Source of the DNA: Candidatus Nomurabacteria bacterium RIFCSPLOWO2_01_FULL_41_18
Lineage (GTDB): Bacteria > Patescibacteriota > Minisyncoccia > Phycocordibacterales > UBA9973
Length of the DNA stretch: 64,000 bases
Direction of reading: 5' to 3'
NCBI GenBank assembly: GCA_001785865.1
Contig: MFUZ01000003.1
Span: 15,048-79,047, forward strand
In this document: positions 1 to 64,000 of the stretch, piece by piece
Layout: the number at the start of each line of letters is the position of its first letter
Numbering within the stretch: position 1 is the first letter of the stretch
The notes under the pieces: model-generated
The model's database searches: none
What the model saw: the letters and a program-made list of their open reading frames with translations, nothing else
What the model was told of the DNA's origin: nothing
Program-made: the position numbers and the translations under genes

Positions 1-214
1 TTTTGGTGTGCCTTTTGGGTTCATTTCATATTTATTTCTACATTACGAACTCAGTGTCATATCTTTTTTCTCACATTTACCTTTTGCATCGTTTTCTATC
101 CCAAATTTCCCGCTTTGGATTACAATTTTAATTTACGTCTATTTTTTATATAAACTTTTTGGCAGAGATATAAAAAGTTTTTTTATCGAATCTGAATAAA
201 ACTTGTCGCAGGCG

Positions 215-276
215 TATTTTTTAGAAAGCCTTGCGCAGTTGGGTAGACGAGCAGTTCGCTCGCAAAGCTTTGCGAG
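215..276 (-). repeat. Copy 1 of a ~62-nt conserved noncoding element; copy 2 lies inverted at 33591-33652
   Basis: The reverse complement of 215-276 aligns base-for-base with 33591-33652. Shared core: AGCGAACTGCTCG..CTGCGCAAGGC.TTCTAAAAAT. It is preceded by a hairpin whose two arms differ between copies but stay complementary. Confidence 0.6.
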
Positions 277-313
277 ATAGATTGCTTTATAAAAAGTATG
301 CCAAGAAAGAGTT

Positions 314-907
314 TTATTTCGCCTTTTTGAAATTTTCTTCTATTATTTTCCAGTTTAGATTTTCAAAAAATACTTCTACGTACTTCTTTTTTTCTGAAGT
401 CGGGTAATCATAAACAAAAGCATGTTCCCACATATCAATTCCCAAAATTAGAGTACAATCTTGAAGCTGTCCCAAATGCTGTTCATCCACCCAAGTAGAG
501 AGGAGTCGCCCTTCTTTTCTATCATAGTAAAGCATTGCCCAGCCTATACCACGAGTCAAAGCTATAGCCTTAAAACGGTTAAGCCATAAATCAAAAGAAC
601 CCCATTCAGCAATAATTGCCTTTTTTAATTCACTACCGTCAACCTGAGGCTGAGCTCCTCCAGAAAGAGAATTGAAATAAATCTCATGATTTCGCATGCC
701 ATTATATTCAAAACCAAACCTTCTCTGAACTTCTCCTAGCGCGTATGCGTTTTTTTCAGCATCTTTTGAAAGTTCGTCAATTTTTTCTAGTATTAAATTA
801 GAGTGTTTTACATAGCCCGCATAAAGTTTCAAATGTTCCTCAATATTTTTTGCTGATATTCCTTTTAATGTTCCTATATTAAATTTTAATTCTTCAAATT
901 TTTTCAT
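314..907 (-). CDS. Fe/Mn-family superoxide dismutase
   Basis: 197 aa with the Fe/Mn SOD C-terminal signature DMWEHAFVYDY and a QVDGSELKKAI-type N-terminal domain. Confidence 0.9.
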   Translation of the reverse strand: MKKFEELKFNIGTLKGISAKNIEEHLKLYAGYVKHSNLILEKIDELSKDAEKNAYALGEVQRRFGFEYNGMRNHEIYFNSLSGGAQPQVDGSELKKAIIAEWGSFDLWLNRFKAIALTRGIGWAMLYYDRKEGRLLSTWVDEQHLGQLQDCTLILGIDMWEHAFVYDYPTSEKKKYVEVFFENLNWKIIEENFKKAK

Positions 908-984
908 ATATATTTATTAGTCGTTCAGACTCTGAGAGTCTTCAGACTCGAATGAGTTACTTGTTAATGTGTTAACATTATAAC

Positions 985-1866
985 ATGTTTCAACAATATA
1001 AAACATCTGGCAAAAAGTATGGACTGCTGATTTTCACCTCTCTTCTTTTGCTGGCGACTACTTTTCTTTTCTATCAAGATTTTCACAATTCTGGAAATAA
1101 GCTTACTTTTGCAATGTTAGATGTAGGTCAGGGTGACGCTCTTTTCATAGAGTCGCCGACCGGAACACAAATATTAATTGATGTAGGTCCGCCCAGAAAG
1201 ATACTAAGTCAGCTTTCTCGGGTTATGTCTCCCTTCGATCGCACAATCGATGGCATTATTATTACTAATCCCGACACAGACCACATTGGCGGTTTTCTGG
1301 ATGTTTTGAAGATATATAAGGTAGACCAAGTTTTTGAGCCGGGTACTTTGAATGACTCCAAAACATTTCAAAATGTTAAAACAGAGATAAAAAATAAAAA
1401 GATTTCTAACATTTTAGCAAAGAAGGGGATGCGGTTAGACATAGGCGGAGGGGCAGTGATTGATATCTTGTTTCCTGATAGAGATGTTTTCGATTGGTCT
1501 ACAAATGATGGGTCTATCATCGCGAGGCTTACTTATGGCGAAACTTCTATAATGTTGACTGGTGATTCTACAAGCGTAACAGAGAAAATAGTTCTTGAAG
1601 GAAATTCTGAGACTACACTGGATAGCACTATTTTGAAAGTTGGACATCATGGGTCACGTACTTCCACCTCAGAAGCTTTTGTAAAAGCTGTTTCTCCAGA
1701 ATATGCAGTTATTTCAAATGGTAAGGACAATAATTATGGTCATCCACATCCGGATACCCTAGATACCCTGACTTCTTTTGGCGCAAAAATCTTTAGAACA
1801 GACTTACTGGGTACCATAATCATGAAGTCTGATGGCAAAAATGAAGAGTTTTCATTTCGTAAGTAA
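985..1866 (+). CDS. ComEC/Rec2-like metallo-beta-lactamase-fold protein with an N-terminal membrane anchor
   Basis: Hydrophobic N-terminus, then MLDVGQGDALFIE, ITNPDTDHIGG, KVGHHGSRTSTS and YGHPHP motifs typical of the ComEC C-terminal MBL domain. Confidence 0.6.
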   Translation: MFQQYKTSGKKYGLLIFTSLLLLATTFLFYQDFHNSGNKLTFAMLDVGQGDALFIESPTGTQILIDVGPPRKILSQLSRVMSPFDRTIDGIIITNPDTDHIGGFLDVLKIYKVDQVFEPGTLNDSKTFQNVKTEIKNKKISNILAKKGMRLDIGGGAVIDILFPDRDVFDWSTNDGSIIARLTYGETSIMLTGDSTSVTEKIVLEGNSETTLDSTILKVGHHGSRTSTSEAFVKAVSPEYAVISNGKDNNYGHPHPDTLDTLTSFGAKIFRTDLLGTIIMKSDGKNEEFSFRK

Positions 1867-1883
1867 TTTGTTATATTATAAAC

Positions 1884-3128
1884 ATGCGAGATAAACTAGT
1901 AGAAAAATTGATAAAAGGGGAGGAAAAAAGGCAGAAAGAAGGTTTAGAATTAATTCCTTCTGAGAATTACGTCTCTGAAGATGTTTTGAGGGCGAATGGG
2001 TCGGTTTTTACTAACAAATATTCGGAAGGTTATCCTGGCAAGCGTTATTATGGAGGGCAAGAATTTACCGATAAAGTGGAAAGTCTGGCTATTGAGCGTG
2101 TTTGTAAACTTTTTAATTGTAAATTTGCAAATGTGCAACCACATTCTGGCGCTCCAGCAAACTTGGCTGTTTATGCTGCATTACTTCAACCAGGGGACAC
2201 AGTCTTGGGGATGGATTTATCTCATGGAGGGCATCTGACTCATGGTCATCCGATGACTCTTCCTGCAAAGATTTATAAATTTGTCACATACAAAATGAAG
2301 AATCCGGAAACGGGAGAAATAGATTATGAAGACATGAGGAGAGTGGCTATAGCCAACAAACCCAAACTAATTATCGCTGGTTTTTCTGCTTATCCTCGTA
2401 CACTAGACTACAAAAAATTCGTAGAAATTGCTCGCGAAGTAGGGGCTATCACTATGGCAGACATGGCTCATATTGCTGGACTTATCGCAGGAGGGGTACT
2501 TCGCAATCCGTTTGATGATGGTTTTGACATTATCACCTCTACGACTCACAAAACACTCCGCGGTCCACGGGGAGGAATAATTTTAACTCGTGAAAGTGAA
2601 GAAATTGCTACAAAAATAAATAAATCTATTTTCCCTGGGATTCAAGGTGGTCCGCATATGCATATAATTGCTGCGAAAGCCGTTGCTTTCGGTGAAGCAA
2701 TGACTCCAAAATTCAAAAAATATGCGGGACAAGTTTTGAAAAATGCCAAAGCAATGGCAGAAGTTTTGCGAAAAAATAAAGTTAGAATGATAGGTGGTGG
2801 GACTGACAATCACCTCATTCTCGCTGACGTTTTTGGCTCTTTGAGGGTGACAGGTAAAGAAGCACAAACGGTTCTAGATGAAGTAGGTATTACATTAAAT
2901 ATGAATGCTATTGCAGGGGACACCAGAAAGCCAATGGATCCATCTGGAATTAGATTTGGAACCCCAGCTATTACAACTCGTGGTTTCAAGGAAAAAGATT
3001 GTGCAAAAGTTGCTGAGCTGATGATTAAAGTTTTAAAAAATAAAGACGATAAAAAATTAAAAGAATCAGTGCATAGAGAAATTAAAGCTCTTGCCAAAAA
3101 ATTCCCTATACCAAAGAAGTTTGTATAG
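1884..3128 (+). CDS. glyA: serine hydroxymethyltransferase
   Basis: 414 aa; LELIPSENYVS, YSEGYPGKRYYGG, and the PLP-lysine region TTHKTLRGPRGG. Confidence 0.95.
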   Translation: MRDKLVEKLIKGEEKRQKEGLELIPSENYVSEDVLRANGSVFTNKYSEGYPGKRYYGGQEFTDKVESLAIERVCKLFNCKFANVQPHSGAPANLAVYAALLQPGDTVLGMDLSHGGHLTHGHPMTLPAKIYKFVTYKMKNPETGEIDYEDMRRVAIANKPKLIIAGFSAYPRTLDYKKFVEIAREVGAITMADMAHIAGLIAGGVLRNPFDDGFDIITSTTHKTLRGPRGGIILTRESEEIATKINKSIFPGIQGGPHMHIIAAKAVAFGEAMTPKFKKYAGQVLKNAKAMAEVLRKNKVRMIGGGTDNHLILADVFGSLRVTGKEAQTVLDEVGITLNMNAIAGDTRKPMDPSGIRFGTPAITTRGFKEKDCAKVAELMIKVLKNKDDKKLKESVHREIKALAKKFPIPKKFV

Positions 3129-3135
3129 AAAATTT

Positions 3136-3867
3136 ATGGATTTAAAAGATAAAAACATTTTAATAACAGGTTCATCTTCAGGAATTGGGGCGGCTACTGC
3201 TCGTTTAGCCAAAGAATATGGGGCAAAACCAATTTTGCATGGAAAGACAGAAAGCGAAGAATTAAAAAAACTAGCAAAAGAATTAGAATGCGAATATATT
3301 TTTTGTGATGTTGCTGACAAGATGGCCGTTGATTCTGAAGTAAAGAGAATCCTTAAAAAAGTTGAAAAAATAGATATTTTAGTAAATTCAGCTGGTATTG
3401 CAACTAGGCAAAAGTTTTTGGAATCAACAGAGGAAACATGGTTGGATATTTTTAAGATTAATGTTCTCGGTACCACTCATTTTTGTCAGGCAGTGATTCC
3501 ACAAATGCAAAAAAATAAATATGGCAGAATTGTTAATATTGCTTCCATAAGAGCTTTTGGTTCTACGTCTGGTCGCCCCGCTTATTCTGCCTCTAAAGCA
3601 GCTGTGATGAACTTAACATCAGTATTAGCAAAGGAATTTGCGCCAGATATTCTCGTAAATGCTGTTGCGCCTGGATTTATAGAAACCCCGATGTCTAAAG
3701 TTTGGGATGAGGAAATATGGAAAAAGATAAAAACTGCACTCTTGGGAAGAGTTGGCCAGCCGAAAGAAATTGCAGAAGCGATTTTGTTTTTAGCGAGTGA
3801 TAAAGCTAGTTTTATCACTGGGCAGACGATCATTGTTGATGGTGGGTATTCAATTTCAGGTAAATAA
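3136..3867 (+). CDS. SDR-family oxidoreductase (3-oxoacyl-ACP reductase-like)
   Basis: TGSSSGIG Rossmann motif, NSAG, and YSASK catalytic Tyr-Lys. The ATG at 3136 follows the glyA stop; the ORF-track start at 3091 overlaps glyA. Confidence 0.8.
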   Translation: MDLKDKNILITGSSSGIGAATARLAKEYGAKPILHGKTESEELKKLAKELECEYIFCDVADKMAVDSEVKRILKKVEKIDILVNSAGIATRQKFLESTEETWLDIFKINVLGTTHFCQAVIPQMQKNKYGRIVNIASIRAFGSTSGRPAYSASKAAVMNLTSVLAKEFAPDILVNAVAPGFIETPMSKVWDEEIWKKIKTALLGRVGQPKEIAEAILFLASDKASFITGQTIIVDGGYSISGK

Positions 3868-3868
3868 T

Positions 3869-4570
3869 ATGGCAAAAAAGGGCAAACTCATAGTAATAGA
3901 CGGTACGGATAGTAGTGGAAAGGCGACTCAAACGGAACTTTTAATTAAACATTTAAGAAAAGATGGGCGCAAAGTGAAAATTGTTGATTTTCCAGATTAT
4001 TATTCAAATTTCTTCGGTAAATTTATCGGGCACTGTCTTTCGGAGCAATATTACAATTTCGTGAAAGTGCATCCAAAGATCGCTTCAGTGCTTTACGCTG
4101 CGGACCGCTTTGAATCAAGAGATAAAATTAAAAAATGGATTGCCGAGGGTAATATAGTCATTGCAAACAGGTATGCTAGTGCGAACCAAATCCATCAAGG
4201 CGGAAAAATTGCCAATACAAAAAAAAGAGAAAGTTTCTTGAAATGGCTGGCAGAGATGGAATACGAAGTTTTCAAAATTCCAAAGCCAGATGCTATATTT
4301 TATTTGAGCGTGCCTATTCCTGTTGTTTTGAAATTAATTCGCCAAAGAGATCAGGAGAAAAAAAATAAAAACAGAAGATATCTTGGTAAGAAGAAAGATG
4401 TTCATGAGAAAGATGTAAATTTTTTGATAAATTCTCGCAAAACTGCCCTTTGGCTCGCAAAAACTCAAAAGGGATGGGTAAAAATTGAATGTGTAAAAGG
4501 TGGAGTACTAGATACTCGTGAAAATATACATAAAGAAATTTATGCGAAAATTAAAAAAGTTTTAAAATAA
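3869..4570 (+). CDS. tmk: thymidylate kinase
   Basis: P-loop IVIDGTDSSGKAT, and a DRF/ANRY-like LID region. Internal ATG at 3869. Confidence 0.8.
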   Translation: MAKKGKLIVIDGTDSSGKATQTELLIKHLRKDGRKVKIVDFPDYYSNFFGKFIGHCLSEQYYNFVKVHPKIASVLYAADRFESRDKIKKWIAEGNIVIANRYASANQIHQGGKIANTKKRESFLKWLAEMEYEVFKIPKPDAIFYLSVPIPVVLKLIRQRDQEKKNKNRRYLGKKKDVHEKDVNFLINSRKTALWLAKTQKGWVKIECVKGGVLDTRENIHKEIYAKIKKVLK

Positions 4571-4571
4571 A

Positions 4572-5084
4572 ATGAGAATTCAAATTGTAAATGAAAAAGA
4601 TGAAGTAATTAGTTGCAAGGAACGAGAGAAAACGGTACATGAAGATATACGTCGTATTACTGCCGTTTGGGTTTTTAATAAAAAAAAAGAATTTCTAATA
4701 GCTAAAAGACAATCAACAAAAGTTCTTAGTCCAAATAAATGGGGTCCTTCGGTTTCAGGCACACTAGAGGAAGGAGAAACTTATGAATCAAACGCGATTA
4801 AAGAGACTGAAGAAGAAATAGGACTAAAAAAGGTGTTTTTAGAACCTTTTAGAAAGATTTTCTATGAAAACATTAATGGGAGAAGATTTTGTTATATATT
4901 CACAACTTTGATAGATAAAGAAGTAAATGAATTTATTTTACAAGAAGATGAAGTTTCCGAAGTTAAATGGATTAGTTTAGAAGAGTTATCCAATTGGTAT
5001 CAAAGTTCTCCTGGTGATTTTATCCCTTCGCTTATCGAAACAATTAATCTTATTAAAGAATATCAAAATGCAAATAAAAGTTAA
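4572..5084 (+). CDS. NUDIX hydrolase
   Basis: Nudix box GTLEEGETYESNAIKETEEEIGL. Confidence 0.8.
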   Translation: MRIQIVNEKDEVISCKEREKTVHEDIRRITAVWVFNKKKEFLIAKRQSTKVLSPNKWGPSVSGTLEEGETYESNAIKETEEEIGLKKVFLEPFRKIFYENINGRRFCYIFTTLIDKEVNEFILQEDEVSEVKWISLEELSNWYQSSPGDFIPSLIETINLIKEYQNANKS

Positions 5085-5490
5085 AAAACTTAAGGAGAAT
5101 GCAAAGTTGCCTACATATCATCATCCGGGGGATGTGGGGATGGATTTGTATTCTATGGAGACGGTGACTATGAAGCCGGGGGAGCATTATCGTTTCTGGC
5201 ATGGGTTTGCGTTGGAATTTCCCGAAGGCTATGGGGCGATAATTATGGATAAAGGAAGTATCTCAAAGGCGGGGTTTGTGCATATGGGTGGGGTGTTTGA
5301 TGCGGGTTATAGGGGTGAATACAACACTCTTTTAGTGAATTTGTCTGATAAGAGTTATACTTTTGAGGAAGGAGACAAAGTTGCCCAGCTCGTGATTGTG
5401 CCTGTGGTTATTGCAAAGTTGAGAGAAGTCGATAAATTAAAAGATTCCGCTCGCGGCGAAGGAAAGTTTGGAAGTACAGGAAAGAAATAA
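5068..5490 (+). CDS. dut: dUTP diphosphatase
   Basis: GDVGMDL, a beta-strand core, and the C-terminal RGEGKFGSTG motif. Start taken at the ATG at 5068 (MQIKVKKL), overlapping the Nudix gene by 17 nt. Confidence 0.85.
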   Translation: MQIKVKKLKENAKLPTYHHPGDVGMDLYSMETVTMKPGEHYRFWHGFALEFPEGYGAIIMDKGSISKAGFVHMGGVFDAGYRGEYNTLLVNLSDKSYTFEEGDKVAQLVIVPVVIAKLREVDKLKDSARGEGKFGSTGKK

Positions 5491-5491
5491 A

Positions 5492-7156
5492 ATGGAGCAA
5501 AAAATTAAAAATTGGATAAAAGAAATTTTAAAGATCGAAGGGGATTTTGTTTTAGTGCATCCAAAAGATATAAAAAATGGCGACTATACTTTCATTTCAT
5601 CTTTAGAAAAACCAGCAGAAGATTTAGAAAAATTAAAAAAAAATAAATTGGTAGAAATAGAAAAGATAGAAATGGTAGGTAGATTTATAAATTTATATTT
5701 GTCACGAAAGTTTTTTGCTTCGAGTGTGGAAGAAATTTTAAATCAGGGAGGAAATGTTGGTAAAAATGACTTCTTTACCGGAAAGAAAATAATGATTGAA
5801 TATACCGACCCGAACCCTTTCAAACCTTTTCACATTGGGCATTTGATGAGTAATGCTATAGGTGAATCTATTTCGCGACTTATGGAATTCTCTGGCGCAG
5901 AGACATCACGAGCAAATTACCAGGGCGACTTGGGGCTTCATGTAGCTAAAGCCATATATGGTCTTTTGCAAAATGAGAAATTGCAAGCAAAAATTGGTTC
6001 TCATAATCTGCAAGCAGAAAACATAGGGCGGGCTTATGCCTTCGGTGCTGAAGCATATGAAATCGACAAAAAAGCTAAAAAAGAAATTGATAAAATAAAT
6101 AAAAAACTTTACGACAAAAAAGATAAAAAAATAATTGAGATTTATGATTGGGGTTTCAAGGTGACGATGGATGCCTTCCAAGATTTGTACGAAACTCTTG
6201 GCACAGAATTTGATTTTTATTTCTTGGAGAGTCAGATGGCACCGATTGGAGAACAAATTGTTCGTGCAAATACTGGTAAAATTTTTGAAAAATCTGATAA
6301 CGCCATAGTATTTAAGGCTGAAAAGTATGACCCGAAGCTTCATACCAGAGTTTTCATTACCAGTGAGGGCTTACCTACTTATGAGACCAAAGAGCTTGGC
6401 TTGGCTGAAGAGAAGTTTAAAACAGAACCAAACTTGGATTTGTCCGTTGTTGTCACTGCAAGTGAACAAATGGATTATATGCGTGTTGTTGCCAAAGCCA
6501 TTTCTTTGATAAATCCAGAACATGAGAAAAAAATGAAACACATTACGCATGGCATGATGCGTCTTTCAAGTGGCAAGATGAGTTCTAGGAAGGGGAATGT
6601 TGTTACAGGTGAATCACTTCTGAATGATGTTCGCGATGCAATTTTAGAAAAAATGACGGATAGAGAATTCTCAAATGAAGAAAGAGAGCAAGTGGCTTCT
6701 AGTGTTGCTGTGTCTGCCATAAAATATTCAATATTAAAACAAGGGATTGGTGGAGATATTATTTATGATTTTGAAAATTCTATTTCTTTTGAAGGGGATT
6801 CTGGTCCATATCTGCAATATTCTTTTGCGCGTGCAAATTCAGTTCTAGAAAAAGCAAAGAAAGAAAATATTTTGCCCGACCCGCATGCTTTTCCTGCTGA
6901 AACCTTTGAAGTAGAAAAATTATTATACAAATTTCCCGAAATTGTTTTACGTTCTGCAAAAGAATACGAACCGCATTATATCGCGAATTATTTGATAGAA
7001 GTCGCCCGCGCGTTCAACAGTTTTTATGGCAATAATTTAATTATAGATAAAAAAAATAAAACTTCTTCCTACAAAGTAGCTCTCACTTTTGCTTTTACGT
7101 TTGTAATGAAAAGTGGTTTGCACCTCCTTGGCATCAAAGCTCCAGAGAAGATGTAG
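5492..7156 (+). CDS. argS: arginine--tRNA ligase
   Basis: Class I HIGH motif (PFHIGHLMSNAIGES), ArgRS-like N-terminal domain, an MSSRKG segment and a DALR-type anticodon-binding C-terminus. ATG at 5492, directly after the dut stop. Confidence 0.85.
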   Translation: MEQKIKNWIKEILKIEGDFVLVHPKDIKNGDYTFISSLEKPAEDLEKLKKNKLVEIEKIEMVGRFINLYLSRKFFASSVEEILNQGGNVGKNDFFTGKKIMIEYTDPNPFKPFHIGHLMSNAIGESISRLMEFSGAETSRANYQGDLGLHVAKAIYGLLQNEKLQAKIGSHNLQAENIGRAYAFGAEAYEIDKKAKKEIDKINKKLYDKKDKKIIEIYDWGFKVTMDAFQDLYETLGTEFDFYFLESQMAPIGEQIVRANTGKIFEKSDNAIVFKAEKYDPKLHTRVFITSEGLPTYETKELGLAEEKFKTEPNLDLSVVVTASEQMDYMRVVAKAISLINPEHEKKMKHITHGMMRLSSGKMSSRKGNVVTGESLLNDVRDAILEKMTDREFSNEEREQVASSVAVSAIKYSILKQGIGGDIIYDFENSISFEGDSGPYLQYSFARANSVLEKAKKENILPDPHAFPAETFEVEKLLYKFPEIVLRSAKEYEPHYIANYLIEVARAFNSFYGNNLIIDKKNKTSSYKVALTFAFTFVMKSGLHLLGIKAPEKM

Positions 7157-7176
7157 TTACGTAATCGATTACGTAA
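7157..7176. repeat. Perfect 20-bp palindrome TTACGTAATCGATTACGTAA spanning the stop codons of two convergent genes
   Basis: Exact reverse-complement symmetry. The argS stop is TAG at 7154-7156; the stop of the minus-strand gene (TTA on plus) lies inside the palindrome at 7169-7171. Related to the TACGTAA palindromes at 8054, 9714 and 11871. Confidence 0.7.
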
Positions 7177-7834
7177 TTTGCGAATCTAGATACAAATTTC
7201 CATCGTGTGCTAATTTAGAAACATAGCCAGTATAAGTTTGTGGGCTATTATCTTTTTGTAGTTGAGCGATCAAATCTTCCAAACGAAAGTCACTAATATC
7301 AAATTGTGCTTCTTCTAAAATTGACTGAATGTTTTGATCGAGACGAACATCGTTTGTTATTCTTTGAATCCTTAAAGTTTCTATACCTTCTTTTTGGTGG
7401 GTATATCCTCCTTTTTTCAAGAGTACATGATTTTTTTCTACGAATTCAAGAAAATATAAAACATCTTTTTCTAAAAATTCAAGCACAAAATGCATACCGA
7501 CAAAATCGTATTTCTTTTGTTTAAGTTTTTCTACTACTAAAGTAGATTTAAATCCGTTTTTCTTTAAAAGAGCCAGTGCGACAAGCGTCAGATCACTACA
7601 TGGGTTCATAAATCCGGTATCTCCGTCTGCGAGGATTTGTTCCGCATTTCTTTTTACAAATTTTTCAGCAATCTCTTCATTGCTCCATTGTTTTCTTTTA
7701 ACTCTCTCATTTATCCATAAAACCAGGCTATTTATTTTCTGCTCAAGATTGCCTTCAAACGTTTCCAGACTACTTTCATCAAAAGTGCTTGGTTTTGCCC
7801 TAGTTAGAGGAATATTTGGTCCTTTATTTTCCAT
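7169..7834 (-). CDS. hypothetical protein (a transglutaminase-like Cys fold is possible but weak)
   Basis: 221-aa ORF with no strong family motif. GFMNPCSDLTLVALALLKKNGF resembles the Cys region of transglutaminase-like proteins. Confidence 0.4.
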   Translation of the reverse strand: MENKGPNIPLTRAKPSTFDESSLETFEGNLEQKINSLVLWINERVKRKQWSNEEIAEKFVKRNAEQILADGDTGFMNPCSDLTLVALALLKKNGFKSTLVVEKLKQKKYDFVGMHFVLEFLEKDVLYFLEFVEKNHVLLKKGGYTHQKEGIETLRIQRITNDVRLDQNIQSILEEAQFDISDFRLEDLIAQLQKDNSPQTYTGYVSKLAHDGNLYLDSQIT

Positions 7835-7880
7835 GGGATTGTATAGATAATAATATCACAAAATCTGGTATAATATTTTT

Positions 7881-8060
7881 ATGCAAGAAGAAACAAAACA
7901 AAAGTTCGGAGAACATTATATTTGCCTTGGGGGCTGTAGGGGAGTTTCCAAAGTTCCCGGTGCCTGCAATTCGCCTAGTTGCGTAAATCACAATCACAAA
8001 CTCGTGAAGTGCAATTGTACAGATGGTTTGCATAACAATTTTGAACTCTTATTACAATAA
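7881..8060 (+). CDS. possible leaderless Cys-rich micro-protein (59 aa)
   Basis: Below the 60-aa track cutoff. The ATG at 7881 lies 7 nt after an extended -10 (TGGTATAAT, 7866-7874). 8 Cys and 4 His (CLGGCRGVSKVPGACNSPSCVNHNHKLVKCNC). Its stop sits inside palindrome copy A. Confidence 0.25.
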   Translation: MQEETKQKFGEHYICLGGCRGVSKVPGACNSPSCVNHNHKLVKCNCTDGLHNNFELLLQ

Positions 8061-8090
8061 GTACGTAATGTATTACATAATACATTGTTT
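8054..8090. repeat. Palindromic repeat copy A (ACAATAAGTACGTAATGTATTAC-ATAATACATTG)
   Basis: Shares AATAAGTACGTAATGTATTAC with copies at 9714 and 11871. Imperfect inverted symmetry; lies just upstream of the helicase gene. Confidence 0.65.
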
Positions 8091-8119
8091 TTGCAAATAC
8101 GTAGTACAATGCTTGAGCC

Positions 8120-9718
8120 ATGACTCAAGATCAAGCATTGAATATTTTAAAAACTGGTGCTAATGTTTTTCTCACTGGCGAGCCGGGAGCTGGTAAGACG
8201 CACACAATAAATAATTTTGTGAATTATTTGCGTGCTTGTGATGTTGAGCCGGCTATTACAGCTTCTACGGGCATCGCGGCGACGCATATCGGTGGGATGA
8301 CCATTCATTCTTGGAGTGGTATAGGCATCAAAACAAAACTAGATAAATATGATTTGGACAAAATTGCTAGCAGTGAATATGTTGTGAGGCGTGTTAATCG
8401 CACGAGGGTTTTGATTATAGATGAGGTTTCAATGTTGTCGGAGAATATGCTCAACATGATGGATGCTGTTTGTAGAGAAATAAAACAAAATAGCCAGCCG
8501 TTTGGTGGGATACAGATTATTTTGGTTGGTGATTTTTTTCAGTTGCCGCCAATTGTGAAAAAGGACTTTATAGACGAAAAACAGAATTTGCTTATTAAAA
8601 ATATTGTGAAAAATAACAGTTTTGCATATGAATCAGGCGCATGGGAACGTGCACGACTAATTGTTTGTTATCTTTCTGAACAACATCGCCAAGATGATGC
8701 TGATTTTCTGTCTGTACTGGGAGGAATACGAGCCAATAATTTTTCGCAATCACACAGGAATCACATAAATACTAGAAAAATTAATTTAGATAGTCAGCCT
8801 GCGAATATTACAAAACTTTTCTCACACAATGTGGATGTGGACAAAGTAAACAATACTGAACTTGTAAAATTAGACGCAGAAGTAAAATCATTTAAAATGT
8901 CTGGAAGTGGAAATGATAAAATAGTTGAAACGCTCAAGAAAGGATGTTTGTCACCAGAGAATTTAGAACTCAAAATAGGTGCTGTGGTGATGTGTACCAA
9001 AAATAATCCAAAAGAAAGATTTGTGAATGGCACTCTTGGTAAGGTGACGGGCTACGAAGAATTTAGTGGAAACCCGATTATTAAAACCAAGAATGGACGG
9101 AATATTGTTGTTGCGCCTATGGATTGGACAGTGGAAGAGAACGGTAAAATTCGCGCGCAAATAACTCAAGTTCCGCTTCGATTGGCTTGGGCTATCACAG
9201 TGCACAAGAGCCAGGGGATGAGTATGGATGCGGCGGTGATGGATCTCTCGCAAGTGTTTGAATTTGGGCAGGGGTATGTGGCACTTTCCCGAGTGCGCAG
9301 ACTCTCTGGACTTTATTTGCTTGGCATAAATGAGCATGCGCTCAAAGTGCATCCAGAAATTTTGAAAAAAGATATTGATTTTAAAAACAAGTCGCAAGAA
9401 GCTGTGCAAGTTTTCGGTAAAATTCTGGAAAATGATTTAAAAAAGATGCATGATGATTTCGTGGTGGCTTGCGGAGGGAAGGTGGGGAATTTATCCACCC
9501 CGACGCAAGCGTCACCCCTCAAGAGGGGAATTAAAAATGGATTTGCTGAAATCAGAGAGAAACATCCGAACGCATACAGGCCATGGAACAAAGAACAAGA
9601 CGAAGAACTTAGCAAATTATTTATTTCCGGTTTTAAAATACCAGACCTAATGAAAAAATTTGGCAGAAAAAGGGGAGGGATTTCTGCAAGACTTGAAAAG
9701 CTTGGGTTGGTGAAATAA
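8120..9718 (+). CDS. PIF1/RecD-family 5'-3' DNA helicase (AAA_30 + C-terminal helicase domains) with an extra ~90-aa C-terminal tail
   Basis: Walker A (LTGEPGAGKTHT), Walker B (LIIDEVSML), QLPPI, and a C-terminal ITVHKSQGMSMD with GQGYVALSRVR — the PIF1 signature arrangement. Tail: PWNKEQDEELSKLF...GGISARLEKLG. Confidence 0.8.
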   Translation: MTQDQALNILKTGANVFLTGEPGAGKTHTINNFVNYLRACDVEPAITASTGIAATHIGGMTIHSWSGIGIKTKLDKYDLDKIASSEYVVRRVNRTRVLIIDEVSMLSENMLNMMDAVCREIKQNSQPFGGIQIILVGDFFQLPPIVKKDFIDEKQNLLIKNIVKNNSFAYESGAWERARLIVCYLSEQHRQDDADFLSVLGGIRANNFSQSHRNHINTRKINLDSQPANITKLFSHNVDVDKVNNTELVKLDAEVKSFKMSGSGNDKIVETLKKGCLSPENLELKIGAVVMCTKNNPKERFVNGTLGKVTGYEEFSGNPIIKTKNGRNIVVAPMDWTVEENGKIRAQITQVPLRLAWAITVHKSQGMSMDAAVMDLSQVFEFGQGYVALSRVRRLSGLYLLGINEHALKVHPEILKKDIDFKNKSQEAVQVFGKILENDLKKMHDDFVVACGGKVGNLSTPTQASPLKRGIKNGFAEIREKHPNAYRPWNKEQDEELSKLFISGFKIPDLMKKFGRKRGGISARLEKLGLVK

Positions 9719-9756
9719 GTGCGTAATGTATTATGTAATATATTACGTAACTTTAG
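9714..9756. repeat. Palindromic repeat copy B (AATAAGTGCGTAATGTATTATGTAATATATTACGTAAC)
   Basis: A degenerate version of copy C with 3 transitions. Starts at the helicase stop codon. Confidence 0.65.
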
Positions 9757-9830
9757 TAGAAAAATAGACTGGATTACGGCATGACTGGAAAAGCATGGAT
9801 TGGGATAGTATTTTACCATTACGAAATTGC

Positions 9831-9859
9831 TTGACATTTTATATAAATGGGTATATACT
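9831..9859 (+). promoter_or_regulatory. Near-consensus sigma70-type promoter upstream of the GHKL ATPase gene
   Basis: TTGACA (9831-9836), 17-nt spacer, TATACT (9854-9859). Followed by two copies of TTGGTGGCA..GCTATCGAGG at 9887-9915 and 10007-10030. Confidence 0.45.
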
Positions 9860-10041
9860 TTTTATATTATTAATTTAATTATAGTTTTGGTGGCACTTTA
9901 GGGTGCTATCGAGGCTTTCAAAAATTTATGACTACTTGATATATATTTGGTTTGCAGGAATATTCTGTATTTCTGCGTTTTTAGCTGTTTATTAACTAAT
10001 AAGTCTTGGTGGCAAAAGCTATCGAGGTAAAGAATAAAAAT

Positions 10042-11583
10042 ATGGAAACAATAAAATACAACAAAGAAAACACACCAAACGCTGCTAAATTAATGGAATC
10101 TCTTAGGTATAGTGGTTATGACAACAATATTGCAATAGCTGATCTTATAGATAACTCACTTGACGCTAATGCTACAAATATAAACATTGAAATAAATCTA
10201 GATTCAAAAAAAGAAGAGCATATCGTTATAATAGATGACGGTTCGGGTATGGACGAGGAAACACTAGGACAGGCTCTTCGTTTGGGCTCTATTACTCATC
10301 GAAATGTGGAATCAGATTTAGGTAGATTCGGTATGGGAATGGTAACCGCTTCTATTTCCATAGCAAAAAGAATTGAAGTATTTACCAAACAGAAAGACAA
10401 ACCAATGCTTACCAGCATTATGGATCTTGAAGAAATGGCAAAAAGTAACAACTTCAATGTTTATAGGGAAAAATCTACCTCAGAAGAAATTAAATTTGCT
10501 AAACATCGTGGACTTGAAGATTCCGGAACTATTTTGGTATTAAGAAAATGTGATAAATTAACGAAATCAGGTGTTGTAGAATTTACGGACTCTCTTAGAA
10601 AAGATGTTGGAGAGACTTATCGTTATTTCTTAAGATCTGGTAAAAAAATTACAATAAATAATAAGTTAGTGGAAATTGTCGATCCAATGTGGACGGACGG
10701 AGGACTCACAAAGGAATACAAACAAAAGTCGGAAATCTTCAGTGATGAAAGATATGAAATAAAAATCGATGGCGCAGACAGCAAAGAGTCTTTTGCAGTT
10801 AAAATTTATGTTCTTCCGCAATTTGACCAAAGTGTAATGCGAAAATTAAAAATCAATGTCAAGAATCAAGGGTTTTATATTTTAAGGAATTATAGACAAA
10901 TATCTAAAGCAGATCATTTGGGTGGATTATGGGAACAACACAATGATCTAAACCGAGTCAGGGTAGAGGTAATATTTTCTGGAACGTTAGATTCGGCTAT
11001 GGGAGTTAATTACACAAAGCATAATATAAAACCAATACAAGCTATAGTGGATAAGTTTCAAAGTGACATCATGCCTCAGATTGACACTCTTAGAAAGAGG
11101 TTCAAAAAGGATACAAAAAGAGAGTCAGCAAAAGACCTGAATTTTTCTGAAGCAGAAAGAATTATTTCACAGAAAAATAAATTACTAGATAAAGCTGAAC
11201 CAGATAAAAAGGGTAAACCTACTCCTATAAATCCAGTTGTAAAAAGACCGAAAACGAAAGTTGAGGAAGAAGTAATAAAAAGAGGAAGACCCAGTTTGGC
11301 ACACCTTGCGAGATTTGAATCACATAGTTTTGGTCTGACTGGCCCTATTTTTGAAGTTGAAAAACAGGGCAAAATTACTATTATTCAATGGAATATCGAT
11401 CATCCTTTTTACGAAAGATTTCTTATAGAATATAAAGATAATATAGATCTGGTAAATGCTGTATCATTTCTTGCTTACTCTCTTGGAGAATCAAAACTAA
11501 AATATAGTAGCGATGAAACCTACGAGATGTTGGAAAACATTATGAGTACCATCTCTACAAATTTAAGGGTATTATTAAGTTAA
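10042..11583 (+). CDS. GHKL-superfamily ATPase (HATPase_c_3 / MORC-like 'paraMORC' type), 513 aa
   Basis: Bergerat-fold motifs: N-box ADLIDNSLDA, G1 IIDDGSGMD, G2 GRFGMGM, G3 GTILVL, followed by YRYFL...ITIN..V...DPMW, typical of MORC/MutL-like ATPases. The track start at 10006 is a TTG; the ATG at 10042 has a GAGGT 13 nt upstream. Confidence 0.7.
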   Translation: METIKYNKENTPNAAKLMESLRYSGYDNNIAIADLIDNSLDANATNINIEINLDSKKEEHIVIIDDGSGMDEETLGQALRLGSITHRNVESDLGRFGMGMVTASISIAKRIEVFTKQKDKPMLTSIMDLEEMAKSNNFNVYREKSTSEEIKFAKHRGLEDSGTILVLRKCDKLTKSGVVEFTDSLRKDVGETYRYFLRSGKKITINNKLVEIVDPMWTDGGLTKEYKQKSEIFSDERYEIKIDGADSKESFAVKIYVLPQFDQSVMRKLKINVKNQGFYILRNYRQISKADHLGGLWEQHNDLNRVRVEVIFSGTLDSAMGVNYTKHNIKPIQAIVDKFQSDIMPQIDTLRKRFKKDTKRESAKDLNFSEAERIISQKNKLLDKAEPDKKGKPTPINPVVKRPKTKVEEEVIKRGRPSLAHLARFESHSFGLTGPIFEVEKQGKITIIQWNIDHPFYERFLIEYKDNIDLVNAVSFLAYSLGESKLKYSSDETYEMLENIMSTISTNLRVLLS

Positions 11584-11592
11584 AAAAAATAT

Positions 11593-11841
11593 ATGATGTC
11601 AAAATGTACATGTAATAGTTTCAGATTTGAGCTAAAAGAAGCCTCTCCTGAAAATTCTAGATATAAATTTTATTTCATTCAATGTGCATTATGTGGAAAT
11701 CCGATTGGAGTTACGGATTATTATCATACACATACAGCGATAGAAGCTATGAAAAAAGAAATTGAATCTAAGATAAGAAATATAGAGTCAAGTCTTGTAA
11801 ATATCGAACATTCATTAAGAGCAATTACTAATAAGCAATAA
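11593..11841 (+). CDS. small zinc-ribbon plus coiled-coil protein (82 aa), partner of the GHKL ATPase
   Basis: CTC...CALCG Cys pairs, then a heptad-like C-terminus (EIESKIRNIESSLVNIEHSLRAI). Starts 9 nt after the ATPase stop. Confidence 0.5.
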   Translation: MMSKCTCNSFRFELKEASPENSRYKFYFIQCALCGNPIGVTDYYHTHTAIEAMKKEIESKIRNIESSLVNIEHSLRAITNKQ

Positions 11842-11864
11842 AAGAATTAATAATTCTTTTCATT
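11841..11864 (+). terminator. hairpin plus T-tract after the Zn-ribbon gene
   Basis: AAAGAATTAATAATTCTTT, a near-perfect palindrome, followed by TTTC. Confidence 0.4.
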
Positions 11865-11870
11865 CCATGC

Positions 11871-11911
11871 TACAATAAGTACGTAATGTATTACGTAATA
11901 CATTACGTAAC
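11871..11911. repeat. Palindromic repeat copy C; contains a perfect 30-bp palindrome TACGTAATGTATTACGTAATACATTACGTA (11880-11909)
   Basis: Exact reverse-complement symmetry checked base by base. 5' flank ACAATAAGT and 3' flank ACGTAAC are shared with copies A and B. Confidence 0.75.
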
Positions 11912-11914
11912 TAA

Positions 11915-12091
11915 ATGCCTACACAAAAACTTATAAATCAAAATGTTCGGAAGATAACCAAACTTGGCGGGAAGTCTTTAGCTGTGACTTTGCCTAGAGA
12001 ATTGGTGACAAAGCTCGGATGGAAAGAAAAACAAAAAGTGACAGTCAAAAGAGTCCGAGGCGGGTTGCTGATTAAAGATTGGAAGAAATAG
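11915..12091 (+). CDS. AbrB/MazE/SpoVT-family swapped-hairpin DNA-binding protein (58 aa), antitoxin-like
   Basis: Not in the ORF track (<60 aa). MPTQKLINQNVRKITKLGGKSLAVTLPRELVTKLGWKEKQKVTVKRVRGGLLIKDWKK; G.S..VTLP.ELV..LG...GD.V is the AbrB-family core. The ATG is 5 nt after palindrome C. Confidence 0.55.
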   Translation: MPTQKLINQNVRKITKLGGKSLAVTLPRELVTKLGWKEKQKVTVKRVRGGLLIKDWKK

Positions 12092-12099
12092 ATAAAACT

Positions 12100-12690
12100 T
12101 GCATTTTTAACATAGCCGTGCTATGGTGTTGGCTGTTCGTTCTTAGTTTTTAGTGTTCTTAACCTCACAACCAACAACCAAACTGCAGTAGTTTTTGTTT
12201 CTTATGACCAAAATAGCAATATGGGAGTCACATCCCATCTTTTCGGAGGCAGTAGTCTCGTTAAAAACCGAACTTCCACTGTGTCACTTGTGGCACATGT
12301 ATGCCATAGCATGGAAGTGTGTCGTAAATGTTGCTGAGTACGGGCCGGCTTTAAGAAGCCTAAACCCGGACGAGCTCGATATGTACGATTTTCATGAGGT
12401 GGCACTTGGTCAGGTTGGAGTTCAACTTGATCAGGCTTCACAGAAAACACGGGATTACCGGTGTCTTCTCTTGATTTACAGCATCAATGTCGAGGTTTCA
12501 ACTTTGGTGACCCACTTCTTGGCGTCCATCGTCCGGCATCTGCAAGCAATCACACCCCAGCTTGCAACAAACAAATAAGGGGGATCAATTTCACGAAGCC
12601 GTGGCCAATAAAGGTCCACGGTCTTCTCTTTTTTAGGGCAAAAAAATAGAATAAAAAAGTGTAAAAACAGATATTTTGTGCTAAAATCAG
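12100..12690. ncRNA. GC-rich (~50% against an AT-rich surround) region with no credible ORF: candidate structured RNA of unassigned class, possibly an ileS leader or a standalone ncRNA
   Basis: The composition jump is sharp. ORFs overlap on both strands (12195-12578 plus; 12202-12450 and 12476-12742 minus) and none looks protein-like. Multiple local hairpins, for example CGTGGCCAATAAAGGTCCACG. I could not convincingly place RNase P, tmRNA, SRP or T-box signatures. Confidence 0.3.
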
Positions 12691-12696
12691 GCAATA

Positions 12697-15600
12697 ATGG
12701 CTGAAAACGAAGAAAACAATCCCGTGCGAAACAACGGTTCACAAAGTGAACCTGTTTCTAACGGGACAAGTAAAAAAAGTGAAGTAGCTTTAAGAGAAGA
12801 AAAAGTTCTTGAATTTTGGCATAAAAATAAAATTTTTGAAAGGTCTTTGGAGAAAAAATCCCCAAAGGGACGCTACGTTTTTTATGACGGCCCCCCCTTT
12901 GCCACGGGGCAGATTCATTATGGACATATTTTAGGCAGTACGGCGAAGGATGTCATCGGCAGATATCGGACTATGCAGGGATACTATGTGCCGAGGAAAT
13001 GGGGGTGGGATTGCCATGGTTTACCGATTGAAAATATAGTTGAAAAAGAATTAGGCATCGCCGGCCACGTCGAGATTGAAAAATACGGAATTGATAAATT
13101 TGTTGAATACGCGAGGAGTAAGGTTTTGCAGTACGACAAGGATTGGGAAAAGGGAATCGAGCGAATTGGACGCTGGGTGGATTTTCAAGGTGGGTATAAA
13201 ACCATGGATAATACCTTCATTGAATCCGTCTGGTGGGCATTGTCTGAACTTAATAAAAAAGATCTTATTTATGAAGGTGTGAGAGTGCTGGCCTATTGTC
13301 CGAGATGCGAGACGCCTATAGCCAACTCTGAAATCGCGATGGATAACAGTTATAAAGATATTTCCGATATTTCGGTGTACGTAAAATTTGAATTGGAAGA
13401 TGAACCGGGGACATATCTGCTCGCTTGGACGACGACCCCGTGGACTTTGCCAGGCAACACAGCTATCGCCATAAATAAAAATATTGTCTATGTGAAGGTG
13501 AAAGTCGAAAATGACGTGATTATCCTTGCCAAGGATACCCTATCAAATGCTCTTAAAAACAAAGAATATTACTTGCTCGGGGAAATCAAGGGGGAAGGAC
13601 TCATAGGCAAGAGATATATCCCGGTTTTTCCATATTATCGAACTTCAAATGAAGCTCAGAGTAAAAACATTTGGAAAGTGTGGCATGCGGATTTTGTGAC
13701 CGCGGATCAAGGTACAGGTCTGGCCCATGAAGCGCCGGCATTCGGTGAAGACGATATGAATCTCGCGAAGCAAAATAATATTCCTTGGATAATTCATGTT
13801 GATGAAACCGGAAAGTTCAAAAAAGAAGTTTCAGATTTCGCTGGGTTGCTAGTGAAACCAAAATCGTCCGAAAAAGACGGCCATCAAAAATCCGACATTG
13901 AGGTAATAAAATACTTGGCAAAAAATAATTTTCTCTTTGCTAAAGAGAAAATAATCCATCCCTATCCGCATTGTTATCGATGTGAAACGCCGATCATATA
14001 TTACGCGTTGCCTTCTTGGTTTATTAACATTCAAAAAGAAAAAGAAAATATTCTCACACAAGGGAGGAGTCTCAACTGGATTCCAGCTCATTTGAAAGAG
14101 GGAAGATTTAAAAATATCTCAGAGAATGCTCCAGACTGGAATATCTCAAGAAACCGCTACTGGGCGAGTCCGTTGCCTATTTGGAAGTGCGACAAATGCA
14201 AACAAAAAACCTTCGTCAGTTCTCTCAAAGATTTAAAAGAAAAAACAAAAAAATCCGGCAATAAATATTTTGTGATGCGACATGGGGAGGCAATGTACAA
14301 TGCCAAACACCTTGATGATCCAAAAGGAGATCCCGACAATCATTTGACAAAGCAGGGCGAGGGTGAGACGGTTGCGGCCGCGAAAAAATTAAAAAGCGAA
14401 AAAATCGACATTATATTTTCTTCTCCATTTTTGCGCACCAGGGAAACGGCGGAAATTTTAAGGCGTGAACTTGGCTTCGGAGAAGAGCAATTGATTATAG
14501 ATGAAAGATTGCACGAGATAAACGAAGAGGACCAAAATTTGGTGGCTAAAAGAATGGGTGATTTCATTTATAGTACAGAAAAAAAATTTCAAGGGAAAAA
14601 TATTATTGTGATTTCACATGGCAATCCCATTTGGACCTTGCAAAGGATTGTGGCCGGCGTACCGCATGCCGATTTTTCAGAAAAACAAATGTTGAATACG
14701 GGGGAGGCCGAAGAATTGAATTTCATTCCATTTCCCCACAACGCAAATTATGAGCTAGACTTGCACCGGCCGTACATTGATCAAGTTCCTCTCGTGTGTA
14801 GTTGTGCTGGCAGTCTAACGCGTATACCAGAAGTGTTGGATTGTTGGTTTGAATCTGGTTCGATGCCTTTCGCGCAAGATCATTATCCGTTTAAAAATCT
14901 AGAATGGAAAAAAAATAATTTTCCGGCAGCTTTTGTCGCTGAATACATAGCTCAGACAAGAACTTGGTTTTATTATACCCACGTAGTATCTGCAATACTT
15001 TTCAAACAGGCACCTTTTAAAAATATTGTGACGACCGGGACTTTGCGCGCAGAAGACGGAGAAAAAATGTCCAAATCCAAAAATAATTATCCAGATCCTT
15101 GGATTTTTATAAATAAATACGGCGTCGATGCGCTGCGTCTTTACCTGATGTCTTCAACTCTGATGAAAGGCGAGGATGCTAATTTCTCGGAAAAAGCAGT
15201 GCAAGACATTGCCACTAAAATAATCGGGCGACTTTTTAATGTTTTTGCCTTTTATGAAATATATCGAAATAAAACACTGGAAAAAAATGACAAACCTAGG
15301 TCAAAAAATGTTCTAGATATTTGGATCTTGTCTAGATTTGAGCAAATTTTAAATGAAATTACCAAAGGGATGGAAAATTATGATTTGGCCGAAGCGACCA
15401 GGCCAATAGATTTATTTGTGGATGATCTTTCTACTTGGTATTTGCGTCGTTCACGAGAGAGGATAAAAGAAGAGGCCGCAAACCCCGCCAGGGAGGACGG
15501 GGCAAGGCAAACTTTATATTTTGTTCTAAAAACGCTTTCAAAACTTATGGCCCCTTTTGCGCCTTTTACTGCAGAGGATATTTGGCTTAAATTGAGGACT

Positions 15601-16227
15601 GGCTACGTTCCAGTGGACGGTACGCGGCATGATTTCGCTAAATCAGATGCAGAAAGTGTGCATCTAGAAAATTGGCCCAGTGTGTCAAGGGGCATCTTTG
15701 ACATTTTTGGAAATGGAAAGAGTAAAGTTCTGGAAGAGATGTTAATAGCTAGAGAAATTTGTACAATTGGAAATGCTGAAAGACAGAAAATTAATATTCC
15801 TGTGCGTCAGCCATTACAAACACTCTTAATTAAAGATGCAGCATTTAATCTAATATCAAAAAATAATCAAATATTAAATTTGATTAAAGAAGAGTTAAAT
15901 ATAAAAAATATAGTTTTCGATAATTCAGTAAAAAAGGGGAATAAGAGCATAACTTTGGATACGAATATCACTCCAGAATTAAAACAAGAAGGGGATTATA
16001 GGGAGCTGGTACGAGCACTACAAGATATGCGTAAAAAGATGGGGTTGACGCCTAGCGATGTAGTAAAAATTGTACTTGACACTAATGAGACAGGACAAAA
16101 ATTAATAGAAAAATTTGCGTCAGATTTAAAAAAGACTGTTCTTGTGTCTCAAATTAAATTTGAAAATAACGATGGGCAAGAAGTGAAAATAGATGATTTA
16201 AATTTCAAAGTTAAGATAGAAAGATAG
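12697..16227 (+). CDS. ileS: isoleucine--tRNA ligase with a histidine-phosphatase (PGAM-like) domain inserted between its zinc-knuckle Cys pairs
   Basis: HIGH (PFATGQIHYGHIL), WNISRNRYWASPLP, EVLDCWFESGS and KMSKSKNNYP. 1176 aa against a typical ~920-1050. The insert (residues ~520-700) carries the RHGE catalytic motif, SSPFLRTRETAEI and VISHG, and is bounded by CDKC ... CSCAG. Confidence 0.85.
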   Translation: MAENEENNPVRNNGSQSEPVSNGTSKKSEVALREEKVLEFWHKNKIFERSLEKKSPKGRYVFYDGPPFATGQIHYGHILGSTAKDVIGRYRTMQGYYVPRKWGWDCHGLPIENIVEKELGIAGHVEIEKYGIDKFVEYARSKVLQYDKDWEKGIERIGRWVDFQGGYKTMDNTFIESVWWALSELNKKDLIYEGVRVLAYCPRCETPIANSEIAMDNSYKDISDISVYVKFELEDEPGTYLLAWTTTPWTLPGNTAIAINKNIVYVKVKVENDVIILAKDTLSNALKNKEYYLLGEIKGEGLIGKRYIPVFPYYRTSNEAQSKNIWKVWHADFVTADQGTGLAHEAPAFGEDDMNLAKQNNIPWIIHVDETGKFKKEVSDFAGLLVKPKSSEKDGHQKSDIEVIKYLAKNNFLFAKEKIIHPYPHCYRCETPIIYYALPSWFINIQKEKENILTQGRSLNWIPAHLKEGRFKNISENAPDWNISRNRYWASPLPIWKCDKCKQKTFVSSLKDLKEKTKKSGNKYFVMRHGEAMYNAKHLDDPKGDPDNHLTKQGEGETVAAAKKLKSEKIDIIFSSPFLRTRETAEILRRELGFGEEQLIIDERLHEINEEDQNLVAKRMGDFIYSTEKKFQGKNIIVISHGNPIWTLQRIVAGVPHADFSEKQMLNTGEAEELNFIPFPHNANYELDLHRPYIDQVPLVCSCAGSLTRIPEVLDCWFESGSMPFAQDHYPFKNLEWKKNNFPAAFVAEYIAQTRTWFYYTHVVSAILFKQAPFKNIVTTGTLRAEDGEKMSKSKNNYPDPWIFINKYGVDALRLYLMSSTLMKGEDANFSEKAVQDIATKIIGRLFNVFAFYEIYRNKTLEKNDKPRSKNVLDIWILSRFEQILNEITKGMENYDLAEATRPIDLFVDDLSTWYLRRSRERIKEEAANPAREDGARQTLYFVLKTLSKLMAPFAPFTAEDIWLKLRTGYVPVDGTRHDFAKSDAESVHLENWPSVSRGIFDIFGNGKSKVLEEMLIAREICTIGNAERQKINIPVRQPLQTLLIKDAAFNLISKNNQILNLIKEELNIKNIVFDNSVKKGNKSITLDTNITPELKQEGDYRELVRALQDMRKKMGLTPSDVVKIVLDTNETGQKLIEKFASDLKKTVLVSQIKFENNDGQEVKIDDLNFKVKIER

Positions 16228-16228
16228 T

Positions 16229-16879
16229 ATGTCAAAAACAATTTCTGAAATTTATACGGAATATAAAATAATGCCGAACTTGCAGGAGCACATGCTTCGT
16301 GTGGCAGGAGTTGCGTCTTTGATATGTGACAATTTTGATGAGCCACTAAATAAAGAAGAGATAATAACTGCATGTTTACTTCACGATATGGGAAATATTA
16401 TTAAATTTAAATTAGAAATCTGGCCACAATTTTTAGAACCGGAAGGACTGAAATACTGGCAAAATGTACAAAGCGAATTTAAAAATAAATATGGAAATAA
16501 TGAGTATTTAGCCCACGGAAAAATAGCGAATGAAATCGGCATAAATAATAGAGTTTTAGAAATAATTAATGCTATTAGTTTTTTGGGTGGGACTGGAAAT
16601 GCTTCAAGTGAAGATTTTGGCAAAAAAATTGCCCATTATTGTGATGACAGAGTAAGTCCTTTTAGTGTAGTAAGTTTAAAACAGCGTTTTACGGATTTAA
16701 GAAAACGTTATGCTCACCATGGCAACGATACACCGGAACGTGATGCATATGAAGTAGCATTAAGGCAAATCGAAGAGCAAATTTTCTCAAAATGCAAAAT
16801 AAAACCAGAAGATATAAATAATGACACAGTTGCGCCCATAATTTCAGAACTAAGAAATTTTGTGATCCGTTCGAACTAA
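16229..16879 (+). CDS. HD-domain phosphohydrolase
   Basis: H...HD motif pair (EHMLRVAGVA ... LLHDMGNI). Start overlaps the ileS stop. Confidence 0.55.
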   Translation: MSKTISEIYTEYKIMPNLQEHMLRVAGVASLICDNFDEPLNKEEIITACLLHDMGNIIKFKLEIWPQFLEPEGLKYWQNVQSEFKNKYGNNEYLAHGKIANEIGINNRVLEIINAISFLGGTGNASSEDFGKKIAHYCDDRVSPFSVVSLKQRFTDLRKRYAHHGNDTPERDAYEVALRQIEEQIFSKCKIKPEDINNDTVAPIISELRNFVIRSN

Positions 16880-16924
16880 CTCAGGATCATGGTGATAGAA
16901 ATAGAACCATGATAAAATAGGATT

Positions 16925-17446
16925 GTGGACAACAAATTTATCTACGTAAATGATAAATATCAGATCGATGCTCTAAATAAAGATTGGATTGGTTTACCAG
17001 TTTTTTTTGAAAATTTACCTGAAGAAATAAAAATAAAAGGAGATACTTTCTATTTTCCAACTCCATTTCATATTAGTCTTGTATATATCGGGAAAATAAT
17101 TGAAAAATACAATATTTCAATCCCAGATTTCAGAGACAAAATCATAGATGATTTTTCTAATTTTACGAAAACTGATAATATTGAAGTTATTAAATATAAT
17201 AATAAATATAAACTTGTTTCTAGAGATGGCATAAATAAAACTATTGTAGTAATGTGTGAAGTTTCAAACTTGAACAATTTTTTTGATTTTATAAATAAAA
17301 AATATGAGCTAAATATAAAATACCCAGCTACTCATGTTACTCTCTATAACACATCAAAGGGTAAATCTGGTATTTGGCTAATGGACGAAGATGATATTAA
17401 AAACATTACTGTAACTATACCAAATCCGATAGGTCGCCCTCTGTAA
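16925..17446 (+). CDS. 2H phosphoesterase superfamily protein (LigT/ThpR-like 2',3'-cyclic or 2'-5' phosphodiesterase)
   Basis: Two H-x-[ST]-x motifs (FHISLVY, THVTLYN) about 89 residues apart in a 173-aa protein — the defining 2H architecture. Confidence 0.55.
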   Translation: MDNKFIYVNDKYQIDALNKDWIGLPVFFENLPEEIKIKGDTFYFPTPFHISLVYIGKIIEKYNISIPDFRDKIIDDFSNFTKTDNIEVIKYNNKYKLVSRDGINKTIVVMCEVSNLNNFFDFINKKYELNIKYPATHVTLYNTSKGKSGIWLMDEDDIKNITVTIPNPIGRPL

Positions 17447-17480
17447 TTTTAATATGCTAAATACTTAGTAACATAATAGA

Positions 17481-17491
17481 TACGGCCGTTG
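17481..17491. repeat. ACGGCCGT-core palindrome upstream of the PaaX-like gene
   Basis: TACGGCCGTTG. Related to the perfect 18-bp palindrome TAGCAACGGCCGTTGCTA at 18095-18112, just downstream of the same gene. Confidence 0.5.
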
Positions 17492-17512
17492 TCAATATGC
17501 TATCATATCTTT

Positions 17513-18073
17513 ATGAAAATAATTGATAAAGAATCTAATTCGGGAAAGATAATCCGTGCCTTGGGTATGGGAATAGGAGTGACAGTAGCTTTATCAAATA
17601 AAAGAACAAGTTATAAAGTCACTAAATTATTGATTAAAGAAATTTTTGGCTTAAACAGAAAACCTGCAAATATGGCTGGTTATTTTTCAAAACTTAGGAG
17701 ACAAAAATTGATAGAGATTAAAAAATCTGGTAAATATCATAAAATTTTTCTTACAGAAAATGGTAGGGAAATATTTTTACGATTTAACTATGACGAATTA
17801 AAAATAAAAAATCCCAAAATTTGGGATAGAAATTTTAGAGTGATTGTTTTTGATATTCCAGAAACTAAGAGGGTAGCCAGAGATTCCTTAAGAGAAAAGA
17901 TGAAGGAACTAGGGTTTGTTAAATTTAACGACAGTGTATGGGTTTATCCGTATCCGTGCCAGAAAGAGATTGATTTTATTGCTAATTATTGGGAAATAGG
18001 TAGGTATGTCCATTTTATTTTGGCTCGGGATATCACCAATCGAGATTTATTAGAAAAAGCCTTTAGTTTGTAA
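17513..18073 (+). CDS. PaaX-like regulator domain protein (Cas2-like ferredoxin fold segment)
   Basis: WDRNFRVIVFDIPETKRVARDSLREKMKELGFVKFNDSVWVYP matches the PaaX middle domain (WDGKWLLLL...LIWQGFG...). The track start at 17489 is a TTG inside the palindrome; the ATG at 17513 is used. No CRISPR array nearby. Confidence 0.45.
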   Translation: MKIIDKESNSGKIIRALGMGIGVTVALSNKRTSYKVTKLLIKEIFGLNRKPANMAGYFSKLRRQKLIEIKKSGKYHKIFLTENGREIFLRFNYDELKIKNPKIWDRNFRVIVFDIPETKRVARDSLREKMKELGFVKFNDSVWVYPYPCQKEIDFIANYWEIGRYVHFILARDITNRDLLEKAFSL

Positions 18074-18094
18074 GTTACTTCAAACATAGCGTAA

Positions 18095-18112
18095 TAGCAA
18101 CGGCCGTTGCTA
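18095..18112. repeat. Perfect 18-bp palindrome TAGCAACGGCCGTTGCTA
   Basis: Exact reverse-complement symmetry. The partner site at 17481-17491 flanks the other side of the PaaX-like gene. Confidence 0.6.
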
Positions 18113-18168
18113 TAGTGTTATTATATATTTATTCTTTTTACTTATTTTGTCTGTGATATAATTAAAAT

Positions 18169-18807
18169 ATGAAGATAAAAAAGCTTGGACATTGTTGCTT
18201 TGTTGCCGAACCAAAAGAGGGAATTAGGGTAATGACAGATCCTGGCGCTTTTTCAACAATGCAAAGCGAAGAAAAAAATATTTCTGCTGTACTCATTACT
18301 CATGAACATCAAGATCACCTACATATTGATTCACTAAAAAAAGTCTTAGTAAATAATCCCACTGCAATTGTTATTACAAATACTGCTGTCGGTAAATTGC
18401 TCGACGAAGCTGGAATTAAATATATAAAAATAGAAGAAGGGCAGGAATACGATTTAAGTGGGGTAAGCATAAATGGTTTTGGAAATTTGCATGCGGAAAT
18501 TTATGAGACATATGGCAGAGTGCAGAATACAGGTTATATGGTTGATAAACTTTGTTATCCTGGAGACGCGTTTGCTAATCCAAATACTGAGGTAGATATT
18601 GTGGCGCTTCCCGTTACTGGTCCATGGATGAGAATAAAAGATGCTATCGATTATGCAAAAATGCTTAAGCCAAGAGTTGCCTTTCCGGTTCACGATGCTC
18701 ACATACACGAATGGGCTGGTTTTATTTTAAAAGTTCCCAATTTATTGCTTGGAGAAGTTGGAATAGATTTTAAGAAGATGGATCTAGGTAAAGAAGAAAA
18801 TTTATAA
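18169..18807 (+). CDS. MBL-fold metallo-hydrolase
   Basis: HxHxDH motif (ITHEHQDHL) and downstream His/Asp ligands (PVHDAHIHEW). Confidence 0.75.
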   Translation: MKIKKLGHCCFVAEPKEGIRVMTDPGAFSTMQSEEKNISAVLITHEHQDHLHIDSLKKVLVNNPTAIVITNTAVGKLLDEAGIKYIKIEEGQEYDLSGVSINGFGNLHAEIYETYGRVQNTGYMVDKLCYPGDAFANPNTEVDIVALPVTGPWMRIKDAIDYAKMLKPRVAFPVHDAHIHEWAGFILKVPNLLLGEVGIDFKKMDLGKEENL

Positions 18808-19389
18808 ATGCATCACATTTATCATACAGAGGGGATAATATTGAGCAGTAAGAATTTTGGAGAAGCGGGGAAACACTTTTCTATTTTCACTCGTGATTTG
18901 GGGATGATAACAGCGACGGCGCAAGGAGTTCGAAAGATTTCTTCAAAACTTCGCTTTGTGTTGCAGGATTTTGCATATATAAAAATTGATTTGGTGCAAG
19001 GTAAAAATATTTTTAGAGTAACGACCGCATCGAAAACGAACCAGCTGGAGCAGTTGATTAAAAATAGAGAGACTTTTGCGGTTTTTGCCAATATTTCTCG
19101 CTTATTAAAGCGGTTACTTGCTGGCGTTGAACCCAACGAAGCATTATTTTCGGATTTGATTGGTGGTTTGTTTATTTTAGAAAAAACAGAAAAAAGGGAA
19201 GATTTAAGAAATATAGAAATAGTTATTGTTTTAAGGATTCTGAATAATCTGGGGTATATAGGTGAAAATGAAATATTAGAAAATCTCACCAAATCTCCAT
19301 TTGAAGAAGATTTAATATTCAAAGTTTCAGAATCAAGAATCCACGTATTAAATCAAATAAATAAAGCTCTTAAAGAGACACATCTATAG
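18808..19389 (+). CDS. recO: DNA repair protein RecO
   Basis: N-terminal OB-fold signature (TEGIILSSKNFGEAGKHFSIFTRDLGMITATAQGVRKISSKLR) matches RecO. Start is immediately after the MBL gene stop. Confidence 0.6.
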   Translation: MHHIYHTEGIILSSKNFGEAGKHFSIFTRDLGMITATAQGVRKISSKLRFVLQDFAYIKIDLVQGKNIFRVTTASKTNQLEQLIKNRETFAVFANISRLLKRLLAGVEPNEALFSDLIGGLFILEKTEKREDLRNIEIVIVLRILNNLGYIGENEILENLTKSPFEEDLIFKVSESRIHVLNQINKALKETHL

Positions 19390-19408
19390 ACTATGGTATA
19401 ATCTTAGA

Positions 19409-21358
19409 ATGCCTCAAAATGATAGGGATAAGTTAAATAGAATAGAAGAGTTAAAAAGCAAGCTTTTCAGCAAAAGCTATCAGACAAAAATAGAACACAA
19501 GGATCGTTTTACTCATTTCGAGAAAAAAGACGTGCCAGATGCCTGGGGGAAAAGCCCAAAATTCGACCTTGCGCCATCATATTCAAGCGAAAAATTTTTT
19601 ATGAAAACCTCGGTTTTCAAAAATTTCTTCATATTTTCTTTAGTTTTTTTTGCTTTGACCCTTCTATACGCTTCTTATGTCTTTTTCGGTGGTAGCAATA
19701 CTGTTTCCAATGACAATATCGATATTTCCATAGTCGGCAACAATTTCACGGCCGGAGGAGAAGAATTGTCACTGGTCGTCGGAATCACGAACAAAAACAG
19801 TTCTGCACTCGACTTGGTGGACCTGGTCGTAGAGTATCCGAAGAGCTCTCGTCTAGGTAGTACTGCGCCGCCCTCTGGGACAGAGAGATTTCGAGAATCC
19901 CTGGGCACAATTCCCGCCGGAGTGGTGCGCAATGAAAATATAAAACTTATTCTTTTTGGAGAACAGGGCACAGAGCGGCAGATAAAAATTTCCTTGGAAT
20001 ATCGGGTAGAAGGATCAAACGCCATTTTCGTAAAAGAGAAATTCTACGAGGTGACCATTAGCTCTACACCGCTCAATATCTTAGTCGATGCGCCTAAAGT
20101 GATAAGTCCGAACCAGGATATTACTCTCAATATAAAAACAACACTGAACGCTACCAACCCAGCATCCAAAATACTTCTGAAGATCGATTATCCTCTCGGA
20201 TTCCAATTTAAGTCATCCGTTCCGGTTCCGTCCCTTGGAAACAATATCTGGAATTTGGGGGACCTAGCTCCTGGCGCTGAGCGCAATGTCGTGGTCACTG
20301 GTCAGATGATTGATGTGTTTGATGGAGAAGAGAAAATATTTCATATCTCAAGCGGATCCCAGTCGGGAGGAGACAAGTCTCTTATCGATGTCGTCTTCAA
20401 TTCTCTAGCTTACTCGGTCGGTATCCAAAAGCCTTTCATCGAAGCGAAGCTGTATGTAAATGGCGTATATCAGAGGGAGTACGCTACTACTGCAAAGAAT
20501 CCGGTCCGAGGCGAAATAAAATGGACCAACAATTTAGATACGAAAGTAAATGACCTAGAGATTCGAGCTAAGATTTCCGGGAATTCATTCGATCGGGAGA
20601 CCATAGATAGCGACCAAGGGTTTTATGATTCGGCGATCGATACCATAATCTGGGACAAGAATTCTGAAAGTGAACTTTCCGAAGTGAATCCTGGAGATTC
20701 GGGTTCAGTGAACTTTTCCGTCTCTCCGCGTTTGCTGTTTTCAGCTACTGGCGGGATAATTTCCGATCCGTCGATTAATATCAATATTTCTATTTCTGGA
20801 AAGCAGATGACTACCGGCTATACCACTGTCGATCTAAACAATTCCGATTCCTCGGTCATTAGGATCATTTCGGACGTGGGATTCGCGACCAAAGCGCTCT
20901 ACTATTCGGGTATTTTTACAAATACCGGTCCGGTGCCTCCCCAAGTCGGAAAAGAAACCACTTATACTGTAGTGTGGTCCTTATCCAATACTTCAAACAG
21001 TATTTCGAAAGGCATTGTCCGTTCATCGTTGCCATCCTGGATGAAGTTTACCAACAAGATCTCGCCGGAAAGTGAAGATGTGACTTACAATCCTTCAACT
21101 CGGGAAATCGTCTGGAATATCGGCAGGATTCCGCGAGGCACAGGTATCGCCACCGTCGACAAAAGCGTTTCTTTTCAGGTAGCATTTACCCCATCCCTGT
21201 CTCAGGTTCGCACAACGCCGGTTATCGTCAACGAAGCTGTTTTGACGGGTCATGATGATTTTGCTAATGTGGATGTGCGGGTAAGTAAGTCGTCAATCCG
21301 AACACAGCTCGAGAATGACCCTTCTTTCCCTCCGGGTGGGGGCACAGTAGTGGAATAA
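19409..21358 (+). CDS. hypothetical membrane-anchored extracellular protein (649 aa)
   Basis: Short cytoplasmic N-terminus, one TM helix (FFIFSLVFFALTLLYASYVFF), then a large Ser/Thr/Asn-rich beta-type ectodomain. No family recognised. Confidence 0.5.
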   Translation: MPQNDRDKLNRIEELKSKLFSKSYQTKIEHKDRFTHFEKKDVPDAWGKSPKFDLAPSYSSEKFFMKTSVFKNFFIFSLVFFALTLLYASYVFFGGSNTVSNDNIDISIVGNNFTAGGEELSLVVGITNKNSSALDLVDLVVEYPKSSRLGSTAPPSGTERFRESLGTIPAGVVRNENIKLILFGEQGTERQIKISLEYRVEGSNAIFVKEKFYEVTISSTPLNILVDAPKVISPNQDITLNIKTTLNATNPASKILLKIDYPLGFQFKSSVPVPSLGNNIWNLGDLAPGAERNVVVTGQMIDVFDGEEKIFHISSGSQSGGDKSLIDVVFNSLAYSVGIQKPFIEAKLYVNGVYQREYATTAKNPVRGEIKWTNNLDTKVNDLEIRAKISGNSFDRETIDSDQGFYDSAIDTIIWDKNSESELSEVNPGDSGSVNFSVSPRLLFSATGGIISDPSININISISGKQMTTGYTTVDLNNSDSSVIRIISDVGFATKALYYSGIFTNTGPVPPQVGKETTYTVVWSLSNTSNSISKGIVRSSLPSWMKFTNKISPESEDVTYNPSTREIVWNIGRIPRGTGIATVDKSVSFQVAFTPSLSQVRTTPVIVNEAVLTGHDDFANVDVRVSKSSIRTQLENDPSFPPGGGTVVE

Positions 21359-21394
21359 TCATAAAGTTCATAAAGTAAAAAGTTATAAAGTAAA

Positions 21395-22609
21395 ATGAAA
21401 AAAGAAAGTAAGGAAAACGACTTGATGGAAAAGATAGTCTCGCTCGCTAAAAGGCGTGGGTTTGTTTTTCAGGGCTCGGAGATATATGGGGGATTGGCGG
21501 GGACTTACGACTGGGGGCATTTTGGTGTTGCTTTAAAAAATAATATTAAGCAGAATTGGTGGAAAAAATTTGTTGATTCTCGCCGAGACATGTATGGCAT
21601 AGATGCGGCGATATTGATGCGTCAAGAAGTTTGGCAAGCGACAGGCCACGTGGCAAATTTCGCAGACCCTCTTGATGGTAAACAATTTAATACAATGCTC
21701 AAGACTCAAGTCGGTGCAGGGGAGGAGGCTACGGTTTCCTATCTGCGACCAGAAACAGCACAGGGTATGTTTGTAAATTTTAAAAATACAGTAGATGCAT
21801 TTCACCCAAAACTGCCTTTCGGTATGGCTCAGATCGGTAAAGCTTTCAGAAACGAAATTGCCCCTCGGGATTTCTTGTTTCGACAGCGCGAATTTGAGCA
21901 AATGGAAATAGAATATTTTATTCGTTCAGTTGATTGGGAAAAATATTTTGAATATTGGAGAAGTGAGATGTTAGACTGGATGCAAGAACTAGGCCTTGAT
22001 ATGGGTCGTGTGCATGAGCTGGAAGTTTTAGATGCTGACAGAGCGCATTACTCTAAAAGAACAATTGATTTTGAGTTTGATTTTCCTTTCGGAAGAAAAG
22101 AACTTTTTGGCTTGGCATATCGTACTGATTTTGATTTGAAAACTCATAAATTGGAATATGTAGATGAAGAAAATTCAGAAAAAATTGTTCCACATGTAAT
22201 CGAACCATCAATGGGAGTCGATAGGGCAGTATTGTCTCTCCTTATCTCTACATATACGGAAGACGAAAAGGATGGGGAGGTGCGTTCATACTTGAAATTT
22301 AAGCCCAATATTGCTCCAGTCATTTGCGCTGTTTCGCCTTTGCTTAAGAATAAACCAGAGCTTGTAGAATACGCTAATGCAAAAGTCTATGCTCCACTCA
22401 AAGAAGAATTCGGCAGGGTGGCATGGGACGACAACGGCAATATCGGCAAACGTTATCGCCGTCAAGACGAAATCGGCACACCTTTTTGCATTGTTGTTGA
22501 TTTTGATACTTTGACAGATGATTCTGTGACTGTGCGAGACAGAGATACAGGCGAACAGGAAAGAATAAAAGTAGAAGATTTAAAAAAATATATAAAGGGG
22601 AAGATTTAG
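21395..22609 (+). CDS. glyQS: glycine--tRNA ligase (alpha2 GlyQS type)
   Basis: YGGLAGTYDWGHFGVALKNNIKQNWW (motif 1 region), class II motifs and a C-terminal anticodon-binding domain. Confidence 0.8.
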   Translation: MKKESKENDLMEKIVSLAKRRGFVFQGSEIYGGLAGTYDWGHFGVALKNNIKQNWWKKFVDSRRDMYGIDAAILMRQEVWQATGHVANFADPLDGKQFNTMLKTQVGAGEEATVSYLRPETAQGMFVNFKNTVDAFHPKLPFGMAQIGKAFRNEIAPRDFLFRQREFEQMEIEYFIRSVDWEKYFEYWRSEMLDWMQELGLDMGRVHELEVLDADRAHYSKRTIDFEFDFPFGRKELFGLAYRTDFDLKTHKLEYVDEENSEKIVPHVIEPSMGVDRAVLSLLISTYTEDEKDGEVRSYLKFKPNIAPVICAVSPLLKNKPELVEYANAKVYAPLKEEFGRVAWDDNGNIGKRYRRQDEIGTPFCIVVDFDTLTDDSVTVRDRDTGEQERIKVEDLKKYIKGKI

Positions 22610-22622
22610 CACCCCCTCCCAG

Positions 22623-22720
22623 CCTCCCCCTTGGCGAAGAGGGAGGGGAAGATAAATTAATCACCACCCCTGACCCCTCCTCCACAAGGTGGGGTGCCTT
22701 TAGGAGGGGTGGTGATTTTT
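22623..22720 (+). terminator. GC-rich compound hairpins plus T-tract after glyQS
   Basis: CCTCCCCC..GGGAGGGG, and ATCACCACCCCT...AGGGGTGGTGAT (12-bp arms) followed by TTTTT. Confidence 0.65.
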
Positions 22721-22734
22721 ATATAAAAAAAGTT

Positions 22735-22769
22735 CAGCCACGACCCCCGGTTTCCCAGAGACGTGGCTG
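22735..22769 (-). terminator. hairpin CAGCCACG..CGTGGCTG with a T-run on the minus strand; terminator for the small minus-strand gene
   Basis: 8-bp stem. The minus-strand reading has AACTTTTTTTA immediately 3'. Confidence 0.5.
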
Positions 22770-22777
22770 TGATTGTT

Positions 22778-23023
22778 TCATTGCTCGGTTCTTTGTTTCG
22801 GGAGGGGGCGCCCAAGAACATAACCCGTGACGAGTCCGGAAATCCACAGGAGTGTAATTCCCAGAATCAGGTAGTGAACTTGGATGTTGTCATCTTTTTG
22901 TACGCTTGCTATAAGCGTCATACCAAGAGCCAGGGGAATAAAAATCCCCAATGCCCATCTTGTTCGGTAGTCCATTTTAGTGAAGTGTGCAAATTGAGGT
23001 ATCCATCCTCGTTCAGGTCGCAC
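22778..23023 (-). CDS. small two-TM membrane protein (81 aa), hypothetical
   Basis: Two hydrophobic helices (ALGIFIPLALGMTLIASV; LILGITLLWISGLVTGYVL), followed by a terminator. Preferred over the overlapping plus-strand ORF 22763-23053. Confidence 0.4.
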   Translation of the reverse strand: MRPERGWIPQFAHFTKMDYRTRWALGIFIPLALGMTLIASVQKDDNIQVHYLILGITLLWISGLVTGYVLGRPLPKQRTEQ

Positions 23024-23129
23024 GCCTGTTTTGTTGTTGAAAGGACGAAATAGTTACATAAAAGTTGTACAATATTTTATGCACAATTGCAAGCGTTTTT
23101 AAAATTACTATAATGCTATACTTTTTTGT

Positions 23130-24398
23130 ATGAAATTCTCAAAAAAAGTTTTAAGAAATGGCCTGCGAGTTATAACTGTGCCGATGAAGGACAATCCCAC
23201 CATAACCGCCTTGATTTTGGTAGAAACAGGCTCAAAATATGAAAAAAAGGAGATAAATGGCATTTCGCACTTTTTGGAGCATATGTGCTTTAAGGGCACA
23301 ATAAAGAGGTCAAAAGCTGTTGATATTTCCAAAGAATTAGATGCACTAGGGAGTCAATACAACGCTTTTACTGCTCAAGAATACACAGGATATTACGCCA
23401 AGTCCGACGCTCGGCATTTCAAGCAAATTTTTGACATTGTTTCAGATATTTATCTTAATTCTACTTTTCCAGAACAAGAAATGGAAAGGGAAAAGGGAGT
23501 AATAATAGAAGAAATAAATATGTATGAAGATATGCCACAAAGACATGTGCAAGACCTGATGATGAAATTGCTTTATGGAGATCAGCCAGCTGGATGGAAC
23601 ATAGCCGGTGAAAAGAAAAATATTTTAAAAATGAAACGTGATGATTTTGTTAAATATAAAAAATCTCACTATTTACCAGAAGCGACAGTGCTCGTGGTAG
23701 CAGGACAGGTTACAGAAAAGCAGGTTTTAGAAGAGGTAAATAAAATTTTTAGCAAAGTTTCCTCTGGCCGGAAGGGAAATAAATTAAAAATAAAAGAAAA
23801 ACAAAAAAAACCGCAAGTATTATTGAATTTTAAAAAAACAGACCAGACTCATTTTGTTTTGAGTGTGCGTACGTATGATCTATTTGATAAGAAAAATACG
23901 GTTCTTTCTGTCCTTGGTGGAATTCTTGGAGGAGGAATGAGTTCGCGCCTTTTCGTAAAGCTTCGTGAAGAAATGGGTGTAGGATATTATGTTCGCGCAT
24001 ATAACGATTCATATACAGACCATGGATTTTTCCAAATCTCGGCTGGAGTTGATAATAAAAGAATTGATGAGGTGCTGGAGGCCATTCTTCTAGAATGTAA
24101 AAAATTAAAAGACCAGAAAGTTTTCAAAGAAGAATTGGATAAAGTAAAAGAATATTTGATAGGTAATATGAAGCTTTCTCTCGAGTCAAGCGATGACATT
24201 GCCCACTTTTATGGTGGCCAAGAGCTTTTGAAAAGAGAGATCTTGAATGCTCATGAAAAGGCGGAAAAAATACGCAAAGTTACTGCAAATCAAGTTCATA
24301 ACTTGGCCAAGGAAATTTTCAAGAACGAAAAGCTCAATCTGGCCATCATCGGCCCGTTTAAGAAAAAATCAAATTTTCTTACGATACTCCGGTTCTAA
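23130..24398 (+). CDS. M16-family zinc peptidase (insulinase/pitrilysin-like)
   Basis: Inverted zinc motif HFLEHM (HxxEH), with a downstream E in EEINMYED, in a 422-aa two-half fold. Confidence 0.8.
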   Translation: MKFSKKVLRNGLRVITVPMKDNPTITALILVETGSKYEKKEINGISHFLEHMCFKGTIKRSKAVDISKELDALGSQYNAFTAQEYTGYYAKSDARHFKQIFDIVSDIYLNSTFPEQEMEREKGVIIEEINMYEDMPQRHVQDLMMKLLYGDQPAGWNIAGEKKNILKMKRDDFVKYKKSHYLPEATVLVVAGQVTEKQVLEEVNKIFSKVSSGRKGNKLKIKEKQKKPQVLLNFKKTDQTHFVLSVRTYDLFDKKNTVLSVLGGILGGGMSSRLFVKLREEMGVGYYVRAYNDSYTDHGFFQISAGVDNKRIDEVLEAILLECKKLKDQKVFKEELDKVKEYLIGNMKLSLESSDDIAHFYGGQELLKREILNAHEKAEKIRKVTANQVHNLAKEIFKNEKLNLAIIGPFKKKSNFLTILRF

Positions 24399-24435
24399 TC
24401 TTTTACTGCAAGCCTGTTTGTGGTATCATATTTCT

Positions 24436-25518
24436 ATGTTGGAAAAAAACAGCCTAACTTCTATTTCTATCACTACTGGCACCATGGTACGCGCGATCCT
24501 GGTTCTGCTTGTTGTTTTTCTCATTTGGTTCCTGCGTGATCTGGTTCTGGTGGTTTTGACCTCGATCGTGATCGCTTCTTTTGTTGAATCAGCGGTTCCA
24601 TATTTTAATAAGTTGCATATGCATCGGGTGGTCGGTATAGTAGTGCTGTATATTTTTTCGCTTACCATTCTGGCGGGTGTATTTTATCTTTTTGCACCCC
24701 TTCTCATAACTGAAATATATAATTTTTCTAATTTCATTTCGGCTTACATCCCAGGTGTTTCTTTCTTTGACTTCTTCAAGAACGAAGAATTTTCTGGCGC
24801 GAAAGATATAATTTCCTCTCTTGGAAACAACTTTTCGATTTCTTCCTTATTTTCAGTTTCAAAAGCTTTTGTTCTGAATCTCTCTGGGGGCTTTTTTCAG
24901 ACAGTTTCTGTCGCTTTCGGGAGCTTTTTCAATTTCATACTAATCGTCATAATTTCTTTCTATCTCACTATCCAAGAAAAAGGAATAGAAAATTTTCTTC
25001 GGCTCATATTCCCAATCGACCAAGAGGATTACGTGGTAGATCTCTGGGAGCGCTCTAGGCGCAAGATCGCGCTCTGGATGAAGGGGCAAGTGGTCTTGGG
25101 AGTTGTGGTGGGAGTGCTTATTTATCTAGTCTTGTCGCTTCTCGGCATAGAATACGCTCTTCTTTTTGCTATTATCGGAGGCATAATGGAAATGGTACCT
25201 TATGGGATTTTAGTCTCGATGATTCCAGTTTTTTCCTTTTCTTATTTAACCAGCGGGCTCTCAAGCGCACTAGTGGTCGCAGGTGCCTATTTCATAATCC
25301 ATCAATTCGAAGTGTTCCTTTTTGCTCCGCTGATTATCAAAAAAATTGTTGGGCTTTCGCCAATCGTTATCATCTTGTCCGCTTTAATCGGTTTCGAATT
25401 GAGTGGATTTTGGGGGTTGGTGCTCGCTATTCCGGCCGCGGTTATCGTAATGGAATTTTTAAGCGATCTCGAGAAAAGAAAAATTTTAGCTCGTACGCAA
25501 GAAAATAAAGGCAAATAA
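24436..25518 (+). CDS. AI-2E family transporter (PerM/YdiK-like)
   Basis: ~8 TM helices, with the conserved MEMVPYGILVSMIPV region. The upstream part of the track ORF (from 24247) overlaps the peptidase gene and is rejected. Confidence 0.65.
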   Translation: MLEKNSLTSISITTGTMVRAILVLLVVFLIWFLRDLVLVVLTSIVIASFVESAVPYFNKLHMHRVVGIVVLYIFSLTILAGVFYLFAPLLITEIYNFSNFISAYIPGVSFFDFFKNEEFSGAKDIISSLGNNFSISSLFSVSKAFVLNLSGGFFQTVSVAFGSFFNFILIVIISFYLTIQEKGIENFLRLIFPIDQEDYVVDLWERSRRKIALWMKGQVVLGVVVGVLIYLVLSLLGIEYALLFAIIGGIMEMVPYGILVSMIPVFSFSYLTSGLSSALVVAGAYFIIHQFEVFLFAPLIIKKIVGLSPIVIILSALIGFELSGFWGLVLAIPAAVIVMEFLSDLEKRKILARTQENKGK

Positions 25519-25520
25519 TA

Positions 25521-26957
25521 ATGAAAAAAGATAGCTTCTATATTACAACCACTATTCCATATGTAAACGCAGATCCCCATATCGGTTTTGCGCTGGAGTT
25601 GGTGCAGGGAGACGCCATCGCCAGATACCAGCGCCTTTATGGTCGTGAAGTCTTTTTCAGCACTGGTACGGATGAATACGGTCAAAAGATCTGGGAAGCA
25701 AGCATAAAAGAAGGGAAAAACGTCCAAGATTATGTTGACCATTATGCGCAAAAATTTATCGATTTGAAGGGAACATTAGATCTTTCTTACGACAATTTCA
25801 TCCGGACGACGAGTAAAGAGCATGTTCGTGCCACCCAAGAATTTTGGAGGCTTTGTGACGTCGCAGGTGATATTTATAAGAAGATATACCGGGGATTATA
25901 TTGCGTGGGGTGTGAGAAATTTCTGACAGAAAAAGATCTGATGGAAGGAGTCTGCTCTCTTCATCCGAATAAAACTCCCGAGATGGTGGAAGAAGAAAAT
26001 TATTTTTTTAAGCTGACCAAGTACAAAGAACAGCTTTTACAATATCTTTCTAATAAAAAAGTTATCATTCCAGAGTGGCGCAGGCAAGAAGCCATAGATT
26101 TTGTAAAAGATGGTATGGAAGATTTCTCCATTTCCCGCAACAAAGAGCGATTTTCTTGGGGCATCCCGATACCTGGGGATGACAAGCAAGTCATGTACGT
26201 CTGGTTTGGCGCTTTTATAAATTATATTTCGACTTTAGGGTGGCCCGACAGTAAGGGAAAGTTTGAAAAATTTTGGCAGGAGGGAAAGAGAATCCAAGTG
26301 GCTGGCAAAGATATGGTGAAATTCCAGTCAGTGATGTGGCAGGGGATGCTCATGTCCGCAGGGATGCCTGCGACCGACGTCGTCGTTTATCACGGCTTTA
26401 TCACTGGTGAGGGTGGAGTCAAGATGTCAAAGTCTCTCGGCAATGTAGTGAGTCCGAATGAAATAGTGAAAGAATACAGTACTGACGCACTGCGCTATTT
26501 TCTTTTACGTGAAATTTCTTCTTTTGAGGACAGTCCGTTTACCATGGAAAGATTTAAAGATGCTTATAATTCAGGCTTGGCAAATGGTTTGGGAAATTTA
26601 GTTTCAAGGATTTTAACTTTGTCAGAAAAATATTTAGAAAAATGTCCGGAGATCCTGGAGCATTCCATGCCGCAAGAATTTAAAGACCACCTGGATAAAT
26701 TTGAAATTCAAAAAGCTGTAAATTTTACCTGGAATGAAATAGGCGCACTCGACCGATTTATCCAGGAGACCGAGCCATTCAAAGTGGTAAAGACCGACAA
26801 AGAAAAAGGGAAAAAGATAATTACTGATATGGTGCTCCGTCTGTACACCATTGCTCGAATGTTAAATCCGATAATGCCGGAAACCAATATTTTGCTCAAA
26901 GCTCTGATCAAAGCGAACAAGAAGCCCGATAAGCCTTTATTCCCCAGAAAAGACTAG
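25521..26957 (+). CDS. metG: methionine--tRNA ligase (minimal form)
   Basis: TIPYVNADPHIGFALELVQGDAIARYQRLYGREVFF aligns to MetRS [38 protein letters not shown]..C zinc knuckle, YVWFGAFINY, and KMSKSLGN. Note HIGF in place of HIGH. Confidence 0.8.
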   Translation: MKKDSFYITTTIPYVNADPHIGFALELVQGDAIARYQRLYGREVFFSTGTDEYGQKIWEASIKEGKNVQDYVDHYAQKFIDLKGTLDLSYDNFIRTTSKEHVRATQEFWRLCDVAGDIYKKIYRGLYCVGCEKFLTEKDLMEGVCSLHPNKTPEMVEEENYFFKLTKYKEQLLQYLSNKKVIIPEWRRQEAIDFVKDGMEDFSISRNKERFSWGIPIPGDDKQVMYVWFGAFINYISTLGWPDSKGKFEKFWQEGKRIQVAGKDMVKFQSVMWQGMLMSAGMPATDVVVYHGFITGEGGVKMSKSLGNVVSPNEIVKEYSTDALRYFLLREISSFEDSPFTMERFKDAYNSGLANGLGNLVSRILTLSEKYLEKCPEILEHSMPQEFKDHLDKFEIQKAVNFTWNEIGALDRFIQETEPFKVVKTDKEKGKKIITDMVLRLYTIARMLNPIMPETNILLKALIKANKKPDKPLFPRKD

Positions 26958-26970
26958 AAGGAAAAATAAT

Positions 26971-27813
26971 ATGCTTCCCAAATACATAGATATACACAGT
27001 CATGTAAATTTCAAAGCCTTCGATGAGGATCGAGATAAAGCCATCCGCCGTGCTTTGGATAGTGGTACTTGGGTTATAAATGTTGGTACGCAGATAGAGA
27101 CCTCAAAAAAGGCTGTAGAAATGGCAAACCAACACGAGGAAGGGGTGTATGCGATTGTAGGTCTACATCCGATACATACTGGCGCTTCGTATCATGATGA
27201 AAAAGAATTGGGCGAAGGTGGTAAAGAATTTACTTCTCGAGGAGAAATTTTTAATAAAGAATCTTACAGAGAACTTTTGAAAGATAAAAAGGTTGTTGGC
27301 ATAGGGGAGTGTGGGCTCGATTATTATCGAATGGATCTGGAATCGATTGAAAAGCAAAAACTCGCTTTTATCGGACAGATTGAGCTCGCGAATGAATTCA
27401 ACAAGCCTCTCATGCTACACATAAGGAATAGCATAAATAAAGAGGGCCCGAGCGCCTACAAGGACGCTTTAGAAATTTTGAAGCAGTATGCCAAGGTAAA
27501 AGGAGACGTACATTTTTTTGCAGGGAACTGGGTCGATGCGAAAGGTTTTTTGGATTTCGGCTTCACCCTTTCTTTTACCGGAGTCATCACCTTTACCCAT
27601 GATTATGATGAAGTCATCAGAAATACTCCGCTCGATATGATATTGTCCGAGACGGATTCGCCATATGTCGCTCCGGTGCCCCATAGAGGCAGGCGCAACG
27701 AGCCGTCATATGTGAAGGAAGTAGCAAAAAGGATTGGTCTTATAAAAAAAATACCAGAGGATGAGGTATTTGTCGCCTTGATTGCTAATGCAAGGCGGGT
27801 ATTTGGCATATAG
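26971..27813 (+). CDS. tatD: TatD-family metal-dependent hydrolase/DNase
   Basis: N-terminal IDIHSHVNF, and GECGLDY. 280-aa TIM-barrel pattern. Confidence 0.8.
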   Translation: MLPKYIDIHSHVNFKAFDEDRDKAIRRALDSGTWVINVGTQIETSKKAVEMANQHEEGVYAIVGLHPIHTGASYHDEKELGEGGKEFTSRGEIFNKESYRELLKDKKVVGIGECGLDYYRMDLESIEKQKLAFIGQIELANEFNKPLMLHIRNSINKEGPSAYKDALEILKQYAKVKGDVHFFAGNWVDAKGFLDFGFTLSFTGVITFTHDYDEVIRNTPLDMILSETDSPYVAPVPHRGRRNEPSYVKEVAKRIGLIKKIPEDEVFVALIANARRVFGI

Positions 27814-27880
27814 ATCCTAATTTTTCGATGTAGCCCCCTCGATCCTTTACTTTCCAGAAGGTTTTTGATAGTATAAAAAA

Positions 27881-28384
27881 ATGCCCGAAAACAATAGTGA
27901 TGTTGCAAATGAAGTGCTAGAGGAAGGAAATTCGCAGGTCTATGAGCTCGGCTATCTTTTGGTGCCGACGATCAAAGAAGAGGATATGCCAATAAGCTAT
28001 GGCAATCTCAAAGAACTTGTTTCTTCTTTTAGGGGCGCCGTCATAGCAGACGAGATGCCAAAAATGATCAATCTTTCCTATACTATGTCCAAAGTCATAT
28101 CGAACGTGCGCAATAAGTTCAGCACAGCGTACTTTGGCTGGGTGAAATTCACCATGGATTCGCAAAAAGTTCTAGAGCTCAAGAAGAATCTTGATCTTGA
28201 TCCGAATTTTATCAGATTCCTGATATTGAAGACGGTTAAAGAAAATACTATTGCCGCGAAAAGATTTATCCGCGGAGACATTTACAAAAAGCCTAAAACC
28301 AAGAAAACTGCTGAAAATGAGACAGCTCTTCCTATAAATAAAGAGGAGATAGATAAAGAGATAGAAGCTTTGATCGCAGCTTAA
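27881..28384 (+). CDS. rpsF: 30S ribosomal protein S6 with N- and C-terminal extensions
   Basis: S6 core (YELGYLLVP...AYFGWVKFTMD...IRFLILKT), in the conserved rpsF-ssb-rpsR order. Confidence 0.7.
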   Translation: MPENNSDVANEVLEEGNSQVYELGYLLVPTIKEEDMPISYGNLKELVSSFRGAVIADEMPKMINLSYTMSKVISNVRNKFSTAYFGWVKFTMDSQKVLELKKNLDLDPNFIRFLILKTVKENTIAAKRFIRGDIYKKPKTKKTAENETALPINKEEIDKEIEALIAA

Positions 28385-28403
28385 TTATTATATAAACATA
28401 ATC

Positions 28404-28856
28404 ATGTATTTAAACAAGGCAATATTAATAGGAAACCTTACCCGTGACCCAGAGCTTCGTTCTTTGCCCTCCGGCGTCAAAGTATGCTCATTTTCTTTAG
28501 CCACGAATCGTGTCTGGAAAGACAAGAACGGCGCACGTCAAGAATCTGCTGATTATCACAATGTCGTAGTTTTCGGACGCCAAGCCGAGACAGTCGCACA
28601 ATATATGAAAAAAGGCAGTTCTATTTTAGTCGAAGGCCGGATGCAGACCAGAAGCTGGGATGATAAGACCAGTGGGGAGAAGAAATATCGCACCGAAGTC
28701 ATTGCTGATCGTACGCAGTTTGGTCCTAGATCAGGCAATACCAATGCAGGGTCAGTTCCAAGCAAATCCGAACCAAGTGTAGCTCCTAAGAATGGAGAAG
28801 TCGACACCATAGAGTATCCGGAGGAAGACATTAATCCAGAAGACATTCCATTTTAA
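28404..28856 (+). CDS. ssb: single-stranded DNA-binding protein
   Basis: OB-fold (NKAILIGNLTRDPELR...ADYHNVVVFGRQAE...VEGRMQTRSW) and an acidic C-terminal tail ending in DIPF. Confidence 0.9.
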   Translation: MYLNKAILIGNLTRDPELRSLPSGVKVCSFSLATNRVWKDKNGARQESADYHNVVVFGRQAETVAQYMKKGSSILVEGRMQTRSWDDKTSGEKKYRTEVIADRTQFGPRSGNTNAGSVPSKSEPSVAPKNGEVDTIEYPEEDINPEDIPF

Positions 28857-28870
28857 TAACTAAAACAAAT

Positions 28871-29071
28871 ATGAAACAAGATTACTTTTCAGCTAACAAT
28901 ATAAAATACATAGATTATAAGGACATAGAGATCTTAAAGAAATTCCTTGGTCCGAACGGCAAGATTGTAGGCCACAAAAGGACGGGAGTCACTTCCAAAA
29001 ATCAACGACAATTGACTTCGGCTATCAAACATGCCCGGTTCCTTGGCTTGCTTCCTTTCGTGATAAAGTAA
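28871..29071 (+). CDS. rpsR: 30S ribosomal protein S18
   Basis: YIDYKDIEILKKFL..GKI......G...K.QR.L..AIK.AR.LGLLPF. Confidence 0.85.
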   Translation: MKQDYFSANNIKYIDYKDIEILKKFLGPNGKIVGHKRTGVTSKNQRQLTSAIKHARFLGLLPFVIK

Positions 29072-29082
29072 AAACTTACCCA

Positions 29083-29160
29083 ACCTCACCTCAATCCTCT
29101 CCTGAAAGGAGAGGAGAAATTCAGCCCCTTCCCCTTTCAGGGGAAGGCGGGGGATGAGGT
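29083..29160. terminator. GC-rich nested hairpins between the convergent rpsR and efp genes (bidirectional terminator)
   Basis: CCTCTCC-TGAAA-GGAGAGG and CCTTCCCC-TTTCA-GGGGAAGG, nested inside CCTCACCTCAATCC..GGATGAGGT. Confidence 0.55.
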
Positions 29161-29741
29161 TAAACCCTCTCCACATATTCTCCAGTTTCTGTATTGATGC
29201 TCACTGTGTCACCTTCGGCGATAAACATCGGAGCGTTAAGAGTGGCTCCATTTTCAAGCGTGATGATCTTGTTGCCTCCTTTGGAGGTGTCTCCGCGCAC
29301 AGCCGGGGGGGCCTCTTTTACTTTGAAATTCATTTTGATAGGTAGGGTGACTTTTATTATTTGTTCAACTTCATCTTCATTTTCCCAAATCACAGCTTCA
29401 GCATTACTGTTTTGTTTCAAAAATTTTTCGGCATTGCCTATCAGCGCTGCGTCCAGTTTAAATCTTTTACTTTTATCTGTCGGGTCGCAGAACCAATACT
29501 CGTTCCGATTGTGGTAAAGGAAGGTGATAAGTTTTTTTTGGATGTCGGCTTCATCAGCTGATTCGGAAACGTGAAAAGTGGCATTGATGGTCTTACCGGA
29601 TATCAATGTCTTCAATTTTACCTGGTTTTGAGGCTTTCTCTGTTGAGTTCGGGCCACATGGGACTCGATGACTTCGCAAGGTTCACCATCGTAAATGATT
29701 ATCTTTTTCTCGCGAATTTCGTTATATTCAAGTTTTGACAT
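29160..29741 (-). CDS. efp: elongation factor P
   Basis: 193 aa; KPGKG-type loop region (RTQQRKPQNQVKLK...) and three OB/KOW-like domains. Confidence 0.85.
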   Translation of the reverse strand: MSKLEYNEIREKKIIIYDGEPCEVIESHVARTQQRKPQNQVKLKTLISGKTINATFHVSESADEADIQKKLITFLYHNRNEYWFCDPTDKSKRFKLDAALIGNAEKFLKQNSNAEAVIWENEDEVEQIIKVTLPIKMNFKVKEAPPAVRGDTSKGGNKIITLENGATLNAPMFIAEGDTVSINTETGEYVERV

Positions 29742-29759
29742 GGCACCATCCTAGCAGAT

Positions 29760-30827
29760 TTAGACTTCCTCCGCAAATTTTTTCAGAATTTCTTTTAAGA
29801 TCTGGTCAGATACTTTCTTTTCCTCTTTCAAGAATTTGCGAGTGGCGTCATAGCCGACTCCCAATTTAACCTTTTCTTTTCCTTCACCTGCCGGTGTATA
29901 GAAATATGAATTTCCGGTTTTTTCAATTATTTTGAATTTCTCTCCGAGAGCCATAATCTCGCCTTCTCTCGATATGCCTTCATTATAGATGATGTCGAAT
30001 TCTGTCTGTTTAAATGGAGCGGCAACCTTGTTTTTTACCACTTTCACGCGGGTGCGGCTTCCGACTACCTCTTCTCCCTTTTTTATCTGGGCGATCTTGC
30101 GAATGTCTAGACGGACCGAAGTATAGAATTTGAGCGCCTTTCCTCCCGGAGTGGTCTCCGGATTGCCGAACATGACACCGATCTGCATTCTGATCTGATT
30201 GATAAATATTACCACTGTTTTAGATTTGGCCACGATCGCAGTGAGCTTCCGGAGTGCTTGTGACATCAGCCGGGCTTGTTTTCCGACATGATACGCACCC
30301 ATATCGCCCTCGATCTCATCTTTTGGGGTGAGCGCCGCCACAGAGTCGACAACAATAACGTCAATTTTTCCTGTTCGTACCAAAGATTCCACTATTTCAA
30401 GTGCCTGTTCGCCGTTGTCCGGCTGGGAAATGAGCAAATTGTTTATATTGACTCCGAGCTTCTTGGTATATTCGGGGTCCATGGCGTGTTCGGCGTCGAT
30501 GTAGGCACAGACTCCGCCTTTATTTTGCGCTTCAGCAACAATGTGTAGGGAGAGGGTGGTCTTGCCCGAAGATTCAGGTCCGAATATCTCGATTATTCGG
30601 CCTCGAGGTATTCCGCCGACTCCTAGCGCCATATCGAGACCTATGGATCCGGTAGGGATCACATTGATATTTACTTTTGGCGAATCGCCGAATTTCATTA
30701 TTGAACCTTCACCGAATTTGGTTTGGATAGCTTTCAAAGTGTCTTCAAGTACTGCTATTCCGATGGTCTTGTCCCCGTCCGCATGACTCGTGTCAGCGTG
30801 TCGGGCAGGCTTTTTCTTGTTTTGCAT
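29760..30827 (-). CDS. recA: recombinase RecA
   Basis: Walker A ([10 protein letters not shown]), L1/L2 loop regions, and [13 protein letters not shown]. Confidence 0.95.
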
Positions 30828-30833
30828 AAATTA

Positions 30834-31265
30834 TTAGGGTTTTAGGTGGTCTATAGACTGTCTGAGACCGAGGCCTCCCAATTCCTCTGTTAATATTAAT
30901 TTATAATTTTTTTCATCCACATAGCCGAATTTATCTTTGGCTGTGATATTCATCACATTATATCCCTCAAGCAGGGTAATCGTTTCGTTGAAATTGCCGT
31001 CCTGATTTATGGAGATCTCTCGGCCATTGATGGTCAAATTTGTGGCGTTTACCGCGTTTCCGGTAATTTTTAAGACTCCGTTTTCAACCTTGATGCCGGA
31101 CTCTGCGGGCATATCGCCTAGATTTACATCCTTTATTCTGACTCCGAAGATCAAATTATGAGAGCCGAAAAACGCATAAGCGACAATGATTATGAAAAAA
31201 GCCGAGAGGCCGATTATTGGTATTATTTTTCTGCTGTTTTTATTCATCTGGTTAGAAACTTGCAT
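30834..31265 (-). CDS. hypothetical membrane-anchored protein (143 aa)
   Basis: N-terminal TM helix (IIPIIGLSAFFIIIVAYAFF) and a beta-rich ectodomain. Co-directional with, and immediately upstream of, recA. Confidence 0.4.
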   Translation of the reverse strand: MQVSNQMNKNSRKIIPIIGLSAFFIIIVAYAFFGSHNLIFGVRIKDVNLGDMPAESGIKVENGVLKITGNAVNATNLTINGREISINQDGNFNETITLLEGYNVMNITAKDKFGYVDEKNYKLILTEELGGLGLRQSIDHLKP

Positions 31266-31306
31266 TGATTACATTATATCAGATATCTCTCGCTTGGCGA
31301 GTTGTG

Positions 31307-33529
31307 TCATATCATGTTTTCTCCACCCTCATTTCTTTGTATCTTTTCCAATACTTCTCTCGGTTTTGCGCCGTCTCCAGGTCCGATCACTCCTTTTTCT
31401 TCCAATTTATCCATCAGCCTCGCTGCTCGGGCGTACCCTAATTTAAGTTTTCTTTGCAGATAAGAGGTCGATGCCTTACCAGCCTCGATGACGCAGGCTC
31501 GCGCTTCCTCGTACATCTCATCGTCATCTTCGGAATCCTCATCATCCAGTGTGCTTTCGAAAATACTTTTATCGGCCGATACTGAACCAGATGTCAGTGT
31601 TATTTCTTCTAGAACTTCGTCTTTATATGCATCTGCCAAATAATTAACGACTTTTTTTACTTCTATTTCTGAAATAAATGCGCTTTGTAGGCGTTCTGGC
31701 TGAGCTTCACCCGAAGAATATAACATGTCACCAGCACCCAAAAGTTTTTCTGCTCCACCAGCATCCAAAATAGTTCTCGAATCCACTTGAGAAGATACTT
31801 TCAAGGCAACACGGGCCGGAATGTTTGCTTTAATGAGTCCGGTAATGATATTTACTTCCGGGCGCTGGGTGGAAAGTATAAGGTGGATACCTACAGCTCG
31901 GGACATTTGTGCCAAACGGACAATGGCTGACTCAAGCTCTCTAGGATATGAACTCATTATGTCTGCTAATTCATCTATTATAATGACAATATATGGCAAT
32001 CGGTCTACACCCACTTCTTCATCTATTCCCTCACTGTTTTTTACCATTTTCTTTTGGTTTTTATCAAAAACATTACTATGATAACTCTCTATGTCTCGAA
32101 CACTTTCGGCTTCCAGTATGTCATAACGACGGTCCATTTCCTTTGCTGCCCATTTTAATGCAAAGATAGTTTTCTTTGCTTCAGTGATAACGGGGGTTAA
32201 TAAATGGGGGATATTGTTATAAAGGGTAAGTTCTACTCGTTTTGGGTCTATTAAAATAAGTTTTAAATCGTCTGGACCATTTCTGTATAAGAGGGAAGTA
32301 ATAATAGAGTGGATAGTTACTGATTTTCCAGATCCAGTCGTGCCTGCGACGAGGCAGTGCGGCATTTTCGCTAGGTTTCCAAAAACCGCTTTACCAGCGA
32401 TGTTTCGACCGAGTGCGATGGTAAGGGCTTTCGCAGAATTTTGGTATTTGTCATCTCCGAGAAGGGTAGCGAGGCCGACTATTGATTTTGATTTGTTTGG
32501 AATTTCAATACCCACTAGCGATTTGCCTGGAATCGGCGCTTCTATTCTGATGGGATGTGCCGCGAGCGACAGAGCCAAGTCGTTTTGTAGTCCTACGATG
32601 CGGGAGAGTTTTACTCCTTCAGCTGGTTTCAATGCATAACGAGTGACAGTCGGGCCGATTGTTATTTCATCCATTTCCACTTCAATGCCAAAGTTTTGAA
32701 GCGTGCGCTTGATTATGTTCGCATTAGCTTTGATGTCTCCCGTATTCGGTTTGCCTTTATCTTCTTCAAGGAGAGCAAGGGGAGGGGGAACGTAATTGGT
32801 ATGGAGGTTGGTCCTAGGCTTCAGTTTCTTGATTTCTATCTCATCTTCGTCCTCTTTCTTTTTTCCTACTCCCAATGCTTTTTTTATCTTTTCTCCCGTG
32901 CTCTCTTCTTCCGCATCTTCGTCGTTCTCTTCCTCATCTTTTGGCAGGGAAGCTACCAGAAGTTTTTCTCCCTCTATTAGTGTTTCTTTCGTTTCACTCG
33001 AATTGTCTGCAGTTTTTTTGTTAGCTCGCAGGTTCCACATCTTTTTGATAAAAGGTATCGGGTTTAGTTCGGTATCAAACAAGACAAGGATTGAAATTAT
33101 TAAAATAGCTCCCAGGAAGATGGTGCTCGCATAGACATCAAATAGAGCGACTAAGGGCGTAGACAAGACCTCACCCAAAATTCCTCCAAAGGGTCCGCCG
33201 GAGATGATGTCTATAATCCCTAAACTAGAGAGCAGGAACAAGATTGCACTCGCGATACTCCTCCATCCGATATCCGGAGTCTTGGATCGGAGAAATGAAA
33301 TTCCGAGCATGATAAAAAGAATAGGGAGAAGGATATAGCCGACACCGAGCAGAATATCGAATTTTTCGTAAACGAATACACCCGCTTTTCCGGTGATGTC
33401 AAAATATGACATTAAAAAAAATAATGCCAGAACAAAAAAAACTATTGCCATGATCCCGTGTTTTGTTTGACTCTTTAATCCAAAATTTTCATTTCCAAAA
33501 TCCTTCTTCTTATTTCCATTTTTCGCCAT
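31307..33529 (-). CDS. ftsK: DNA translocase FtsK/SpoIIIE
   Basis: N-terminal TM helices, an acidic linker, an ATPase domain with Walker A (GTTGSGKSV), and a gamma-domain winged helix (ARACVIEAGKASTSYLQRKLKLGYARAARLMDKLEEKG). Confidence 0.9.
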   Translation of the reverse strand: MAKNGNKKKDFGNENFGLKSQTKHGIMAIVFFVLALFFLMSYFDITGKAGVFVYEKFDILLGVGYILLPILFIMLGISFLRSKTPDIGWRSIASAILFLLSSLGIIDIISGGPFGGILGEVLSTPLVALFDVYASTIFLGAILIISILVLFDTELNPIPFIKKMWNLRANKKTADNSSETKETLIEGEKLLVASLPKDEEENDEDAEEESTGEKIKKALGVGKKKEDEDEIEIKKLKPRTNLHTNYVPPPLALLEEDKGKPNTGDIKANANIIKRTLQNFGIEVEMDEITIGPTVTRYALKPAEGVKLSRIVGLQNDLALSLAAHPIRIEAPIPGKSLVGIEIPNKSKSIVGLATLLGDDKYQNSAKALTIALGRNIAGKAVFGNLAKMPHCLVAGTTGSGKSVTIHSIITSLLYRNGPDDLKLILIDPKRVELTLYNNIPHLLTPVITEAKKTIFALKWAAKEMDRRYDILEAESVRDIESYHSNVFDKNQKKMVKNSEGIDEEVGVDRLPYIVIIIDELADIMSSYPRELESAIVRLAQMSRAVGIHLILSTQRPEVNIITGLIKANIPARVALKVSSQVDSRTILDAGGAEKLLGAGDMLYSSGEAQPERLQSAFISEIEVKKVVNYLADAYKDEVLEEITLTSGSVSADKSIFESTLDDEDSEDDDEMYEEARACVIEAGKASTSYLQRKLKLGYARAARLMDKLEEKGVIGPGDGAKPREVLEKIQRNEGGENMI

Positions 33530-33590
33530 GAAAGTATTTTAACACGGGCTAGAAGTTTCAGCTAGAATCAATTTTTATAATGCAATCTAT

Positions 33591-33652
33591 CTGGCGTTGC
33601 TACGCCAGCGAACTGCTCGCCTCGTCAGCCTGCGCAAGGCATTCTAAAAATT
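33591..33652 (+). repeat. Copy 2 of the ~62-nt conserved noncoding element, in the divergent ftsK / 33733 intergenic region
   Basis: See 215-276. Here the 5' hairpin is CTGGCG-TTGCTA-CGCCAG, against CTCGCAA-AGCT-TTGCGAG in copy 1. Confidence 0.6.
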
Positions 33653-33732
33653 ATTCTGGCTTACACCTTGCCCATCCTTGCTTTTTTCCTTGTCCGATAT
33701 ATAATGGACACACATAACCTACTTACAAGGAC

Positions 33733-34620
33733 ATGAATAAAAACATAAAAGACACTCAATCGTCCATATCCACCCAGTCTTCTAATTTTGGAGAACAGGG
33801 AGCTCTCGTGTCCTTTAGCAAGACCTACCAGCCTGCTATTGTAAATAAGGCCGGCAAGCTGATCACAGCATTGTACATGGTAACGGACGTAATGGACAAA
33901 GAAGAACCGATAAAAAATAAGTTAAGGACATTGGGTACAGAAATCATATCAGACATGCATTCAGTGCCATCGGATATAGATAGTAAAATTACGGAAATCA
34001 TGTCCTTTTTGAATATAGCTACAGCCATGAGCTTTATTTCAGAAATGAATTGCTCTATTCTCAAAAAAGAATTTTCAGTCTTACAACAATCCATAAAAGA
34101 ATCAGCTCAAATGAAGCCTGCCTGGCTCGAGGATTTTTTGGAAGAAGAATTTCCTCCCCTTCTTGATAAGGAGGGGAATGAGGGGAGGTTTCTGGAGAAT
34201 TCACCTCACCCCAACCCTCTCCTTATTAAGCCTGCCCGCCTGGAGCGTTCGGGCGGGGAGAGGGGGAGTCCAATTTCTAAAGGACATGTTAGAATTGGTG
34301 TCCAAAAGAGAGACGCCTTTTTAAAAATTATAAAGGACATGTCCGATAGAAGTATAGTTTCACAAGGTGTTCACACAGGATCTGATTTTGGTGTATTAAA
34401 GAAACAAAGACGCAACGACATCATCAATATGGTGAAGGTTGTTGGCGGGAGTGCTACTATAACGGACATCAGGGACCAAGTTCAGATGGCTCCAGCCCAG
34501 GCCGGCCTGCTCGTTTCTTGCAGTGAAAAAACGTTGCAAAGAGAGTTGATGTCCATGACGAAGGACGGTCTATTGAAGAAGACAGGGGAAAAAAGGTGGA
34601 GCCGGTATTTCATCAAATAA
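33733..34620 (+). CDS. hypothetical protein with a C-terminal winged-helix domain; a GC-rich hairpin repeat is embedded in frame
   Basis: C-terminus ATITDIRDQV...SEKTLQRELMSMTKDGLLKKTGEKRWSRYFIK resembles Fic/RecG-type wHTH tails. Nucleotides 34141-34290 (EEFPPLLDKEGNEGRFLENSPHPNPLLIKPARLERSGGERGSP) are made of CCCCTT..AAGGGG-type hairpins. Confidence 0.45.
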   Translation: MNKNIKDTQSSISTQSSNFGEQGALVSFSKTYQPAIVNKAGKLITALYMVTDVMDKEEPIKNKLRTLGTEIISDMHSVPSDIDSKITEIMSFLNIATAMSFISEMNCSILKKEFSVLQQSIKESAQMKPAWLEDFLEEEFPPLLDKEGNEGRFLENSPHPNPLLIKPARLERSGGERGSPISKGHVRIGVQKRDAFLKIIKDMSDRSIVSQGVHTGSDFGVLKKQRRNDIINMVKVVGGSATITDIRDQVQMAPAQAGLLVSCSEKTLQRELMSMTKDGLLKKTGEKRWSRYFIK

Positions 34621-35127
34621 CCTCTTAAATTCAACCCTCCCATCCTCCCCTTATCAGGGGAGATAGAATGTCGAATCCCCTTAATAAGGGGATTTAGGGG
34701 GTTGTATCTTTTACATTTGCATTTTGCTCAAATTGTGATAATATAGCTTTGTGGGTTTTATTCGCTTAAAAGGCGAGTTATCCACATAATATCTTGCTCT
34801 ATCTTGGAGCTATGTATTATAATAATATTGTGTTTATGTGGCGCGCATTTTATGCGTATCATGTATTCACAAATTATATTTGTTTTCACTTTGATTTTTG
34901 TTTGAGATTTCGTCGAAAAGATTTCAAGCAATGCGGAGAGAAAATAAATGCCCATTGAAAACCGAATAGCTATGTTTTTAATGGTTTAGTTTACATCTGT
35001 TCGTTATTTTAAATCCGTTGCATTATAAATTATTAATAGTTATTAACGGATGAGGAATAATGATAGAAAAAATTGCGCTTTTAGTTTTGTCGAAACTTAT
35101 TAATAGCGTAAAAATTAGAAAAATTAT

Positions 35128-37179
35128 ATGAGTAATATATTAAATTTAAAAGGAGTAAAGCTTTTTGCCATCATCGTGTTGGCATTGGCTGTACTCGCAA
35201 CATTCGGAATGGTTGCTGTGCAATCAGCAAGTGCTGATGCAGCTGCTCTTGCGACTTGCCCTACGTTGAGCCAAGGTTCATCTGCACAAAGTTGTGTTAT
35301 GAACCTACAAGGCGCGCTCAATTCGTTTGGAGCAACGCTCGTAGTTGATGGAGCTTTTGGTCCTATGACCAAGGCCGCAGTCGTATCCTTCCAATCTGCT
35401 CGTAATCTAGTTCCTGACGGAGTCGTCGGTCCTTTGACAAAAGCAGCTTTGATGGGTGCAACGGGAGGAGTATTCCCAGCAGGTTGTACTTCAGCTGCAG
35501 GGTTTAGTACCACTACTGGTGCTCCTTGTACCTCAAGTTCTCTTCCAGCAGGTTGTACTTCAACCGTAGGTTACAGCCCAACTACTGGCACAAAGTGTGA
35601 TGGTAGCCAAGGCGGTGGCGGTGGTGGAGGAGATACAGGCCTACAAGGTGGTGCAGGATCAGCTAACTATTCATTAATGTCAGATTACAGTAGTGAAACA
35701 GTTGGCGAAGGTGCAGAAGATGTGAAAGTTGCTGGTATCGAAGTCGAAGCAAATGGCTCTGACCTTGAACTTACAGCAGTTCGTTTAGTCTTTACACAAG
35801 GCACAGCAGGTAGCGACTTTGAAGACTATGCTGCCGAAGTTTCTGTATGGCTTGATGGAGAAGAACTCGGTCGCGTAGATGCTGATGAATTCACTGATGG
35901 CAACAATTACACCAGCACTATCACTCTTGACAGTGGCGTCATCGAAGAAGATGCGACTGGAGAGCTCGTAGTGGCTATTTCAGGAATTGGTAATCTTGAC
36001 ACCAACGATGCAGGTGACACTTGGACGGTAGATTTCCGTTCAGTTCGCTTCCTCGATGCGTTGGGAGATTCAACTTCCGAAGACCCATCAACAGCTACCA
36101 AGACGTTCTCTTTTGAGAACTTCGCTACATCTTCAGACAGCAGACTCGATATGCGTTTGACGACTGGTGATGCTGCAGATGCGATCAACAAAGCTCACTT
36201 GATCAACTCTCATGCAACTGATGAGACTGAAATGAAGAACGTTGTGCTCTTGGAATTCACTATGGAAGCGGAAGGAGACTCTGACCTTGAAATTAGAGAC
36301 TTCGGAGTTGACATTGTGGTTGCCACAGAAGATCATGTAGATGATCTTATTGCTGGCGGCACAGCACCTGAAGTTTTCCTTGAAATCGAAGGCGAGAACT
36401 ACGGTACTGCTGGTTACAACGAAGATGCTGATGACACAGACGTAGGGGTAGACGAAGAAGTTGCCTTTGCTGACGTGGATTACACCATCGATGCCGGCGA
36501 TACGGTTACAGTTCGCATAGTTGCAAACTTGACCGCTGCTGATGTTCACGCTGCAGGCTCTACTATCTACGCTCAGGTTACCGAGACTCAAAGCAACGAT
36601 ACCGCTTTGTTTGATATTCGGGATGAGTCCAACACCCAGCTCGCGGATGCCGATATGGTTGGTACTCCAACTGGCGAAGCTAGCACCTTGCGAGGTAGTG
36701 GATTTAACCTTGTTTTCGTATCAGAATCTGCAACTGAAAGCCACTCCGGCAACGTTGCTAACGCTTCTGACCACGACGAAGGAACATTCACTCTCGTATT
36801 CACAGTAGAGGCATGGGATGACAATGCTACAAGCATCTTCATCGACAACACCGCTCCAACTGAGACTGGTGGTGCTACGGAATCAGACGTGAATGTTACA
36901 GGCACAGATACCTATGTAACATCAAGTATTGAAAGGACTGGTGGTGATACTGCGGTAGAATCTGGCGATGACTTTGAAGTGTTAGCTGGAGACACGGTAG
37001 AATTTACCATTACCTATGTCACTGCAGCTGGCGCAGATGGTTTGTTTGATGTATCTCTTGGAAGTCTTCTATACGCCCTTGCTACGGGTGATGGAGACCT
37101 TACCGTTGCTGATGCACAAATCGATCTTCTCGACTTCAAGACGACACCTCCACTCAACTTGAACTATGATGTTGACTAA
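35128..37179 (+). CDS. secreted protein: N-terminal peptidoglycan-binding domain (PG_binding_1-like), Cys-containing short repeats, and a long acidic Thr/Asp/Glu-rich C-terminal region
   Basis: Signal peptide or TM helix (LFAIIVLALAVLATFGMVAVQSASA). LQGALNSFGATLVVDGAFGPMTKAAVVSFQSARNLVPDGVVGPLTKAAL is the PG-binding motif. AGCTSxxGxSxTTGxxC appears twice, then a Gly run. Gene GC ~50%, clearly above its surroundings. Confidence 0.6.
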   Translation: MSNILNLKGVKLFAIIVLALAVLATFGMVAVQSASADAAALATCPTLSQGSSAQSCVMNLQGALNSFGATLVVDGAFGPMTKAAVVSFQSARNLVPDGVVGPLTKAALMGATGGVFPAGCTSAAGFSTTTGAPCTSSSLPAGCTSTVGYSPTTGTKCDGSQGGGGGGGDTGLQGGAGSANYSLMSDYSSETVGEGAEDVKVAGIEVEANGSDLELTAVRLVFTQGTAGSDFEDYAAEVSVWLDGEELGRVDADEFTDGNNYTSTITLDSGVIEEDATGELVVAISGIGNLDTNDAGDTWTVDFRSVRFLDALGDSTSEDPSTATKTFSFENFATSSDSRLDMRLTTGDAADAINKAHLINSHATDETEMKNVVLLEFTMEAEGDSDLEIRDFGVDIVVATEDHVDDLIAGGTAPEVFLEIEGENYGTAGYNEDADDTDVGVDEEVAFADVDYTIDAGDTVTVRIVANLTAADVHAAGSTIYAQVTETQSNDTALFDIRDESNTQLADADMVGTPTGEASTLRGSGFNLVFVSESATESHSGNVANASDHDEGTFTLVFTVEAWDDNATSIFIDNTAPTETGGATESDVNVTGTDTYVTSSIERTGGDTAVESGDDFEVLAGDTVEFTITYVTAAGADGLFDVSLGSLLYALATGDGDLTVADAQIDLLDFKTTPPLNLNYDVD

Positions 37180-37295
37180 ATTCTTTAGTCAGATAGTTTA
37201 GAGTAGGAGTTTCGTTTAATTAGTCACGACTCTGGTTAATACACCTTAAAAAGTATTCCCGCTTTCGGACGGGTAAAACAAACGAAACAAAACAA

Positions 37296-37327
37296 CCCCC
37301 GCCTCTTACGAGAGGCCGGGGTTTTTT
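37296..37327 (+). terminator. rho-independent terminator
   Basis: CCCCCGCCTC-TTACGA-GAGGCCGGGG followed by TTTTTTGTTTTT. Confidence 0.75.
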
Positions 37328-37361
37328 GTTTTTATTGGAGAAATTGTTTATAATCAATTTT

Positions 37362-39287
37362 ATGGCGCGAACATGGATAGTATGTATAACGGTTGTTTCT
37401 ATTTTTTTATTTCCTCTATTATATATAGGAGGATTTTCTTTCCCGGCGATTTTTCCCCACGCTATGTTTATATTTTTTATATCAGAGCTATTGCTTTTAC
37501 TCTTTTTGTGGGGCGGAATACGCAAACAACAATTGGTTTTCAAAAAAAGTCTTCTTACTGCGGGGCTTTTGGCATACATTGTCGTTTTATTTATTTCCGC
37601 GCTCGCGGGCGCTGATTTCTTGCAGTCGTTTTGGTCAAGCTATAGTCGGATGACTGGCTTGGTCACCTGGGTTCATTATTTTATTTTGTTTTTCGTTCTC
37701 TCGTCGGTTTTAGAACGGCAGGACTGGAAATATGTTTTTCGGGCGTTGATTCTTTCCGCAATTGTGCTTGCGATAGGGTCTTTTCTAGGACCGACTGGTT
37801 TCAATATCGGATGGAAACCGATTGCAGGGGCAGGATCGTTACTAGGAAACAGTAGCTACAGCGGTATCTATTATGTACTGGTGTTTTTTATGTCTGTTGT
37901 CGGATTTGCATTGGAAGACAGAAGAAAATGGAAATATATATACGGATTCGGCTGGCTAATAATATTCATTAGTCCTGATCTGTTTAATTTTCAATTTTTC
38001 ACGGGAGCGATATCTTTCTCTGAAATTTTCGGAAACCCCTTTTTGCTTCTTGGGTATGCGCGGGCGTCAACTGTGGCATTGTGGACGGGGATTGTCTTAC
38101 TGGGGATTTTGTATGGCATCCATACTATATCTAAAGTTTTTATCCAGAAGATGCTTTTGGGGATTGTGTTTGTTTGTCTTAGTGGAGGGTATGTGTTCGG
38201 CTTCTTGTCTATCATCAACAAGCAGGGAATTGTCTATGAAAAATATATAGAGGAGGAGGGCGAACATATTCGGTCAAGTGTGTGGAATATTGCCTTACAG
38301 AGCATAAAGGAACGTCCATGGTTTGGCTACGGGCTGGAGAACTTTGAGCATACATATCAAAAACATTTAAACGCAAGCATGATTGAGAATAAAAATGATT
38401 TGCGGATGGTTACGCTTAGAGAGACTTTATGGTTTGATATGGTGCATAATACAACACTGGAATCGCTAGTTTATAACGGTGTTATTGGTACGCTTACAAA
38501 AATATTGCTTTTGGGAATAGTTCTTTTTCTGTGTATGCGCCGGTATTTTCAAAAGAGAGAATTTTATTTCCTAGTTGTACCTTTCGTTTTTATTTTGCAT
38601 TTACTCCAGACACAGACATCGTTTGAGACAGACAGCGGGTTACTGCTCTTGTTTTTATTGCTTGCCTTTCTAGTCTCGCGCGAAGAAAAGATCATTGCCT
38701 TGTCGCTTCCCGGAAACAGGTGGTGGTACAGAGTTGGGGCTGTGGCATTGTTTATGGTTACGTTGTATAGCTTTATATTTGTTCCAATTCGTGAGAATAA
38801 GACATTGGCAAATATACAAAGTGCGGCATATGTTGATAAAAGAATTCCTCTATATAAAGATTTGTACTCTTTACGTATGTCTCCCGAAAAGAGTTTGCGG
38901 ATTTTATCCGGTAAATACACGGCTGGTATTGTTACCAAATATGAAGACATTTTACAGTATCAACAGTCGGACAATGTCCGCAAGGAATTGAATATATATC
39001 TTGACTTGTATGAACACTATTTACCACGTTATGAGAATAGTTACAGGTATTTGATTGACTATGCAAATGTCATACACATCGCGTATCTTTTTGGTATTAA
39101 TGAAACAGAGAAGGGTGAAACGCTGTCGCGTCGAGCACTTTCTATCTCACAGTCATATCCTCATGCGTACTGGTTTCTCGCGTTTAATATGTATCGTCAA
39201 GAAAGGTTTGACGAAGCAAAAGAGTATATGCAAGCGGCGCAAACAATTGATCCATCAATAAAATCTGACTTTCTGTATAAAAATTAA
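37362..39287 (+). CDS. O-antigen ligase / Wzy_C-family polytopic membrane protein with a C-terminal TPR-like domain (WaaL/PglL-like)
   Basis: 10+ TM helices and a periplasmic loop with RPWFGYGLENFEH, typical of Wzy_C. Soluble C-terminal ~200 aa with helical repeats. Start could be 37326. Confidence 0.6.
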   Translation: MARTWIVCITVVSIFLFPLLYIGGFSFPAIFPHAMFIFFISELLLLLFLWGGIRKQQLVFKKSLLTAGLLAYIVVLFISALAGADFLQSFWSSYSRMTGLVTWVHYFILFFVLSSVLERQDWKYVFRALILSAIVLAIGSFLGPTGFNIGWKPIAGAGSLLGNSSYSGIYYVLVFFMSVVGFALEDRRKWKYIYGFGWLIIFISPDLFNFQFFTGAISFSEIFGNPFLLLGYARASTVALWTGIVLLGILYGIHTISKVFIQKMLLGIVFVCLSGGYVFGFLSIINKQGIVYEKYIEEEGEHIRSSVWNIALQSIKERPWFGYGLENFEHTYQKHLNASMIENKNDLRMVTLRETLWFDMVHNTTLESLVYNGVIGTLTKILLLGIVLFLCMRRYFQKREFYFLVVPFVFILHLLQTQTSFETDSGLLLLFLLLAFLVSREEKIIALSLPGNRWWYRVGAVALFMVTLYSFIFVPIRENKTLANIQSAAYVDKRIPLYKDLYSLRMSPEKSLRILSGKYTAGIVTKYEDILQYQQSDNVRKELNIYLDLYEHYLPRYENSYRYLIDYANVIHIAYLFGINETEKGETLSRRALSISQSYPHAYWFLAFNMYRQERFDEAKEYMQAAQTIDPSIKSDFLYKN

Positions 39288-39308
39288 TATGATACAATAC
39301 ACAGCATT

Positions 39309-40220
39309 ATGAAATGTTTAGTAACAGGTGGGGCGGGGTTTATCGGCTCGCATTTAGTGGATCGTTTATTCCAAGAAGGTCATGAGGTATATGTCGTTGA
39401 TAACCTTTCTACCGGGAAACGAGAGAACATTAACAAAAATGCACGCTTTCTTGAAGGAGACATAACAAATTTCGACGAACTTCAAAAGATATTTACTGAA
39501 ACAAAGCCAGAATATGTGTTCCACGAGGCCGCTATTCCACGTATGCCTGTTTCTATCGAAGACCCCGTCGGTACATCAAAAGTAAATATCTTAGGCACAA
39601 TTAATGTGCTGAAAGCTGCGGTGGATGCTGGAGTTAAAAAAGTTATCTTCGCTTCTTCTTCTTCGGTTTATGGCGACCAGAAGACCTTGCCCCTAAAAGA
39701 AGATATGTCACCAAACCCCATGAGTCCGTATGGTTTACAAAAATATACTGGAGAACTCAACCTTCGTCTGTTTTCGTCTCTCTATGGTTTGCCCACTGTT
39801 GCTCTGCGTTACTTTAATGTGTATGGACCAAGAGCTGATATCAATTCCGATTATAGTTTAGTTGTAGGCAAGTTTTTAAGGTTGAATAAAGAAATGAAGC
39901 CGCTTACGATATTTGGGGATGGAAAGCAATCCAGAGCTTTTTGCTATGTAGAGGACGTAGTGGAAGCAAATATAAGAGCCATGAATTCTGCTCGCGTGGG
40001 AACCGGAGAGGTAATTAATATTGGGGCTAGAATTCCAGTTTCTGTGGAACAAATTGCCGAAGCCATAGGCGGAAAAAAAGAATATCTACCACCTAGAACT
40101 GGAGATCCTATGCATACAGCTGCTGATCTCTCCCGTGCAACAGAACTTTTAGAATGGGAGCCTAAAGTAAGTTTTCAAGAAGGTCTTAAGAAAACAAAGG
40201 CATGGTTTGATAGACAGTAA
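39309..40220 (+). CDS. NAD-dependent nucleotide-sugar epimerase/dehydratase (GalE-like SDR)
   Basis: MKCLVTGGAGFIGSHLVDRL, and a YxxxK-containing catalytic region (SPYGLQKYTGE). Confidence 0.8.
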   Translation: MKCLVTGGAGFIGSHLVDRLFQEGHEVYVVDNLSTGKRENINKNARFLEGDITNFDELQKIFTETKPEYVFHEAAIPRMPVSIEDPVGTSKVNILGTINVLKAAVDAGVKKVIFASSSSVYGDQKTLPLKEDMSPNPMSPYGLQKYTGELNLRLFSSLYGLPTVALRYFNVYGPRADINSDYSLVVGKFLRLNKEMKPLTIFGDGKQSRAFCYVEDVVEANIRAMNSARVGTGEVINIGARIPVSVEQIAEAIGGKKEYLPPRTGDPMHTAADLSRATELLEWEPKVSFQEGLKKTKAWFDRQ

Positions 40221-40244
40221 CAAGTAATACATGGCTGACATAAA

Positions 40245-40324
40245 TTACAAGTTACTATTTACATGTTACGGATTATTAGTTACTATTTACCAGTTACGTG
40301 TTACTAATTACTAGTTACTAATTT
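40245..40324. repeat. Tandem/direct repeats of GTTACTA(A/T)TTAC-type units (5 copies) between the epimerase and dehydrogenase genes
   Basis: AGTTACTATTTAC at 40250 and 40278. TGTTACTAATTAC at 40299. AGTTACTAATT at 40313. GTTACGG and GTTACGTG variants. Confidence 0.6.
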
Positions 40325-40331
40325 TAAAACA

Positions 40332-41171
40332 ATGAATAAAAAAAACTTAAAAGACATTAAAATAGCGATAGTGGGTGTCGGAATGGTCGGAGGAGCAATG
40401 GCTAATTATTTTAAAAAAGCTGGAAGAACTCCGTTTCTGTATGATCCCCACAAGAACATGGGTTCCAAAGGAGATGTGAACCAAGCAGATGTTGTTTTTA
40501 TTTGTGTGCCAACCCCGTTTTTGAAAGATGGGAGTGGATTCGACTTGTCGTATGTAAAGGAAGCTTGTGAATTTTTAGAAAAAGGGAAGATCGTGGTCAT
40601 CAAATCAACCGTTGTTCCCGGAACTACAGAGAAGCTCCAGAGGGAATACCCTCATCTTAAGTTTTTATTTAATCCAGAGTTTTTAACGGAAATTACCGCT
40701 GATCAGGATATGAACTATCCTGATCGCCAGATTCTGGGATATACCAAAGAGAGTTACAACGTTGTTGGTCACTTGATGCGACTACTGCCACTTGCGCCGT
40801 ATGAGAAAATAATGCCCGCGACAGAAGCAGAGATGGTGAAGTATTACGGGAACACTTGGTTTTCCGTGAAAGTAACCTTTGCCAATCAGATGTACGACCT
40901 CTGCGAGAAATTGGGCATTGATTACGATTTGGTAAAGGAAGCCGCCGCAGCTGATAAGCGTATCGGTCCGTCACACCTTGAGGTGTGGCACAAAGAATAT
41001 CGGGGATATGGTGGCAAGTGTTTGCCGAAAGATACACGCGCTCTCATTGAGCTCGCTGACTCTATAGGCGTGGATATGAAACTTCACAAGATGGCGGAAG
41101 AGATAAACAATAGAATGATGGATGAACAGGGAATAGAAGACCCCGAGAAATTTTCAAAGAGAGAGGGCTAG
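40332..41171 (+). CDS. UDP-glucose/GDP-mannose dehydrogenase-family protein lacking the usual C-terminal domain (279 aa)
   Basis: N-terminal Rossmann motif IAIVGVGMVGGAMA, and the catalytic Cys region GYGGKCLPKDT (compare GGSCFPKD). Ends well before the usual UDP-binding domain. Confidence 0.55.
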   Translation: MNKKNLKDIKIAIVGVGMVGGAMANYFKKAGRTPFLYDPHKNMGSKGDVNQADVVFICVPTPFLKDGSGFDLSYVKEACEFLEKGKIVVIKSTVVPGTTEKLQREYPHLKFLFNPEFLTEITADQDMNYPDRQILGYTKESYNVVGHLMRLLPLAPYEKIMPATEAEMVKYYGNTWFSVKVTFANQMYDLCEKLGIDYDLVKEAAAADKRIGPSHLEVWHKEYRGYGGKCLPKDTRALIELADSIGVDMKLHKMAEEINNRMMDEQGIEDPEKFSKREG

Positions 41172-42416
41172 CTAAATTCTTTGAAAGAAAAAAAATATCA
41201 TTGCCGATCTTACCACTTCTGTAATAAGTATTGTCCCTACGACTCCCCAAATGCCGAAAAAGGGCGTTAGTAGAAGAAGGAGAATAATCCTAAAAATAGA
41301 GGATCCTACCCTAATGACATAAAGGTCCTTTTTTCTTAAGTCGCTTACAAGCGCGGTTTCCAAAAGTTGGAAAGGAATCATTATTCCAATAATTGATAAT
41401 GCTTGCAGATAGATTATCGACTCTAGATAGTTCGGAAAGAATATTTTATAGATAAAAGGTATAATTGCAATATTAGCAATGACGAATGGTACTGATAGAA
41501 AAAATAAAGAAAAGAATTTATTCAGCAGTCCTTTTTTGATATCTTTTACATTTTTCTCACCAATTTTTGGGAGCGCGAGTGCTTGTATTGGTAAATAATT
41601 GTTTAATGCTTTTATGGGAAAGTAGCTGAAAGAATATACAGCGACCTGAATAGGACCGAGGAAGTGCCATAGAATTACTGTATCAAAATTTTTCCCAATT
41701 TTAGCGATTGCATCCATTATTGTCATATCTTTGCCAAATTTTATTGCACTGCCATCCTGTTCGTTGTTTTTCAGTTGTCTGATGGTTTTATATAATAAGA
41801 ATCCTTCGAAAACCGCATGGGCGACAAGGGTTGTAAAAATAACCCAGAAGACGCTGTTGGTGAAGTAGATAACAGGAAAAAGCGCTAGTAGTATTAAGAG
41901 TGCAGGCCCGAATTTATATAAGCTCTCTTTGGCAAACTTTTTTTTAGCATTCCAAAAAACCCTAGCAAGAGGAAATGTGGTCCAGAAAGGCAGGAAAATA
42001 GCGGCAACAAAAAAACTGCTCGCCAGTTCCATATTTTGGTGCGCGAGGTACCAACCAGCCGCTGTAGTAAGACCGAGTGAACCAACTAAAGACCACTTCA
42101 TTTTTTTCTTAATAACAGTGATGAGCGCGCCCTCGCTATTACGAGCAATGCTTCTAATAAGCGTTGTATTTAACCCAGACAAAGCGAAAATGCTTGCAAT
42201 ATCAATTCCAGCAAGCACGAATTGATATGTACCATACATTTCTTTAGGGAACCAACGCGCGAATGCCATCATTGTTACAAATGAAATAGTAAGCACTCCA
42301 ATTCTGCCAAGAATAATCCAGAAACTTCCTCCGGCAACGTAAACCATATCCGTTTTTGTATAACGTTCCGACCAGCGGAGCAATTGCAATATTTTGTTCC
42401 GTAATAATAATTGCAT
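41172..42416 (-). CDS. polysaccharide flippase (Wzx-like, MOP superfamily)
   Basis: 414 aa with ~12 TM helices. Polysacc_synt-like N-terminal region (LLRWSERYTKTDMVYVAGGSFWIILGRIGVLT). Confidence 0.6.
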   Translation of the reverse strand: MQLLLRNKILQLLRWSERYTKTDMVYVAGGSFWIILGRIGVLTISFVTMMAFARWFPKEMYGTYQFVLAGIDIASIFALSGLNTTLIRSIARNSEGALITVIKKKMKWSLVGSLGLTTAAGWYLAHQNMELASSFFVAAIFLPFWTTFPLARVFWNAKKKFAKESLYKFGPALLILLALFPVIYFTNSVFWVIFTTLVAHAVFEGFLLYKTIRQLKNNEQDGSAIKFGKDMTIMDAIAKIGKNFDTVILWHFLGPIQVAVYSFSYFPIKALNNYLPIQALALPKIGEKNVKDIKKGLLNKFFSLFFLSVPFVIANIAIIPFIYKIFFPNYLESIIYLQALSIIGIMIPFQLLETALVSDLRKKDLYVIRVGSSIFRIILLLLLTPFFGIWGVVGTILITEVVRSAMIFFFFQRI

Positions 42417-42446
42417 ATATCCTATTTTACCAAAAGATGATATGAT

Positions 42447-43397
42447 GTGCTAATCGTTAATATGTTTTCACGAATCAAAAATTTTCCACACCAATTCTTT
42501 TTTACAGGGGTGTCAAAGTTCCACATTTTTTGGCGTGGATTTCAACTATTATTCTATGAAATATTTGGCAAAAAACAGATCGTTTCCAATGTCAATGGTT
42601 TCTCGATGCTTCTAGACTTGCAGACTCCGGGCATATCAAAGGCGCTGTTTGTTTACGGTACAAGAGAGATTCTTGACACACAAATTGTGCAAGAGGTTAT
42701 GCGCGACAATATGGATGTTATTGAAGTTGGGGGGAATATCGGCTATTATACTCTTTTAGAAGCTAATGGGAGCGCGGGCACAATCTATGTGTTTGAACCG
42801 GATCCAAGAAATAAACCGATTCTTGAGAAGAATATACGAATGAACAATTTACAAGATCGTATTAAACTTTATCCTTGGGCCGTCGGAGACAAGTCTGGCA
42901 ATCAACAGTTTTATTTGGGACGCAAATCAAATTTAAGCAGTACGCAACCTCGGTTCGGAACTACCACGGGAGGACAATTAGAGGTAAAATCTATTAAACT
43001 GGATGATTTTAAGCCGGCATACGCCGCTTCATTCTTGCGCATGGACATTGAGGGCGCAGAGGACTCTGTGATTCGTGGCATGGAAAAAATACTTTTACAA
43101 GGCAAGCCATTTGCTTTTTTGATTGAGCTTCATCCCACTCTATATAAAACGCTTAACATTCCCTTTGTTGAGACTTTGCGTCATTTAAAGGACATTGGTT
43201 TTATTTGTCGCTATGCAATTTCCGCAGGCGTTATTGAACATCCCTTGCTTATATCAAAAGGGTATAAACCCATCCGTGGCGTTCAAGAGACGGAAAAAGG
43301 GCATGGGTTGTACGAACACATTAAGATGGACGATCTTATAGAAATGATGGACGAAAAGAAAAAAATTGTTCGCTCCGTTTTATTAGTGCGTGAATAA
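42447..43397 (+). CDS. FkbM-family methyltransferase
   Basis: IEVGGNIGYYTLLEA, and the downstream FkbM pattern (YPWAVGDKSG...DIEGAE). Confidence 0.65.
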   Translation: MLIVNMFSRIKNFPHQFFFTGVSKFHIFWRGFQLLFYEIFGKKQIVSNVNGFSMLLDLQTPGISKALFVYGTREILDTQIVQEVMRDNMDVIEVGGNIGYYTLLEANGSAGTIYVFEPDPRNKPILEKNIRMNNLQDRIKLYPWAVGDKSGNQQFYLGRKSNLSSTQPRFGTTTGGQLEVKSIKLDDFKPAYAASFLRMDIEGAEDSVIRGMEKILLQGKPFAFLIELHPTLYKTLNIPFVETLRHLKDIGFICRYAISAGVIEHPLLISKGYKPIRGVQETEKGHGLYEHIKMDDLIEMMDEKKKIVRSVLLVRE

Positions 43398-44937
43398 AAA
43401 TACAGGTATGGTAAAAAATACTTCTTTAATAGATTTATTAAAAAAAGGAAGCATTTCATTGTGGGGATATCACGACAAATGTCTTCCCGATTTATTGTTA
43501 GAAAATCATAATGTTTGCATTCACACACGCGACAAACCCTCTACAATTTCACGGGAACAATCAGAAGTTTGTTTTTTAGACAGGGAAATAATTAAAGCGC
43601 TACTGGTGGCATTTCCCCAAAATTCTCGATATATTCTTGTGCGTCTTGCATTCAGAACCTCGTGGCTTATAGGATTTTTTGGGATTATTCGCTGGCTCGC
43701 CCAAAAACAATTTATTTTTAGAGGAATACTACCTTTGCGATCAAGAAAGTCTTGGCAGTTTTGGGTGGTTCTCGAGCGCAGAAAACAAAAAAAAGTGGTC
43801 CAACAGTCCAATTTGTCGGCAGAAATCGGAGTGCAGGGTTTGTTGGACTTTCTGCGAAAAGAAGATATAAATTATGTTGTTTTGCGCTCTTTTGATAAAT
43901 TGCCGAAACTTGCTAGAGAGGGCGGTGATCTTGATATTCTTGTAGCAGACAAAGATGAATTACGAGTGAGAGAATTTTTAAATTTGAATCAGGGTAATAT
44001 TCCTATAGATATATATTCGGTTTCCGGTTTGTCTGCAGGTGGCCTTCCTTATTACCCCCCTCCTCTCGCCAGAAAAATTTTAGAAAGCGCAGTCGAAGGT
44101 CCTGCAGGATCGCGCGTGCCGGCTTTAAGGGAGGCATTTTTAAGTTTTGCCTATCATGTGCTCTATCATAAGGGTTCCCTCACCGAACACAGACATATGG
44201 AAAATCTTTTATTAATGGCCCAAAAGATGGATATTTTTATGGATATTACACTGGAGAACTTAGAGGAGTATCTTGCCGGCCAAGGATGGCGACCGAAACG
44301 CGACACGCTTGCCAAAATTGCTGTGATGAATGAATGGGTTTGGAAAAGATTCTTAGCCGATTCTTCCCCGAAAAACGAGATTGGCCTGGGGGTTTTTATA
44401 CTGAAGGGTGGGGCGGTAAGGCTGGGCTTTGCTAGCGCCGTGGTAAAAGCTATTGAAAGGGATGGTTTTGCCATAATTCATAAAATTCAATTTAATGATA
44501 AGCAAAAACATTACGCCGCAGATCATTTAAGAGGCGGGAACTGGATTTATCAGTCATCGATTTCGCCGGAGGATTATCTACCCGCTATGGCAATTGTTGT
44601 GCTTGATCGCAATCCCATAAAATGGATTAATGAGCAAGCGCTCGGCCAAGTCCCTGCTGGCCGGATGCACGCATTAAAGCTGAAACTGCGGAAAGAGTTT
44701 GATTTAAGCGGACAAAAAAGCTTTATTCATGGCACCGACAATACAACCGAAGCATGGGAATACATAGAAATTTGTTTTCCGGGAGAGTTAGCTCTTATCG
44801 AAAAGAAAATGGAAAATTTCAAACAAAAAAATGGTTTCAATTTTTTAAAAAAAATGCATCTATATTTACGTCTATCGCCTTATTTATTACGGCATGGTTT
44901 GAAAAGATTTATTATTAAGCGTATTATAGAGCGATGA
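43390..44937 (+). CDS. multidomain hypothetical protein with a C-terminal nucleoside-diphosphate-kinase-like domain and a possible minimal nucleotidyltransferase motif
   Basis: C-terminal: GVFILKGGAVRLGFASAVVKAIERDGFAII...KHYAADHL, then AIVVLDRNPIKWIN, then FIHGTDNTTEAWEYIEICF. These parallel the NDK motifs ERTFIIKP.AV..G....I..R.E..GF...HY...; the Kpn loop; and N.IHGSDS.E.A.REI..WF. Mid-region: REGGDLDILVADKDE. Confidence 0.5.
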   Translation: MNKNTGMVKNTSLIDLLKKGSISLWGYHDKCLPDLLLENHNVCIHTRDKPSTISREQSEVCFLDREIIKALLVAFPQNSRYILVRLAFRTSWLIGFFGIIRWLAQKQFIFRGILPLRSRKSWQFWVVLERRKQKKVVQQSNLSAEIGVQGLLDFLRKEDINYVVLRSFDKLPKLAREGGDLDILVADKDELRVREFLNLNQGNIPIDIYSVSGLSAGGLPYYPPPLARKILESAVEGPAGSRVPALREAFLSFAYHVLYHKGSLTEHRHMENLLLMAQKMDIFMDITLENLEEYLAGQGWRPKRDTLAKIAVMNEWVWKRFLADSSPKNEIGLGVFILKGGAVRLGFASAVVKAIERDGFAIIHKIQFNDKQKHYAADHLRGGNWIYQSSISPEDYLPAMAIVVLDRNPIKWINEQALGQVPAGRMHALKLKLRKEFDLSGQKSFIHGTDNTTEAWEYIEICFPGELALIEKKMENFKQKNGFNFLKKMHLYLRLSPYLLRHGLKRFIIKRIIER

Positions 44938-45710
44938 AACAAAAAGCGTGGATCAAAAACTTTCTTAAAAAATATTTTCCACCAGCACACGCTTTTTCAG
45001 TGCGCTGTTCGTTGGTTCTCCGGGCATTTTTGAGATATGGGTTGGATTGCAACCCGTTGCGTCTTTTTTGGATTGTTGAGCCTTATACTATGGTAGGGCA
45101 TGCGCGACTTTTTAATGCATACGATCTGAGTCAACGTTGCCAAAAAGAGCATATTGAAGGGGCGTTTGTTGAATGCGGAGTTTGGCGAGGAGGATGTGCG
45201 GCTATAATGGCTGCTGTCGCAACTCGTCATGGTGCAAGGCGGAAAACATGGCTCTTTGACTCGTTTGAAGGATTACCGCACCCAACAGAAAAAGACGGCG
45301 AAAAAGCCGCATTATATGCCAAGCAAAATGTGACTGGGGAACTGGCGTCCATTAAGATAAATGTAGGACCCCTTCAGGATGTTGAGAGGCTGTTATTCAA
45401 GATTCTCAAACTTCCACGAGAGTCTGTTTATGCAGTGAAAGGGTGGTTTCAAGAGACACTGCCCCAAAAGAAAGATCAGATTGGACCTATTGCGATACTT
45501 CGCATGGATGGCGACTGGTACGAATCAACAAAGTGTATTTTAGATAATCTTTACGACAGTGTAATACCAGGCGGATATATTATAGTGGATGATTACGGAA
45601 GCTGGGAGGGGTGTAAAAAGGCAGTTGATGACTTTTTCCGCGCCAGGATGCAGCCTGAAATTGACTTTAAAATGATTGATCTTGCGGGTCTTTATTTCCA
45701 AAAACCATGA
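44934..45710 (+). CDS. TylF/MycF-family class I SAM-dependent O-methyltransferase
   Basis: GAFVECGVWRGGCAAIMAAV, WLFDSFEGLP, and LRMDGDWYESTKCILDNLYDSVIPGGYIIVDDYG. Confidence 0.75.
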   Translation: MKQKAWIKNFLKKYFPPAHAFSVRCSLVLRAFLRYGLDCNPLRLFWIVEPYTMVGHARLFNAYDLSQRCQKEHIEGAFVECGVWRGGCAAIMAAVATRHGARRKTWLFDSFEGLPHPTEKDGEKAALYAKQNVTGELASIKINVGPLQDVERLLFKILKLPRESVYAVKGWFQETLPQKKDQIGPIAILRMDGDWYESTKCILDNLYDSVIPGGYIIVDDYGSWEGCKKAVDDFFRARMQPEIDFKMIDLAGLYFQKP

Positions 45711-45717
45711 CGAGACT

Positions 45718-46518
45718 ATGTATTTAAAAATAAAAAAATTCCTTAAAAAGCGTATCAAAACCGGCGGGCTTCTATGGCATTTGTTGGTGTTTCCCCAAAG
45801 GTTTCAACGTCATAGGTTTAGAATTTTCAAAGGGTATTGGGAGGCGCGCGAAACAAAAGAAATGATAGCTCCTTTGAAGACGCGAGAATTTCTAAAAGAA
45901 CATGTTTCTATAGTTATTCAAAGTGCCGGTCGGGGTGAATATTTAAAAAGGACTATTGAAGCTCTACGAAAATATTTTGACTACGACCCAACGAAAACCC
46001 ACTGGCTCATTATTGACGACTATCCGGATTCAAAAGAAACGAGGGATTATATTAAAAGTTTAGATTTTTTTGAAAAAGTGATCTTGAACGAGAAGAACCG
46101 CGGAATCGGCTACTCAATTAACAGGATTTTCGCTGGAGTTCACACTGAATTTATTTTTTATTGCCAAGAGGATTTTGAAATTCTCCAGTCCGTGCCAATA
46201 CAGCGGATGATTGATATTCTTCGGGGGAATTCGCATTTAAGCCAGCTTATGATCAAGGGGACCAAGGAATATGTTGGAGCGTTGCAGACAGACAGGGGTT
46301 ACTTTGAATATTATAGAATGTTCGGATTTTGGCCGTATCTTGCGTCCATGAATTTTTTGCGCGAGCATCTTCCTTTTCCTTTTTATTTTACGGCTCCCGA
46401 GTTTACATTTCGACTGCATAAAAAAGGATGGAGTACTGCTGGCGTTTTAGGAAACAAAAACGATTCCCCCTTGGTAAGGCACATAGGAGAAGAACGAAAA
46501 GTATTTGTGGTAAAATAG
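45718..46518 (+). CDS. glycosyltransferase family 2-like protein
   Basis: VSIVIQSAGRGEYLKRTIEAL ... WLIIDDYPDSKET ... NEKNRGIGYSINRIFAGVHTEFIFYCQEDF follows the GT2 pattern. The ATG at 45718 is used to avoid overlapping the upstream gene. Confidence 0.5.
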   Translation: MYLKIKKFLKKRIKTGGLLWHLLVFPQRFQRHRFRIFKGYWEARETKEMIAPLKTREFLKEHVSIVIQSAGRGEYLKRTIEALRKYFDYDPTKTHWLIIDDYPDSKETRDYIKSLDFFEKVILNEKNRGIGYSINRIFAGVHTEFIFYCQEDFEILQSVPIQRMIDILRGNSHLSQLMIKGTKEYVGALQTDRGYFEYYRMFGFWPYLASMNFLREHLPFPFYFTAPEFTFRLHKKGWSTAGVLGNKNDSPLVRHIGEERKVFVVK

Positions 46519-46545
46519 TATTTATGGTAAAATAGCATTACACAT

Positions 46546-47466
46546 ATGAATTATCACGATCTCCTCACATTAGATGACAAAGCTTACAAAGAGTTTAGTT
46601 ATTACATAGAACAATCCAGGGGAATTCTCACTCATCTCGTTCGCCTAGGCCGGTATAAATGGAGATATATTTTTCATGCACTTTTACGCCTAGGATTTAC
46701 GCCGAGGTTTATTATAAAAAGTCAAAAAACATTTTGGGGCAAGGATTTATATATGCGTATTTTAGACCAGCAGTTTGGGCCATTGCTGTTGTTTGGCACA
46801 TTGATTATAGAGGAACACAGCCTAACAAGATTTTTAATTAAAAGAATAAAATCGGATGATGTATTTTATGATGTTGGGGCAAACTATGGATTTTACACTC
46901 TTCTCGGAAATGAGCTCGCAGGAGAAATTCATTCTTTTGAGCCTCTGCCCTCGGTTTTTTTATGCCTTGAAAAAAGTATAAAGGGAATGAGCGCTAATTG
47001 CTATTTGAATAATATTGCTTTGAGTGATACTGCAGGAAAAATAAATTTTTACGATACCAGTAAAAAACACAGGGGGACGGCGGCAAGCTCTATGATGAAA
47101 AAAGTTGCAGAGGAACGTCTCAAGAATTACAATACAATCTCTGTTTCTTCAACAACGCTGGATGACTATGTTAGTAATCACAAACCCCCTACGATCATTA
47201 AAATAGATGTAGAGGGAGCAGAGGAGTTAGTGGTTCGAGGTGCAATGGAGACATTCTCAAAACATAAACCACTTATTATAATGGAAATATGGGGGAAGGA
47301 AAGATTGTATGGAGATTCCGCGCATTTTAAAGCCGTGCGCATGCTTTTAGGGCTTGGGTATAAAGCACATCACTTAGATGAGGATGGGGAGATTCATTAT
47401 CTTAATGAAGATTCTCTCGGTCGGCACATGGCTAAATTGAAACGTGATAACATAGTTTTCTCTTAA
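46546..47466 (+). CDS. FkbM-family methyltransferase
   Basis: FYDVGANYGFYTLL, and IKIDVEGAEELVVRGA. Confidence 0.65.
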   Translation: MNYHDLLTLDDKAYKEFSYYIEQSRGILTHLVRLGRYKWRYIFHALLRLGFTPRFIIKSQKTFWGKDLYMRILDQQFGPLLLFGTLIIEEHSLTRFLIKRIKSDDVFYDVGANYGFYTLLGNELAGEIHSFEPLPSVFLCLEKSIKGMSANCYLNNIALSDTAGKINFYDTSKKHRGTAASSMMKKVAEERLKNYNTISVSSTTLDDYVSNHKPPTIIKIDVEGAEELVVRGAMETFSKHKPLIIMEIWGKERLYGDSAHFKAVRMLLGLGYKAHHLDEDGEIHYLNEDSLGRHMAKLKRDNIVFS

Positions 47467-47507
47467 ACTATCAGTATAAGTAGGTTTTATTTTAAAAACT
47501 ATAGAAC

Positions 47508-48275
47508 ATGAATCCTAGAAAATTATACACTTTTCTTGCGAGGTGCTACAAATTCGGAATTTTTTGGTGTATCAAAATGAGCACCACAAAATTATTGTCT
47601 CGACGGGATGAGTTCGGTATACGCATCCCCGGCTATAAACAAAAAATGTTTTTGAGAAAACATACTTCAGACGAAGATGCATTTGATCAGATTTTTGTTG
47701 CGCAAGATTACACCAATCCTTTTTTAGATGGTTTTTCTCCTAAAGTTATAATTGATGCCGGAGCCTATGTTGGATATAGCTCGGTTTATTTTGCCAATAA
47801 ATACTCAGATGCAAAAATTATAGCTATAGAACCCGAAGACTCTAATTTCGAGTTACTTCAAAAAAACACTCTAAACTATAATAATATTTATTGTATACAG
47901 GCGGCGTTGTGGGGCGAACCGGAAAAATTGAAAGTTGTTGAGGGTGATGCTGGAAGACATTGGGCGTTCAAAGTAGAAAAGCTTTCGGGTGATGGAAATG
48001 CGAATAGCAGGGCAGTGTCCGTAGTAACTATGCCACAGATTATAGCTACCTATAAATTGGAGACTATAGATATTTTAAAAATTGATATTGAGGGTGCGGA
48101 GAAGGAACTTTTTTCTAAGAACTATGAATCATGGATCTCGAAGTGTAAGATTATTGTCATTGAGTTGCACGATAGGTTTTTGCCTGGCTGCAGTAAGGTA
48201 TTTTATTCCGCTCTTTCTACTCTCCCGTTTAATCAGCATACTAAAAGAGAGAATATTTTTGTGGATTTAAGATAA
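47508..48275 (+). CDS. FkbM-family methyltransferase
   Basis: IIDAGAYVGYSSVYFA, and LKIDIEGAEKELF. Confidence 0.65.
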   Translation: MNPRKLYTFLARCYKFGIFWCIKMSTTKLLSRRDEFGIRIPGYKQKMFLRKHTSDEDAFDQIFVAQDYTNPFLDGFSPKVIIDAGAYVGYSSVYFANKYSDAKIIAIEPEDSNFELLQKNTLNYNNIYCIQAALWGEPEKLKVVEGDAGRHWAFKVEKLSGDGNANSRAVSVVTMPQIIATYKLETIDILKIDIEGAEKELFSKNYESWISKCKIIVIELHDRFLPGCSKVFYSALSTLPFNQHTKRENIFVDLR

Positions 48276-48288
48276 CTTAAGAAAATTT

Positions 48289-48879
48289 TTATACCCCTTC
48301 TTTAGTAAATTTATAAATTACCTGAGATTTATACGGCTCTGTGTGAGTGCATTGAAAGCCTGCATTCTCAAAGATCTTAATGAATTCCACTGAACTGTAA
48401 TAATTAACCCAGCCCATCACTCCTCGGTTACTTTTGTTCGTATCTGTTACTGCGTATGAGGCAATAATGGTATCGACGAAATGCGATAAATGTGATACTA
48501 CCTTTGGTACGTCATTAACATATTCAAAAACACCGCTGAGAACAGCAACGTCGTAAGATTTGAATTTCGGAAGTGGGTCATTATTTAGGTCGCAGACAAT
48601 CGTATCTTCCCCTCTGTGAACAAGGTCAGATGGAGTATAAGAGCAATTTGTGGGTAATAAGGTTTTCAAAACGAGTTTCCCCGCGCCAAATTCAATTACC
48701 GACGTTCCCGGCTCAATGAGTTTGGCCATTTGTTCGGTTCTTGTGTCCCAATCCTGACGTAAATTTTTATTGTTACTCCACTTTCGGTAATCGGATTTTC
48801 CAGTGGCTTTTCTTAAAGACGTATAAATCCCTCTTTTTAGCCAAACAATTTTCCTTAGCAGTGTTTTAATCCCACTCAT
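48289..48879 (-). CDS. class I SAM-dependent methyltransferase
   Basis: Motif I VIEFGAGKLVLK, with downstream acidic and DVAVLSGVFEY motifs. Confidence 0.6.
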   Translation of the reverse strand: MSGIKTLLRKIVWLKRGIYTSLRKATGKSDYRKWSNNKNLRQDWDTRTEQMAKLIEPGTSVIEFGAGKLVLKTLLPTNCSYTPSDLVHRGEDTIVCDLNNDPLPKFKSYDVAVLSGVFEYVNDVPKVVSHLSHFVDTIIASYAVTDTNKSNRGVMGWVNYYSSVEFIKIFENAGFQCTHTEPYKSQVIYKFTKEGV

Positions 48880-48899
48880 TATAATTTTATTGCTTCTGC

Positions 48900-49829
48900 T
48901 CAGTTATTTATAAAATTCTCGCACGTTTTCCGTAACGCTTCCTGTAATGGTGTAATATCGCGCGGATTAGGCAGGGGATTTTCCCAATTTATTTCATGAA
49001 TATTTTTCTTGAAGTCTTCTGTGGAGTAAGCCCTTAGGTAATCAAGAAGCCCGCCGAATCTCGGATCGTTTAAATCTTTATATACAAATATGACAGGCGT
49101 GCCAAACGCCAAGCAAGGAAGTGCGCAGTGGAGCCTTGAAGTTACCACAAGTTTTGCTCCAGCGTACGTTTTGAGCAGTTCACGAGCCTTCTTAAATTTA
49201 TCTCCTTCTTGGATCTTGTTTAGAAAAAACCATGAGAGTGTGTTAAGCCCTAATTTTCTTATAAAAGATTTCAAAGGGTGAGGGATAAGAGCAGATGCTT
49301 TTTTCGTATATTGAGAGTATCCCCAATGGTTGGTGTATATAGAGTGGTCTCGTATTTCTTTTGGCAATACTTTTTCAGCCTCTTTTTCAAGATCAGCGAT
49401 TACTATATTGTTGTGTTTGTCTACGGATGGCTTTTTGAGTGTCAAAGTCAGGCATCCTGAAAAGTATGCTTGCACTCCTTTATCTTCAAGTATTTTTTGC
49501 GTATGCGTGTCTCTACAGCCAATAGGTTCATGTTTCTTGAAGTAGTCTATTGATTTTGGTGAAGTAAAGTTTTCAACGGCGCACTGTGCAATATGGAACG
49601 AGAGGAACAGCGGGTCTATGATGTCCGATGGCGGCCAATTGTGCGGTTCATGGCTAAACCATCCATTCATGATAATTCTTATCTTGTTTTTGCTTTTTAC
49701 TTTGTTGAGGGTACCTGCATCAAGGCGTAGGTCAACGCGGGGAAGAAATTGTAATGTCGCCACGCTTTGTATTTCATTTCCCACATTTCCAGTTTTGTGG
49801 GATAATAATCCATATATGAATTTTTCCAT
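48900..49829 (-). CDS. polysaccharide pyruvyl transferase-family protein (tentative)
   Basis: N-terminal GNVGNEIQ, as in the PS_pyruv_trans GN.GD..I motif. ~300-aa size and locus context fit. Confidence 0.4.
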   Translation of the reverse strand: MEKFIYGLLSHKTGNVGNEIQSVATLQFLPRVDLRLDAGTLNKVKSKNKIRIIMNGWFSHEPHNWPPSDIIDPLFLSFHIAQCAVENFTSPKSIDYFKKHEPIGCRDTHTQKILEDKGVQAYFSGCLTLTLKKPSVDKHNNIVIADLEKEAEKVLPKEIRDHSIYTNHWGYSQYTKKASALIPHPLKSFIRKLGLNTLSWFFLNKIQEGDKFKKARELLKTYAGAKLVVTSRLHCALPCLAFGTPVIFVYKDLNDPRFGGLLDYLRAYSTEDFKKNIHEINWENPLPNPRDITPLQEALRKTCENFINN

Positions 49830-49915
49830 ATATTTTAACTATACACTTTTTTTTTCTAATGAAAAGCGAATAAAATAGTACAAATAGAGTTTTATGTATA
49901 TAATGACTTTATCAA

Positions 49916-50569
49916 ATGAAAGAAATAATTTATAAGGATTTTGGAGAAGCTAATCGCAAGTATGAACTCGATCGCATAGAGTATGAACTTGCTCTTGGTA
50001 TTATGGCTGGTAGGGAATTTGGCAATGATGTCCTTGATGTTGGAGCAGGTAAAGGTGAGTTTACTGATATGCTTTCAAAGCGTGGATACAGAGTAAATTG
50101 TGTCGAAGGGACAAAAAAGCTTTTTGAAGAACTTAAAGAAAAAGGATACAAGAGTGTGCTTGTTGATTTGGAGGAAGAAAAATTACCTTTTCCAGATAAT
50201 TCTTTTGATTTGGTTGTTTCTTTGGAGGTAATAGAACATCTGTGGAATACAGATCATTATTTAAGCGAGTTAAAGCGAGTGGTTAAACCAAATGGATATG
50301 TGATTATCACCACCCCGAATTATAATTACTGGAGTTTTCGTCTGCGCGCATTCTTTGGACAAGCAGAGAAGTTTTTAACGCAGGACTATCATAAAAAATT
50401 ATTTACAGCGCGTTCTCTCCCACAGAGATTAGCTCCATATTTTGAAATTTTGAAATTTAAAGGACGGGGAATGGTACCCAAAACACGAAAGCATTATGCT
50501 ACGCCATTTTTTCTTAATTTTTTTGCTATGCACATCGGAGTCTTATGCAGGCCCAAGAAAGACATATGA
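49916..50569 (+). CDS. class I SAM-dependent methyltransferase
   Basis: VLDVGAGKGEFTDML, DLVVSLEVIEHL, and VKPNGYVIITTPN. Confidence 0.7.
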   Translation: MKEIIYKDFGEANRKYELDRIEYELALGIMAGREFGNDVLDVGAGKGEFTDMLSKRGYRVNCVEGTKKLFEELKEKGYKSVLVDLEEEKLPFPDNSFDLVVSLEVIEHLWNTDHYLSELKRVVKPNGYVIITTPNYNYWSFRLRAFFGQAEKFLTQDYHKKLFTARSLPQRLAPYFEILKFKGRGMVPKTRKHYATPFFLNFFAMHIGVLCRPKKDI

Positions 50570-51606
50570 AATTTTTATTCATAGCTCCACGCTTTCATAA
50601 TAATCAGTATTATTGGGTGAAGAGTCTAACCGATCATAACCATGAGGTGCGGTTTTGGGTATGGAGAAAGGAGCCATTGGAAAATTATAGCGCGCTTACT
50701 CCGAGTCTTATCCCACGTTCTAGTTTTGGTTTGCCGAAAATACTTTCGTGTTACAGAGAAATGAAAGCACTAGACCCTGATATTGTTGTTGTGAGAGATC
50801 CCAGATCTTTTTTATTCGTATTTGTTTCTATGCTTATAGCACGAATGCAGAAACGAAAAGTTTTCATATACAGCCAAACACCACTATACCAAACAATGTC
50901 ATGGGTAAAAAAAATAACCGTAAGATTAATGCTTCGGTTTTTCGGTTCTCTTTGGATTACCCCAATTATTGGAGATATGAGATATCCCAAATTTCACCCA
51001 AGAGCTTTTTATGTGCCTTTTGCTATAGAGCCGCAAGCCCAAGAGAAATCTCCTGTCAGGAGGCCTATTAGAATTATCTCTGTGGGGAAGATTTATCAGG
51101 AAAGAAAAAACCACCTGCTTCTACTCGAAGCTTTTTATGACTCTTTGAAAAAGTCGGATATTCGTCTTACGATTATCGGCGCATTAAGTGGGAATAGTCC
51201 GGAGTATTTTAACAAAATGCGGGTTTATATTAAAAAGTATGACTTAGAGCAGACAGTGGAGATAAAGACTAATTTAGAGCATAACGAAGTGCTTAGAGAA
51301 TATGCAAAGCACGATCTTTTTGTTCTCCCTAGTTCCAACGAACCTCTCGCTTATTCTCCCTTAGAGGCTATGGGCGCGGGACTCCCTGTCATCTGTAGCG
51401 ATACGAATGGTTTTAGGTGGTATGTGAAAGATGGAGAGAATGGATATATTTTTAAGAGTGAAGATGTTTCCGATTTGAAAGACAAAGTGAGTTTGGCGAT
51501 TCCTCGTCTTCAGGAGATGAGTAAAAATAGTTTAAATTCTGTCAAACAGTTCTATACCCCAAAATCTTTTTACGAAAAATTTATGGAAGCAGTTCAGAGT
51601 GTATAA
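50566..51606 (+). CDS. glycosyltransferase family 4 (GT-B)
   Basis: C-terminal EPLAYSPLEAMGAGLPVICSDTNGF (the E-x7-E region). ATG at 50566 gives a 4-nt ATGA overlap with the upstream gene. Confidence 0.7.
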   Translation: MKFLFIAPRFHNNQYYWVKSLTDHNHEVRFWVWRKEPLENYSALTPSLIPRSSFGLPKILSCYREMKALDPDIVVVRDPRSFLFVFVSMLIARMQKRKVFIYSQTPLYQTMSWVKKITVRLMLRFFGSLWITPIIGDMRYPKFHPRAFYVPFAIEPQAQEKSPVRRPIRIISVGKIYQERKNHLLLLEAFYDSLKKSDIRLTIIGALSGNSPEYFNKMRVYIKKYDLEQTVEIKTNLEHNEVLREYAKHDLFVLPSSNEPLAYSPLEAMGAGLPVICSDTNGFRWYVKDGENGYIFKSEDVSDLKDKVSLAIPRLQEMSKNSLNSVKQFYTPKSFYEKFMEAVQSV

Positions 51607-52037
51607 CGAAGGCCCCAAAATGGGCGACTCTCTGCCTTGTCTTTAAATCCGCATTTTTCTATATAAAATCTGCGCGCTCCCTCTCTTCTCGTTGAAAGGT
51701 CAACACACCTTGCTCCTCTTTCTTGGGCATCTTTTAACATTTGTTCTGTAAGTTTTTTTCCGACTCCTTTGCCTCGCGCAGATTCATCAACCACAACATC
51801 CTCGATAGTCCATACTTCTCCCCCCAGTTTTTCATAAGAAGCAAGCTCCGATGTGCCAACTATTTCTCCGCCTATCGTTGCAATATACATACTTACGTTT
51901 GGGCTATTTACCACTCTTTGGAATTTTTCAAATTCTAGAGGCGGTATTTCGGGGTAGAGTTGTGTCAGCAGATTGCGGATTGCATTATATGTTTTTTCAT
52001 CTACTGCTTTTACTTTTTCTATACGTACCCTATTCAT
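51594..52037 (-). CDS. GNAT-family N-acetyltransferase
   Basis: Acetyl-CoA binding motif ARGKGVGKKLTEQMLKDAQERGA. Confidence 0.75.
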   Translation of the reverse strand: MNRVRIEKVKAVDEKTYNAIRNLLTQLYPEIPPLEFEKFQRVVNSPNVSMYIATIGGEIVGTSELASYEKLGGEVWTIEDVVVDESARGKGVGKKLTEQMLKDAQERGARCVDLSTRREGARRFYIEKCGFKDKAESRPFWGLRYTL

Positions 52038-52081
52038 ATCTCAAGTATACATAAATCCAATAATTTGTTAAGATAGATGTT

Positions 52082-53080
52082 ATGGTAAATCAAGAGACAG
52101 TATTCATCACCGGAGGAGCAGGGTTTCTCGGGTCTTACATTGCGAGTAAACTTGTTGCGGAGGGATATAAGGTTGTTGTCTACGATGCATTTATTCGATA
52201 CTCAAACCCTTTTTTCGACTCTAAGTTTTTAGAAAGGCAATTTCAGAGCCGTTTTCAAGGTACTAAAGACAAAGTGATTTTTGTAAGGGGAGATACTTCT
52301 CACAAGTCATTTCTACAAAAATCTATTCTTGACCACAAGCCGTCTGTAATTATTCATTTGGCCGCTCTCCCAATAGCTGATATTGGAGACAAGAATCCGG
52401 ATGAAGCGATTTCGAGCATTATTGATGGCACAATTAATATTTTAAATATTATTAAAGATGTGAATTTTGTGCGACGTTTTGTCTATACTTCATCAAGTAT
52501 GGTTTATGGAGATTTTGAACATAATCCAGCTGATGAGGAGCACCCCAAAAAACCCAAGAGTATATATGGAGGTACAAAGCTTGCCGGTGAAGTTCTTACA
52601 GAGGCGTACGCAAGGAGGTATAGAATACCGTACACCATTATAAGACCATCTGCTATTTATGGCCCTGGTGATGTGAACCGTCGAGTTGTTCAGATTTTTT
52701 TGGAGAATGCTTTTGAAGATCGTCCGATTAAACTTCACAATGGGGGGACATCAAAGCTAGACTTTTCTTTTGTGGAAGATATTGCAGATGGTTTCATTCT
52801 CGCGGCTTTTCATCCTAAAGCCGAAAATCAAATATTCAATATTACAAGAGGTGAGGGTAGACAACTAAAAGAGGCTGTTGATATTATTCAAAATCTTATT
52901 GGGCACCCATTAAAAATTGAAATAACTTCACCGGACTTTCACCGACCGGAGCGAGGGGCACTAAGTATTGAAAAAGCAAAAAAACTTATCGGATATGATC
53001 CAAAATATTCACTTGAGCAAGGAGTAGAAAAATATTATCAGTTTTTTAAGCAATTTTATACGGATGATGCAAGAGAATAA
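52082..53080 (+). CDS. NAD-dependent epimerase/dehydratase (extended SDR)
   Basis: VFITGGAGFLGSYIASKL, and the YGGTK catalytic motif (SIYGGTKLAGE). Confidence 0.8.
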   Translation: MVNQETVFITGGAGFLGSYIASKLVAEGYKVVVYDAFIRYSNPFFDSKFLERQFQSRFQGTKDKVIFVRGDTSHKSFLQKSILDHKPSVIIHLAALPIADIGDKNPDEAISSIIDGTINILNIIKDVNFVRRFVYTSSSMVYGDFEHNPADEEHPKKPKSIYGGTKLAGEVLTEAYARRYRIPYTIIRPSAIYGPGDVNRRVVQIFLENAFEDRPIKLHNGGTSKLDFSFVEDIADGFILAAFHPKAENQIFNITRGEGRQLKEAVDIIQNLIGHPLKIEITSPDFHRPERGALSIEKAKKLIGYDPKYSLEQGVEKYYQFFKQFYTDDARE

Positions 53081-53087
53081 TTCAAAA

Positions 53088-54194
53088 ATGTCCTGCAAAG
53101 TTCCTCTTTGTAAGGCAGATATCGGAGAAGAGGAGTTGAACGCTGTTCGTGAGGTTCTAGCTTCGGGTTGGTTGACCCATGGGCCTAAAAACAAGGAGTT
53201 TGAAGAGGCGTTCGCGTCTTATATCGGCGTCAAACACGCGGTTTCTTTAAATTCTTGCACGGCAGCTCTGTTTTTGGCGCTAAAGGCGCACAACATTACA
53301 GGCGAAGTGATTTTGCCCAGTTTTACGTTTTCTGCTTCAGCCAATGCGGTTGTCACTGCCGGCGCTGTGCCCCGTTTTGCAGATATTGATGAAGAAACTT
53401 ATATGCTAGATCCAAAGAGCGTAGAGGCTCTTATCACGCCTAAGACCGAGGCTATTATGGTTGTGCATTTTGGAGGACAGGCGGGTCCGATCAAAGAGCT
53501 CAAAGAGCTTGCCGATAAACATAAACTTTTATTTATTGAAGATTCTGCAGAGGCTATAGGAGCAGAATACAAAGGCGAAAAAACCGGTTCTTTCGGTGTG
53601 GGGTGTTTTTCTTTTTTTCCCACGAAAAATATGACAACTGGTGAGGGTGGGATGCTAACCACTAATGACAAAAAAATTGCTGAAACAGTTGCGCTTCTTT
53701 CTGCGCATGGCATTCCAAAGTCGGTTAATCCACCGCATGTTGGATATCGTTCAGCGGTTATGCCTGGATATAATTTTCGTTTGAGTAATATTCTTGCTGC
53801 GCTTGGCACGGTTCAGCTAAAAAAATTGGATGCAATGAATGAAAAGAGAAGGGTTGCGGCCGCAAAGTATAATAATTTACTCTCTGCGATACCGGGGGTT
53901 GTTACGCCAGTTGAGAAACTAGGCAGAAAACATGTATACCAAATGTATACAGTGAGAGTTGCAAAAGAAAAAAGAAACAAATTTATACTGAAATTAAAAG
54001 ATGCAGGCATAGAAGTTTCGGTTCATTTCAACCCACCAGTGCATTTGCAAGACTATTACAAAGAAAAATATCCCACTAATTTGCCTGTTACCGAGAAAAT
54101 CGCTGAAGAGATTGTTACTCTACCGATGTACCCCGATATTAGAGAAGAGGACATAGCTTATGTGTGTGATATCATACGGGAAAATATCGCATGA
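53088..54194 (+). CDS. DegT/DnrJ/EryC1/StrS-family PLP-dependent sugar aminotransferase
   Basis: N-terminal VPLCKADIGEEELNAVREVLASGWLTHGP, FSFFPTKNMTTGEGG (PLP-lysine region), and GYNFRLSNILAALG. Confidence 0.8.
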   Translation: MSCKVPLCKADIGEEELNAVREVLASGWLTHGPKNKEFEEAFASYIGVKHAVSLNSCTAALFLALKAHNITGEVILPSFTFSASANAVVTAGAVPRFADIDEETYMLDPKSVEALITPKTEAIMVVHFGGQAGPIKELKELADKHKLLFIEDSAEAIGAEYKGEKTGSFGVGCFSFFPTKNMTTGEGGMLTTNDKKIAETVALLSAHGIPKSVNPPHVGYRSAVMPGYNFRLSNILAALGTVQLKKLDAMNEKRRVAAAKYNNLLSAIPGVVTPVEKLGRKHVYQMYTVRVAKEKRNKFILKLKDAGIEVSVHFNPPVHLQDYYKEKYPTNLPVTEKIAEEIVTLPMYPDIREEDIAYVCDIIRENIA

Positions 54195-55306
54195 AAAAAA
54201 TAAAGTTATTTGTGTTTATTCCTTCTTTGAAAGGGGGAGGCGCCGAAAGAGTTTCATCTAAAATTGCTTCGCGCCTTGACCCAAAATTATTTGATACAAC
54301 TCTTGTTGTAGGCAAGAAAGAAGGAGAATATGTTTCTGCGCTTCCAGCTAATCTTGCGGTGCGCGATCTTGGCAAGGTCCACGTACGTGGCTGTATAGTT
54401 CCTCTCGCATTTCTTTTTCGGCGGGAGAAGCCGGATGCGGTAATTTCCTTTATGCATCACAGTAATATTGCGGTGCTTCTAGCTAAAGCTATAAGTATGA
54501 GCGATGTAAAAATAATAACCGCAGAGCGAAACGTTATGGAATATGTGTACGAGCATGTTCCTAAAATCGTTCTACCTTTTGTGCGTTTTTTGTACCGCCT
54601 ATCAGCGGCATCGCTAGGAGGTTCAAGGGGTTTACAGAAGAATGTTCAAGCATTTCTAAGAATTCCAGAGGATAAATTTCGCGTTATTTATAACCCTATT
54701 GATTTCGATTTTATTCAGAATAAAGCTAAAGAACTGACGCATCATCCGTGGTTGCAAGATAATTATCCACCAGTTGTTTTGGGCGTGGGCAGACTTGTTC
54801 CCCAAAAGGATTTTGCCACGCTTATTCAGGCGTTTGCGCGCGCCGAAAAGCCGGAAGGTACAAAGCTTATTATTTTAGGGCAGGGTCCGCTTCGCGATGA
54901 TTTACTTGGTTTAGTAAAAAAACTGGAAATTGCCAAGTATGTTGATTTGCCGGGATTCCAGAAAAATCCCTATTCATTTTTCGCAAATGCGGATGTGTTT
55001 GTTCTATCTTCGCTTTGGGAGGGATTTGGTAATGTAATTCCAGAAGCCTTTGCTCTCGGAGTGCCGGTGGTAAGCACTGATTGCAATTATGGCCCGAACG
55101 AAATTGTGCATAATGGAATAAACGGCTTGCTGGTCCCGCCGGGGGATATAGAGGCTATGGCTCGGGGCATAGAGCGGATGCTTCGCGATAGAGAATTTGC
55201 TCTGCGGTGTGGCGTAAACGCGAGAAAAGAATCAGAGAGCCTTTCGATAGAAAACATTGTAAAACAATATCAAGATTTTGTTAATTTTGTAATTAAAAGG
55301 AAATGA
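54191..55306 (+). CDS. glycosyltransferase family 4
   Basis: EGFGNVIPEAFALGVPVVSTDCNYGPNEIV. Confidence 0.75.
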   Translation: MKKIKLFVFIPSLKGGGAERVSSKIASRLDPKLFDTTLVVGKKEGEYVSALPANLAVRDLGKVHVRGCIVPLAFLFRREKPDAVISFMHHSNIAVLLAKAISMSDVKIITAERNVMEYVYEHVPKIVLPFVRFLYRLSAASLGGSRGLQKNVQAFLRIPEDKFRVIYNPIDFDFIQNKAKELTHHPWLQDNYPPVVLGVGRLVPQKDFATLIQAFARAEKPEGTKLIILGQGPLRDDLLGLVKKLEIAKYVDLPGFQKNPYSFFANADVFVLSSLWEGFGNVIPEAFALGVPVVSTDCNYGPNEIVHNGINGLLVPPGDIEAMARGIERMLRDREFALRCGVNARKESESLSIENIVKQYQDFVNFVIKRK

Positions 55307-56427
55307 AAATTATTCATGTTATTACAGGTCTTAATGTCGGTGGGGCTGAAATGATGCTGTATAAGATCTTGCAACATTCCTCCGGCAAAGAATTTCTACA
55401 TGAAGTGATATCTCTCACAGATGTCGGTTTAGTTGGTGAGAAGATACAAAAGCTTGGTGTACCCGTGCGCGCTCTTAATATGAAAGAAATTGATTTACCA
55501 ATTACGGTTATTCGTCTTGCGCTCTGGCTCCGAAAGAGTAATCCTGATGTTGTGCAGACTTGGATGTATCATGCAAACCTTGTTGGCGGACTCGCGGCGA
55601 CGCTCTGTTTTAAGAAAATACCAGTTGTGTGGGGGATAAGACAAAGTGATCTTAATCCAAAACTGAATAAGCGGAGGACTATATTGGTCGCACAAGTTGG
55701 AGCTTTTCTTTCTCGCTTTATTCCTGGGAATATTATTATAAATTCAATACGAGGTAAAAAAAATCACGAAGCTTTGGGATATGAAGCAAGTAAAATGGTT
55801 GTAATTCCAAACGGTTTTGATTTAAAAGTGTTCCGTCCCGACACAGAAGCGAGAATTTTGTTTCGTCAAAAGATAGGAATTTCTCCAACGTCTTTTATTA
55901 TTGGATCTGTCGCGCGGTTCGATCCATCAAAAGATCAAAAAACTCTCATCCAGTCGGCTAAAATTTTGCTCAACGGATACAAGGATCTGCATTTTGTTTT
56001 GTGCGGTAGGGGAATGACTGATAAAAATAAGCTGCTCACAGAATGGATTAACGAAATAGATATAGCTCCCCGGTTACACCTTTTAGGTGAGTGTGAGGGC
56101 ATAGAAAATATTACCGCTGCTTTTGATGTTGCCGTGCTTTCTTCGGTTTCAGAAGGATTCCCGAATGTGATAGGAGAGGCGATGGCTTGTGGCGTTCCTT
56201 GTGTTGTAACCGACGCAGGGGATTCTGCCTATATTGTCGGAGATACTGGTTTGATGGTGCCGCCTAGTGATCAGGTGGCTTTAGCTAATGCCTTTCGGCA
56301 GATGATTGAGATGAAAGATATAGAACGTAAGGCGCTCGGGGAACGAGCGAGGAAGCGTATAGAGGAAAATTTTTCTATTGATCTGGTTGTTAAAAAATAC
56401 ATAGAATTGTATACTAGTTTGGCATGA
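55303..56427 (+). CDS. glycosyltransferase family 4
   Basis: N-terminal GGAEMML, and C-terminal EGFPNVIGEAMACGVPCVVTDAGDS. Confidence 0.75.
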   Translation: MKIIHVITGLNVGGAEMMLYKILQHSSGKEFLHEVISLTDVGLVGEKIQKLGVPVRALNMKEIDLPITVIRLALWLRKSNPDVVQTWMYHANLVGGLAATLCFKKIPVVWGIRQSDLNPKLNKRRTILVAQVGAFLSRFIPGNIIINSIRGKKNHEALGYEASKMVVIPNGFDLKVFRPDTEARILFRQKIGISPTSFIIGSVARFDPSKDQKTLIQSAKILLNGYKDLHFVLCGRGMTDKNKLLTEWINEIDIAPRLHLLGECEGIENITAAFDVAVLSSVSEGFPNVIGEAMACGVPCVVTDAGDSAYIVGDTGLMVPPSDQVALANAFRQMIEMKDIERKALGERARKRIEENFSIDLVVKKYIELYTSLA

Positions 56428-57872
56428 ATATTTTTATAGGACTTCTTTTTATTTTAGGTCTTTCAGGTGTCTTGGGAGCGATTATGTGGAAGCTCGGTAT
56501 GCGCGATAGGCGAGCGTATATTTTATTTGGAATTTCTTTATTGATACATATTCTCGCGGTTCTTTTTATTTATGCATTTGACTTTCAACCTTTTAGTGGA
56601 GGCGGGGGAGATTATGGTAGCTATCACAAAACCGCTGTGCTCATTACCGACGAAATCGGACAAGGGAATCTTTTGCCAGACATAGAAATAAGAGGGGTTC
56701 CCCACCACTTTCCCACTATTATTGGGTATGTTTATTTTTTCACTGTCCCCTCTATGGTGGTCGGGCAACTTTTCAATGCATTTGTTGCATCAGTGGGGAT
56801 TATGCTCTTATATTTTATAGTACTTGAATTCTCACAATCGTTTCGGTGGGCGTTTGGTATTGGGCTCTTGGCAAATCTGTATCCCAGCTTTTTATTTTAC
56901 TCCAGCTTGCTCCTGAAAGATGTTTTTGTAGTTTTATTTGCGCTGGTGGGAGCGTTTCTAATGCTTCGTATTTTGAAACGTTTCTCTTGGGGATTATTTG
57001 CATTGTTTTATATATCCCTAATAGCACTGACTCACTTCCGTTTCTATGTGGGGATTGTTCTTTTGATGGCCTTTTCTATTTCTTGGTTTTTGCTTTCGAG
57101 CAAACCGATCAAAGCGCGTTTTGCTTATGGGCTTGGGATGATCTTTCTGCTCGGTTTTATTCCACAGATGTTTGGAATGGGATACTATGGATTTTCAACA
57201 CTTCGGCATTATACAAATCCAGATACCCTTACTTATTACCAGGATATTGCTTATACAGGCAAAGATGTTGCTTCGCCCTCATCCGTCCCACCTGCCCCTG
57301 ATGTTGTCTCTCCGCCTCCACCTGCCCCATCTACGCCTGTTGATGTTACTCCTTCATCATCTGCCCCACCCACGCCTATTGTTGATCCCGTACCTCCTCC
57401 CACCCCATCTACACCTTTTGGTGAGCTTTTAGAAGAGTCTTCATCTTCAGGAGAAAATAGTGGTTTTACTTCTACGGTTGATTTAAAAGTTAGTTTCGGA
57501 AGCCCTATGGCATTTATTACCACCTTCCCTAAATCTTTTGCTTTTGTGGCAATTGGTCCGTTTCCTTGGCAGTTCACTGCAGATAGACATTACCTCGCTC
57601 TCTTAGAAACAATTCCATGGACTATTCTAAGTGTTTTGGCGTTGTTAGGTATCATACATACATTACGATCTCGACACAGAGTATTGTCACTTGCGATATT
57701 TAGTTTCGGGCTTTTCCTTATCCTTACCATTTATATAAATAATTTTGGCATTACAACACGCATTCGCATGCCGGCGTTTTTCTTGTTGCTTGCCTTTGTT
57801 CCGTTTGGGGTTGTTGAATATCAACGTTGGAAATATTATATTTATAATTTTCTGTATGGAAACAAAAAGTAA
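56424..57872 (+). CDS. polytopic membrane protein with a Pro/Ser/Thr-rich loop; possible GT-C-fold glycosyltransferase or polymerase
   Basis: ~11 TM helices. An acidic first loop (DFQPFSGGGGDYGSYH). A PAPDVVSPPPPAPSTPVDVTPSSSAPPTPIVDPVPPPTPSTP linker. Family not firmly recognised. Confidence 0.35.
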   Translation: MNIFIGLLFILGLSGVLGAIMWKLGMRDRRAYILFGISLLIHILAVLFIYAFDFQPFSGGGGDYGSYHKTAVLITDEIGQGNLLPDIEIRGVPHHFPTIIGYVYFFTVPSMVVGQLFNAFVASVGIMLLYFIVLEFSQSFRWAFGIGLLANLYPSFLFYSSLLLKDVFVVLFALVGAFLMLRILKRFSWGLFALFYISLIALTHFRFYVGIVLLMAFSISWFLLSSKPIKARFAYGLGMIFLLGFIPQMFGMGYYGFSTLRHYTNPDTLTYYQDIAYTGKDVASPSSVPPAPDVVSPPPPAPSTPVDVTPSSSAPPTPIVDPVPPPTPSTPFGELLEESSSSGENSGFTSTVDLKVSFGSPMAFITTFPKSFAFVAIGPFPWQFTADRHYLALLETIPWTILSVLALLGIIHTLRSRHRVLSLAIFSFGLFLILTIYINNFGITTRIRMPAFFLLLAFVPFGVVEYQRWKYYIYNFLYGNKK

Positions 57873-58743
57873 TAAACTACCACTTATTGTTCTGGCGACA
57901 TATTGGAACGAAAGTCGTTTTGTTCAGCCTTCGTTAGCACAAATTGAGGAATTGAATCCGGTTGAGGTTATTATTTGTGATGGGGCATTTAATCCGAAAA
58001 TCCTTGACCATTCAACAGATGGCACTAGAGAAATTCTTGAGAACTTTATTGAAACACATAAAAATGCGCGCGTTGTTTCTCCTATTCGCCCAGGGATTCT
58101 AAAATCAGCTTGGCTATTACTTCTTGGACATAAACATCTTCCATGGTGGACAATATTTAGATTTGCTAGGTGGAAATTTCTCATTGTGTCAATGATAAGG
58201 ACACCATATCAGCGCAATGAGGGGTTAAATTTTCAACACATGATAAGTTTGTCTAAGGAATGGAAGCCGGGTGCATGGTTTATGACGTGTGACTCGGATC
58301 AATTCTTTAGCGATGAGATGATGGAAAAGATAAAGAAAATTATAAGCGATGGACAATTTGATTTAGACTTGATAACGGGGAACGAGATGACCTTTTTTAG
58401 AGACTTTAAGCATTATGTAAATTCTTATGAGAAGCGCATTTTTAATAATATGCCCCACCGTATCTATAGTGACACCAACATTCAGCCCCAGAGAAGTGTG
58501 ATAAGGGAAACTAGGTCCGGGAGTTTGATGAATCCACGCGATATCTTGGCAAAGCATTTGTATGTACGTTTTGGTAAACAATTGCATGCTGGAACATATT
58601 TTCACTATAAACTCAATTCAAGAGAGCGTCATGACTTGGGCTATAAAATTGGAGACCGCAAAAAACCGAATCCGCAAGATTACCCAGAGCTGGATTTTAT
58701 TGGCGAACACCCACGTGTCATAATAGAGCATTTTAAGCTATGA
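57856..58743 (+). CDS. glycosyltransferase family 2-like hypothetical protein
   Basis: LIVLATYWNESRFVQPSLAQI...VIICDGAF...DGTREIL resembles the GT2 N-terminal half. The ATG at 57856 overlaps the upstream gene by 17 nt. Confidence 0.35.
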   Translation: METKSNKLPLIVLATYWNESRFVQPSLAQIEELNPVEVIICDGAFNPKILDHSTDGTREILENFIETHKNARVVSPIRPGILKSAWLLLLGHKHLPWWTIFRFARWKFLIVSMIRTPYQRNEGLNFQHMISLSKEWKPGAWFMTCDSDQFFSDEMMEKIKKIISDGQFDLDLITGNEMTFFRDFKHYVNSYEKRIFNNMPHRIYSDTNIQPQRSVIRETRSGSLMNPRDILAKHLYVRFGKQLHAGTYFHYKLNSRERHDLGYKIGDRKKPNPQDYPELDFIGEHPRVIIEHFKL

Positions 58744-59561
58744 AAACTTCACTTGTGTCAGTTGTTCTGCCAACCCGCAATCGCTTAAAAACGTTGCGTG
58801 ATGCGTTGGATAGTGTGCTTAATCAATCGTATTCTGATTTAGAAGTAATCTTGGTTGATGATTATTCAGACCAGGAAACCAAAGTTGGAATTGAGGAAAT
58901 AGTGCGAAAAGATTCACGCGTTAGAATTATAAGAAATGAAGAGAATATTGGATTTGTCCGTTCTTTAAATAAGGGTATCAGAGAATCAAGGGGAGAATAT
59001 ATTGCGAGGATTGATGACGATGACGCTTGGATGGATAAAGCAAAATTACTAAAACAAGTAGTGTTTTTAGACAAACACCCTCTGTATGCAGTTGTTGGCG
59101 GTGGCATTGTTCGAGTTGACGGTGATGGCAAAGAGATATCTCGGCAGCTTTTTCCTGAAACCGATGAGGCCATCAGAGGTATAATGCTTATTACAGATCC
59201 CATTGTACATGTCGCGGTTGTTTTTAGGAAAAAAGATTGGGAAAGTGTTGGGGGCTATGATGAAGAATTTGATTACTCACAAGATTGGGAACTATGGATG
59301 AAATTTGGCAAGCGCGGAAAGTATTATAACTTCCCAGAATATTTTGTGCGGTCTATTTTTTCAAAGGAAGGGCGCTCTAGTAAAAATATGCGTCACCACC
59401 TTTGGTTGGCTATAGTTGCAAGAAAGAGGTATAAAAATGAGTTTCCAAATTTTTTGAAGGGGTATATACTCGGCTGGTTATCATACTTATTTTCTTTTAT
59501 TTCCATCAGATATCGCGTTAGTTTCATCCTTACTAAAATAAAGAGGCTGTTTTTAAAATAA
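58740..59561 (+). CDS. glycosyltransferase family 2
   Basis: VSVVLPTRNRLKTLRDALDSVLNQSYSDLEVILVDDYSDQET ... IARIDDDD (DxD). Confidence 0.8.
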   Translation: MKTSLVSVVLPTRNRLKTLRDALDSVLNQSYSDLEVILVDDYSDQETKVGIEEIVRKDSRVRIIRNEENIGFVRSLNKGIRESRGEYIARIDDDDAWMDKAKLLKQVVFLDKHPLYAVVGGGIVRVDGDGKEISRQLFPETDEAIRGIMLITDPIVHVAVVFRKKDWESVGGYDEEFDYSQDWELWMKFGKRGKYYNFPEYFVRSIFSKEGRSSKNMRHHLWLAIVARKRYKNEFPNFLKGYILGWLSYLFSFISIRYRVSFILTKIKRLFLK

Positions 59562-59568
59562 ATACATA

Positions 59569-60384
59569 ATGAGAAAAATCATTAAGATAATAAGTTATTT
59601 GAGATATCTCCCAGTAATCATTTTTAAAATTAAAAATTGGCCAATTTTTTTATTGAATTATGCCCATCTTCGAAATACAGCCGCCGAATATATTTTCAGA
59701 AACGGTCTTAGAATAAAAACTTTTGACTCTGTTAGTGCTACTACTATAGCCGTAATTTTTATCAAAAGAGATTACGGTGGCATCCCTAATGATTCTGTTA
59801 TAATAGATGTCGGAGCGAATATAGGAGTTTTTTCAATATTTTCTGCTGGTAAAGGCAATGTTGTTTACAGCTACGAACCGATGCCAGACAATTTTCACTT
59901 ATTAGAAGAAAATATAAAGCTTAATAAACTAGAAAACAGAGTTTTTGCTTTTAATCTTGGAGTGGCGGCTAAGCGAGAGAAAAGAAAACTATATCTAGGC
60001 AAGTCGCCTTTTCACTCGTTTCTACCAGTGGGGAGTTCACCATTTAATGTTTTACATAATGACAGAGAAGGCGTAAGTAAACAAAGTTTTTTAGAAGTTG
60101 ATTGTATCTCTTTAAAAGATATTTTTGATGAAAATCAAATAAGTGAGTGCGATATTCTAAAAATAGATTGCGAAGGCGCAGAATACGAGATTTTATATAA
60201 TCTACCGGACATTTATTTTAAAAGAATTAAAGAAATTAGAATGGAGTATCATAATCACTTAAATCAATATAAGAATAATGGAGAGTATTTAAAAAGTTTT
60301 CTGATAAATAGGGGTTTTTCTGTTGAGAAATTAAAAAAGGGATCACCTTACCAGGGTGATGTTTGGTTTAAAAAAGTAGATTAA
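59569..60384 (+). CDS. FkbM-family methyltransferase
   Basis: IIDVGANIGVFSIFSA, and LKIDCEGAEYEIL. Confidence 0.65.
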   Translation: MRKIIKIISYLRYLPVIIFKIKNWPIFLLNYAHLRNTAAEYIFRNGLRIKTFDSVSATTIAVIFIKRDYGGIPNDSVIIDVGANIGVFSIFSAGKGNVVYSYEPMPDNFHLLEENIKLNKLENRVFAFNLGVAAKREKRKLYLGKSPFHSFLPVGSSPFNVLHNDREGVSKQSFLEVDCISLKDIFDENQISECDILKIDCEGAEYEILYNLPDIYFKRIKEIRMEYHNHLNQYKNNGEYLKSFLINRGFSVEKLKKGSPYQGDVWFKKVD

Positions 60385-60389
60385 ATTCA

Positions 60390-61562
60390 ATGCAGACAAA
60401 ATCCCAGACCAAAGTATGCCATATTGCAACTGTCGACATAGCCCTTAGATTTTTACTGCTTAATCAGCTACTTTTTCTAAAAAATAAGGGTTATGATATT
60501 TCGGCTGTTTGTTCGCCCGGACCATGGGTCTCCGAGATTGAACGATCAGGGATTAGAGTAAAACAAATTTCTATGACGCGCCGTATTACTCCATTGCGAG
60601 ATTTTACAGCTCTTGTGCGGCTTATACAATATTTTCGCGAACAAAAACCTGATGTGGTGCATACTCATACACCGAAGGCTGGATTTTTAGGTACGCTGGC
60701 GGCTAGGTTGGCTCGTATACCTATCATCATTCACACCAATCATGGCTTTTATTTTCATGAAAATTCTTCTTGGTTACACAAGCAGATTTTTATGTGGATG
60801 GAGTGCATTATAGCTTCCAATGCGCATTTAGTTTTCTCCGTGAATAAAGAAGACATAGTTGTGGCGGGAGAGAAGCATATTGCAGGTCCTAATAAAATGA
60901 AATATTTTGGCGGGTGGGTTAATATTGATAAGTACAATCCGAACCGTTTTTCTAAGGAATTTGTAATTAGTAAAAAGAAGGAGTTGGGGATTCCTGATGG
61001 AGTTCCCGTAGTTGGGATTGTAGCTAGACTAGTTAGGGAGAAAGGATACTTTGATCTTTTTGAAGCAATGAGGACGGTCGTTCTTAAATTCCCCAGCGCA
61101 TTACTTGTTTCTGTTGGGTTTACTGAACCAGAAAAAAAGGATGGATTTCAACCTGAGATTGCAAGTAAATACGGAATAGAAAACAACACTCTTTTTTTGG
61201 GGAAAAGAACAGATGTTGATGAAATTCTTCCAGTAATGGATGTTTTTACTCTTCCTTCGTGGAGAGAGGGAATTGGTACCTCTATTTTAGAAGCCTCGGC
61301 AATGGAATTGCCGGTTGTTGTTACAAATGTTCGTGGATGCCGTGAGGCAGTGGATGATGGGATAACCGGTAAACTTGTTCCGCATAAAAACGGAGATATG
61401 CTGGGAGAGGCACTTATCTCTATGCTAGAGCATCCTAAAGAGGCAAAGTTTATGGGCAAGGCCGGTAGACTAAAAATGGAAAAAGAGTTTGATGAGCGTA
61501 TTGTATTTGAGCGATTAGATAGAGAATATAAGAGATTGATTCAAACTAAACTTAAAAAATGA
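60390..61562 (+). CDS. glycosyltransferase family 4
   Basis: REGIGTSILEASAMELPVVVTNVRGCREAVDDGITG. Confidence 0.75.
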   Translation: MQTKSQTKVCHIATVDIALRFLLLNQLLFLKNKGYDISAVCSPGPWVSEIERSGIRVKQISMTRRITPLRDFTALVRLIQYFREQKPDVVHTHTPKAGFLGTLAARLARIPIIIHTNHGFYFHENSSWLHKQIFMWMECIIASNAHLVFSVNKEDIVVAGEKHIAGPNKMKYFGGWVNIDKYNPNRFSKEFVISKKKELGIPDGVPVVGIVARLVREKGYFDLFEAMRTVVLKFPSALLVSVGFTEPEKKDGFQPEIASKYGIENNTLFLGKRTDVDEILPVMDVFTLPSWREGIGTSILEASAMELPVVVTNVRGCREAVDDGITGKLVPHKNGDMLGEALISMLEHPKEAKFMGKAGRLKMEKEFDERIVFERLDREYKRLIQTKLKK

Positions 61563-62143
61563 TGTATTTTATCGTAAAACGAATAATGGATATTACAATA
61601 AGCGCTCTCGCTCTTCTTTTGCTTGCTCCATTACTGTTTGTCATTGCTTTATTTATAAAAATGGATTCGCCAGGACCGGTATTTTTTGCGCAGTCGCGTG
61701 TTGGGTACAAAAAGAAGATTTTTAAGATTCTTAAGTTTCGCACGATGGCTAAAGATGCGGATAAGGTTGATATAGCTGTTCAACAAGTGAGAGATTGGGA
61801 GATCAATAGCAATGATCCAAGAGTTACACGGGTTGGGAAATGGTTGCGCAAGACGGGGGTGGACGAGATTCCACAGTTTTTTAATGTTTTGAAAGGAGAT
61901 ATGAGTTTGGTTGGCCCAAGACCGTATTATCAGCCTCGAATAGACGCCGATCCAAACCTAGAAGAGCGACTTTCCATAACACCAGGGTGTATTTCTTTGG
62001 CGATTGTGAGTGGAAGAGTACGCCTTTCTGAGGAAGAAATAAAAAAATATGACAGGGAATACCAAAACAAAAGAGGTTTATGGTTGGATATTAAAATTTT
62101 ACTTAAGGCTGTATATTTGGTAATATCAGGAAAGGGATTTTAA
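61559..62143 (+). CDS. undecaprenyl-phosphate sugar phosphotransferase (small bacterial sugar transferase, PglC/WbaP C-terminal type)
   Basis: N-terminal TM helix, PGPVFFAQSRVG, KFRTM, DEIPQFFNVLKGDMSLVGPRP. Confidence 0.85.
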   Translation: MMYFIVKRIMDITISALALLLLAPLLFVIALFIKMDSPGPVFFAQSRVGYKKKIFKILKFRTMAKDADKVDIAVQQVRDWEINSNDPRVTRVGKWLRKTGVDEIPQFFNVLKGDMSLVGPRPYYQPRIDADPNLEERLSITPGCISLAIVSGRVRLSEEEIKKYDREYQNKRGLWLDIKILLKAVYLVISGKGF

Positions 62144-62146
62144 ACT

Positions 62147-62533
62147 ATGGAAGACAGATTTAAAAACTGGTCAAGGCCGGATATTAAGGAAGGAGAATTA
62201 ACAAAGTGGCACTGGAAAGTTATTGGTGTTGACGGTTTTAAATTGGGCGACAAAACTGATATTGGTGCTTTTACTTTAATCAACGCCAAATATGGCGTTG
62301 TAATTGAAGATGAAGTACAAATCGGCGCGCATTGCGCAATTTATTCAGAGTCGACCATTGATGATAAGCGTGGCAAGGTAACGTTAAAAAAGAATTGTAA
62401 AATAGGCGCCCACTCTGTCATTTTGCCGGGGGTGACAGTGGGAGAGAATGCTGTGGTTGGGGCAATGTCGCTCGTTAAAAGTGATATACCTCCCAATGTT
62501 GTAGCTTTTGGTGTTCCGGCGAAGATCAAGTAA
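62147..62533 (+). CDS. hexapeptide-repeat sugar N-acetyltransferase (PglD/WbbJ-like)
   Basis: Left-handed beta-helix repeats (IGAHCAIYSESTID; IGAHSVILPGVTVGENAVVGAMSLV). Confidence 0.75.
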   Translation: MEDRFKNWSRPDIKEGELTKWHWKVIGVDGFKLGDKTDIGAFTLINAKYGVVIEDEVQIGAHCAIYSESTIDDKRGKVTLKKNCKIGAHSVILPGVTVGENAVVGAMSLVKSDIPPNVVAFGVPAKIK

Positions 62534-62541
62534 ATAAATTT

Positions 62542-63675
62542 ATGACTTGGAAAATTCCCTTATTTAAATTGCATTCGGATAGCAAAGACATCAATGCTGT
62601 TTCCCGAATCATCAAAAGTGGTATGAATTGGGCAACTGGAGATGATATTGTTTTTTTTGAGCGGGAGCTTGCAGCATATGCGGGTGTAAAATACGCCGTC
62701 TCTTTCAGTTCCGGCACCGCGGCTCTACATGCACTTTTGCTTGCGCTTCACATCGGCAAGGGAGACGAAGTTATCGTGCCTTCATTTACCTTTATTTCCA
62801 CCGCAAATGCGGTTCTTTTTGTGGGAGCCACGCCGGTCTTTGCTGAGATTGAGCGCGAGACTTTTGGACTTGATTATAAAGATGTGGAACGAAAAATTAC
62901 TAAAAAAACCAAAGCTATCATTCCTGTTCACATCGGAGGGCTTGCTTGCAAGATAGAAGAGTTGAAGCGGGTGGCGGAAAAACATAAATTGTTGCTTATC
63001 GAAGATGCCGCTGAATCCCTTGGAGCAACCATCAAGGGGAAAAAAGTTGGTTCTTTCGGATGTGCGGGGATGATTAGTCTGTGCGGTCCAAAAGTTATCA
63101 GCACCGGCGAGGGTGGTGCTATTGTCACCGATTCCCGAGATATTTATGAACAATTAAGACTTCTTCGCTCTCACGGCCGAGCCGATACCAAGGATTATTT
63201 TAAAACCACTGAATATCTGGATTATATTCAGCTCGGGTATAATTTCCGACTTTCAAATATTCTTGCCGCATTGGGGCGCACTCAGCTCAAAAAGATTGAG
63301 AAATTGATTACCGCTCGCAGAAAAAATTCGGCTTATTTATCACAGCAACTAAAAAATATTCATGAAATTTCTGTGCCGACGGAACCCAAAAACAACCGCC
63401 ACATTTTTCAAATGTATATCGTGCGTGTGGGGGGAGGAAAAAATAAGCGAGATGCTCTGCAAAAACACCTAAATGAAAAAGGCATCATGGCAAAGGTGTA
63501 TTTTCCGCCAGTGCATCTATCTCAATTTTACAAATCGAAAGGATTCAAAAAAGGGCATCTTCCCGAAACCGAAGCGATATCGAATGAGGTTCTTACTTTG
63601 CCCATGTTTCCAACACTCACGAAACATGAAATGGATTTTATGGCAAAGGAGATAAAAGCATTTTTCCATGAATAA
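62542..63675 (+). CDS. DegT/DnrJ/EryC1/StrS-family PLP-dependent sugar aminotransferase (PglE-like)
   Basis: GDEVIVPSFTFISTANAV, and LGYNFRLSNILAALG. Confidence 0.8.
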   Translation: MTWKIPLFKLHSDSKDINAVSRIIKSGMNWATGDDIVFFERELAAYAGVKYAVSFSSGTAALHALLLALHIGKGDEVIVPSFTFISTANAVLFVGATPVFAEIERETFGLDYKDVERKITKKTKAIIPVHIGGLACKIEELKRVAEKHKLLLIEDAAESLGATIKGKKVGSFGCAGMISLCGPKVISTGEGGAIVTDSRDIYEQLRLLRSHGRADTKDYFKTTEYLDYIQLGYNFRLSNILAALGRTQLKKIEKLITARRKNSAYLSQQLKNIHEISVPTEPKNNRHIFQMYIVRVGGGKNKRDALQKHLNEKGIMAKVYFPPVHLSQFYKSKGFKKGHLPETEAISNEVLTLPMFPTLTKHEMDFMAKEIKAFFHE

Positions 63676-64000
63676 ACTCATATCTTTTGTAAAACAGCAT
63701 AAAGTGTCTGTAACATTCTTTGCCGACCTTGGACTTGTTGCGCTTGCGACATATATGGCATTTTTGATTCGTTTTGATGGTGTCATTCCAAGAGCTCGGT
63801 ACGATGGATTTCTCTGGTTTATGGCCTCCGCGCTGATCATAACACCGATTGTGTTTGTTTTTTTTAGATTGTATCGTTTCCCCTATTCTTTTATTAGTTT
63901 GACCGACCTTCCTTCTATTGGGAAGGGAGTCCTTTTTTCTGTGTTTATTCTTGGTACCGGGCTCTTTCTTTTTCGCGACGCGCCACCATTTGAGGAATTT
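63668..64000 (+). CDS. polysaccharide biosynthesis protein CapD/PglF/WbpM-like (UDP-sugar 4,6-dehydratase), 5' partial
   Basis: Open frame to the window end. MNKLISFVKQHKVSVTFFADLGLVALATYMAFLIRFDG... is the typical membrane N-terminus of PglF/CapD. The ATG overlaps the upstream stop (ATGAATAA). Confidence 0.6.
   Translation, partial: MNKLISFVKQHKVSVTFFADLGLVALATYMAFLIRFDGVIPRARYDGFLWFMASALIITPIVFVFFRLYRFPYSFISLTDLPSIGKGVLFSVFILGTGLFLFRDAPPFEEF

Follow-up and report, generated by a model that had tools for sequence, protein, structure and literature searches.

A three-way-junction hairpin at two intergenic loci of a Nomurabacteria genome, probably a dispersed palindromic DNA repeat

Two copies of one element in the window

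Two intergenic regions of the window (the whole 64-kb stretch of DNA that was analysed) carry the same element, whose 5' hairpin differs in letters between the copies and is nevertheless paired in both. The preliminary description took this covariation as the mark of a functional RNA structure or of a protein-binding stem-loop, and not of a decaying duplicate. The question raised by the locus is therefore what kind of element keeps its fold in this way, and whether the fold is kept as RNA or as DNA. With a probability of roughly 0.6 we read both loci as dispersed palindromic intergenic DNA repeats, specific for Nomurabacteria/Paceibacterota and of the kind of REP/BIME, ERIC, Correia and Rickettsia palindromic elements (RPE). 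The two units and their neighbouring genes are:

197 to 316, minus strand: copy 1, whole palindromic unit with subfamily A arms (covariance-model match 195-319, 116.8 bits; limits from the pairing extent)
314 to 907, minus strand: ORF of the Fe/Mn superoxide dismutase (sod), stop codon at 314-316
31307 to 33529, minus strand: ORF of FtsK
33562 to 33659, plus strand: copy 2, whole unit with different arms, CTAGAATCAATTTTTATAATGC / GCATTCTAAAAATTATTCTGG (covariance-model match 33548-33673, 112.3 bits)
33733: 295-aa gene, divergent from ftsK (gene context of copy 2)

The motif AGCGAACTGCTCG is exact at 248-260 (minus strand) and 33607-33619 (plus strand), where the preliminary description had placed it, and the same holds for CTGCGCAAGGCWTTCTAAAAA at 218-238 (minus) and 33630-33650 (plus), with 0.00 matches expected in 100 shuffles. 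The 5' hairpins, CTCGCAAAGCTTTGCGAG at 259-276 and CTGGCGTTGCTACGCCAG at 33591-33608, are indeed unlike in letters yet both paired. The described gene context, with sod near copy 1 and the divergent region of ftsK around copy 2, was confirmed as well; copy 1 begins at the sod stop codon, and copy 2 lies between the ftsK start and the divergent 295-aa gene. Also the GC content is above that of the surroundings, with 0.48 and 0.57 in the described spans against 0.39 in the window and 0.29-0.35 in the nearest flanks.

In addition, a further common block, TTTTTATAAWGCAATCTATCT, is exact at 275-295 (minus) and 33572-33592 (plus), with 0.02 matches expected by shuffling. TTTTTATAAWGC is complementary to GCWTTCTAAAAA. 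At the W position an A-T pair in one copy corresponds to T-A in the other, and this further compensatory change is absent from the preliminary description. The copies align across about 85 nt and are unlike beyond that, while the stem pairing of each copy runs on into its non-conserved flanks. Because the pairing extends into flanks that are unlike between the copies, each copy is a long hairpin, of about 120 nt for copy 1 (197-316, minus) and about 98 nt for copy 2 (33562-33659, plus). Thus the two elements exist as described, but the length of about 62 nt given for them has to be corrected, since the true units are about twice as long. Likewise, the spacer described as N9-11 is present but is itself a hairpin, being part of the helix P3.

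A third copy was not found in the 64-kb window by the covariance model, in which the next locus reached 16 bits. A weak model match at 49360-49486 was rejected as chance and falls within a 309-aa ORF. The window has no tRNA or tmRNA.

A repeat family of low-GC Patescibacteria

One genome per species was scanned with the pattern GCGAACTGCTCG-N6-14-CTGCGCAAGG, which yielded at least 118 loci. Thirty-six of the 118 listed loci belong to high-GC organisms, where the pattern occurs by chance within coding sequence, and were left out. The remaining 82 listed loci contain at least 89 copies with the same flanking blocks in at least 51 assemblies, and the hosts are all low-GC Patescibacteria, labelled as Nomurabacteria, Paceibacterota or Minisyncoccia. 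Several assemblies carry multiple copies, from 3 up to 7 or more, with at least 7 counted in JAZKJK01. A metagenome scan anchored on the 5' half only gave at least 119 loci, mostly from groundwater and sediment samples, and the covariance model finds members which are missed by the exact pattern. In all, the repeat family comprises more than 200 copies in species genomes of Patescibacteria and in groundwater/sediment metagenomes. The preliminary description had reckoned with the case that only the two copies of the window exist; the motif search of species genomes and metagenomes found many more. That the resemblance arose by chance, or through a simple local duplication in this genome, would suit the presence of only two copies in the window, but with 0.00-0.02 matches expected by shuffling and more than 200 copies in other genomes the probability of this is practically negligible.

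Neither the window nor a set of 13 loci had a match to Rfam 15 at gathering score, and the surroundings of both copies gave only noise at E<=10. A known RNA family was therefore rejected; a spurious miRNA match merely mirrored the outer stem. Viral contigs contained no match to the repeat, and a phage origin was rejected. We found no published description of such a repeat, be it as RNA motif, MITE or palindrome, for Nomurabacteria, Parcubacteria, Patescibacteria or the candidate phyla radiation. The Patescibacteria (candidate phyla radiation) are usually described as streamlined and repeat-poor and are not yet genetically tractable. The repeat described here is present in at least 51 species, is conserved above the surrounding genes and marks gene ends and borders of transcription units.

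Fold and covariation

The alignment of 85 distinct copies is almost gap-free. A long imperfect outer stem (P1) closes a three-way junction with the hairpins P2 and P3, in the order P1, AAUCUAU, P2 (a 7-bp stem with the loop AGCU or UGCU), CGAAC, P3, AG and back to P1, and the P1 stem continues further outward. RNAalifold recovers the same helices without guidance, and single sequences also fold in this way, copy 2 with a predicted -30.4 kcal/mol (z -3.77). The parts of the two window copies are:

309 to 316, minus strand: copy 1, 5' strand of the outermost stem P0, TAAAACTC; contains the sod stop codon 314-316 and pairs with AAGTTTTA
303 to 308, minus strand: copy 1, 5' side of the internal loop, TTTCTT; faces TGCGAC at 205-210, conserved in subfamily A
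284 to 302, minus strand: copy 1, 5' strand of P1, GGCATACTTTTTATAAAGC; partner 211-229
277 to 283, minus strand: copy 1, junction J1/2, AATCTAT; 90-100% conserved, outside the search pattern
259 to 276, minus strand: copy 1, hairpin P2, CTCGCAAAGCTTTGCGAG; the 5' hairpin of the preliminary description
254 to 258, minus strand: copy 1, junction J2/3, CGAAC; from the alignment, positions forced by the search pattern
232 to 253, minus strand: copy 1, hairpin P3, TGCTCGTCTACCCAACTGCGCA; holds the N9-11 spacer, weakened by one C.A mismatch
211 to 229, minus strand: copy 1, 3' strand of P1, GCTTTCTAAAAAATACGCC; partner 284-302
205 to 210, minus strand: copy 1, 3' side of the internal loop, TGCGAC; unpaired in predicted folds, as is TTTCTT opposite
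197 to 204, minus strand: copy 1, 3' strand of P0, AAGTTTTA; pairs with 309-316
33562 to 33583, plus strand: copy 2, 5' strand of P1; from the pairing extent
33584 to 33590, plus strand: copy 2, junction J1/2, AATCTAT; from sequence and alignment
33591 to 33608, plus strand: copy 2, hairpin P2, CTGGCGTTGCTACGCCAG; from sequence and alignment
33609 to 33613, plus strand: copy 2, junction J2/3, CGAAC; from sequence and alignment
33614 to 33636, plus strand: copy 2, hairpin P3, TGCTCGCCTCGTCAGCCTGCGCA; one C.C mismatch
33639 to 33659, plus strand: copy 2, 3' strand of P1; from the pairing extent

Across the 85 copies 95.3% of the cells assigned to helices are paired, compared to 77.4% after shuffling (none of 500 shuffles reached the observed value) and 30-49% when the partners were slid. 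The covariation score is 0.392, against 0.089 for the shuffles and 0.043-0.084 for slid partners, and changes on both sides occur in 16 of the 28 named pairs. Among the single helices, P1 is paired in 92% of its cells, P2 in 98.3% with double changes in 6 of its 7 pairs, and P3 in 97.7%, where the apical three pairs covary. In 203 distinct copies the P2 stem exists in 55 variants (98% Watson-Crick). Outward extension of the pairing gave a full palindrome with a median length of 119 nt (range 85-168) and arms of about 33 nt.

In the copies from the genome scan 22 positions are invariant by construction, as they belong to the search pattern; GCAATCTATCT, which lies outside it, is 90-100% conserved. 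Of the copies in the 5'-anchored metagenome sample, 47 match the short 3' half perfectly and about 16 deviate from it by a single base. Comparison of the window with its nearest relatives gave 87-97% identity for the unit and 75-80% for the coding DNA, and copy 2 shares 96.8% identity with the copy at locus L004 across 94 nt. The statement that the element is not a decaying duplicate thus gains support from two sides: the family numbers more than 200 copies, with pairing kept through many double changes, and the element outdoes the neighbouring coding DNA in conservation. The additional copies, on whose structure the preliminary description had made its reading depend, are structurally conserved too.

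The very strong covariation in three helices, the 90-100% conservation of junction bases that are not forced by the pattern, the conservation above the neighbouring genes and a P3 of variable length, as in many RNA families, are also what a cis-acting structured RNA could present. Such an RNA would be located between cistrons or at the 3' ends of mRNAs, where a protein or an RNase binds it or where it serves as a specialised terminator, with the fold under selection.

Two specific folds were tried and rejected. A hammerhead-like core was sought by eye on both strands by comparing the junction strands with CUGANGA/GAAA, which gave no match; the CTGACGAG of the antisense strand represents a single variant of P3 and no sign of a hammerhead. 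The alternative hairpin AGCCT-GCGCA-AGGCT, a look-alike of a CGTC-tagged REP, was discarded because covariation links the P3 variants to the 5' strand and not to AGGCT.

Interchangeable arms and cores

Subfamily A, which includes window copy 1, has the arms AAAACTC-TTTCTT-GGCATAC... / ...GTACGCC-TGCGAC-GAGTTTT, with a conserved 6x6 internal loop and a covarying outermost stem; among its copies P0 appears as AAATTC/GAATTT, AAGCTC/GAGCTT or CCCCTC/GAGGGG. The subfamilies B and C carry other arms. At least three other cores retain the arms, the P3 base and the three-way shape. Arms and cores are interchangeable, as one arm set is found with several cores and one core with several arms. P3 itself exists in a long AT-rich form (about 55 of 118 copies in the 5'-anchored metagenome sample) and a short form (about 63 of 118). 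CGTC is confined to the short P3 form, of which it is the loop, and is missing in the UACCC and long-P3 forms. A composite element with cargo between subfamily A arms was not demonstrated in a regex search, which was noisy.

Genomic placement and turnover

The repeat is intergenic in 217 of 218 copies, and the gap is usually filled by the unit. The starts or ends of the neighbouring genes are only a few bases away from the stem, which the genes abut or overlap. Stop codons often lie inside the stem, and convergent gene pairs are arranged as mirror images around it (-10/-10, -13/-13 and -14/-14 nt). Of 80 copies, 28 lie between genes co-directional with the unit, 14 between co-directional genes that run against it, 25 between convergent and 13 between divergent genes.

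Clustering by neighbours revealed that the same orthologous gap is occupied in several species, whereby the unit can point either way with respect to these genes:

sod gap: one orientation in the window and L036; opposite in L020, L077 and L117
atpD-atpC gap: one orientation in L009 and L019; opposite in L092
RNR-PduO gap: one orientation in L041, L051 and L102; opposite in L070
ftsK gap: one orientation in the window and L060; opposite in L111
tkt-kinase gap: one orientation in L040 and L085; opposite in L078 and L110

These flips involve the whole unit including its asymmetric arms. A gap may be empty in one species and filled in a relative, or the unit may be replaced there by another subfamily. 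Without the unit the S20-glutaredoxin gap measures -1 to 22 nt, to which a unit adds about 120 nt, and in the S15-NYN gap other hairpins are present where the unit is absent. Species that share a gap have subfamily- and locus-specific signatures in common, e.g., AAAATTC/GAATTTT at S15-NYN. These shared signatures, together with the conservation of the unit above its flanking genes, point to some copies being old, with a long vertical residence under purifying selection, unlike a purely selfish decaying repeat.

The fact that species differ in the orientation of the whole unit at one and the same gap, and the reported ability of Correia elements to invert (PMC10969869), could indicate an inverton or site-specific recombination site, in which the arms are recombinase sites and the flipping core controls the neighbours. 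However, in all 21 strain-level pairs (flanks 94-100% identical) the units are identical and have the same orientation, and the junction that a flipped copy 1 would form was not found in a metagenome scan; programmed inversion and a hypervariable P2 were rejected on these grounds. In addition, no promoter is evident in the core and no recombinase gene recurs beside the units, which leaves an inverting element very improbable. A candidate sigma-70 promoter inside the unit was discarded because of its inconsistent -35/-10 spacing.

No target-site duplications were found. The bases outside the conserved arms are inverted complements and not direct repeats, for example TG...CA (L028, L063), TTCAAA...TTTGAA (L019) and GCATAA...TTATGC (L046). 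TA borders many subfamily A copies, but a TA target-site duplication was rejected, as TG...CA and the other inverted flanks identify the TA flanks as pairing and not as duplication. The search yielded no transposase, other partner protein or autonomous parent element. A noisy search of about 1.3 Mb of loci brought up no parental insertion sequence sharing the ends of the unit, and the recurrent neighbour genes included nothing transposase-like, no recombinase and no RAYT (Y1 transposase).

A copy in frame within an aminopeptidase gene

The sole intragenic copy among the 218 is a canonical unit at L030:4552-4677, which lies in frame within the gene of a 906-aa M1 aminopeptidase. This protein aligns end to end with a solved puromycin-sensitive aminopeptidase. 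The homologues P0002-P0005 (69-77% identity) are without exactly those approximately 45 residues, and the closest homologue, P0001, carries a unit of another core subfamily in the opposite orientation, in frame and at the same codon position. That one site holds different units in opposite orientations shows an arrival or exchange of units as DNA. The peptides encoded by the unit matched no NCBIfam model at E<=10, RPE models included.

Wobble pairs and the level of the pairing constraint

Selection on an RNA helix tolerates G.U but not A.C pairs, so that wobble pairs are expected to be much commoner on the transcribed strand. The 1421 P2 pairs of 203 distinct copies consist of 1392 Watson-Crick, 8 G.U, 11 A.C and 10 other pairs, and the outer stems of 2619 Watson-Crick, 88 G.U, 113 A.C and 328 others. 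When all stems of copies between co-directional genes were counted on the transcribed strand, 27 G.U stood against 35 A.C. Since G.U is no commoner than A.C, transcribed strand included, the pairing constraint is symmetric between the strands. Such symmetry results from a DNA hairpin or cruciform, and likewise from an element obliged to fold when read in either direction.

The equation of covariation with a functional RNA, as made in the preliminary description, is therefore not supported. Besides the rarity of G.U, the units stand in both orientations to the same genes, so that transcripts of a third of the copies would carry the complement of the conserved junction, divergent genes and their promoters flank 13 of 80 copies, one copy lies in a coding frame, and Rfam has no match. 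We thus consider a cis-acting RNA unlikely, even though at least one gene 3' end is faced by 67 of the 80 copies, stop codons lie in the stem, A/T runs surround the subfamily A units and -10-like boxes of downstream genes often follow right after the unit. The other proposal of the preliminary description, a protein-binding stem-loop, may apply if it is read as a folded-DNA site.

In covariation-based screens such DNA repeats, with their clean covariation, will pass as RNA genes. Comparing G.U with A.C by transcription direction offers a cheap way to separate the two.

Strand polarity

Among the 89 listed copies the sense strand, as written in the preliminary description, lies on the locally G-rich strand in 63 and on the other strand in 26; where the skew is strong the ratio is 43 to 11. 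The bias is also present where neighbouring transcription gives no direction, with 12:1 in divergent and 18:7 in convergent gaps, and the majority polarity is the same in 8 of 9 orthologous sets. In the window copy 2 has the majority polarity and copy 1 is placed against it. These ratios are only suggestive of a tie to replication, because many copies are orthologous and hence not independent and because the skew is entangled with the gene strand.

The polarity bears on a further explanation, namely a host-selected DNA site, i.e., a spaced and replication-polar unit at which, folded or extruded as a cruciform, a protein of the chromosome would bind or act, such as topoisomerase/gyrase (the case of the BIMEs), a nucleoid protein or a factor of replication or priming. 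Strand-symmetric pairing and a placement independent of transcription orientation would be expected of such a site, and the G-rich bias of 63:26, including the 12:1 in divergent gaps where no crossing transcript is expected, the majority polarity common to 8 of 9 sets, the retention of the same gaps across species with a conserved core and the density of about one unit per 32 kb in the window agree with it. However, related species do without the unit at the same gaps, the units are irregularly clustered (two in 5 kb at L168, three in 16 kb in JBAZVG01), several different cores share the same architecture, and the polarity is about 3:1 only, with no known candidate protein. A host-selected site is therefore rather improbable.

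Role at gene ends

The subfamily A units are bracketed by AAAACTC...GAGTTTT, i.e., by A- and T-runs. A consensus terminator scan made no call at either window site. Judging from the stop codons in the stem, the A/T runs around subfamily A and the other hairpins where the unit is absent, the transcribed unit probably works, or at least is tolerated, as a two-way terminator or as a hairpin that protects 3' ends. As counterpoints to a role at gene ends, 13 copies are located between divergent genes and some inside likely operons (atpD-atpC).

Relation to known palindromic repeats

Known palindromic repeats have the same habits: they lie between genes and on the 3' side of genes, at times also inside them, are transcribed and invert (PMC3733652, PMC10969869). 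One close parallel is offered by the Rickettsia palindromic elements, which occur between genes and in frame in unrelated housekeeping genes, the habit to which they owe their renown (PMC10969869). Like RPE, the units are palindromes of about 100-150 bp in small-genome, host-dependent bacteria, occupy sites common to species, have no obvious transposase or target duplication and include one in-frame copy, in the aminopeptidase. They differ from RPE in their unrelated sequence, in peptides without an RPE match, in being intragenic in 1 of 218 copies only and in the conserved three-way-junction apex.

ERIC are imperfect palindromes of about 127 bp, intergenic, mostly transcribed, inserted in either orientation, present in tens to hundreds of copies and occasionally intragenic (PMC10969869), and they are reported to affect mRNA stability at gene 3' ends (PMC10969869, PMC2759123). 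The family shares with ERIC the intergenic imperfect palindromes of similar length in either orientation, whereas phylum and sequence are different and a TA-type duplication is not seen here. We know of no three-way-junction core and no interchangeable arm/core modules in ERIC. The Correia/NEMIS elements of Neisseria are co-transcribed, form long hairpins that are cut by RNase III and are able to invert (PMC10969869). They resemble our units as intergenic elements of 100-200 bp with long inverted-repeat ends, but have promoters, an IHF site and a treatment as MITEs with terminal repeats, none of which is demonstrated here.

REP/BIME sequences are mostly located after genes, between same-direction or convergent genes, and sometimes within genes, and pairs of them can fold into larger structures; termination, mRNA stabilisation and supercoiling have been proposed as their roles (PMC3733652). 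Like REPs and REPINs, the units are extragenic palindromes, probably kept as DNA hairpins. However, a REP is a single hairpin of 20-40 bp with a stem of 8-9 bp and an unpaired terminal GTAG/CGTC, while the unit has about 120 nt and three helices, and CGTC is found here only as P3 loop, replaced by UACCC or a long hairpin in many copies. SPRITE and similar repeats are dispersed and shaped like rho-independent terminators at gene ends (PMC10969869). The present family is likewise a dispersed hairpin repeat at gene ends, but its hairpin is far larger than a canonical terminator and is not called by the consensus scan. When compared with MITEs, the unit is small (median 119 nt), non-coding and multi-copy, and the arm subfamilies A, B and C are terminal inverted repeats conserved across copies and genomes, but direct target-site duplications are lacking.

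As the units differ from REP in size, in the single hairpin and in the tag, and from RPE and the Rfam families in sequence, yet are alike in placement, fold and intragenic habit, they form a new family of the same general kind. The best-supported reading is that such a repeat family is new for Patescibacteria and unusual in its conserved three-way-junction apex and its interchangeable arm/core modules.

Proposed mode of maintenance

For a palindromic DNA repeat of this kind, the pairing constraint would act on the DNA level. Folded as a single strand or extruded as a cruciform, the unit may be recognised, propagated or exchanged, either by a putative enzyme or by template-directed repair of the hairpin, and the conserved junction bases would be what that process recognises. 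The roughly 3:1 preference for the G-rich (leading) strand would fit an action on single-stranded DNA at the replication fork. Once placed, the unit would be co-transcribed with its neighbours as a very stable stem-loop beginning at or inside their stop codons. The family thus offers a natural test of how DNA hairpins are maintained, and a partner protein, if it exists, would be a pointer to a lineage-specific nucleic-acid-handling system.

In a more speculative and, in our view, unlikely extension, purifying selection would maintain the three-way junction as a conserved module for recognition by a putative protein, which reads it in its folded form. This could be a single-stranded DNA mobilisation system (HUH/Y1-like or other) that targets hairpins at gene ends, or a Patescibacteria-specific factor of termination, RNA processing or chromosome organisation. 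If true, the units and a GC-rich family of the same architecture would constitute a functional system typical of this phylum-level radiation, and not junk.

Units of this kind break assemblies. An apparent insertion at the P3 loop of L153 was rejected as such, being a 400-nt local duplication with 15-nt overlaps and possibly an assembly artefact. Truncated half-units exist at L154 and L162.

Units within a coding sequence

In the M1 aminopeptidase gene of locus L030, a canonical unit of the repeat is inserted in frame (L030:4552-4677). The closest homologue (P0001, locus L238, about 630-810) carries at the same codon position a unit with a different core and in the opposite orientation; in four homologues other than P0001 this position is free of a unit. 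A second in-frame unit in the L030 gene (5570-5630) is related to the GC-rich CCCCT..AGGGG family described below.

Core variants and forms of the unit

Among the matches listed, the loop of hairpin P2 is nearly always AGCT (113 copies) or TGCT (66 copies). Where the closing pair is A-T, the P2 hairpin is in many cases a perfect DNA palindrome with AAGCTT inside it. There are also sister families, which have the arms and the three-way shape of the studied unit but a different sequence in the junction and in P2, such as GGTACGGATTTTTTGAAGCTTAAAAAATCC. One such variant in L070 (426-551) lies 12 nt away from a tmRNA gene (12-414).

Members of the sister families
L024:1543-1668
L115:3996-4121
L071:7474-7598
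L070:426-551
L090:3691-3817
L093:6051-6176
L070:6435-6560

The long-P3 form of the unit measures 164 nt, and its extended P3 hairpin is AT-rich.

Units with long P3
L069:5963-6126
L009:7183-7346
L107:2568-2731

About 55 metagenome loci among the matches listed have this form, and in the sample anchored on the 5' half of the search pattern only, long and short forms are equally common among the matches listed. The apical stem of the long P3 covaries too (AAATAG/CTATTT, AAATGG/CCATTT and AGAAAG/CTTTCT).

Compared with L215 and L234, locus L153 (2723-3141) shows a 400-nt duplication of upstream sequence on one contig, joined at the long P3 apical loop with 15-nt overlaps. Either a genuine rearrangement at the hairpin or an error of assembly could account for it. 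The near-identical strains L154 and L162 carry half-units, which run through the left arm and P2 into the first part of P3 and then give way to unrelated sequence.

A second, GC-rich palindromic family

The CCCCT..AGGGG family has five matches in the window, where 0.18 are expected.

Copies of the CCCCT..AGGGG family
window 34632-34702, directly 3' of the 295-aa gene
window 29125-29143
window 9515-9528

The predicted fold of the copy after the 295-aa gene has two hairpins inside an outer stem, which is the architecture of the studied element. In L072 and L083 the S15-NYN gap is filled by related units.

Gene ends and promoters

In a convergent tkt-like/kinase-like gene pair (L040, L078, L085 and L110) the palindrome extends 10-14 nt into each gene, so that two unrelated proteins share their last codons and stop; in L110 both end with K-K-I-stop.

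Beyond copy 1 at the sod stop codon, window 1-194 is non-coding, with no long ORF. Its conservation against L036 is 79% across 347 nt with the unit counted in. The stretch, which the window edge cuts, may represent a promoter/leader or some other element.

Just past copy 2, a sigma-70-like promoter (TTGCTT-16-TATAAT) precedes the 295-aa gene.

Conserved sigma-70-like promoter region
window 33660-33732
L060, about 6780-6860

The ftsK start has a TGnTAAAAT box about 10 nt upstream, and at other loci several genes downstream of units have -10 boxes a few bases ahead of the ATG. Boxes this near to the ATG suggest very short leaders.

Follow-up and report, generated by a model that had tools for sequence, protein, structure and literature searches.

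A 12-bp-periodic array of palindromic boxes as the probable operator of a small AbrB/MazE-fold protein between argS and ileS of a Candidatus Nomurabacteria genome

Four palindromic sites lie between argS and ileS in a 64-kb window, the whole stretch of Candidatus Nomurabacteria DNA analysed here. They can be described as arrays of one box, TTACGTAA, and comparison with related genomes suggests that they probably form the operator of a 58-aa AbrB/MazE-fold protein encoded at 11915-12091. Because a common layout is conserved upstream of homologues of this gene, the sites are best read as operator boxes of an autoregulated AbrB-type repressor, with extra copies before neighbouring genes. Such a regulator-site pair is apparently undescribed for this AbrB-type family; it is found across many CPR/Patescibacteria and would therefore be an ordinary kind of gene switch.

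The four sites had first been recognized in a sequence-only reading, which described them as variants of a palindromic consensus of about 40 bp. Their positions were confirmed, and a scan for two boxes 12 bp apart returned only these four sites in the whole window, compared to about 0.1 in each shuffled sequence. The long consensus is better replaced by an 8-bp palindromic box repeated at an exact 12-bp period, which makes up all four sites, with two boxes at 7157 and three each in copies A, B and C. The box TTACGTAA occurs five times in the window (0.93 expected) and all five occurrences fall inside 7157-11910, while a search for the 30-mer of copy C with up to 3 mismatches gave two matches in the window and none in 100 shuffles. 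When 82.7 kb of the source contig (GCA_001785375.1, MFTS01000007.1) are considered, one more perfect two-box site appears. It is found within the comEC reading frame, 778 nt ahead of the first window position, and shows that promoters are not the only setting of the sites.

Site 1 (7157-7176, no strand assigned), identified by sequence and by the window-wide box scan, reads TTACGTAATCGATTACGTAA and consists of two TTACGTAA boxes at a distance of 12 bp. The argS stop codon (7154-7156) immediately precedes it, and the final codons of a minus-strand ORF overlap with it. Copy A (8053-8091, plus strand), found in the box scan and as repeat family D3, comprises a -10-like TACAAT (8053-8058), AAG and the boxes TACGTA (8062-8067), TACATA (8074-8079) and a degenerate TACATT (8086-8091). 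It overlaps the stop of a 59-aa Cys-rich ORF, lies 29 nt upstream of the PIF1 ATG (8120) and shares 80% identity over 55 nt with the copy C region, promoter flank included. Copy B (9708-9750, plus strand, box scan) begins with a degenerate extended -10, TGgTGAAAT (9708-9716), which overlaps the PIF1 stop and carries G at the conserved second position, followed by AAG and the boxes TGCGTA (9720-9725), TATGTA (9732-9737) and TACGTA (9744-9749). About 290 nt separate it from the GHKL ATPase gene further downstream, whose best promoter match (9831-9859) lies downstream of copy B and not under it. On their left side, copies A, B and C have in common a -10-like element and AAG (tatTACAATaag, TGgTGAAATaag, TGcTACAATaag). 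Copies A and B could be decaying duplicates without function, the third box being degenerate in A and the -10-like element altered in B.

Copy C (11880-11909, plus strand, box scan) contains three perfect TACGTA boxes at the 12-bp period (11880-11885, 11892-11897 and 11904-11909), which jointly form the perfect 30-bp palindrome already noticed in the earlier reading. Upstream of it, a promoter match on the plus strand (11847-11876) predicts a -35-like TTAATA, an 18-nt spacer and an extended -10 TGcTACAAT, and the TGnTAnAAT element is kept at the matching position in relatives. The array starts 3 nt past this extended -10 and stops 5 nt short of the abrB ATG, covering the predicted transcription start and the entire leader. 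The gene itself (11915-12091, plus strand) encodes an AbrB/MazE/SpoVT-domain protein with a match to Pfam PF04014 (MazE_antitoxin) at residues 16-53 (E 5.1e-10; 39.6 bits versus a cutoff of 24.7). No helix-turn-helix family match was found for it, and the predicted fold is of the AbrB type. An AF2 monomer model of moderate confidence (pLDDT 70.6) shows a β-β-α-β-β arrangement with E13-18, E21-25, H28-34, E44-47 and E50-53. A Foldseek search of the PDB with this model placed MazE, AbrB-N, VapB and SpoVT on top, nearly all of the best 30 matches having the swapped-hairpin β-barrel half-domain fold, at a best E-value that is weak (0.19). The protein ends about 5 residues past the domain; it has no C-terminal toxin-binding extension, and its length is the same in 23 of 31 aligned family sequences. 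Overall, 192 homologues were found, with 65-93% identity among the 120 matches listed.

In a DNA-first search, the exact 30-mer recurred in genomes of Nomurabacteria, Minisyncoccia, Paceibacterota, Parcubacteria and Saccharibacteria. It stands directly upstream of abrB homologues at loci L029, L027 and L044, as well as L065 and L087, and in L062 a related TTACGTAA array is found about 140 nt upstream of the homologue. Starting from the protein, three TACGTA boxes at 12 bp (score of at least 14 out of 18, within 90 nt upstream) were detected in 39 of 69 non-redundant metagenomic homologue loci, compared to 1 of 241 control windows. The layout common to these loci is TGnTAnAAT, three TACGTA-type boxes at 12 bp and ATG, with the consensus TGnTAAAATaag-TAcgTA-aT..At-TACGTA-aT..At-TACgTA and the first box in most cases between −31 and −43. 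Self-similarity at lag 12 was 0.50 in homologue loci and 0.29 in controls, and 12 was the best lag in 44 of 68 homologue loci. About 40% of the homologue loci have no clear TACGTA-type array, some carrying other repeats and some none. Moranbacteria-type loci (L070, L115) keep the TACGTA boxes at the 12-bp period with non-palindromic spacers, which speaks for a protein-binding site and against a hairpin, and a divergent clade with the protein motif ...IRKIIKIGDS... (L144, L149, L150) has a different 12-bp repeat, TCATTATTTAAA. Taken together, the arrays between -10 and start codon in many CPR lineages strongly support the earlier suggestion of operator sites with the AbrB-like protein as candidate regulator.

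Additional sites are enriched close to abrB homologues (12 in 296 kb, compared to about 0.4 in shuffles), and several of them stand next to -10 boxes or a short way ahead of neighbouring genes (L093, L125, L068 with DpnI, L159, L091). Co-location of boxes and abrB would be expected also if another factor regulated abrB. In several CPR genomes the palindrome neighbours housekeeping genes, abrB being absent from the surrounding 8 kb or so, a distribution that would fit a regulon.

The arrays are embedded in a frame bounded on the left by argS (5492-7156, plus strand; gene lists and locus comparison) and on the right by ileS (12697-16227, plus strand; locus comparison), the latter with an inserted His_Phos_1 domain. 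The block had been described as lying entirely on the plus strand; this does not apply to the ORF for a 221-aa hypothetical protein (7169-7834), a minus-strand gene that converges on argS and gave no family match. The variable slot continues on the plus strand with the 59-aa Cys-rich ORF (7881-8060), called as a gene in GCA_001785375.1. A PIF1/RecD-like SF1B helicase follows between copies A and B (8120-9718, plus strand; Pfam PIF1, 8.4e-35), and domain matches identify a GHKL ATPase (HATPase_c_3, MzaB-like; 10042-11583, plus strand) and its 82-aa Zn-ribbon/coiled-coil partner (11593-11841, plus strand). Neither Pfam nor NCBIfam returned a match for the 124-aa ORF downstream of abrB (12204-12578). 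That this stretch is variable, as presumed earlier, is borne out by relatives. In L087 and L088, argS is directly followed by operator and abrB, and the single operator of L088 can be aligned with site 1 as well as with copy C, the site 1 sequence corresponding to its left part. In L168, a two-box site adjoins the argS stop, followed by different slot genes and then a three-box operator. PIF1 genes are found upstream of abrB in L068 and L114, and L168 retains a 22-codon PIF1 3' remnant after the argS-adjacent boxes. Judged from these gene orders, an old frame (argS with a two-box site, variable genes, promoter/operator-abrB, ileS) here contains a variable slot and not a cassette array, and PIF1 looks ancestral to the slot, an old resident rather than a newly captured cassette. 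Across about 60 homologue loci no conserved partner gene was found, and none of the mutually unrelated genes downstream of 60 homologues belongs to a known toxin family. Directly downstream of abrB homologues, 16 of 36 genes encode methylases, restriction enzymes, other nucleases or defence-type proteins; those of the restriction-modification type in relatives include DpnI (twice), N6_N4 methylases (three times), HsdR, HsdM and RadC with a type I system.

In the proposed model, the 58-aa protein would act as a two-fold symmetric swapped-hairpin dimer, each dimer reading one palindromic box, so that copy C could be lined with up to three dimers. Their occupancy would extend over the transcription start and all of the leader, and would thereby shut the abrB promoter, a case of negative autoregulation. 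Copy A, before PIF1, repeats this module of -10-like element, AAG and boxes, and a decayed version of it is seen in copy B, between PIF1 and the GHKL ATPase pair. At sites 1, A and B, the same protein would most likely repress or insulate the slot genes lying between argS and abrB. Being direct repeats, these sites might also serve as substrates for loss or gain of the genes between them. The layout of the arrays, their enrichment, their conservation before homologues and the locus comparisons are sequence observations; from these we infer which protein binds, with what stoichiometry and with what sign of regulation, and what sites 1, A and B do.

It is conceivable that the boxes are bound by a different regulator and that the AbrB-like gene is merely one target. 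The box arrays beside housekeeping genes, far from any abrB gene, would agree with this. We regard this as unlikely: of all associations of the boxes, that with the start codon of abrB is the tightest and the best conserved, the box type shifts together with the protein clade, and autoregulation via adjacent sites is documented in the two relatives considered, MazE (PMC4333400) and MraZ (PMC12957436). The sequence-only reading had also offered REP-like terminators; more broadly, the palindromes might be REP-like repeats, or factor-independent terminators placed at the ends of genes. Site 1 and copies A and B are indeed located at or just past stop codons, copies B and C fold significantly better than shuffles (z −3.8 and −3.3) and GTTTTTG follows copy A. 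REP-like elements are hard to reconcile with only five sites in 82.7 kb of contig, four of them within this 4.8-kb stretch. A U-tract is missing after site 1 and copies B and C, the copy A hairpin is at chance level (z −0.1), as is that of L070, which folds no better than shuffles, and copy C is preceded by a predicted promoter and followed directly by a start codon. What relatives conserve is the box spacing and not the hairpin potential; L126, with four boxes in a row, is no argument against a hairpin because its transcript can still fold into one. Altogether, this explanation is highly improbable.

The remaining explanation, considered at the outset in its attC-like form, takes the palindromes as attC-, dif- or att-like sites at which a site-specific recombinase inserts or excises modules, the block being a cassette array. 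The sites do separate one- or two-gene units and bound a variable segment, as illustrated by L168 and by the single operator of L088, and copies B and C have possible hairpins of −13 to −15 kcal/mol. We consider it quite improbable. A recombinase is absent from the gene lists of the block and the annotated ±10 kb, and tblastn of the relatives' serine and tyrosine recombinases against the window gave no match. The palindromes are short and perfect, their position in the abrB promoter is fixed across the family and some arrays lack an overall dyad. Moreover, a strain-level indel between L065 and L066 breaks at an unrelated GC-rich repeat of about 200 bp, the PIF1 deletion in L168 ends on its right side away from any box, and L088 is equally well explained by ordinary homologous recombination between repeated operators.

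A more far-reaching idea, which we hold doubtful, is that the 58-aa protein and the TACGTA array form a portable CPR control module gating defence and other accessory genes. If true, a long-lived hotspot (argS ... abrB ... ileS) would have the regulator at its edge, arriving genes, often of the restriction-modification or nuclease type, would be controlled via promoter/operator copies, and the repeated operators would double as sequences for module gain and loss. This would amount to a functional analogue of restriction-modification controller proteins on another fold, combined with an operator-mediated plug-in site.

Among known systems, integron cassettes resemble the locus in their imperfectly repeated palindromes between one- or two-gene units, mostly in one orientation. 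However, no integrase is present in the block or its flanks, one unit lies on the opposite strand, and the sites coincide with a promoter/operator conserved before a regulator gene. Whereas attC sites measure 57-141 bp and have R''-L''...L'-R' boxes with extrahelical bases, the present sites are 20-36 bp of 8-bp boxes, and direct reading of their borders revealed no GTTRRRY core. Controller (C) proteins of restriction-modification systems and their C-boxes are alike in that a small autoregulated DNA-binding protein (predicted here) has palindromic operators at its own promoter. C proteins are often encoded by the first gene of a restriction/modification unit, and a gene of this type lies downstream in a large minority of the relatives. 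In contrast, C proteins are of the Xre-type helix-turn-helix class and the 58-aa protein is predicted to have the AbrB fold, and in the window a 124-aa ORF without family match follows it instead of a restriction enzyme.

Closer parallels exist among proteins with the AbrB-type fold. MraZ shares the 'cradle' DNA-binding motif and binds cooperatively, in several subunits, to a series of 3-4 boxes, which are repeated at equal distances across its transcription start (PMC12957436); binding in several subunits is likewise proposed for the 58-aa protein. [quoted passage not shown] MazE, at the mazEF 'cab' operator, belongs to the same DNA-binding fold family PF04014 and is a small dimeric self-repressing protein, as predicted from sequence for the 58-aa protein. 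In E. coli, three adjacent MazE dimer sites, one of them a palindromic hexamer, are bound in a 47-bp operator (PMC4333400). With the MazE/VapB/PrlF antitoxins the 58-aa protein shares the palindromic operator (a putative one here) at its own promoter, but there is no toxin gene beside it, and it ends with the domain instead of a disordered C-terminal toxin-binding tail. Finally, the three boxes of the present operator each carry one and the same palindrome, with a strict 12-bp period, and extra copies of the putative operator stand before neighbouring genes.

The four sites named by the sequence-only reading were all found at its positions, and every site proved to be an array of one 8-bp palindromic box with an exact 12-bp period. 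Site 1 (TTACGTAATCGATTACGTAA, 7157-7176) holds two boxes and begins one base past the argS stop codon. Copy A (~8054-8091) carries the boxes TACGTA and TACATA and a degenerate third, copy B (~9714-9756) reads TGCGTA, TATGTA and TACGTA, and copy C (~11871-11911) has three perfect boxes and contains a 30-mer that is a perfect palindrome. The four sites are far from chance occurrence. For the octamer TTACGTAA, 0.93 occurrences are expected in the 64-kb window and five were counted, every one of them within 7157-11910. Two TACGTA hexamers 12 bp apart were found only in these four places by a whole-window scan, and the 30-mer, with up to three mismatches allowed, matches only copies B and C and was never recovered from 100 shuffles. 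To the left of their boxes, copies A, B and C have a −10-like element followed by AAG in common (tatTACAATaag, TGgTGAAATaag, TGcTACAATaag), and A and C are 80% identical across 55 nt including this flank. A further perfect two-box site, TTACGTAATGAATTACGTAA, is located on the same contig 778 nt before the window start (8237-8256 of locus L166). It falls in the comEC reading frame and encodes YYVMNYV, and it may be a functional site or may simply result from two Tyr-Val codon pairs.

Copy C lies in a predicted promoter. A consensus scan matched a promoter for abrB at 11847-11876 (TTAATA, an 18-nt spacer and TACAAT with an upstream TG). The first box of copy C lies 3 nt past this −10 element and the third ends 5 nt before the abrB ATG, so that the array covers the expected transcription start and the entire leader. 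What stays constant is the dyad symmetry of the box, its strict 12-bp phase, a copy number of two to four and a location over the point where transcription of the regulator gene itself begins; together this argues for an operator of a symmetric dimer and not for an RNA or DNA hairpin. B and C have good hairpin energies, −13.2 and −14.7 kcal/mol (z about −3.5), and neither copy A (z −0.1) nor the Moranbacteria-type operator (z −0.9) shows hairpin potential. The abrB gene (11915-12091) encodes a 58-aa protein with a SpoVT/AbrB (MazE_antitoxin) domain, whose assignment to the AbrB-type fold is well founded in sequence and agrees with the structure comparison. Given the operator marks, this fold and the precedents of MazE and MraZ, copy C is taken as the putative autoregulatory operator of the 58-aa protein, of which up to three dimers would be bound.

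Operator sites for the AbrB-like protein had been the leading idea of the sequence-only reading, and comparative evidence now backs it. The 58-aa protein belongs to a tightly conserved family of mostly 57-61 aa (192 matches; identity 65-93% among the 120 matches listed), with homologues from sources named Nomurabacteria, Falkowbacteria, Paceibacterota and Moranbacteria. The three homologues that were looked up singly all share the upstream layout, namely gTGgTAGAATag-TTACGTAATGTATTACGTAATACATTACGTAA-cgaaaat-ATG in L065 (Nomurabacteria), aTGcTAAAATaag-TACATATTTAATTACGTAATTAATTACATAT in L068 (Parcubacteria) and gTGgTAGAATa-TACGTAAGGAGTTACGTAACAGGGTACGTAC in L070 (Moranbacteria-type), the last keeping the 12-bp box period with non-palindromic spacers. 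A metagenome scan extended the comparison to 80 loci, 69 of them non-redundant. In the 50 nt before the ATG, self-similarity was maximal at lag 12 (0.50 versus 0.29 in controls), a lag that ranked first in 44 of 68 loci, and a three-box score of at least 14 out of 18 was reached by 39 of 69 loci compared to 1 of 241 control windows. In most cases the first box lies at −31 to −43, and the consensus reads TGnTAAAATaag-TAcgTA-aT..At-TACGTA-aT..At-TACgTA. A divergent protein clade (…QEIRKIIKIGDS…) has another 12-bp repeat, TCATTATTTAAA. Among PDB sequences the family profile had no significant relative. No paper describing the family or its site was found, and literature searches on TTACGTAA with AbrB, on AbrB regulators in Patescibacteria and on AbrB-type restriction-modification (R-M) controllers returned nothing specific.

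A search for the palindrome in related genomes had also been proposed, and a DNA-side scan for GTAATRYATTAYRTAATRYATT in one genome per species (185,579 genomes) yielded 54 loci. The full palindrome, often as the same 30-mer, recurs across several CPR lineages: Nomurabacteria, Minisyncoccia, Paceibacterota, a Parcubacteria MAG with five sites over four contigs, and several Saccharibacteria, where related tandem arrays, (TTACGTAATAWA)4-6, occur as well. In three loci (L029, L027, L044) it directly precedes an abrB homologue, and in L062 the abrB homologue follows a related TTACGTAA array by ~140 nt. In other loci the palindrome is intergenic and beside housekeeping genes, with no abrB homologue within ~8 kb. 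The arrays of four to six TTACGTAATAWA units were seen in Saccharibacteria CAYNVZ01 (L015, L031, L034, L058) and in L062; they are situated next to gltX, upstream of mraZ and upstream of dnaG. In the closest species-representative genome (L021, 2460-3560), the palindrome has no abrB gene behind it and is followed by ~1.1 kb of unusually GC-rich DNA with short ORFs only, and then by the ileS leader. A phage origin was rejected after a scan of viral contigs gave 13 AT-rich matches, none with an abrB homologue.

The same observations bear on the other readings of the sites that had been put forward from the sequence, as cassette borders, attC-like sites, REP elements or terminators, none of which found support. 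Terminators would fit the hairpins of B and C, yet U-tracts are missing and the hairpins are not conserved. REP elements were rejected on copy number, with five sites in 82.7 kb of the contig. Copy B bears a loose resemblance to dif, and recombination at attC or Xer sites is opposed by the presence of four to five copies, the lack of a recombinase nearby and the fixed promoter position. An integron-like array is likewise not borne out, as no recombinase is near and a strain difference between two Nomurabacteria loci, L065 and L066, breaks at an unrelated GC-rich repeat. This ~200-bp repeat (…GCCGAAGCCCGCGCGGATTCCTCCCC…) is present in several copies and both orientations (L065 2322-2605 and 4823-4945; L066 2880-3085 and 4815-5021) and marks the breakpoint between variants that differ in the genes 5' of abrB.

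What the remaining three sites do can be considered from the genes around them. The row begins with argS (5492-7156), followed by a 221-aa ORF without family match (7169-7834). This ORF lies on the minus strand, convergent with argS, which corrects the claim that all units are on the plus strand; site 1 sits between two convergent gene ends. Copy A shows the −10/AAG/box layout of copy C, 29 nt ahead of the gene for a PIF1/RecD-like helicase (8120-9718). Copy B has a decayed −10 element and lies ~80 nt 5' of the best promoter match for the GHKL ATPase gene (HATPase_c_3 / MzaB-like type, 10042-11583), which has an 82-aa Zn-ribbon partner. Relatives commonly have extra sites near their abrB homologues (12 in 296 kb versus ~0.4 in shuffles), and several adjoin a −10 element or stand just upstream of a neighbouring gene. 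Such genes include a staphylococcal-nuclease-like gene (L093), an AlbA_2-like gene (L125), DpnI (L068), scpB (L159) and a nudix-abrB operon (L091). In the simplest reading, the 58-aa protein would repress or insulate the units at site 1, A and B. For A and B, service as operators that repress or insulate units and an origin as decaying duplicates appear about equally probable.

Several smaller features of this stretch were recorded. A 59-aa ORF with eight cysteines and several histidines (7881-8060), without family match, is preceded by TATAAT; the NCBI assembly annotates it as a gene, and the −10-like element of copy A contains its stop codon. A 174-aa ORF (9313-9837, minus strand), antisense to the PIF1 3' end and spanning copy B, was called as a gene in metagenome assemblies L005 and L006 and is probably spurious. 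A near-consensus promoter (9831-9859; TTGACA, 17 nt, TATACT) precedes the GHKL ATPase gene with a ~180-nt leader, in which two direct repeats, TTGGTGGCA...GCTATCGAGG (~9886-9911 and ~10005-10027), could each form a small stem. Inspection by eye showed a T-box-like motif, AAGGTGGTACCACG, and a terminator 5' of ileS in relatives (L021 3560-3720, L087 1600-1700, L096 1560-1630); the motif is unconfirmed, since Rfam gave no match (whole window and five related loci at the gathering threshold, 9700-12720 at E ≤ 1). The interval 12092-12696 of the window lacks this motif and instead contains a GC-richer 124-aa ORF without family match (12204-12578), then a hairpin with a T-run (12599-12634). ARAGORN found no tRNA in the window. 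The ileS gene itself (12697-16227) has a His_Phos_1 (histidine-phosphatase) domain inserted in the middle of the synthetase core, as in all relatives seen, including L065, L068 and L168, some of which have a C-terminal HD domain.

Comparison of argS-ileS synteny upheld part of the proposed island: the slot is variable, and its origin by simple insertion of the block is weakened. In two close relatives argS is followed at once by the operator and abrB. L087 1-434 matches window 6723-7156 and L087 444-664 matches 11864-12086; L088 1-295 matches 6884-7178 and L088 275-483 matches 11880-12090, so that the single operator of L088 aligns to site 1 and copy C alike. From these alignments, L088 looks like a deletion between repeated box arrays. 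The same frame is kept in L168, a more distant Paceibacterota genome. There NUDIX, dut and argS come first, and a two-box site (gatgtaaTTACGTAATAGATTACGTAA) abuts the argS stop. Next come 22 codons left over from the 3' end of PIF1 (82% identical, E 5e-7) and two unrelated genes, then TGcTAAAATaag with three boxes and abrB, and lastly three genes and ileS. L068 and L114 likewise have PIF1 genes 5' of abrB. Taken together, these comparisons indicate an old frame of argS with two boxes, promoter-operator-abrB and ileS, with two variable slots, of which PIF1 is probably an old resident. As L168 keeps both the argS-adjacent boxes and the PIF1 remnant, loss from L087 and L088 is no less probable than gain in the window. 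Ten assemblies with an identical 58-aa protein are at least 99.66% identical in sequence and share the same context, and no breakpoints were therefore obtained from strain variation. Variable genes, of which many are of defence type in relatives, thus have an old and recurrent slot between argS, abrB and ileS.

CPR bacteria (Patescibacteria) have few regulators and mostly cannot be cultivated alone, and to our knowledge almost nothing is known experimentally about their transcription control. The outcome here is a concretely defined and conserved pair of putative regulator and operator, made up of a 58-aa protein and a 36-bp site with the box TTACGTAA and a 12-bp spacing rule. It lends itself to tests in vitro or in E. 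coli that need no culture of the source organism, and to regulon prediction over hundreds of genomes. The recurrent slot helps to interpret the plasticity of CPR genomes. The proposed mechanism, in which an AbrB/MazE-fold dimer represses its own gene from adjacent palindromic sites, is conventional; its conservation across CPR lineages and direct testability give the pair moderate interest.

Among known systems, R-M controller proteins offer one comparison. In relatives (L086-L165), 16 of 36 genes of at least 100 aa directly 3' of abrB homologues are of R-M, nuclease or defence type: DpnI (2), N6_N4 methylase (3), HsdR, HsdM, RadC with a type I system, PLD-SNF2, HNH (2), AAA_21, NYN, T5orf172, DUF4238 and SNase. 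These neighbours make a controller-like role of the 58-aa family possible, on a fold different from that of R-M controllers and not directly applicable to this window. Compared to antitoxins of the MazE type, the 58-aa protein has neither a toxin gene nor a C-terminal tail, and no conserved partner appears among ~60 downstream genes, which led to rejection of a toxin-antitoxin role. By analogy, the element would work like the multi-site autoregulation of the MazE, AbrB or MraZ type. In E. coli, a 47-bp operator holds three dimer sites for MazE next to one another (PMC4333400), and the three or four boxes bound by MraZ are evenly spaced and overlap the MraZ transcription start (PMC12957436).

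Follow-up and report, generated by a model that had tools for sequence, protein, structure and literature searches.

The 64,000-nt stretch of DNA analysed here (the window), from a bacterium of the candidate phyla radiation (CPR), encodes a MORC-family GHKL ATPase that is likely to sit on a mobile cassette of promoter, leader and ORF between the genes for a PIF1 helicase and IleRS, with PIF1 as a bystander and the Zn-ribbon gene behind the ATPase as an independent one. PIF1 (8120-9718), the ATPase (10042-11583) and the 82-aa Zn-ribbon protein (11593-11841) had been proposed, from the sequence alone, to form one undescribed defence or DNA-transaction module. The three ORFs and their coordinates were correct, but the kind of system is not undescribed: the ATPase is of the restriction-linked kind already known and not a new three-gene defence system. 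Bacterial MORCs of R-M operons were defined computationally by Iyer, Abhiman and Aravind in 2008 (PMC2292703), and we found no experimental study of bacterial MORCs in the searchable literature.

Domain architecture of the ATPase

The 513-aa protein (10042-11583, forward strand) is a bacterial MORC-family GHKL ATPase, with a GHKL domain, an S5 domain carrying the MORC motif, a basic linker and an HtpG/Hsp90-like C-terminus. ATG at 10042 is preferred over TTG at 10006 as its start because the homologues begin at the same M-[ED]-T-I-K. The four Bergerat motifs named in the original prediction (ADLIDNSLDA, DDGSGMD, GRFGMGM and GTILVL) were all found, and the protein matched Pfam HATPase_c_3 with E=1.5e-28. 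Its predicted likeness to MORC was borne out by a PDB sequence search, in which MORC2/4/3 were the best matches, and by Foldseek with the AF2 model (pLDDT 82.7), in which MORC2/3/4 were the top hits (E about 1e-16). GFYILRNYRQI in the S5 domain fits the MORC-specific motif GhXhhpXXRhl (PMC2292703), and G277, R282, N283 and R285 are invariant among the homologues.

The C-terminal region of about 350 aa, earlier thought to resemble nothing recognisable, could be divided. The approximate layout is GHKL at residues 1-200, S5/transducer at 200-330, a long helix at 333-377, a basic, Lys-rich disordered linker at 390-420 and a C-terminal domain at 421-513. This last domain of about 90 aa (11302-11580, forward strand) is an α/β domain of three strands and three helices with a conserved WNxDHPFY. 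The nearest fold is the C-terminal domain of HtpG, and by analogy it is a probable constitutive dimerisation domain. The catalytic base is Glu in eukaryotic MORC, MutL and Hsp90; the position is an invariant Asp (D34) in this family, and ATPase activity is therefore assumed. As noted before, no nuclease domain was found in the 513-aa protein by HMMs or by fold.

Comparison with known GHKL proteins

The prokaryotic MORCs of R-M-like operons (PMC2292703) share full-length homology with the window ATPase. Distant plasmid homologues align over 98% of its length at 25-27% identity, have the whole architecture in common with it, and sit in dcm-vsr-ATPase(MORC)-HNH-DEAD helicase (SF2)-EcoRII_N operons. 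They share with it an N-terminal PxxxxLxxLRxxGY box, Asp at the catalytic-base position, the S5 motif GFY..R..R.I (GFYVYREGRLI in the plasmid proteins, an exact match to the MORC motif) and the C-terminal NxxHxFYQK domain. Both groups also have a patchy, laterally mobile distribution. Unlike the R-M-operon MORCs, the window copy is solo, and no nuclease, methylase, recombinase or SF2 helicase was found anywhere in the 64 kb. Moreover, the CPR subfamily to which it belongs moves as a cassette of promoter, structured leader and ORF, and most loci of the family have no R-M neighbours.

With eukaryotic MORC2, MORC3 and MORC4 the window ATPase shares the GHKL plus S5 architecture and the S5 signature. 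However, identity is only 13-16%, the CW zinc finger and coiled-coil insertions are missing, Asp replaces Glu at the catalytic base, and the C-terminal domain is Hsp90-like instead of coiled coils. Like MutL and Hsp90/HtpG, it combines GHKL, transducer, flexible linker and C-terminal dimerisation domain, but it does not belong among the ordinary MutL, Hsp90 or sensor kinase proteins, as all the curated cut-offs were missed by far. MutL models gave 20-32 bits against cut-offs of 180-937, the MutL C-terminal endonuclease or dimerisation domain is missing, and the Hsp90 family HMM did not match.

Among defence proteins, MzaB of the MZA anti-phage system was the best PADLOC/NCBIfam match, covering residues 18-295 (GHKL and part of S5). 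Its model scored 99.5 bits, where the curated cut-off is 850, and left the C-terminal half unmatched; the neighbours scanned yielded no further Mza component. GHKL-fused Shedu (VcSduA, PMC12137116), in which the N-terminal GHKL ATPase has a defence role, and the BbrUII/HgiDII restriction enzymes also have an N-terminal GHKL ATPase. Unlike these, the window ATPase has no fused PD-(D/E)xK nuclease, and the BbrUII model gave 52.8 bits against a cut-off of 550.

Distribution and gene neighbourhood of the ATPase family

A total of 167 relatives were found in 185,579 species genomes, patchily distributed over many phyla, and the family is also present on plasmids and viral contigs. Most members are encoded alone, among ordinary genes. 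No neighbour gene is conserved across the family loci, and the neighbours change from genome to genome even at 80-89% protein identity. Nevertheless, the expected tie of such ATPases to restriction and mobile contexts holds for part of the family, as the 2-4 kb around the loci are enriched in DNA methylases, MutH-like genes and recombinases. DNA methylase ORFs reach a density of 4.7 per 100 kb in the nearest 2 kb versus 0.5-1.5 at 4-10 kb, five of the six MutH-like genes lie within 2 kb, and 16 of the 18 recombinases lie within 4 kb. Some members adjoin a C5 methylase, Vsr, MutH-like or HNH gene. About three quarters of the loci have no R-M gene within 6 kb, and therefore the R-M link consists of a minority association together with homology to the plasmid operons.

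A mobile cassette with a structured leader

The 180-210 nt upstream of the ATPase are conserved with nine homologues in unrelated contexts, and conservation stops at the ATPase stop codon. We show here that promoter, conserved structured leader and ORF together make up a mobile, self-contained cassette, about 1.75 kb long (window ~9831-11583), which in this strain has inserted between the core genes PIF1 and IleRS. The cassette is at a different site in each related genome examined, and the ATPase is not present in the closest PIF1-syntenic genomes. At 9755-9811 (forward strand) is an insertion scar: alignment with the true 3' ends of PIF1 from L189, L119 and L156 shows a degenerate second copy of the 3' end of PIF1, post-stop bases included.

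PIF1 had been described as directly upstream of the ATPase, but the two are separated by a 323-nt spacer (9719-10041) that contains a near-consensus sigma-70 promoter and the structured leader. The promoter (TTGACA-17-TATACT, 9831-9859, forward strand) is the best match in 7000-12800, with 11 of 12 positions, and TTGACA does not vary across 10 aligned regions upstream of close homologues. The leader, on the same strand, begins with HP1 (9883-9916), a G.U-rich hairpin of 15 bp in RNAalifold of nine leaders, whose UUUU pairs with a GAGG Shine-Dalgarno-like box; it was also seen in the single-sequence MFE fold (z=-4.65). Downstream are an upstream ORF of three codons (ATG ACT ACT TGA, 9928-9939), whose pattern M-x-T(-x)-stop is kept in all close homologues, and a terminator-like hairpin with a U-run (9954-9982), a candidate attenuator found by terminator scan and MFE fold. 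The terminator hairpin CAGAAA..UUUCUG with T5-8 is kept in nine of nine leaders. HP2 (10003-10028; RNAalifold and MFE fold) is a paralogue of HP1 and sequesters a GAGG (10024-10027) that lies 14 nt upstream of the ATPase ATG.

For HP1, 96.6% of cells were paired in the aligned leaders, compared with 36-50% in slid controls, and compensatory changes were present. In 5.6 Mb scanned, the paired motif TGGTGG..ATCGAG of HP2 was confined to sites upstream of this ATPase subfamily. Expression of the ATPase is probably held off by the leader through the two SD-sequestering hairpins, the uORF and the terminator. The leader resembles fourU-type RNA thermometers and SD-sequestering attenuator leaders in its G.U-rich hairpins, the U-run paired with the ribosome-binding-site GAGG, the uORF and the terminator. 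Unlike these, it matched no Rfam family and has two paralogous hairpins with invariant stems, suggesting that the hairpins may be recognised by a protein.

The Zn-ribbon gene

The 82-aa Zn-ribbon and coiled-coil protein (11593-11841, forward strand) follows the ATPase stop after exactly 9 nt, as originally given. Its two predicted Cys pairs are C5/C7 and C31/C34, followed by a C-terminal helix, and the four Cys are conserved across its family. At E<=1e-3 it has 296 representative homologues. Searches against phrogs placed 43 of 45 family members in phrog_9414, a group of small phage proteins with no assigned function; a four-Cys Zn ribbon is shared with these and with the Lar/RalR proteins. 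The family occurs on 15 viral contigs, in prophage early regions and in defence islands. The gene thus belongs to an independent phage-associated family of small proteins; only this strain has it next to the ATPase, and it lies outside the conserved cassette.

Proposed mechanism and alternative explanations

By comparison with relatives, the HtpG/Hsp90-like C-terminal domain would hold the ATPase together as a constitutive dimer. Binding of ATP would close the GHKL gates at the N-termini, as it does in MORC, MutL and Hsp90, and the closed dimer may form an ATP-driven clamp on DNA, with help from the disordered Lys-rich linker. In this family, complete systems comprise a C5-methylase and a MutH-like, Vsr or HNH nuclease, with or without an SF2 helicase, and there the MORC might, like MutL, serve as a matchmaker, licensing a separate nuclease or positioning it on unmodified DNA. 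MutH and Vsr are the nucleases that MutL activates in E. coli, and MutH-like and Vsr genes adjoin some members of this family. The link of MutH and Vsr to MutL is also discussed in PMC2292703. The window copy is an orphan or solo MORC, because there is no nuclease or methylase within 64 kb; it might use unlinked partners or act by DNA clamping alone.

That PIF1, the ATPase and the Zn-ribbon protein make up one undescribed three-gene system is very improbable, as the comparative data already contradict it. In its favour, the three genes lie side by side on one strand, a link to helicases is typical of bacterial MORCs (PMC2292703), and the TTACGTAA-type repeats that flank PIF1 and the ATPase could mean shared regulation by the AbrB-type protein. 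However, PIF1 (532 aa, SF1B, forward strand; Pfam PIF1 8.4e-35, with 120.8 bits against the PF05970 cut-off of 25.9) belongs to a core block dUTPase-ArgRS-PIF1-IleRS in related genomes without the ATPase, where it is 15-200 nt from its neighbours, and ArgRS and IleRS directly flank it in many of 80 related loci. The ATPase was at none of 80 PIF1 loci and PIF1 at none of 80 ATPase loci. Moreover, the helicases associated with MORC, both in PMC2292703 and in the plasmid operons, are SF2 and not SF1B, a promoter of its own, 290 nt away from PIF1, serves the ATPase, and no PADLOC system model fits. PIF1 is shown by these comparisons to be a core gene of the lineage that lies outside the element, a neighbour and bystander to the ATPase. 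A housekeeping role in DNA repair or chromosome organisation, as a MutL or Hsp90 substitute of these small-genome bacteria, would suit the MutL-/Hsp90-like architecture with its dimerisation domain, the many members alone among ordinary genes and the window without nuclease or methylase. It is nevertheless improbable, given the few and patchy relatives, the insertion site that varies among close relatives, the absence from the closest PIF1-syntenic genomes, the nearby recombinases and R-M genes, and the copies on plasmids and viral contigs.

Somewhat less unlikely, but still doubtful, is that the ATPase and the Zn-ribbon gene really form a two-gene unit specific to this strain. The small protein would then be a sensor or adaptor, a nuclease or restriction modulator of the Lar/RalR type, or an antidote for the ATPase, and the Zn-ribbon might plug into different effectors, MORC here and SIR2 elsewhere. 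The two genes share a strand, neither a promoter nor a terminator separates them, and their 9-nt junction, which could be functional, recurs in at least 10 contigs that come from several samples of the population. L198 has a family member immediately upstream of a SIR2_2 gene (0-nt gap), within a defence island with an SNF2/PLD gene, an MmeI-type methylase and AbiGi, and in L029 an unrelated 69-aa Zn-ribbon follows the ATPase after 38 nt. The Lar restriction-alleviation Pfam family was weakly matched by 7 of 45 family members, but not by the window protein. Against a unit, hhalign with E. coli RalR/Lar gave only 51% probability, for the Zn-ribbon core alone, and the pairing did not recur: the family profile found no member at the other ATPase loci (80 genome loci, 7 viral loci and the 6 look-ups that make up 13 loci), and five other Zn-ribbon contexts had no GHKL gene, so that the ATPase was seen in one of six. 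In addition, the cassette ends before the Zn-ribbon gene, whose family is mainly phage.

TTACGTAA repeats and an AbrB-type gene

Downstream of the Zn-ribbon gene, a promoter (TTAATA-18-TACAAT) is followed by an operator-like palindromic array of three 12-bp TTACGTAA units (11847-11913, forward strand) and then by the gene of a 58-aa SpoVT/AbrB-type (MazE-like) DNA-binding protein (11915-12091, forward strand; Pfam MazE_antitoxin 5.1e-10, above cut-off). Further TTACGTAA-type copies are S1 (7157-7179), S2 (8061-8083) and S3 (9719-9753, strand not assigned), the last following immediately on the stop codon of PIF1. The 64-kb window has copies within 7157-11913 only; about 0 would be expected by chance. 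The orthologous genes in L113, L118 and L139 each have TTACGTAA directly upstream, in L113 as an identical 33-nt array, and thus the AbrB-type protein is likely to bind these arrays.

Co-occurrence of PIF1, the ATPase and the Zn-ribbon protein

The original prediction joined a PIF1 helicase, a MORC-like ATPase and a Zn-ribbon protein into an undescribed defence or DNA-transaction module. The three ORFs were all confirmed. The PIF1-family helicase (8120-9718) was recognized by PF05970 (E=8.4e-35, 120.8 bits vs. 25.9) and also contains the Pif1 2B domain (Pif1_2B_dom, 30 bits vs. 23.9), so it belongs to the PIF1 family. The GHKL ATPase of 513 aa is encoded at 10042-11583 (+), and the 82-aa ORF (11593-11841) begins 9 nt past its stop codon and has two Cys pairs, as had been described, followed by a helical tail. 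The module itself did not hold. By tblastn over 80 metagenomic loci with PIF1 orthologues (56-84% identity), neither the ATPase nor the 82-aa gene was found at any locus, and PIF1 was found at none of the 80 ATPase loci. Searches by tblastn, jackhmmer and profile HMM recovered none of PIF1, the Zn-ribbon and the 221-aa protein of the window near any other ATPase locus. Thus, a PIF1-MORC-Zn-ribbon system does not exist and a false lead is removed; PIF1 is a bystander to the ATPase.

PIF1 lies in a core block. In 30 of the 80 PIF1 loci an ArgRS gene is located 5' of PIF1, mostly ending ~15-50 nt ahead of the PIF1 start, and in 19 an IleRS gene is located 3' of it (~50-320 nt away in 10 of the 19). 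The block is often extended by a dUTPase and an HD-domain gene. In the window it is broken twice, at the ArgRS/PIF1 junction and at the PIF1/IleRS junction, where the insert comprises the genes for the ATPase, the 82-aa protein and a 58-aa AbrB-type protein plus ~600 nt of non-coding DNA. Since other genomes hold different cargo there, such as the serine recombinase island in L113 (a contig compared with the window), the two junctions behave as insertion hot spots. At 9755-9811 the last ~55 nt of PIF1 are present a second time in degenerate form, and they match the true 3' ends of relatives past their stop codons; this duplicate looks like the scar of an insertion or rearrangement.

One TTACGTAA repeat parts the duplicate from the live 3' end. 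In relatives only ~15 nt separate ArgRS from PIF1; in the window a 221-aa ORF (7169-7834, minus strand) sits between them and has a TTACGTAA repeat array on either side. Its product had no match in Pfam, NCBIfam, PADLOC or PHROGs. The IleRS (1176 aa, 12697-16227) has an inserted histidine-phosphatase domain (His_Phos_1, RHGE motif), and a related class-I tRNA synthetase in another compared contig (L001, 1-320) has a NUDIX insertion. To our knowledge, such domain insertions are unusual in the tRNA synthetases of these bacteria.

Family assignment of the ATPase

All four motifs quoted in the original prediction are present in the ATPase, and HATPase_c_3 matches it with E=1.5e-28 (100 bits against the Pfam cut-off of 25). 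Motifs I-IV of the GHKL superfamily (N-box DxxDNSxDA, DxGxG, GxxGxG lid, and GT) can all be found. Among 40 homologues D34, D37, N38, D41, D65, G67, G69, G94, G97, G99, G162, and D171 are invariant and T163 is nearly so. Because these homologues open with the same M-[ED]-T-I-K, ATG 10042 is likely to be the start codon. The catalytic-base position is occupied by an invariant Asp (D34) and not by Glu, which is the one striking departure.

An AlphaFold (AF2) model with the 40 homologues as input (pLDDT 82.7) predicts a GHKL domain (residues 1 to ~200), an S5/transducer domain (to ~residue 330), a 45-residue helix, a Lys-rich disordered linker (390-420), and a compact C-terminal domain (421-513) whose fold is HtpG-like, neither MutL-like nor that of a nuclease. 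Foldseek ranked the MORC2/3/4 ATPase modules highest (E ~1e-16, aligned over ~400-420 columns), followed by Hsp90/TRAP1, and the top PDB matches by sequence were MORC2, MORC4, and MORC3. K326 is invariant. The ATPase has the MORC arrangement, in which the GHKL domain precedes an S5-fold transducer that carries a conserved basic residue. The MORC-defining S5 signature is GhXhhpXXRhl (Iyer et al. 2008, PMC2292703). Residues 277-287 (GFYILRNYRQI) fit it at 10 of 11 positions, the single misfit being Q/E where 'h' is expected, and G277, R282, N283, and R285 are invariant.

The HMM check showed that the protein is not an ordinary MutL, Hsp90 or sensor (histidine) kinase; curated models rule these out, and the named GHKL defence proteins as well. 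The MutL models (TIGR00585/PRK00095) gave 20-32 bits against cut-offs of 180-937 and match just the N-terminal 50-90 residues, so the protein does not belong to MutL. The HMM of the Hsp90 family, which spans the N, M, and C domains, did not identify it as Hsp90/HtpG. MzaB of the MZA anti-phage system (NCBIfam NF041932) scored 99.5 bits against a cut-off of 850 over residues 18-295 only, and PADLOC matched no other Mza genes among the neighbours. The BbrUII/HgiDII model gave 52.8 bits against 550. GHKL-nuclease fusions (Shedu type I-D, paraMORC3, BbrUII/HgiDII) carry a fused PD-(D/E)xK or other C-terminal nuclease, which has no counterpart in the ATPase; consistent with the original prediction, no nuclease HMM matched and the predicted C-terminal fold is not that of a nuclease. 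PADLOC found no multi-gene defence system with a component set matching the block. It returned partial single-protein matches to MzaB for the ATPase and to a generic RecD/PDC helicase for PIF1, and nothing for the 82-aa or the 221-aa protein.

About 70% of MORC neighbourhoods have an SF2 helicase, a nuclease and a methylase (PMC2292703). No such neighbourhood is present in the 64-kb window, and only a minority of the ATPase-family loci have one. It is complete in distant plasmid homologues, which are 25-27% identical to the ATPase over 98% of its length and lie in operons of dcm - vsr - ATPase - HNH - DEAD/DEAH helicase - EcoRII_N protein. This layout is that of the SWI2/SNF2-type MORC operon of PMC2292703, and the S5 signature of the full-length plasmid homologues is GFYVYREGRLI (11/11). 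The neighbourhood criterion of the family is contextual and not sequence-defining. Since the plasmid homologues in the MORC operon share its N-terminal box, D34, S5 motif, and C-terminal domain, the window ATPase is a bacterial MORC. A computational study of 2008 (PMC2292703) had already described bacterial MORCs and the R-M contexts in which they occur, and the locus is a further example of these known proteins.

Distribution, neighbours and mobility of the ATPase family

The protein database holds at least 690 family members, nearly all of them ~500 aa long and alignable over their full length. When one genome per species was scanned, 167 relatives came up, spread over Patescibacteria, Acidobacteriota, Clostridia, Verrucomicrobiota, Proteobacteria, Ignavibacteria, Chloroflexota, and others; relatives were also present on 7 viral contigs and 54 plasmids. 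The genomic site differs in each genome even for proteins 80-89% identical to the window ATPase. In these close relatives the gene follows MreC, precedes rplJ, adjoins a Fic gene, or neighbours a C5 methylase that may be accompanied by a MutH-like gene, Vsr, and a serine recombinase.

All-vs-all clustering of the neighbours at 80 ATPase loci revealed no conserved partner gene. In iterative searches within 6 kb at these 80 loci, we found a C5 methylase at 4, an N4/N6 methylase at 8, a Dam-like methylase at 5, a MutH-like gene at 6, a serine recombinase at 8, and a tyrosine integrase at 7. Methylase ORFs occur at 4.7 per 100 kb within 0-2 kb compared with 0.5-1.5 at 4-10 kb, which served as the within-locus control. 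Five of the six MutH-like genes are within 2 kb of the ATPase and 16 of the 18 recombinases within 4 kb. Methylase, MutH-like, and recombinase genes are thus concentrated beside the ATPase.

Some subsets have partners of their own. At five loci the partner is a translationally coupled Sigma70_r4 + RNAP-alpha-CTD + HARE-HTH protein. At four loci (L058, L053, L054, and L078, from Acidobacteriota and Chloroflexota) a second GHKL gene (593 aa) and a gene for a 277-aa unknown protein lie upstream and an HNH_2 endonuclease gene downstream. This four-gene block, at ~7.3-12.5 kb in L058, resembles the MORC + paraMORC1 + HNH operons mentioned in PMC2292703. In the Clostridial loci L085, L090, L092, and L095, a conserved 64-85-aa protein is encoded 6-14 nt 3' of the MORC gene; most of these proteins have one predicted transmembrane helix and contain the motif QNFNTGxxYxDVEKIAExVV. 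They are a distinct lineage-specific small partner.

A mobile cassette with a conserved RNA leader

No sigma-70-like promoter in the region scores better than the one (TTGACA-17-TATACT, 9831-9859) in the 323-nt spacer between PIF1 and the ATPase; its TTGACA is invariant among homologues. The 180-210 nt 5' of the ATPase start are conserved as DNA in close homologues from unrelated contexts: identity to the window is 88% over 181 nt in locus L009, 77% over 211 nt in L001, and 73-74% over ~212-221 nt in L011, L023, and L025. Close homologues share no sequence 3' of the ATPase stop codon. Therefore, the moving unit is the promoter, the leader and the ORF (~9831-11583).

The leader contains a hairpin, HP1 (9883-9916), with UUUU paired to a GAGG box; a three-codon uORF (9928-9939) that reads M-x-T-stop in every homologue; a terminator-like hairpin with a U-run (9954-9982), seen in the leader alignment and the fold; and a second hairpin, HP2 (10003-10028), paralogous to HP1, which sequesters a GAGG 14 nt 5' of the ATG. 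The conserved leader (9883-10028) is also found upstream in loci L001, L008, L009, L011, and L021-L025. In nine leaders 96.6% of the HP1/HP2 cells can pair, compared with 36-50% in controls with the partners shifted by 1-3 columns; five HP1/HP2 pairs show compensatory changes, and none of 500 shuffles matched the observed covariation score. As the leader sequences are few and related, this support is suggestive and not conclusive. G.U pairs are abundant in the hairpins, indicating that the structure is that of the sense-strand RNA, and the single-sequence fold has z=-4.65. In 5.6 Mb scanned, the paired motif was restricted to positions upstream of the ATPase subfamily. Rfam gave nothing credible on the window, the leader or the 12.1-12.65 kb spacer. 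The leader is a candidate for a new cis-regulatory RNA, attenuator- or thermometer-like, and suggests that expression of the ATPase is conditional. Its conservation is a new but minor observation.

The Zn-ribbon family

A word-seeded search with the 82-aa protein returned only itself, but it is not an orphan: exhaustive HMMER found 296 representative clusters at E<=1e-3, mostly of 65-95 aa. C5, C7, C31, and C34 are conserved, and the family core SKCxxC...FELxE..P.GS.FK..FVQC..CG.PVGV is followed by a coiled-coil tail. Among 45 members, 43 matched phrog_9414 (function unknown), 10 a rubredoxin-like Zn-ribbon family, and 7, weakly, the Lar restriction-alleviation family (best E 2e-4). The similarity to Lar/RalR is weak. 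The window protein did not match the Lar Pfam PF14354 (cut-off 28.6 bits), hhalign against E. coli RalR/Lar gave 51% probability over 33 columns, and E. coli RalR scored 53.5 bits in the same family check.

The family profile found no member at any other ATPase locus examined, and the ATPase/Zn-ribbon juxtaposition is therefore specific to the window population, in which it is kept in at least 10 contigs from several samples. One of five contexts besides the window is a phage-like contig; in others, members lie among metabolic genes, 8 nt 5' of an unannotated 123-aa gene, or beside IS1595 and a P63C-domain gene. A scan with a subset of the family alignment placed members on fifteen viral contigs, some in lysogeny-control regions. 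In contig L198 (6001-7358) an 82-aa member directly upstream of a SIR2_2 gene abuts it with a 0-nt gap; the island around the pair also carries AbiGi, a SNF2/PLD helicase gene, and an MmeI-type methylase. Zn-ribbon and SIR2 might here make up a defence unit of two genes. The phrog_9414 Zn-ribbon family with its SIR2 association is likewise new but minor; this family, adjoining SIR2 in a defence island, and the conserved leader are small unexplored leads.

Possible function of the ATPase

Beyond the domain architecture, family membership, mobility, enrichment of R-M and recombinase neighbours, and conserved leader structure established here, MORC, MutL and Hsp90 biology together with PMC2292703 suggest how the ATPase might work. 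It would be a constitutive dimer held by its C-terminal domain, and its ATP-driven N-terminal gate would clamp DNA. In complete systems, where the cognate cytosine methylation is missing from the DNA, it would license a separate nuclease (MutH-like, Vsr, HNH) there. No nuclease or methylase partner for the window ATPase was found within 64 kb; it may be an orphan, may have unlinked partners, or may act by clamping alone.

The eukaryotic MORC chromatin silencers presumably descend from bacterial MORCs. A solo MORC switched on through its RNA leader could be an ATP-driven clamp that silences or excludes foreign DNA in ultra-small CPR genomes, and together with a recruited phage-derived Zn-ribbon/coiled-coil adaptor it would form a minimal two-gene immune unit; we regard this as improbable. 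On this improbable reading the MORC would act on its own, as a prokaryotic counterpart of eukaryotic MORC-mediated silencing, and the adaptor recruited in the window strain would partner SIR2 effectors elsewhere. As far as the searchable literature shows, there is no experimental study or biochemical characterisation of a bacterial MORC. The window ATPase is a clean minimal example, with 513 aa, a predicted Hsp90-like dimerisation domain and no fused or adjacent nuclease, and such a compact solo MORC, which comes with a regulatory leader, would offer a practical starting point for study.

The AbrB-type gene, its repeat arrays and the non-coding stretch

Downstream of the Zn-ribbon gene is a solitary 58-aa SpoVT/AbrB (MazE-type) gene (11915-12091; PF04014, 39.6 bits vs. 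24.7) with no recognised cognate toxin gene downstream. Its orthologues are found in L113, L118, L139, and L178. A palindromic repeat with a 12-bp period, TTACGTAAT-NN-A, forms four arrays, at 7157-7179, 8061-8083, 9719-9753, and 11879-11913; these are all the copies in 64 kb, where the chance expectation is ~0. Between the arrays lie the 221-aa gene, PIF1, and the pair of ATPase and 82-aa genes. The array at 11879-11913 is just past a TACAAT -10 box and immediately 5' of the AbrB-type gene, and an identical 33-nt array precedes the orthologue in L113. The idea that the TTACGTAA repeats tie PIF1 to the ATPase was rejected, as the array goes with the AbrB-type gene in relatives; the repeats are absent at other ATPase loci and have six viral-contig matches. 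The array is probably an autoregulatory operator that was copied to neighbouring junctions. Alternatively, the arrays bracketing these genes might be the ends of small insertions. As candidate AbrB-type operators, they are a new but minor observation.

The ~560 nt at 12095-12660 have a G+C content above the surroundings and no convincing ORF. No Pfam or phage BLAST match identified a gene remnant, and by tblastx the stretch did not resemble what follows the AbrB-type gene in relatives. The RNA fold of the plus strand has a z-score of -3.3. This stretch could represent either a decayed gene or a non-coding RNA. A hairpin with a U-run is located near 12600-12635, just ahead of the IleRS promoter.
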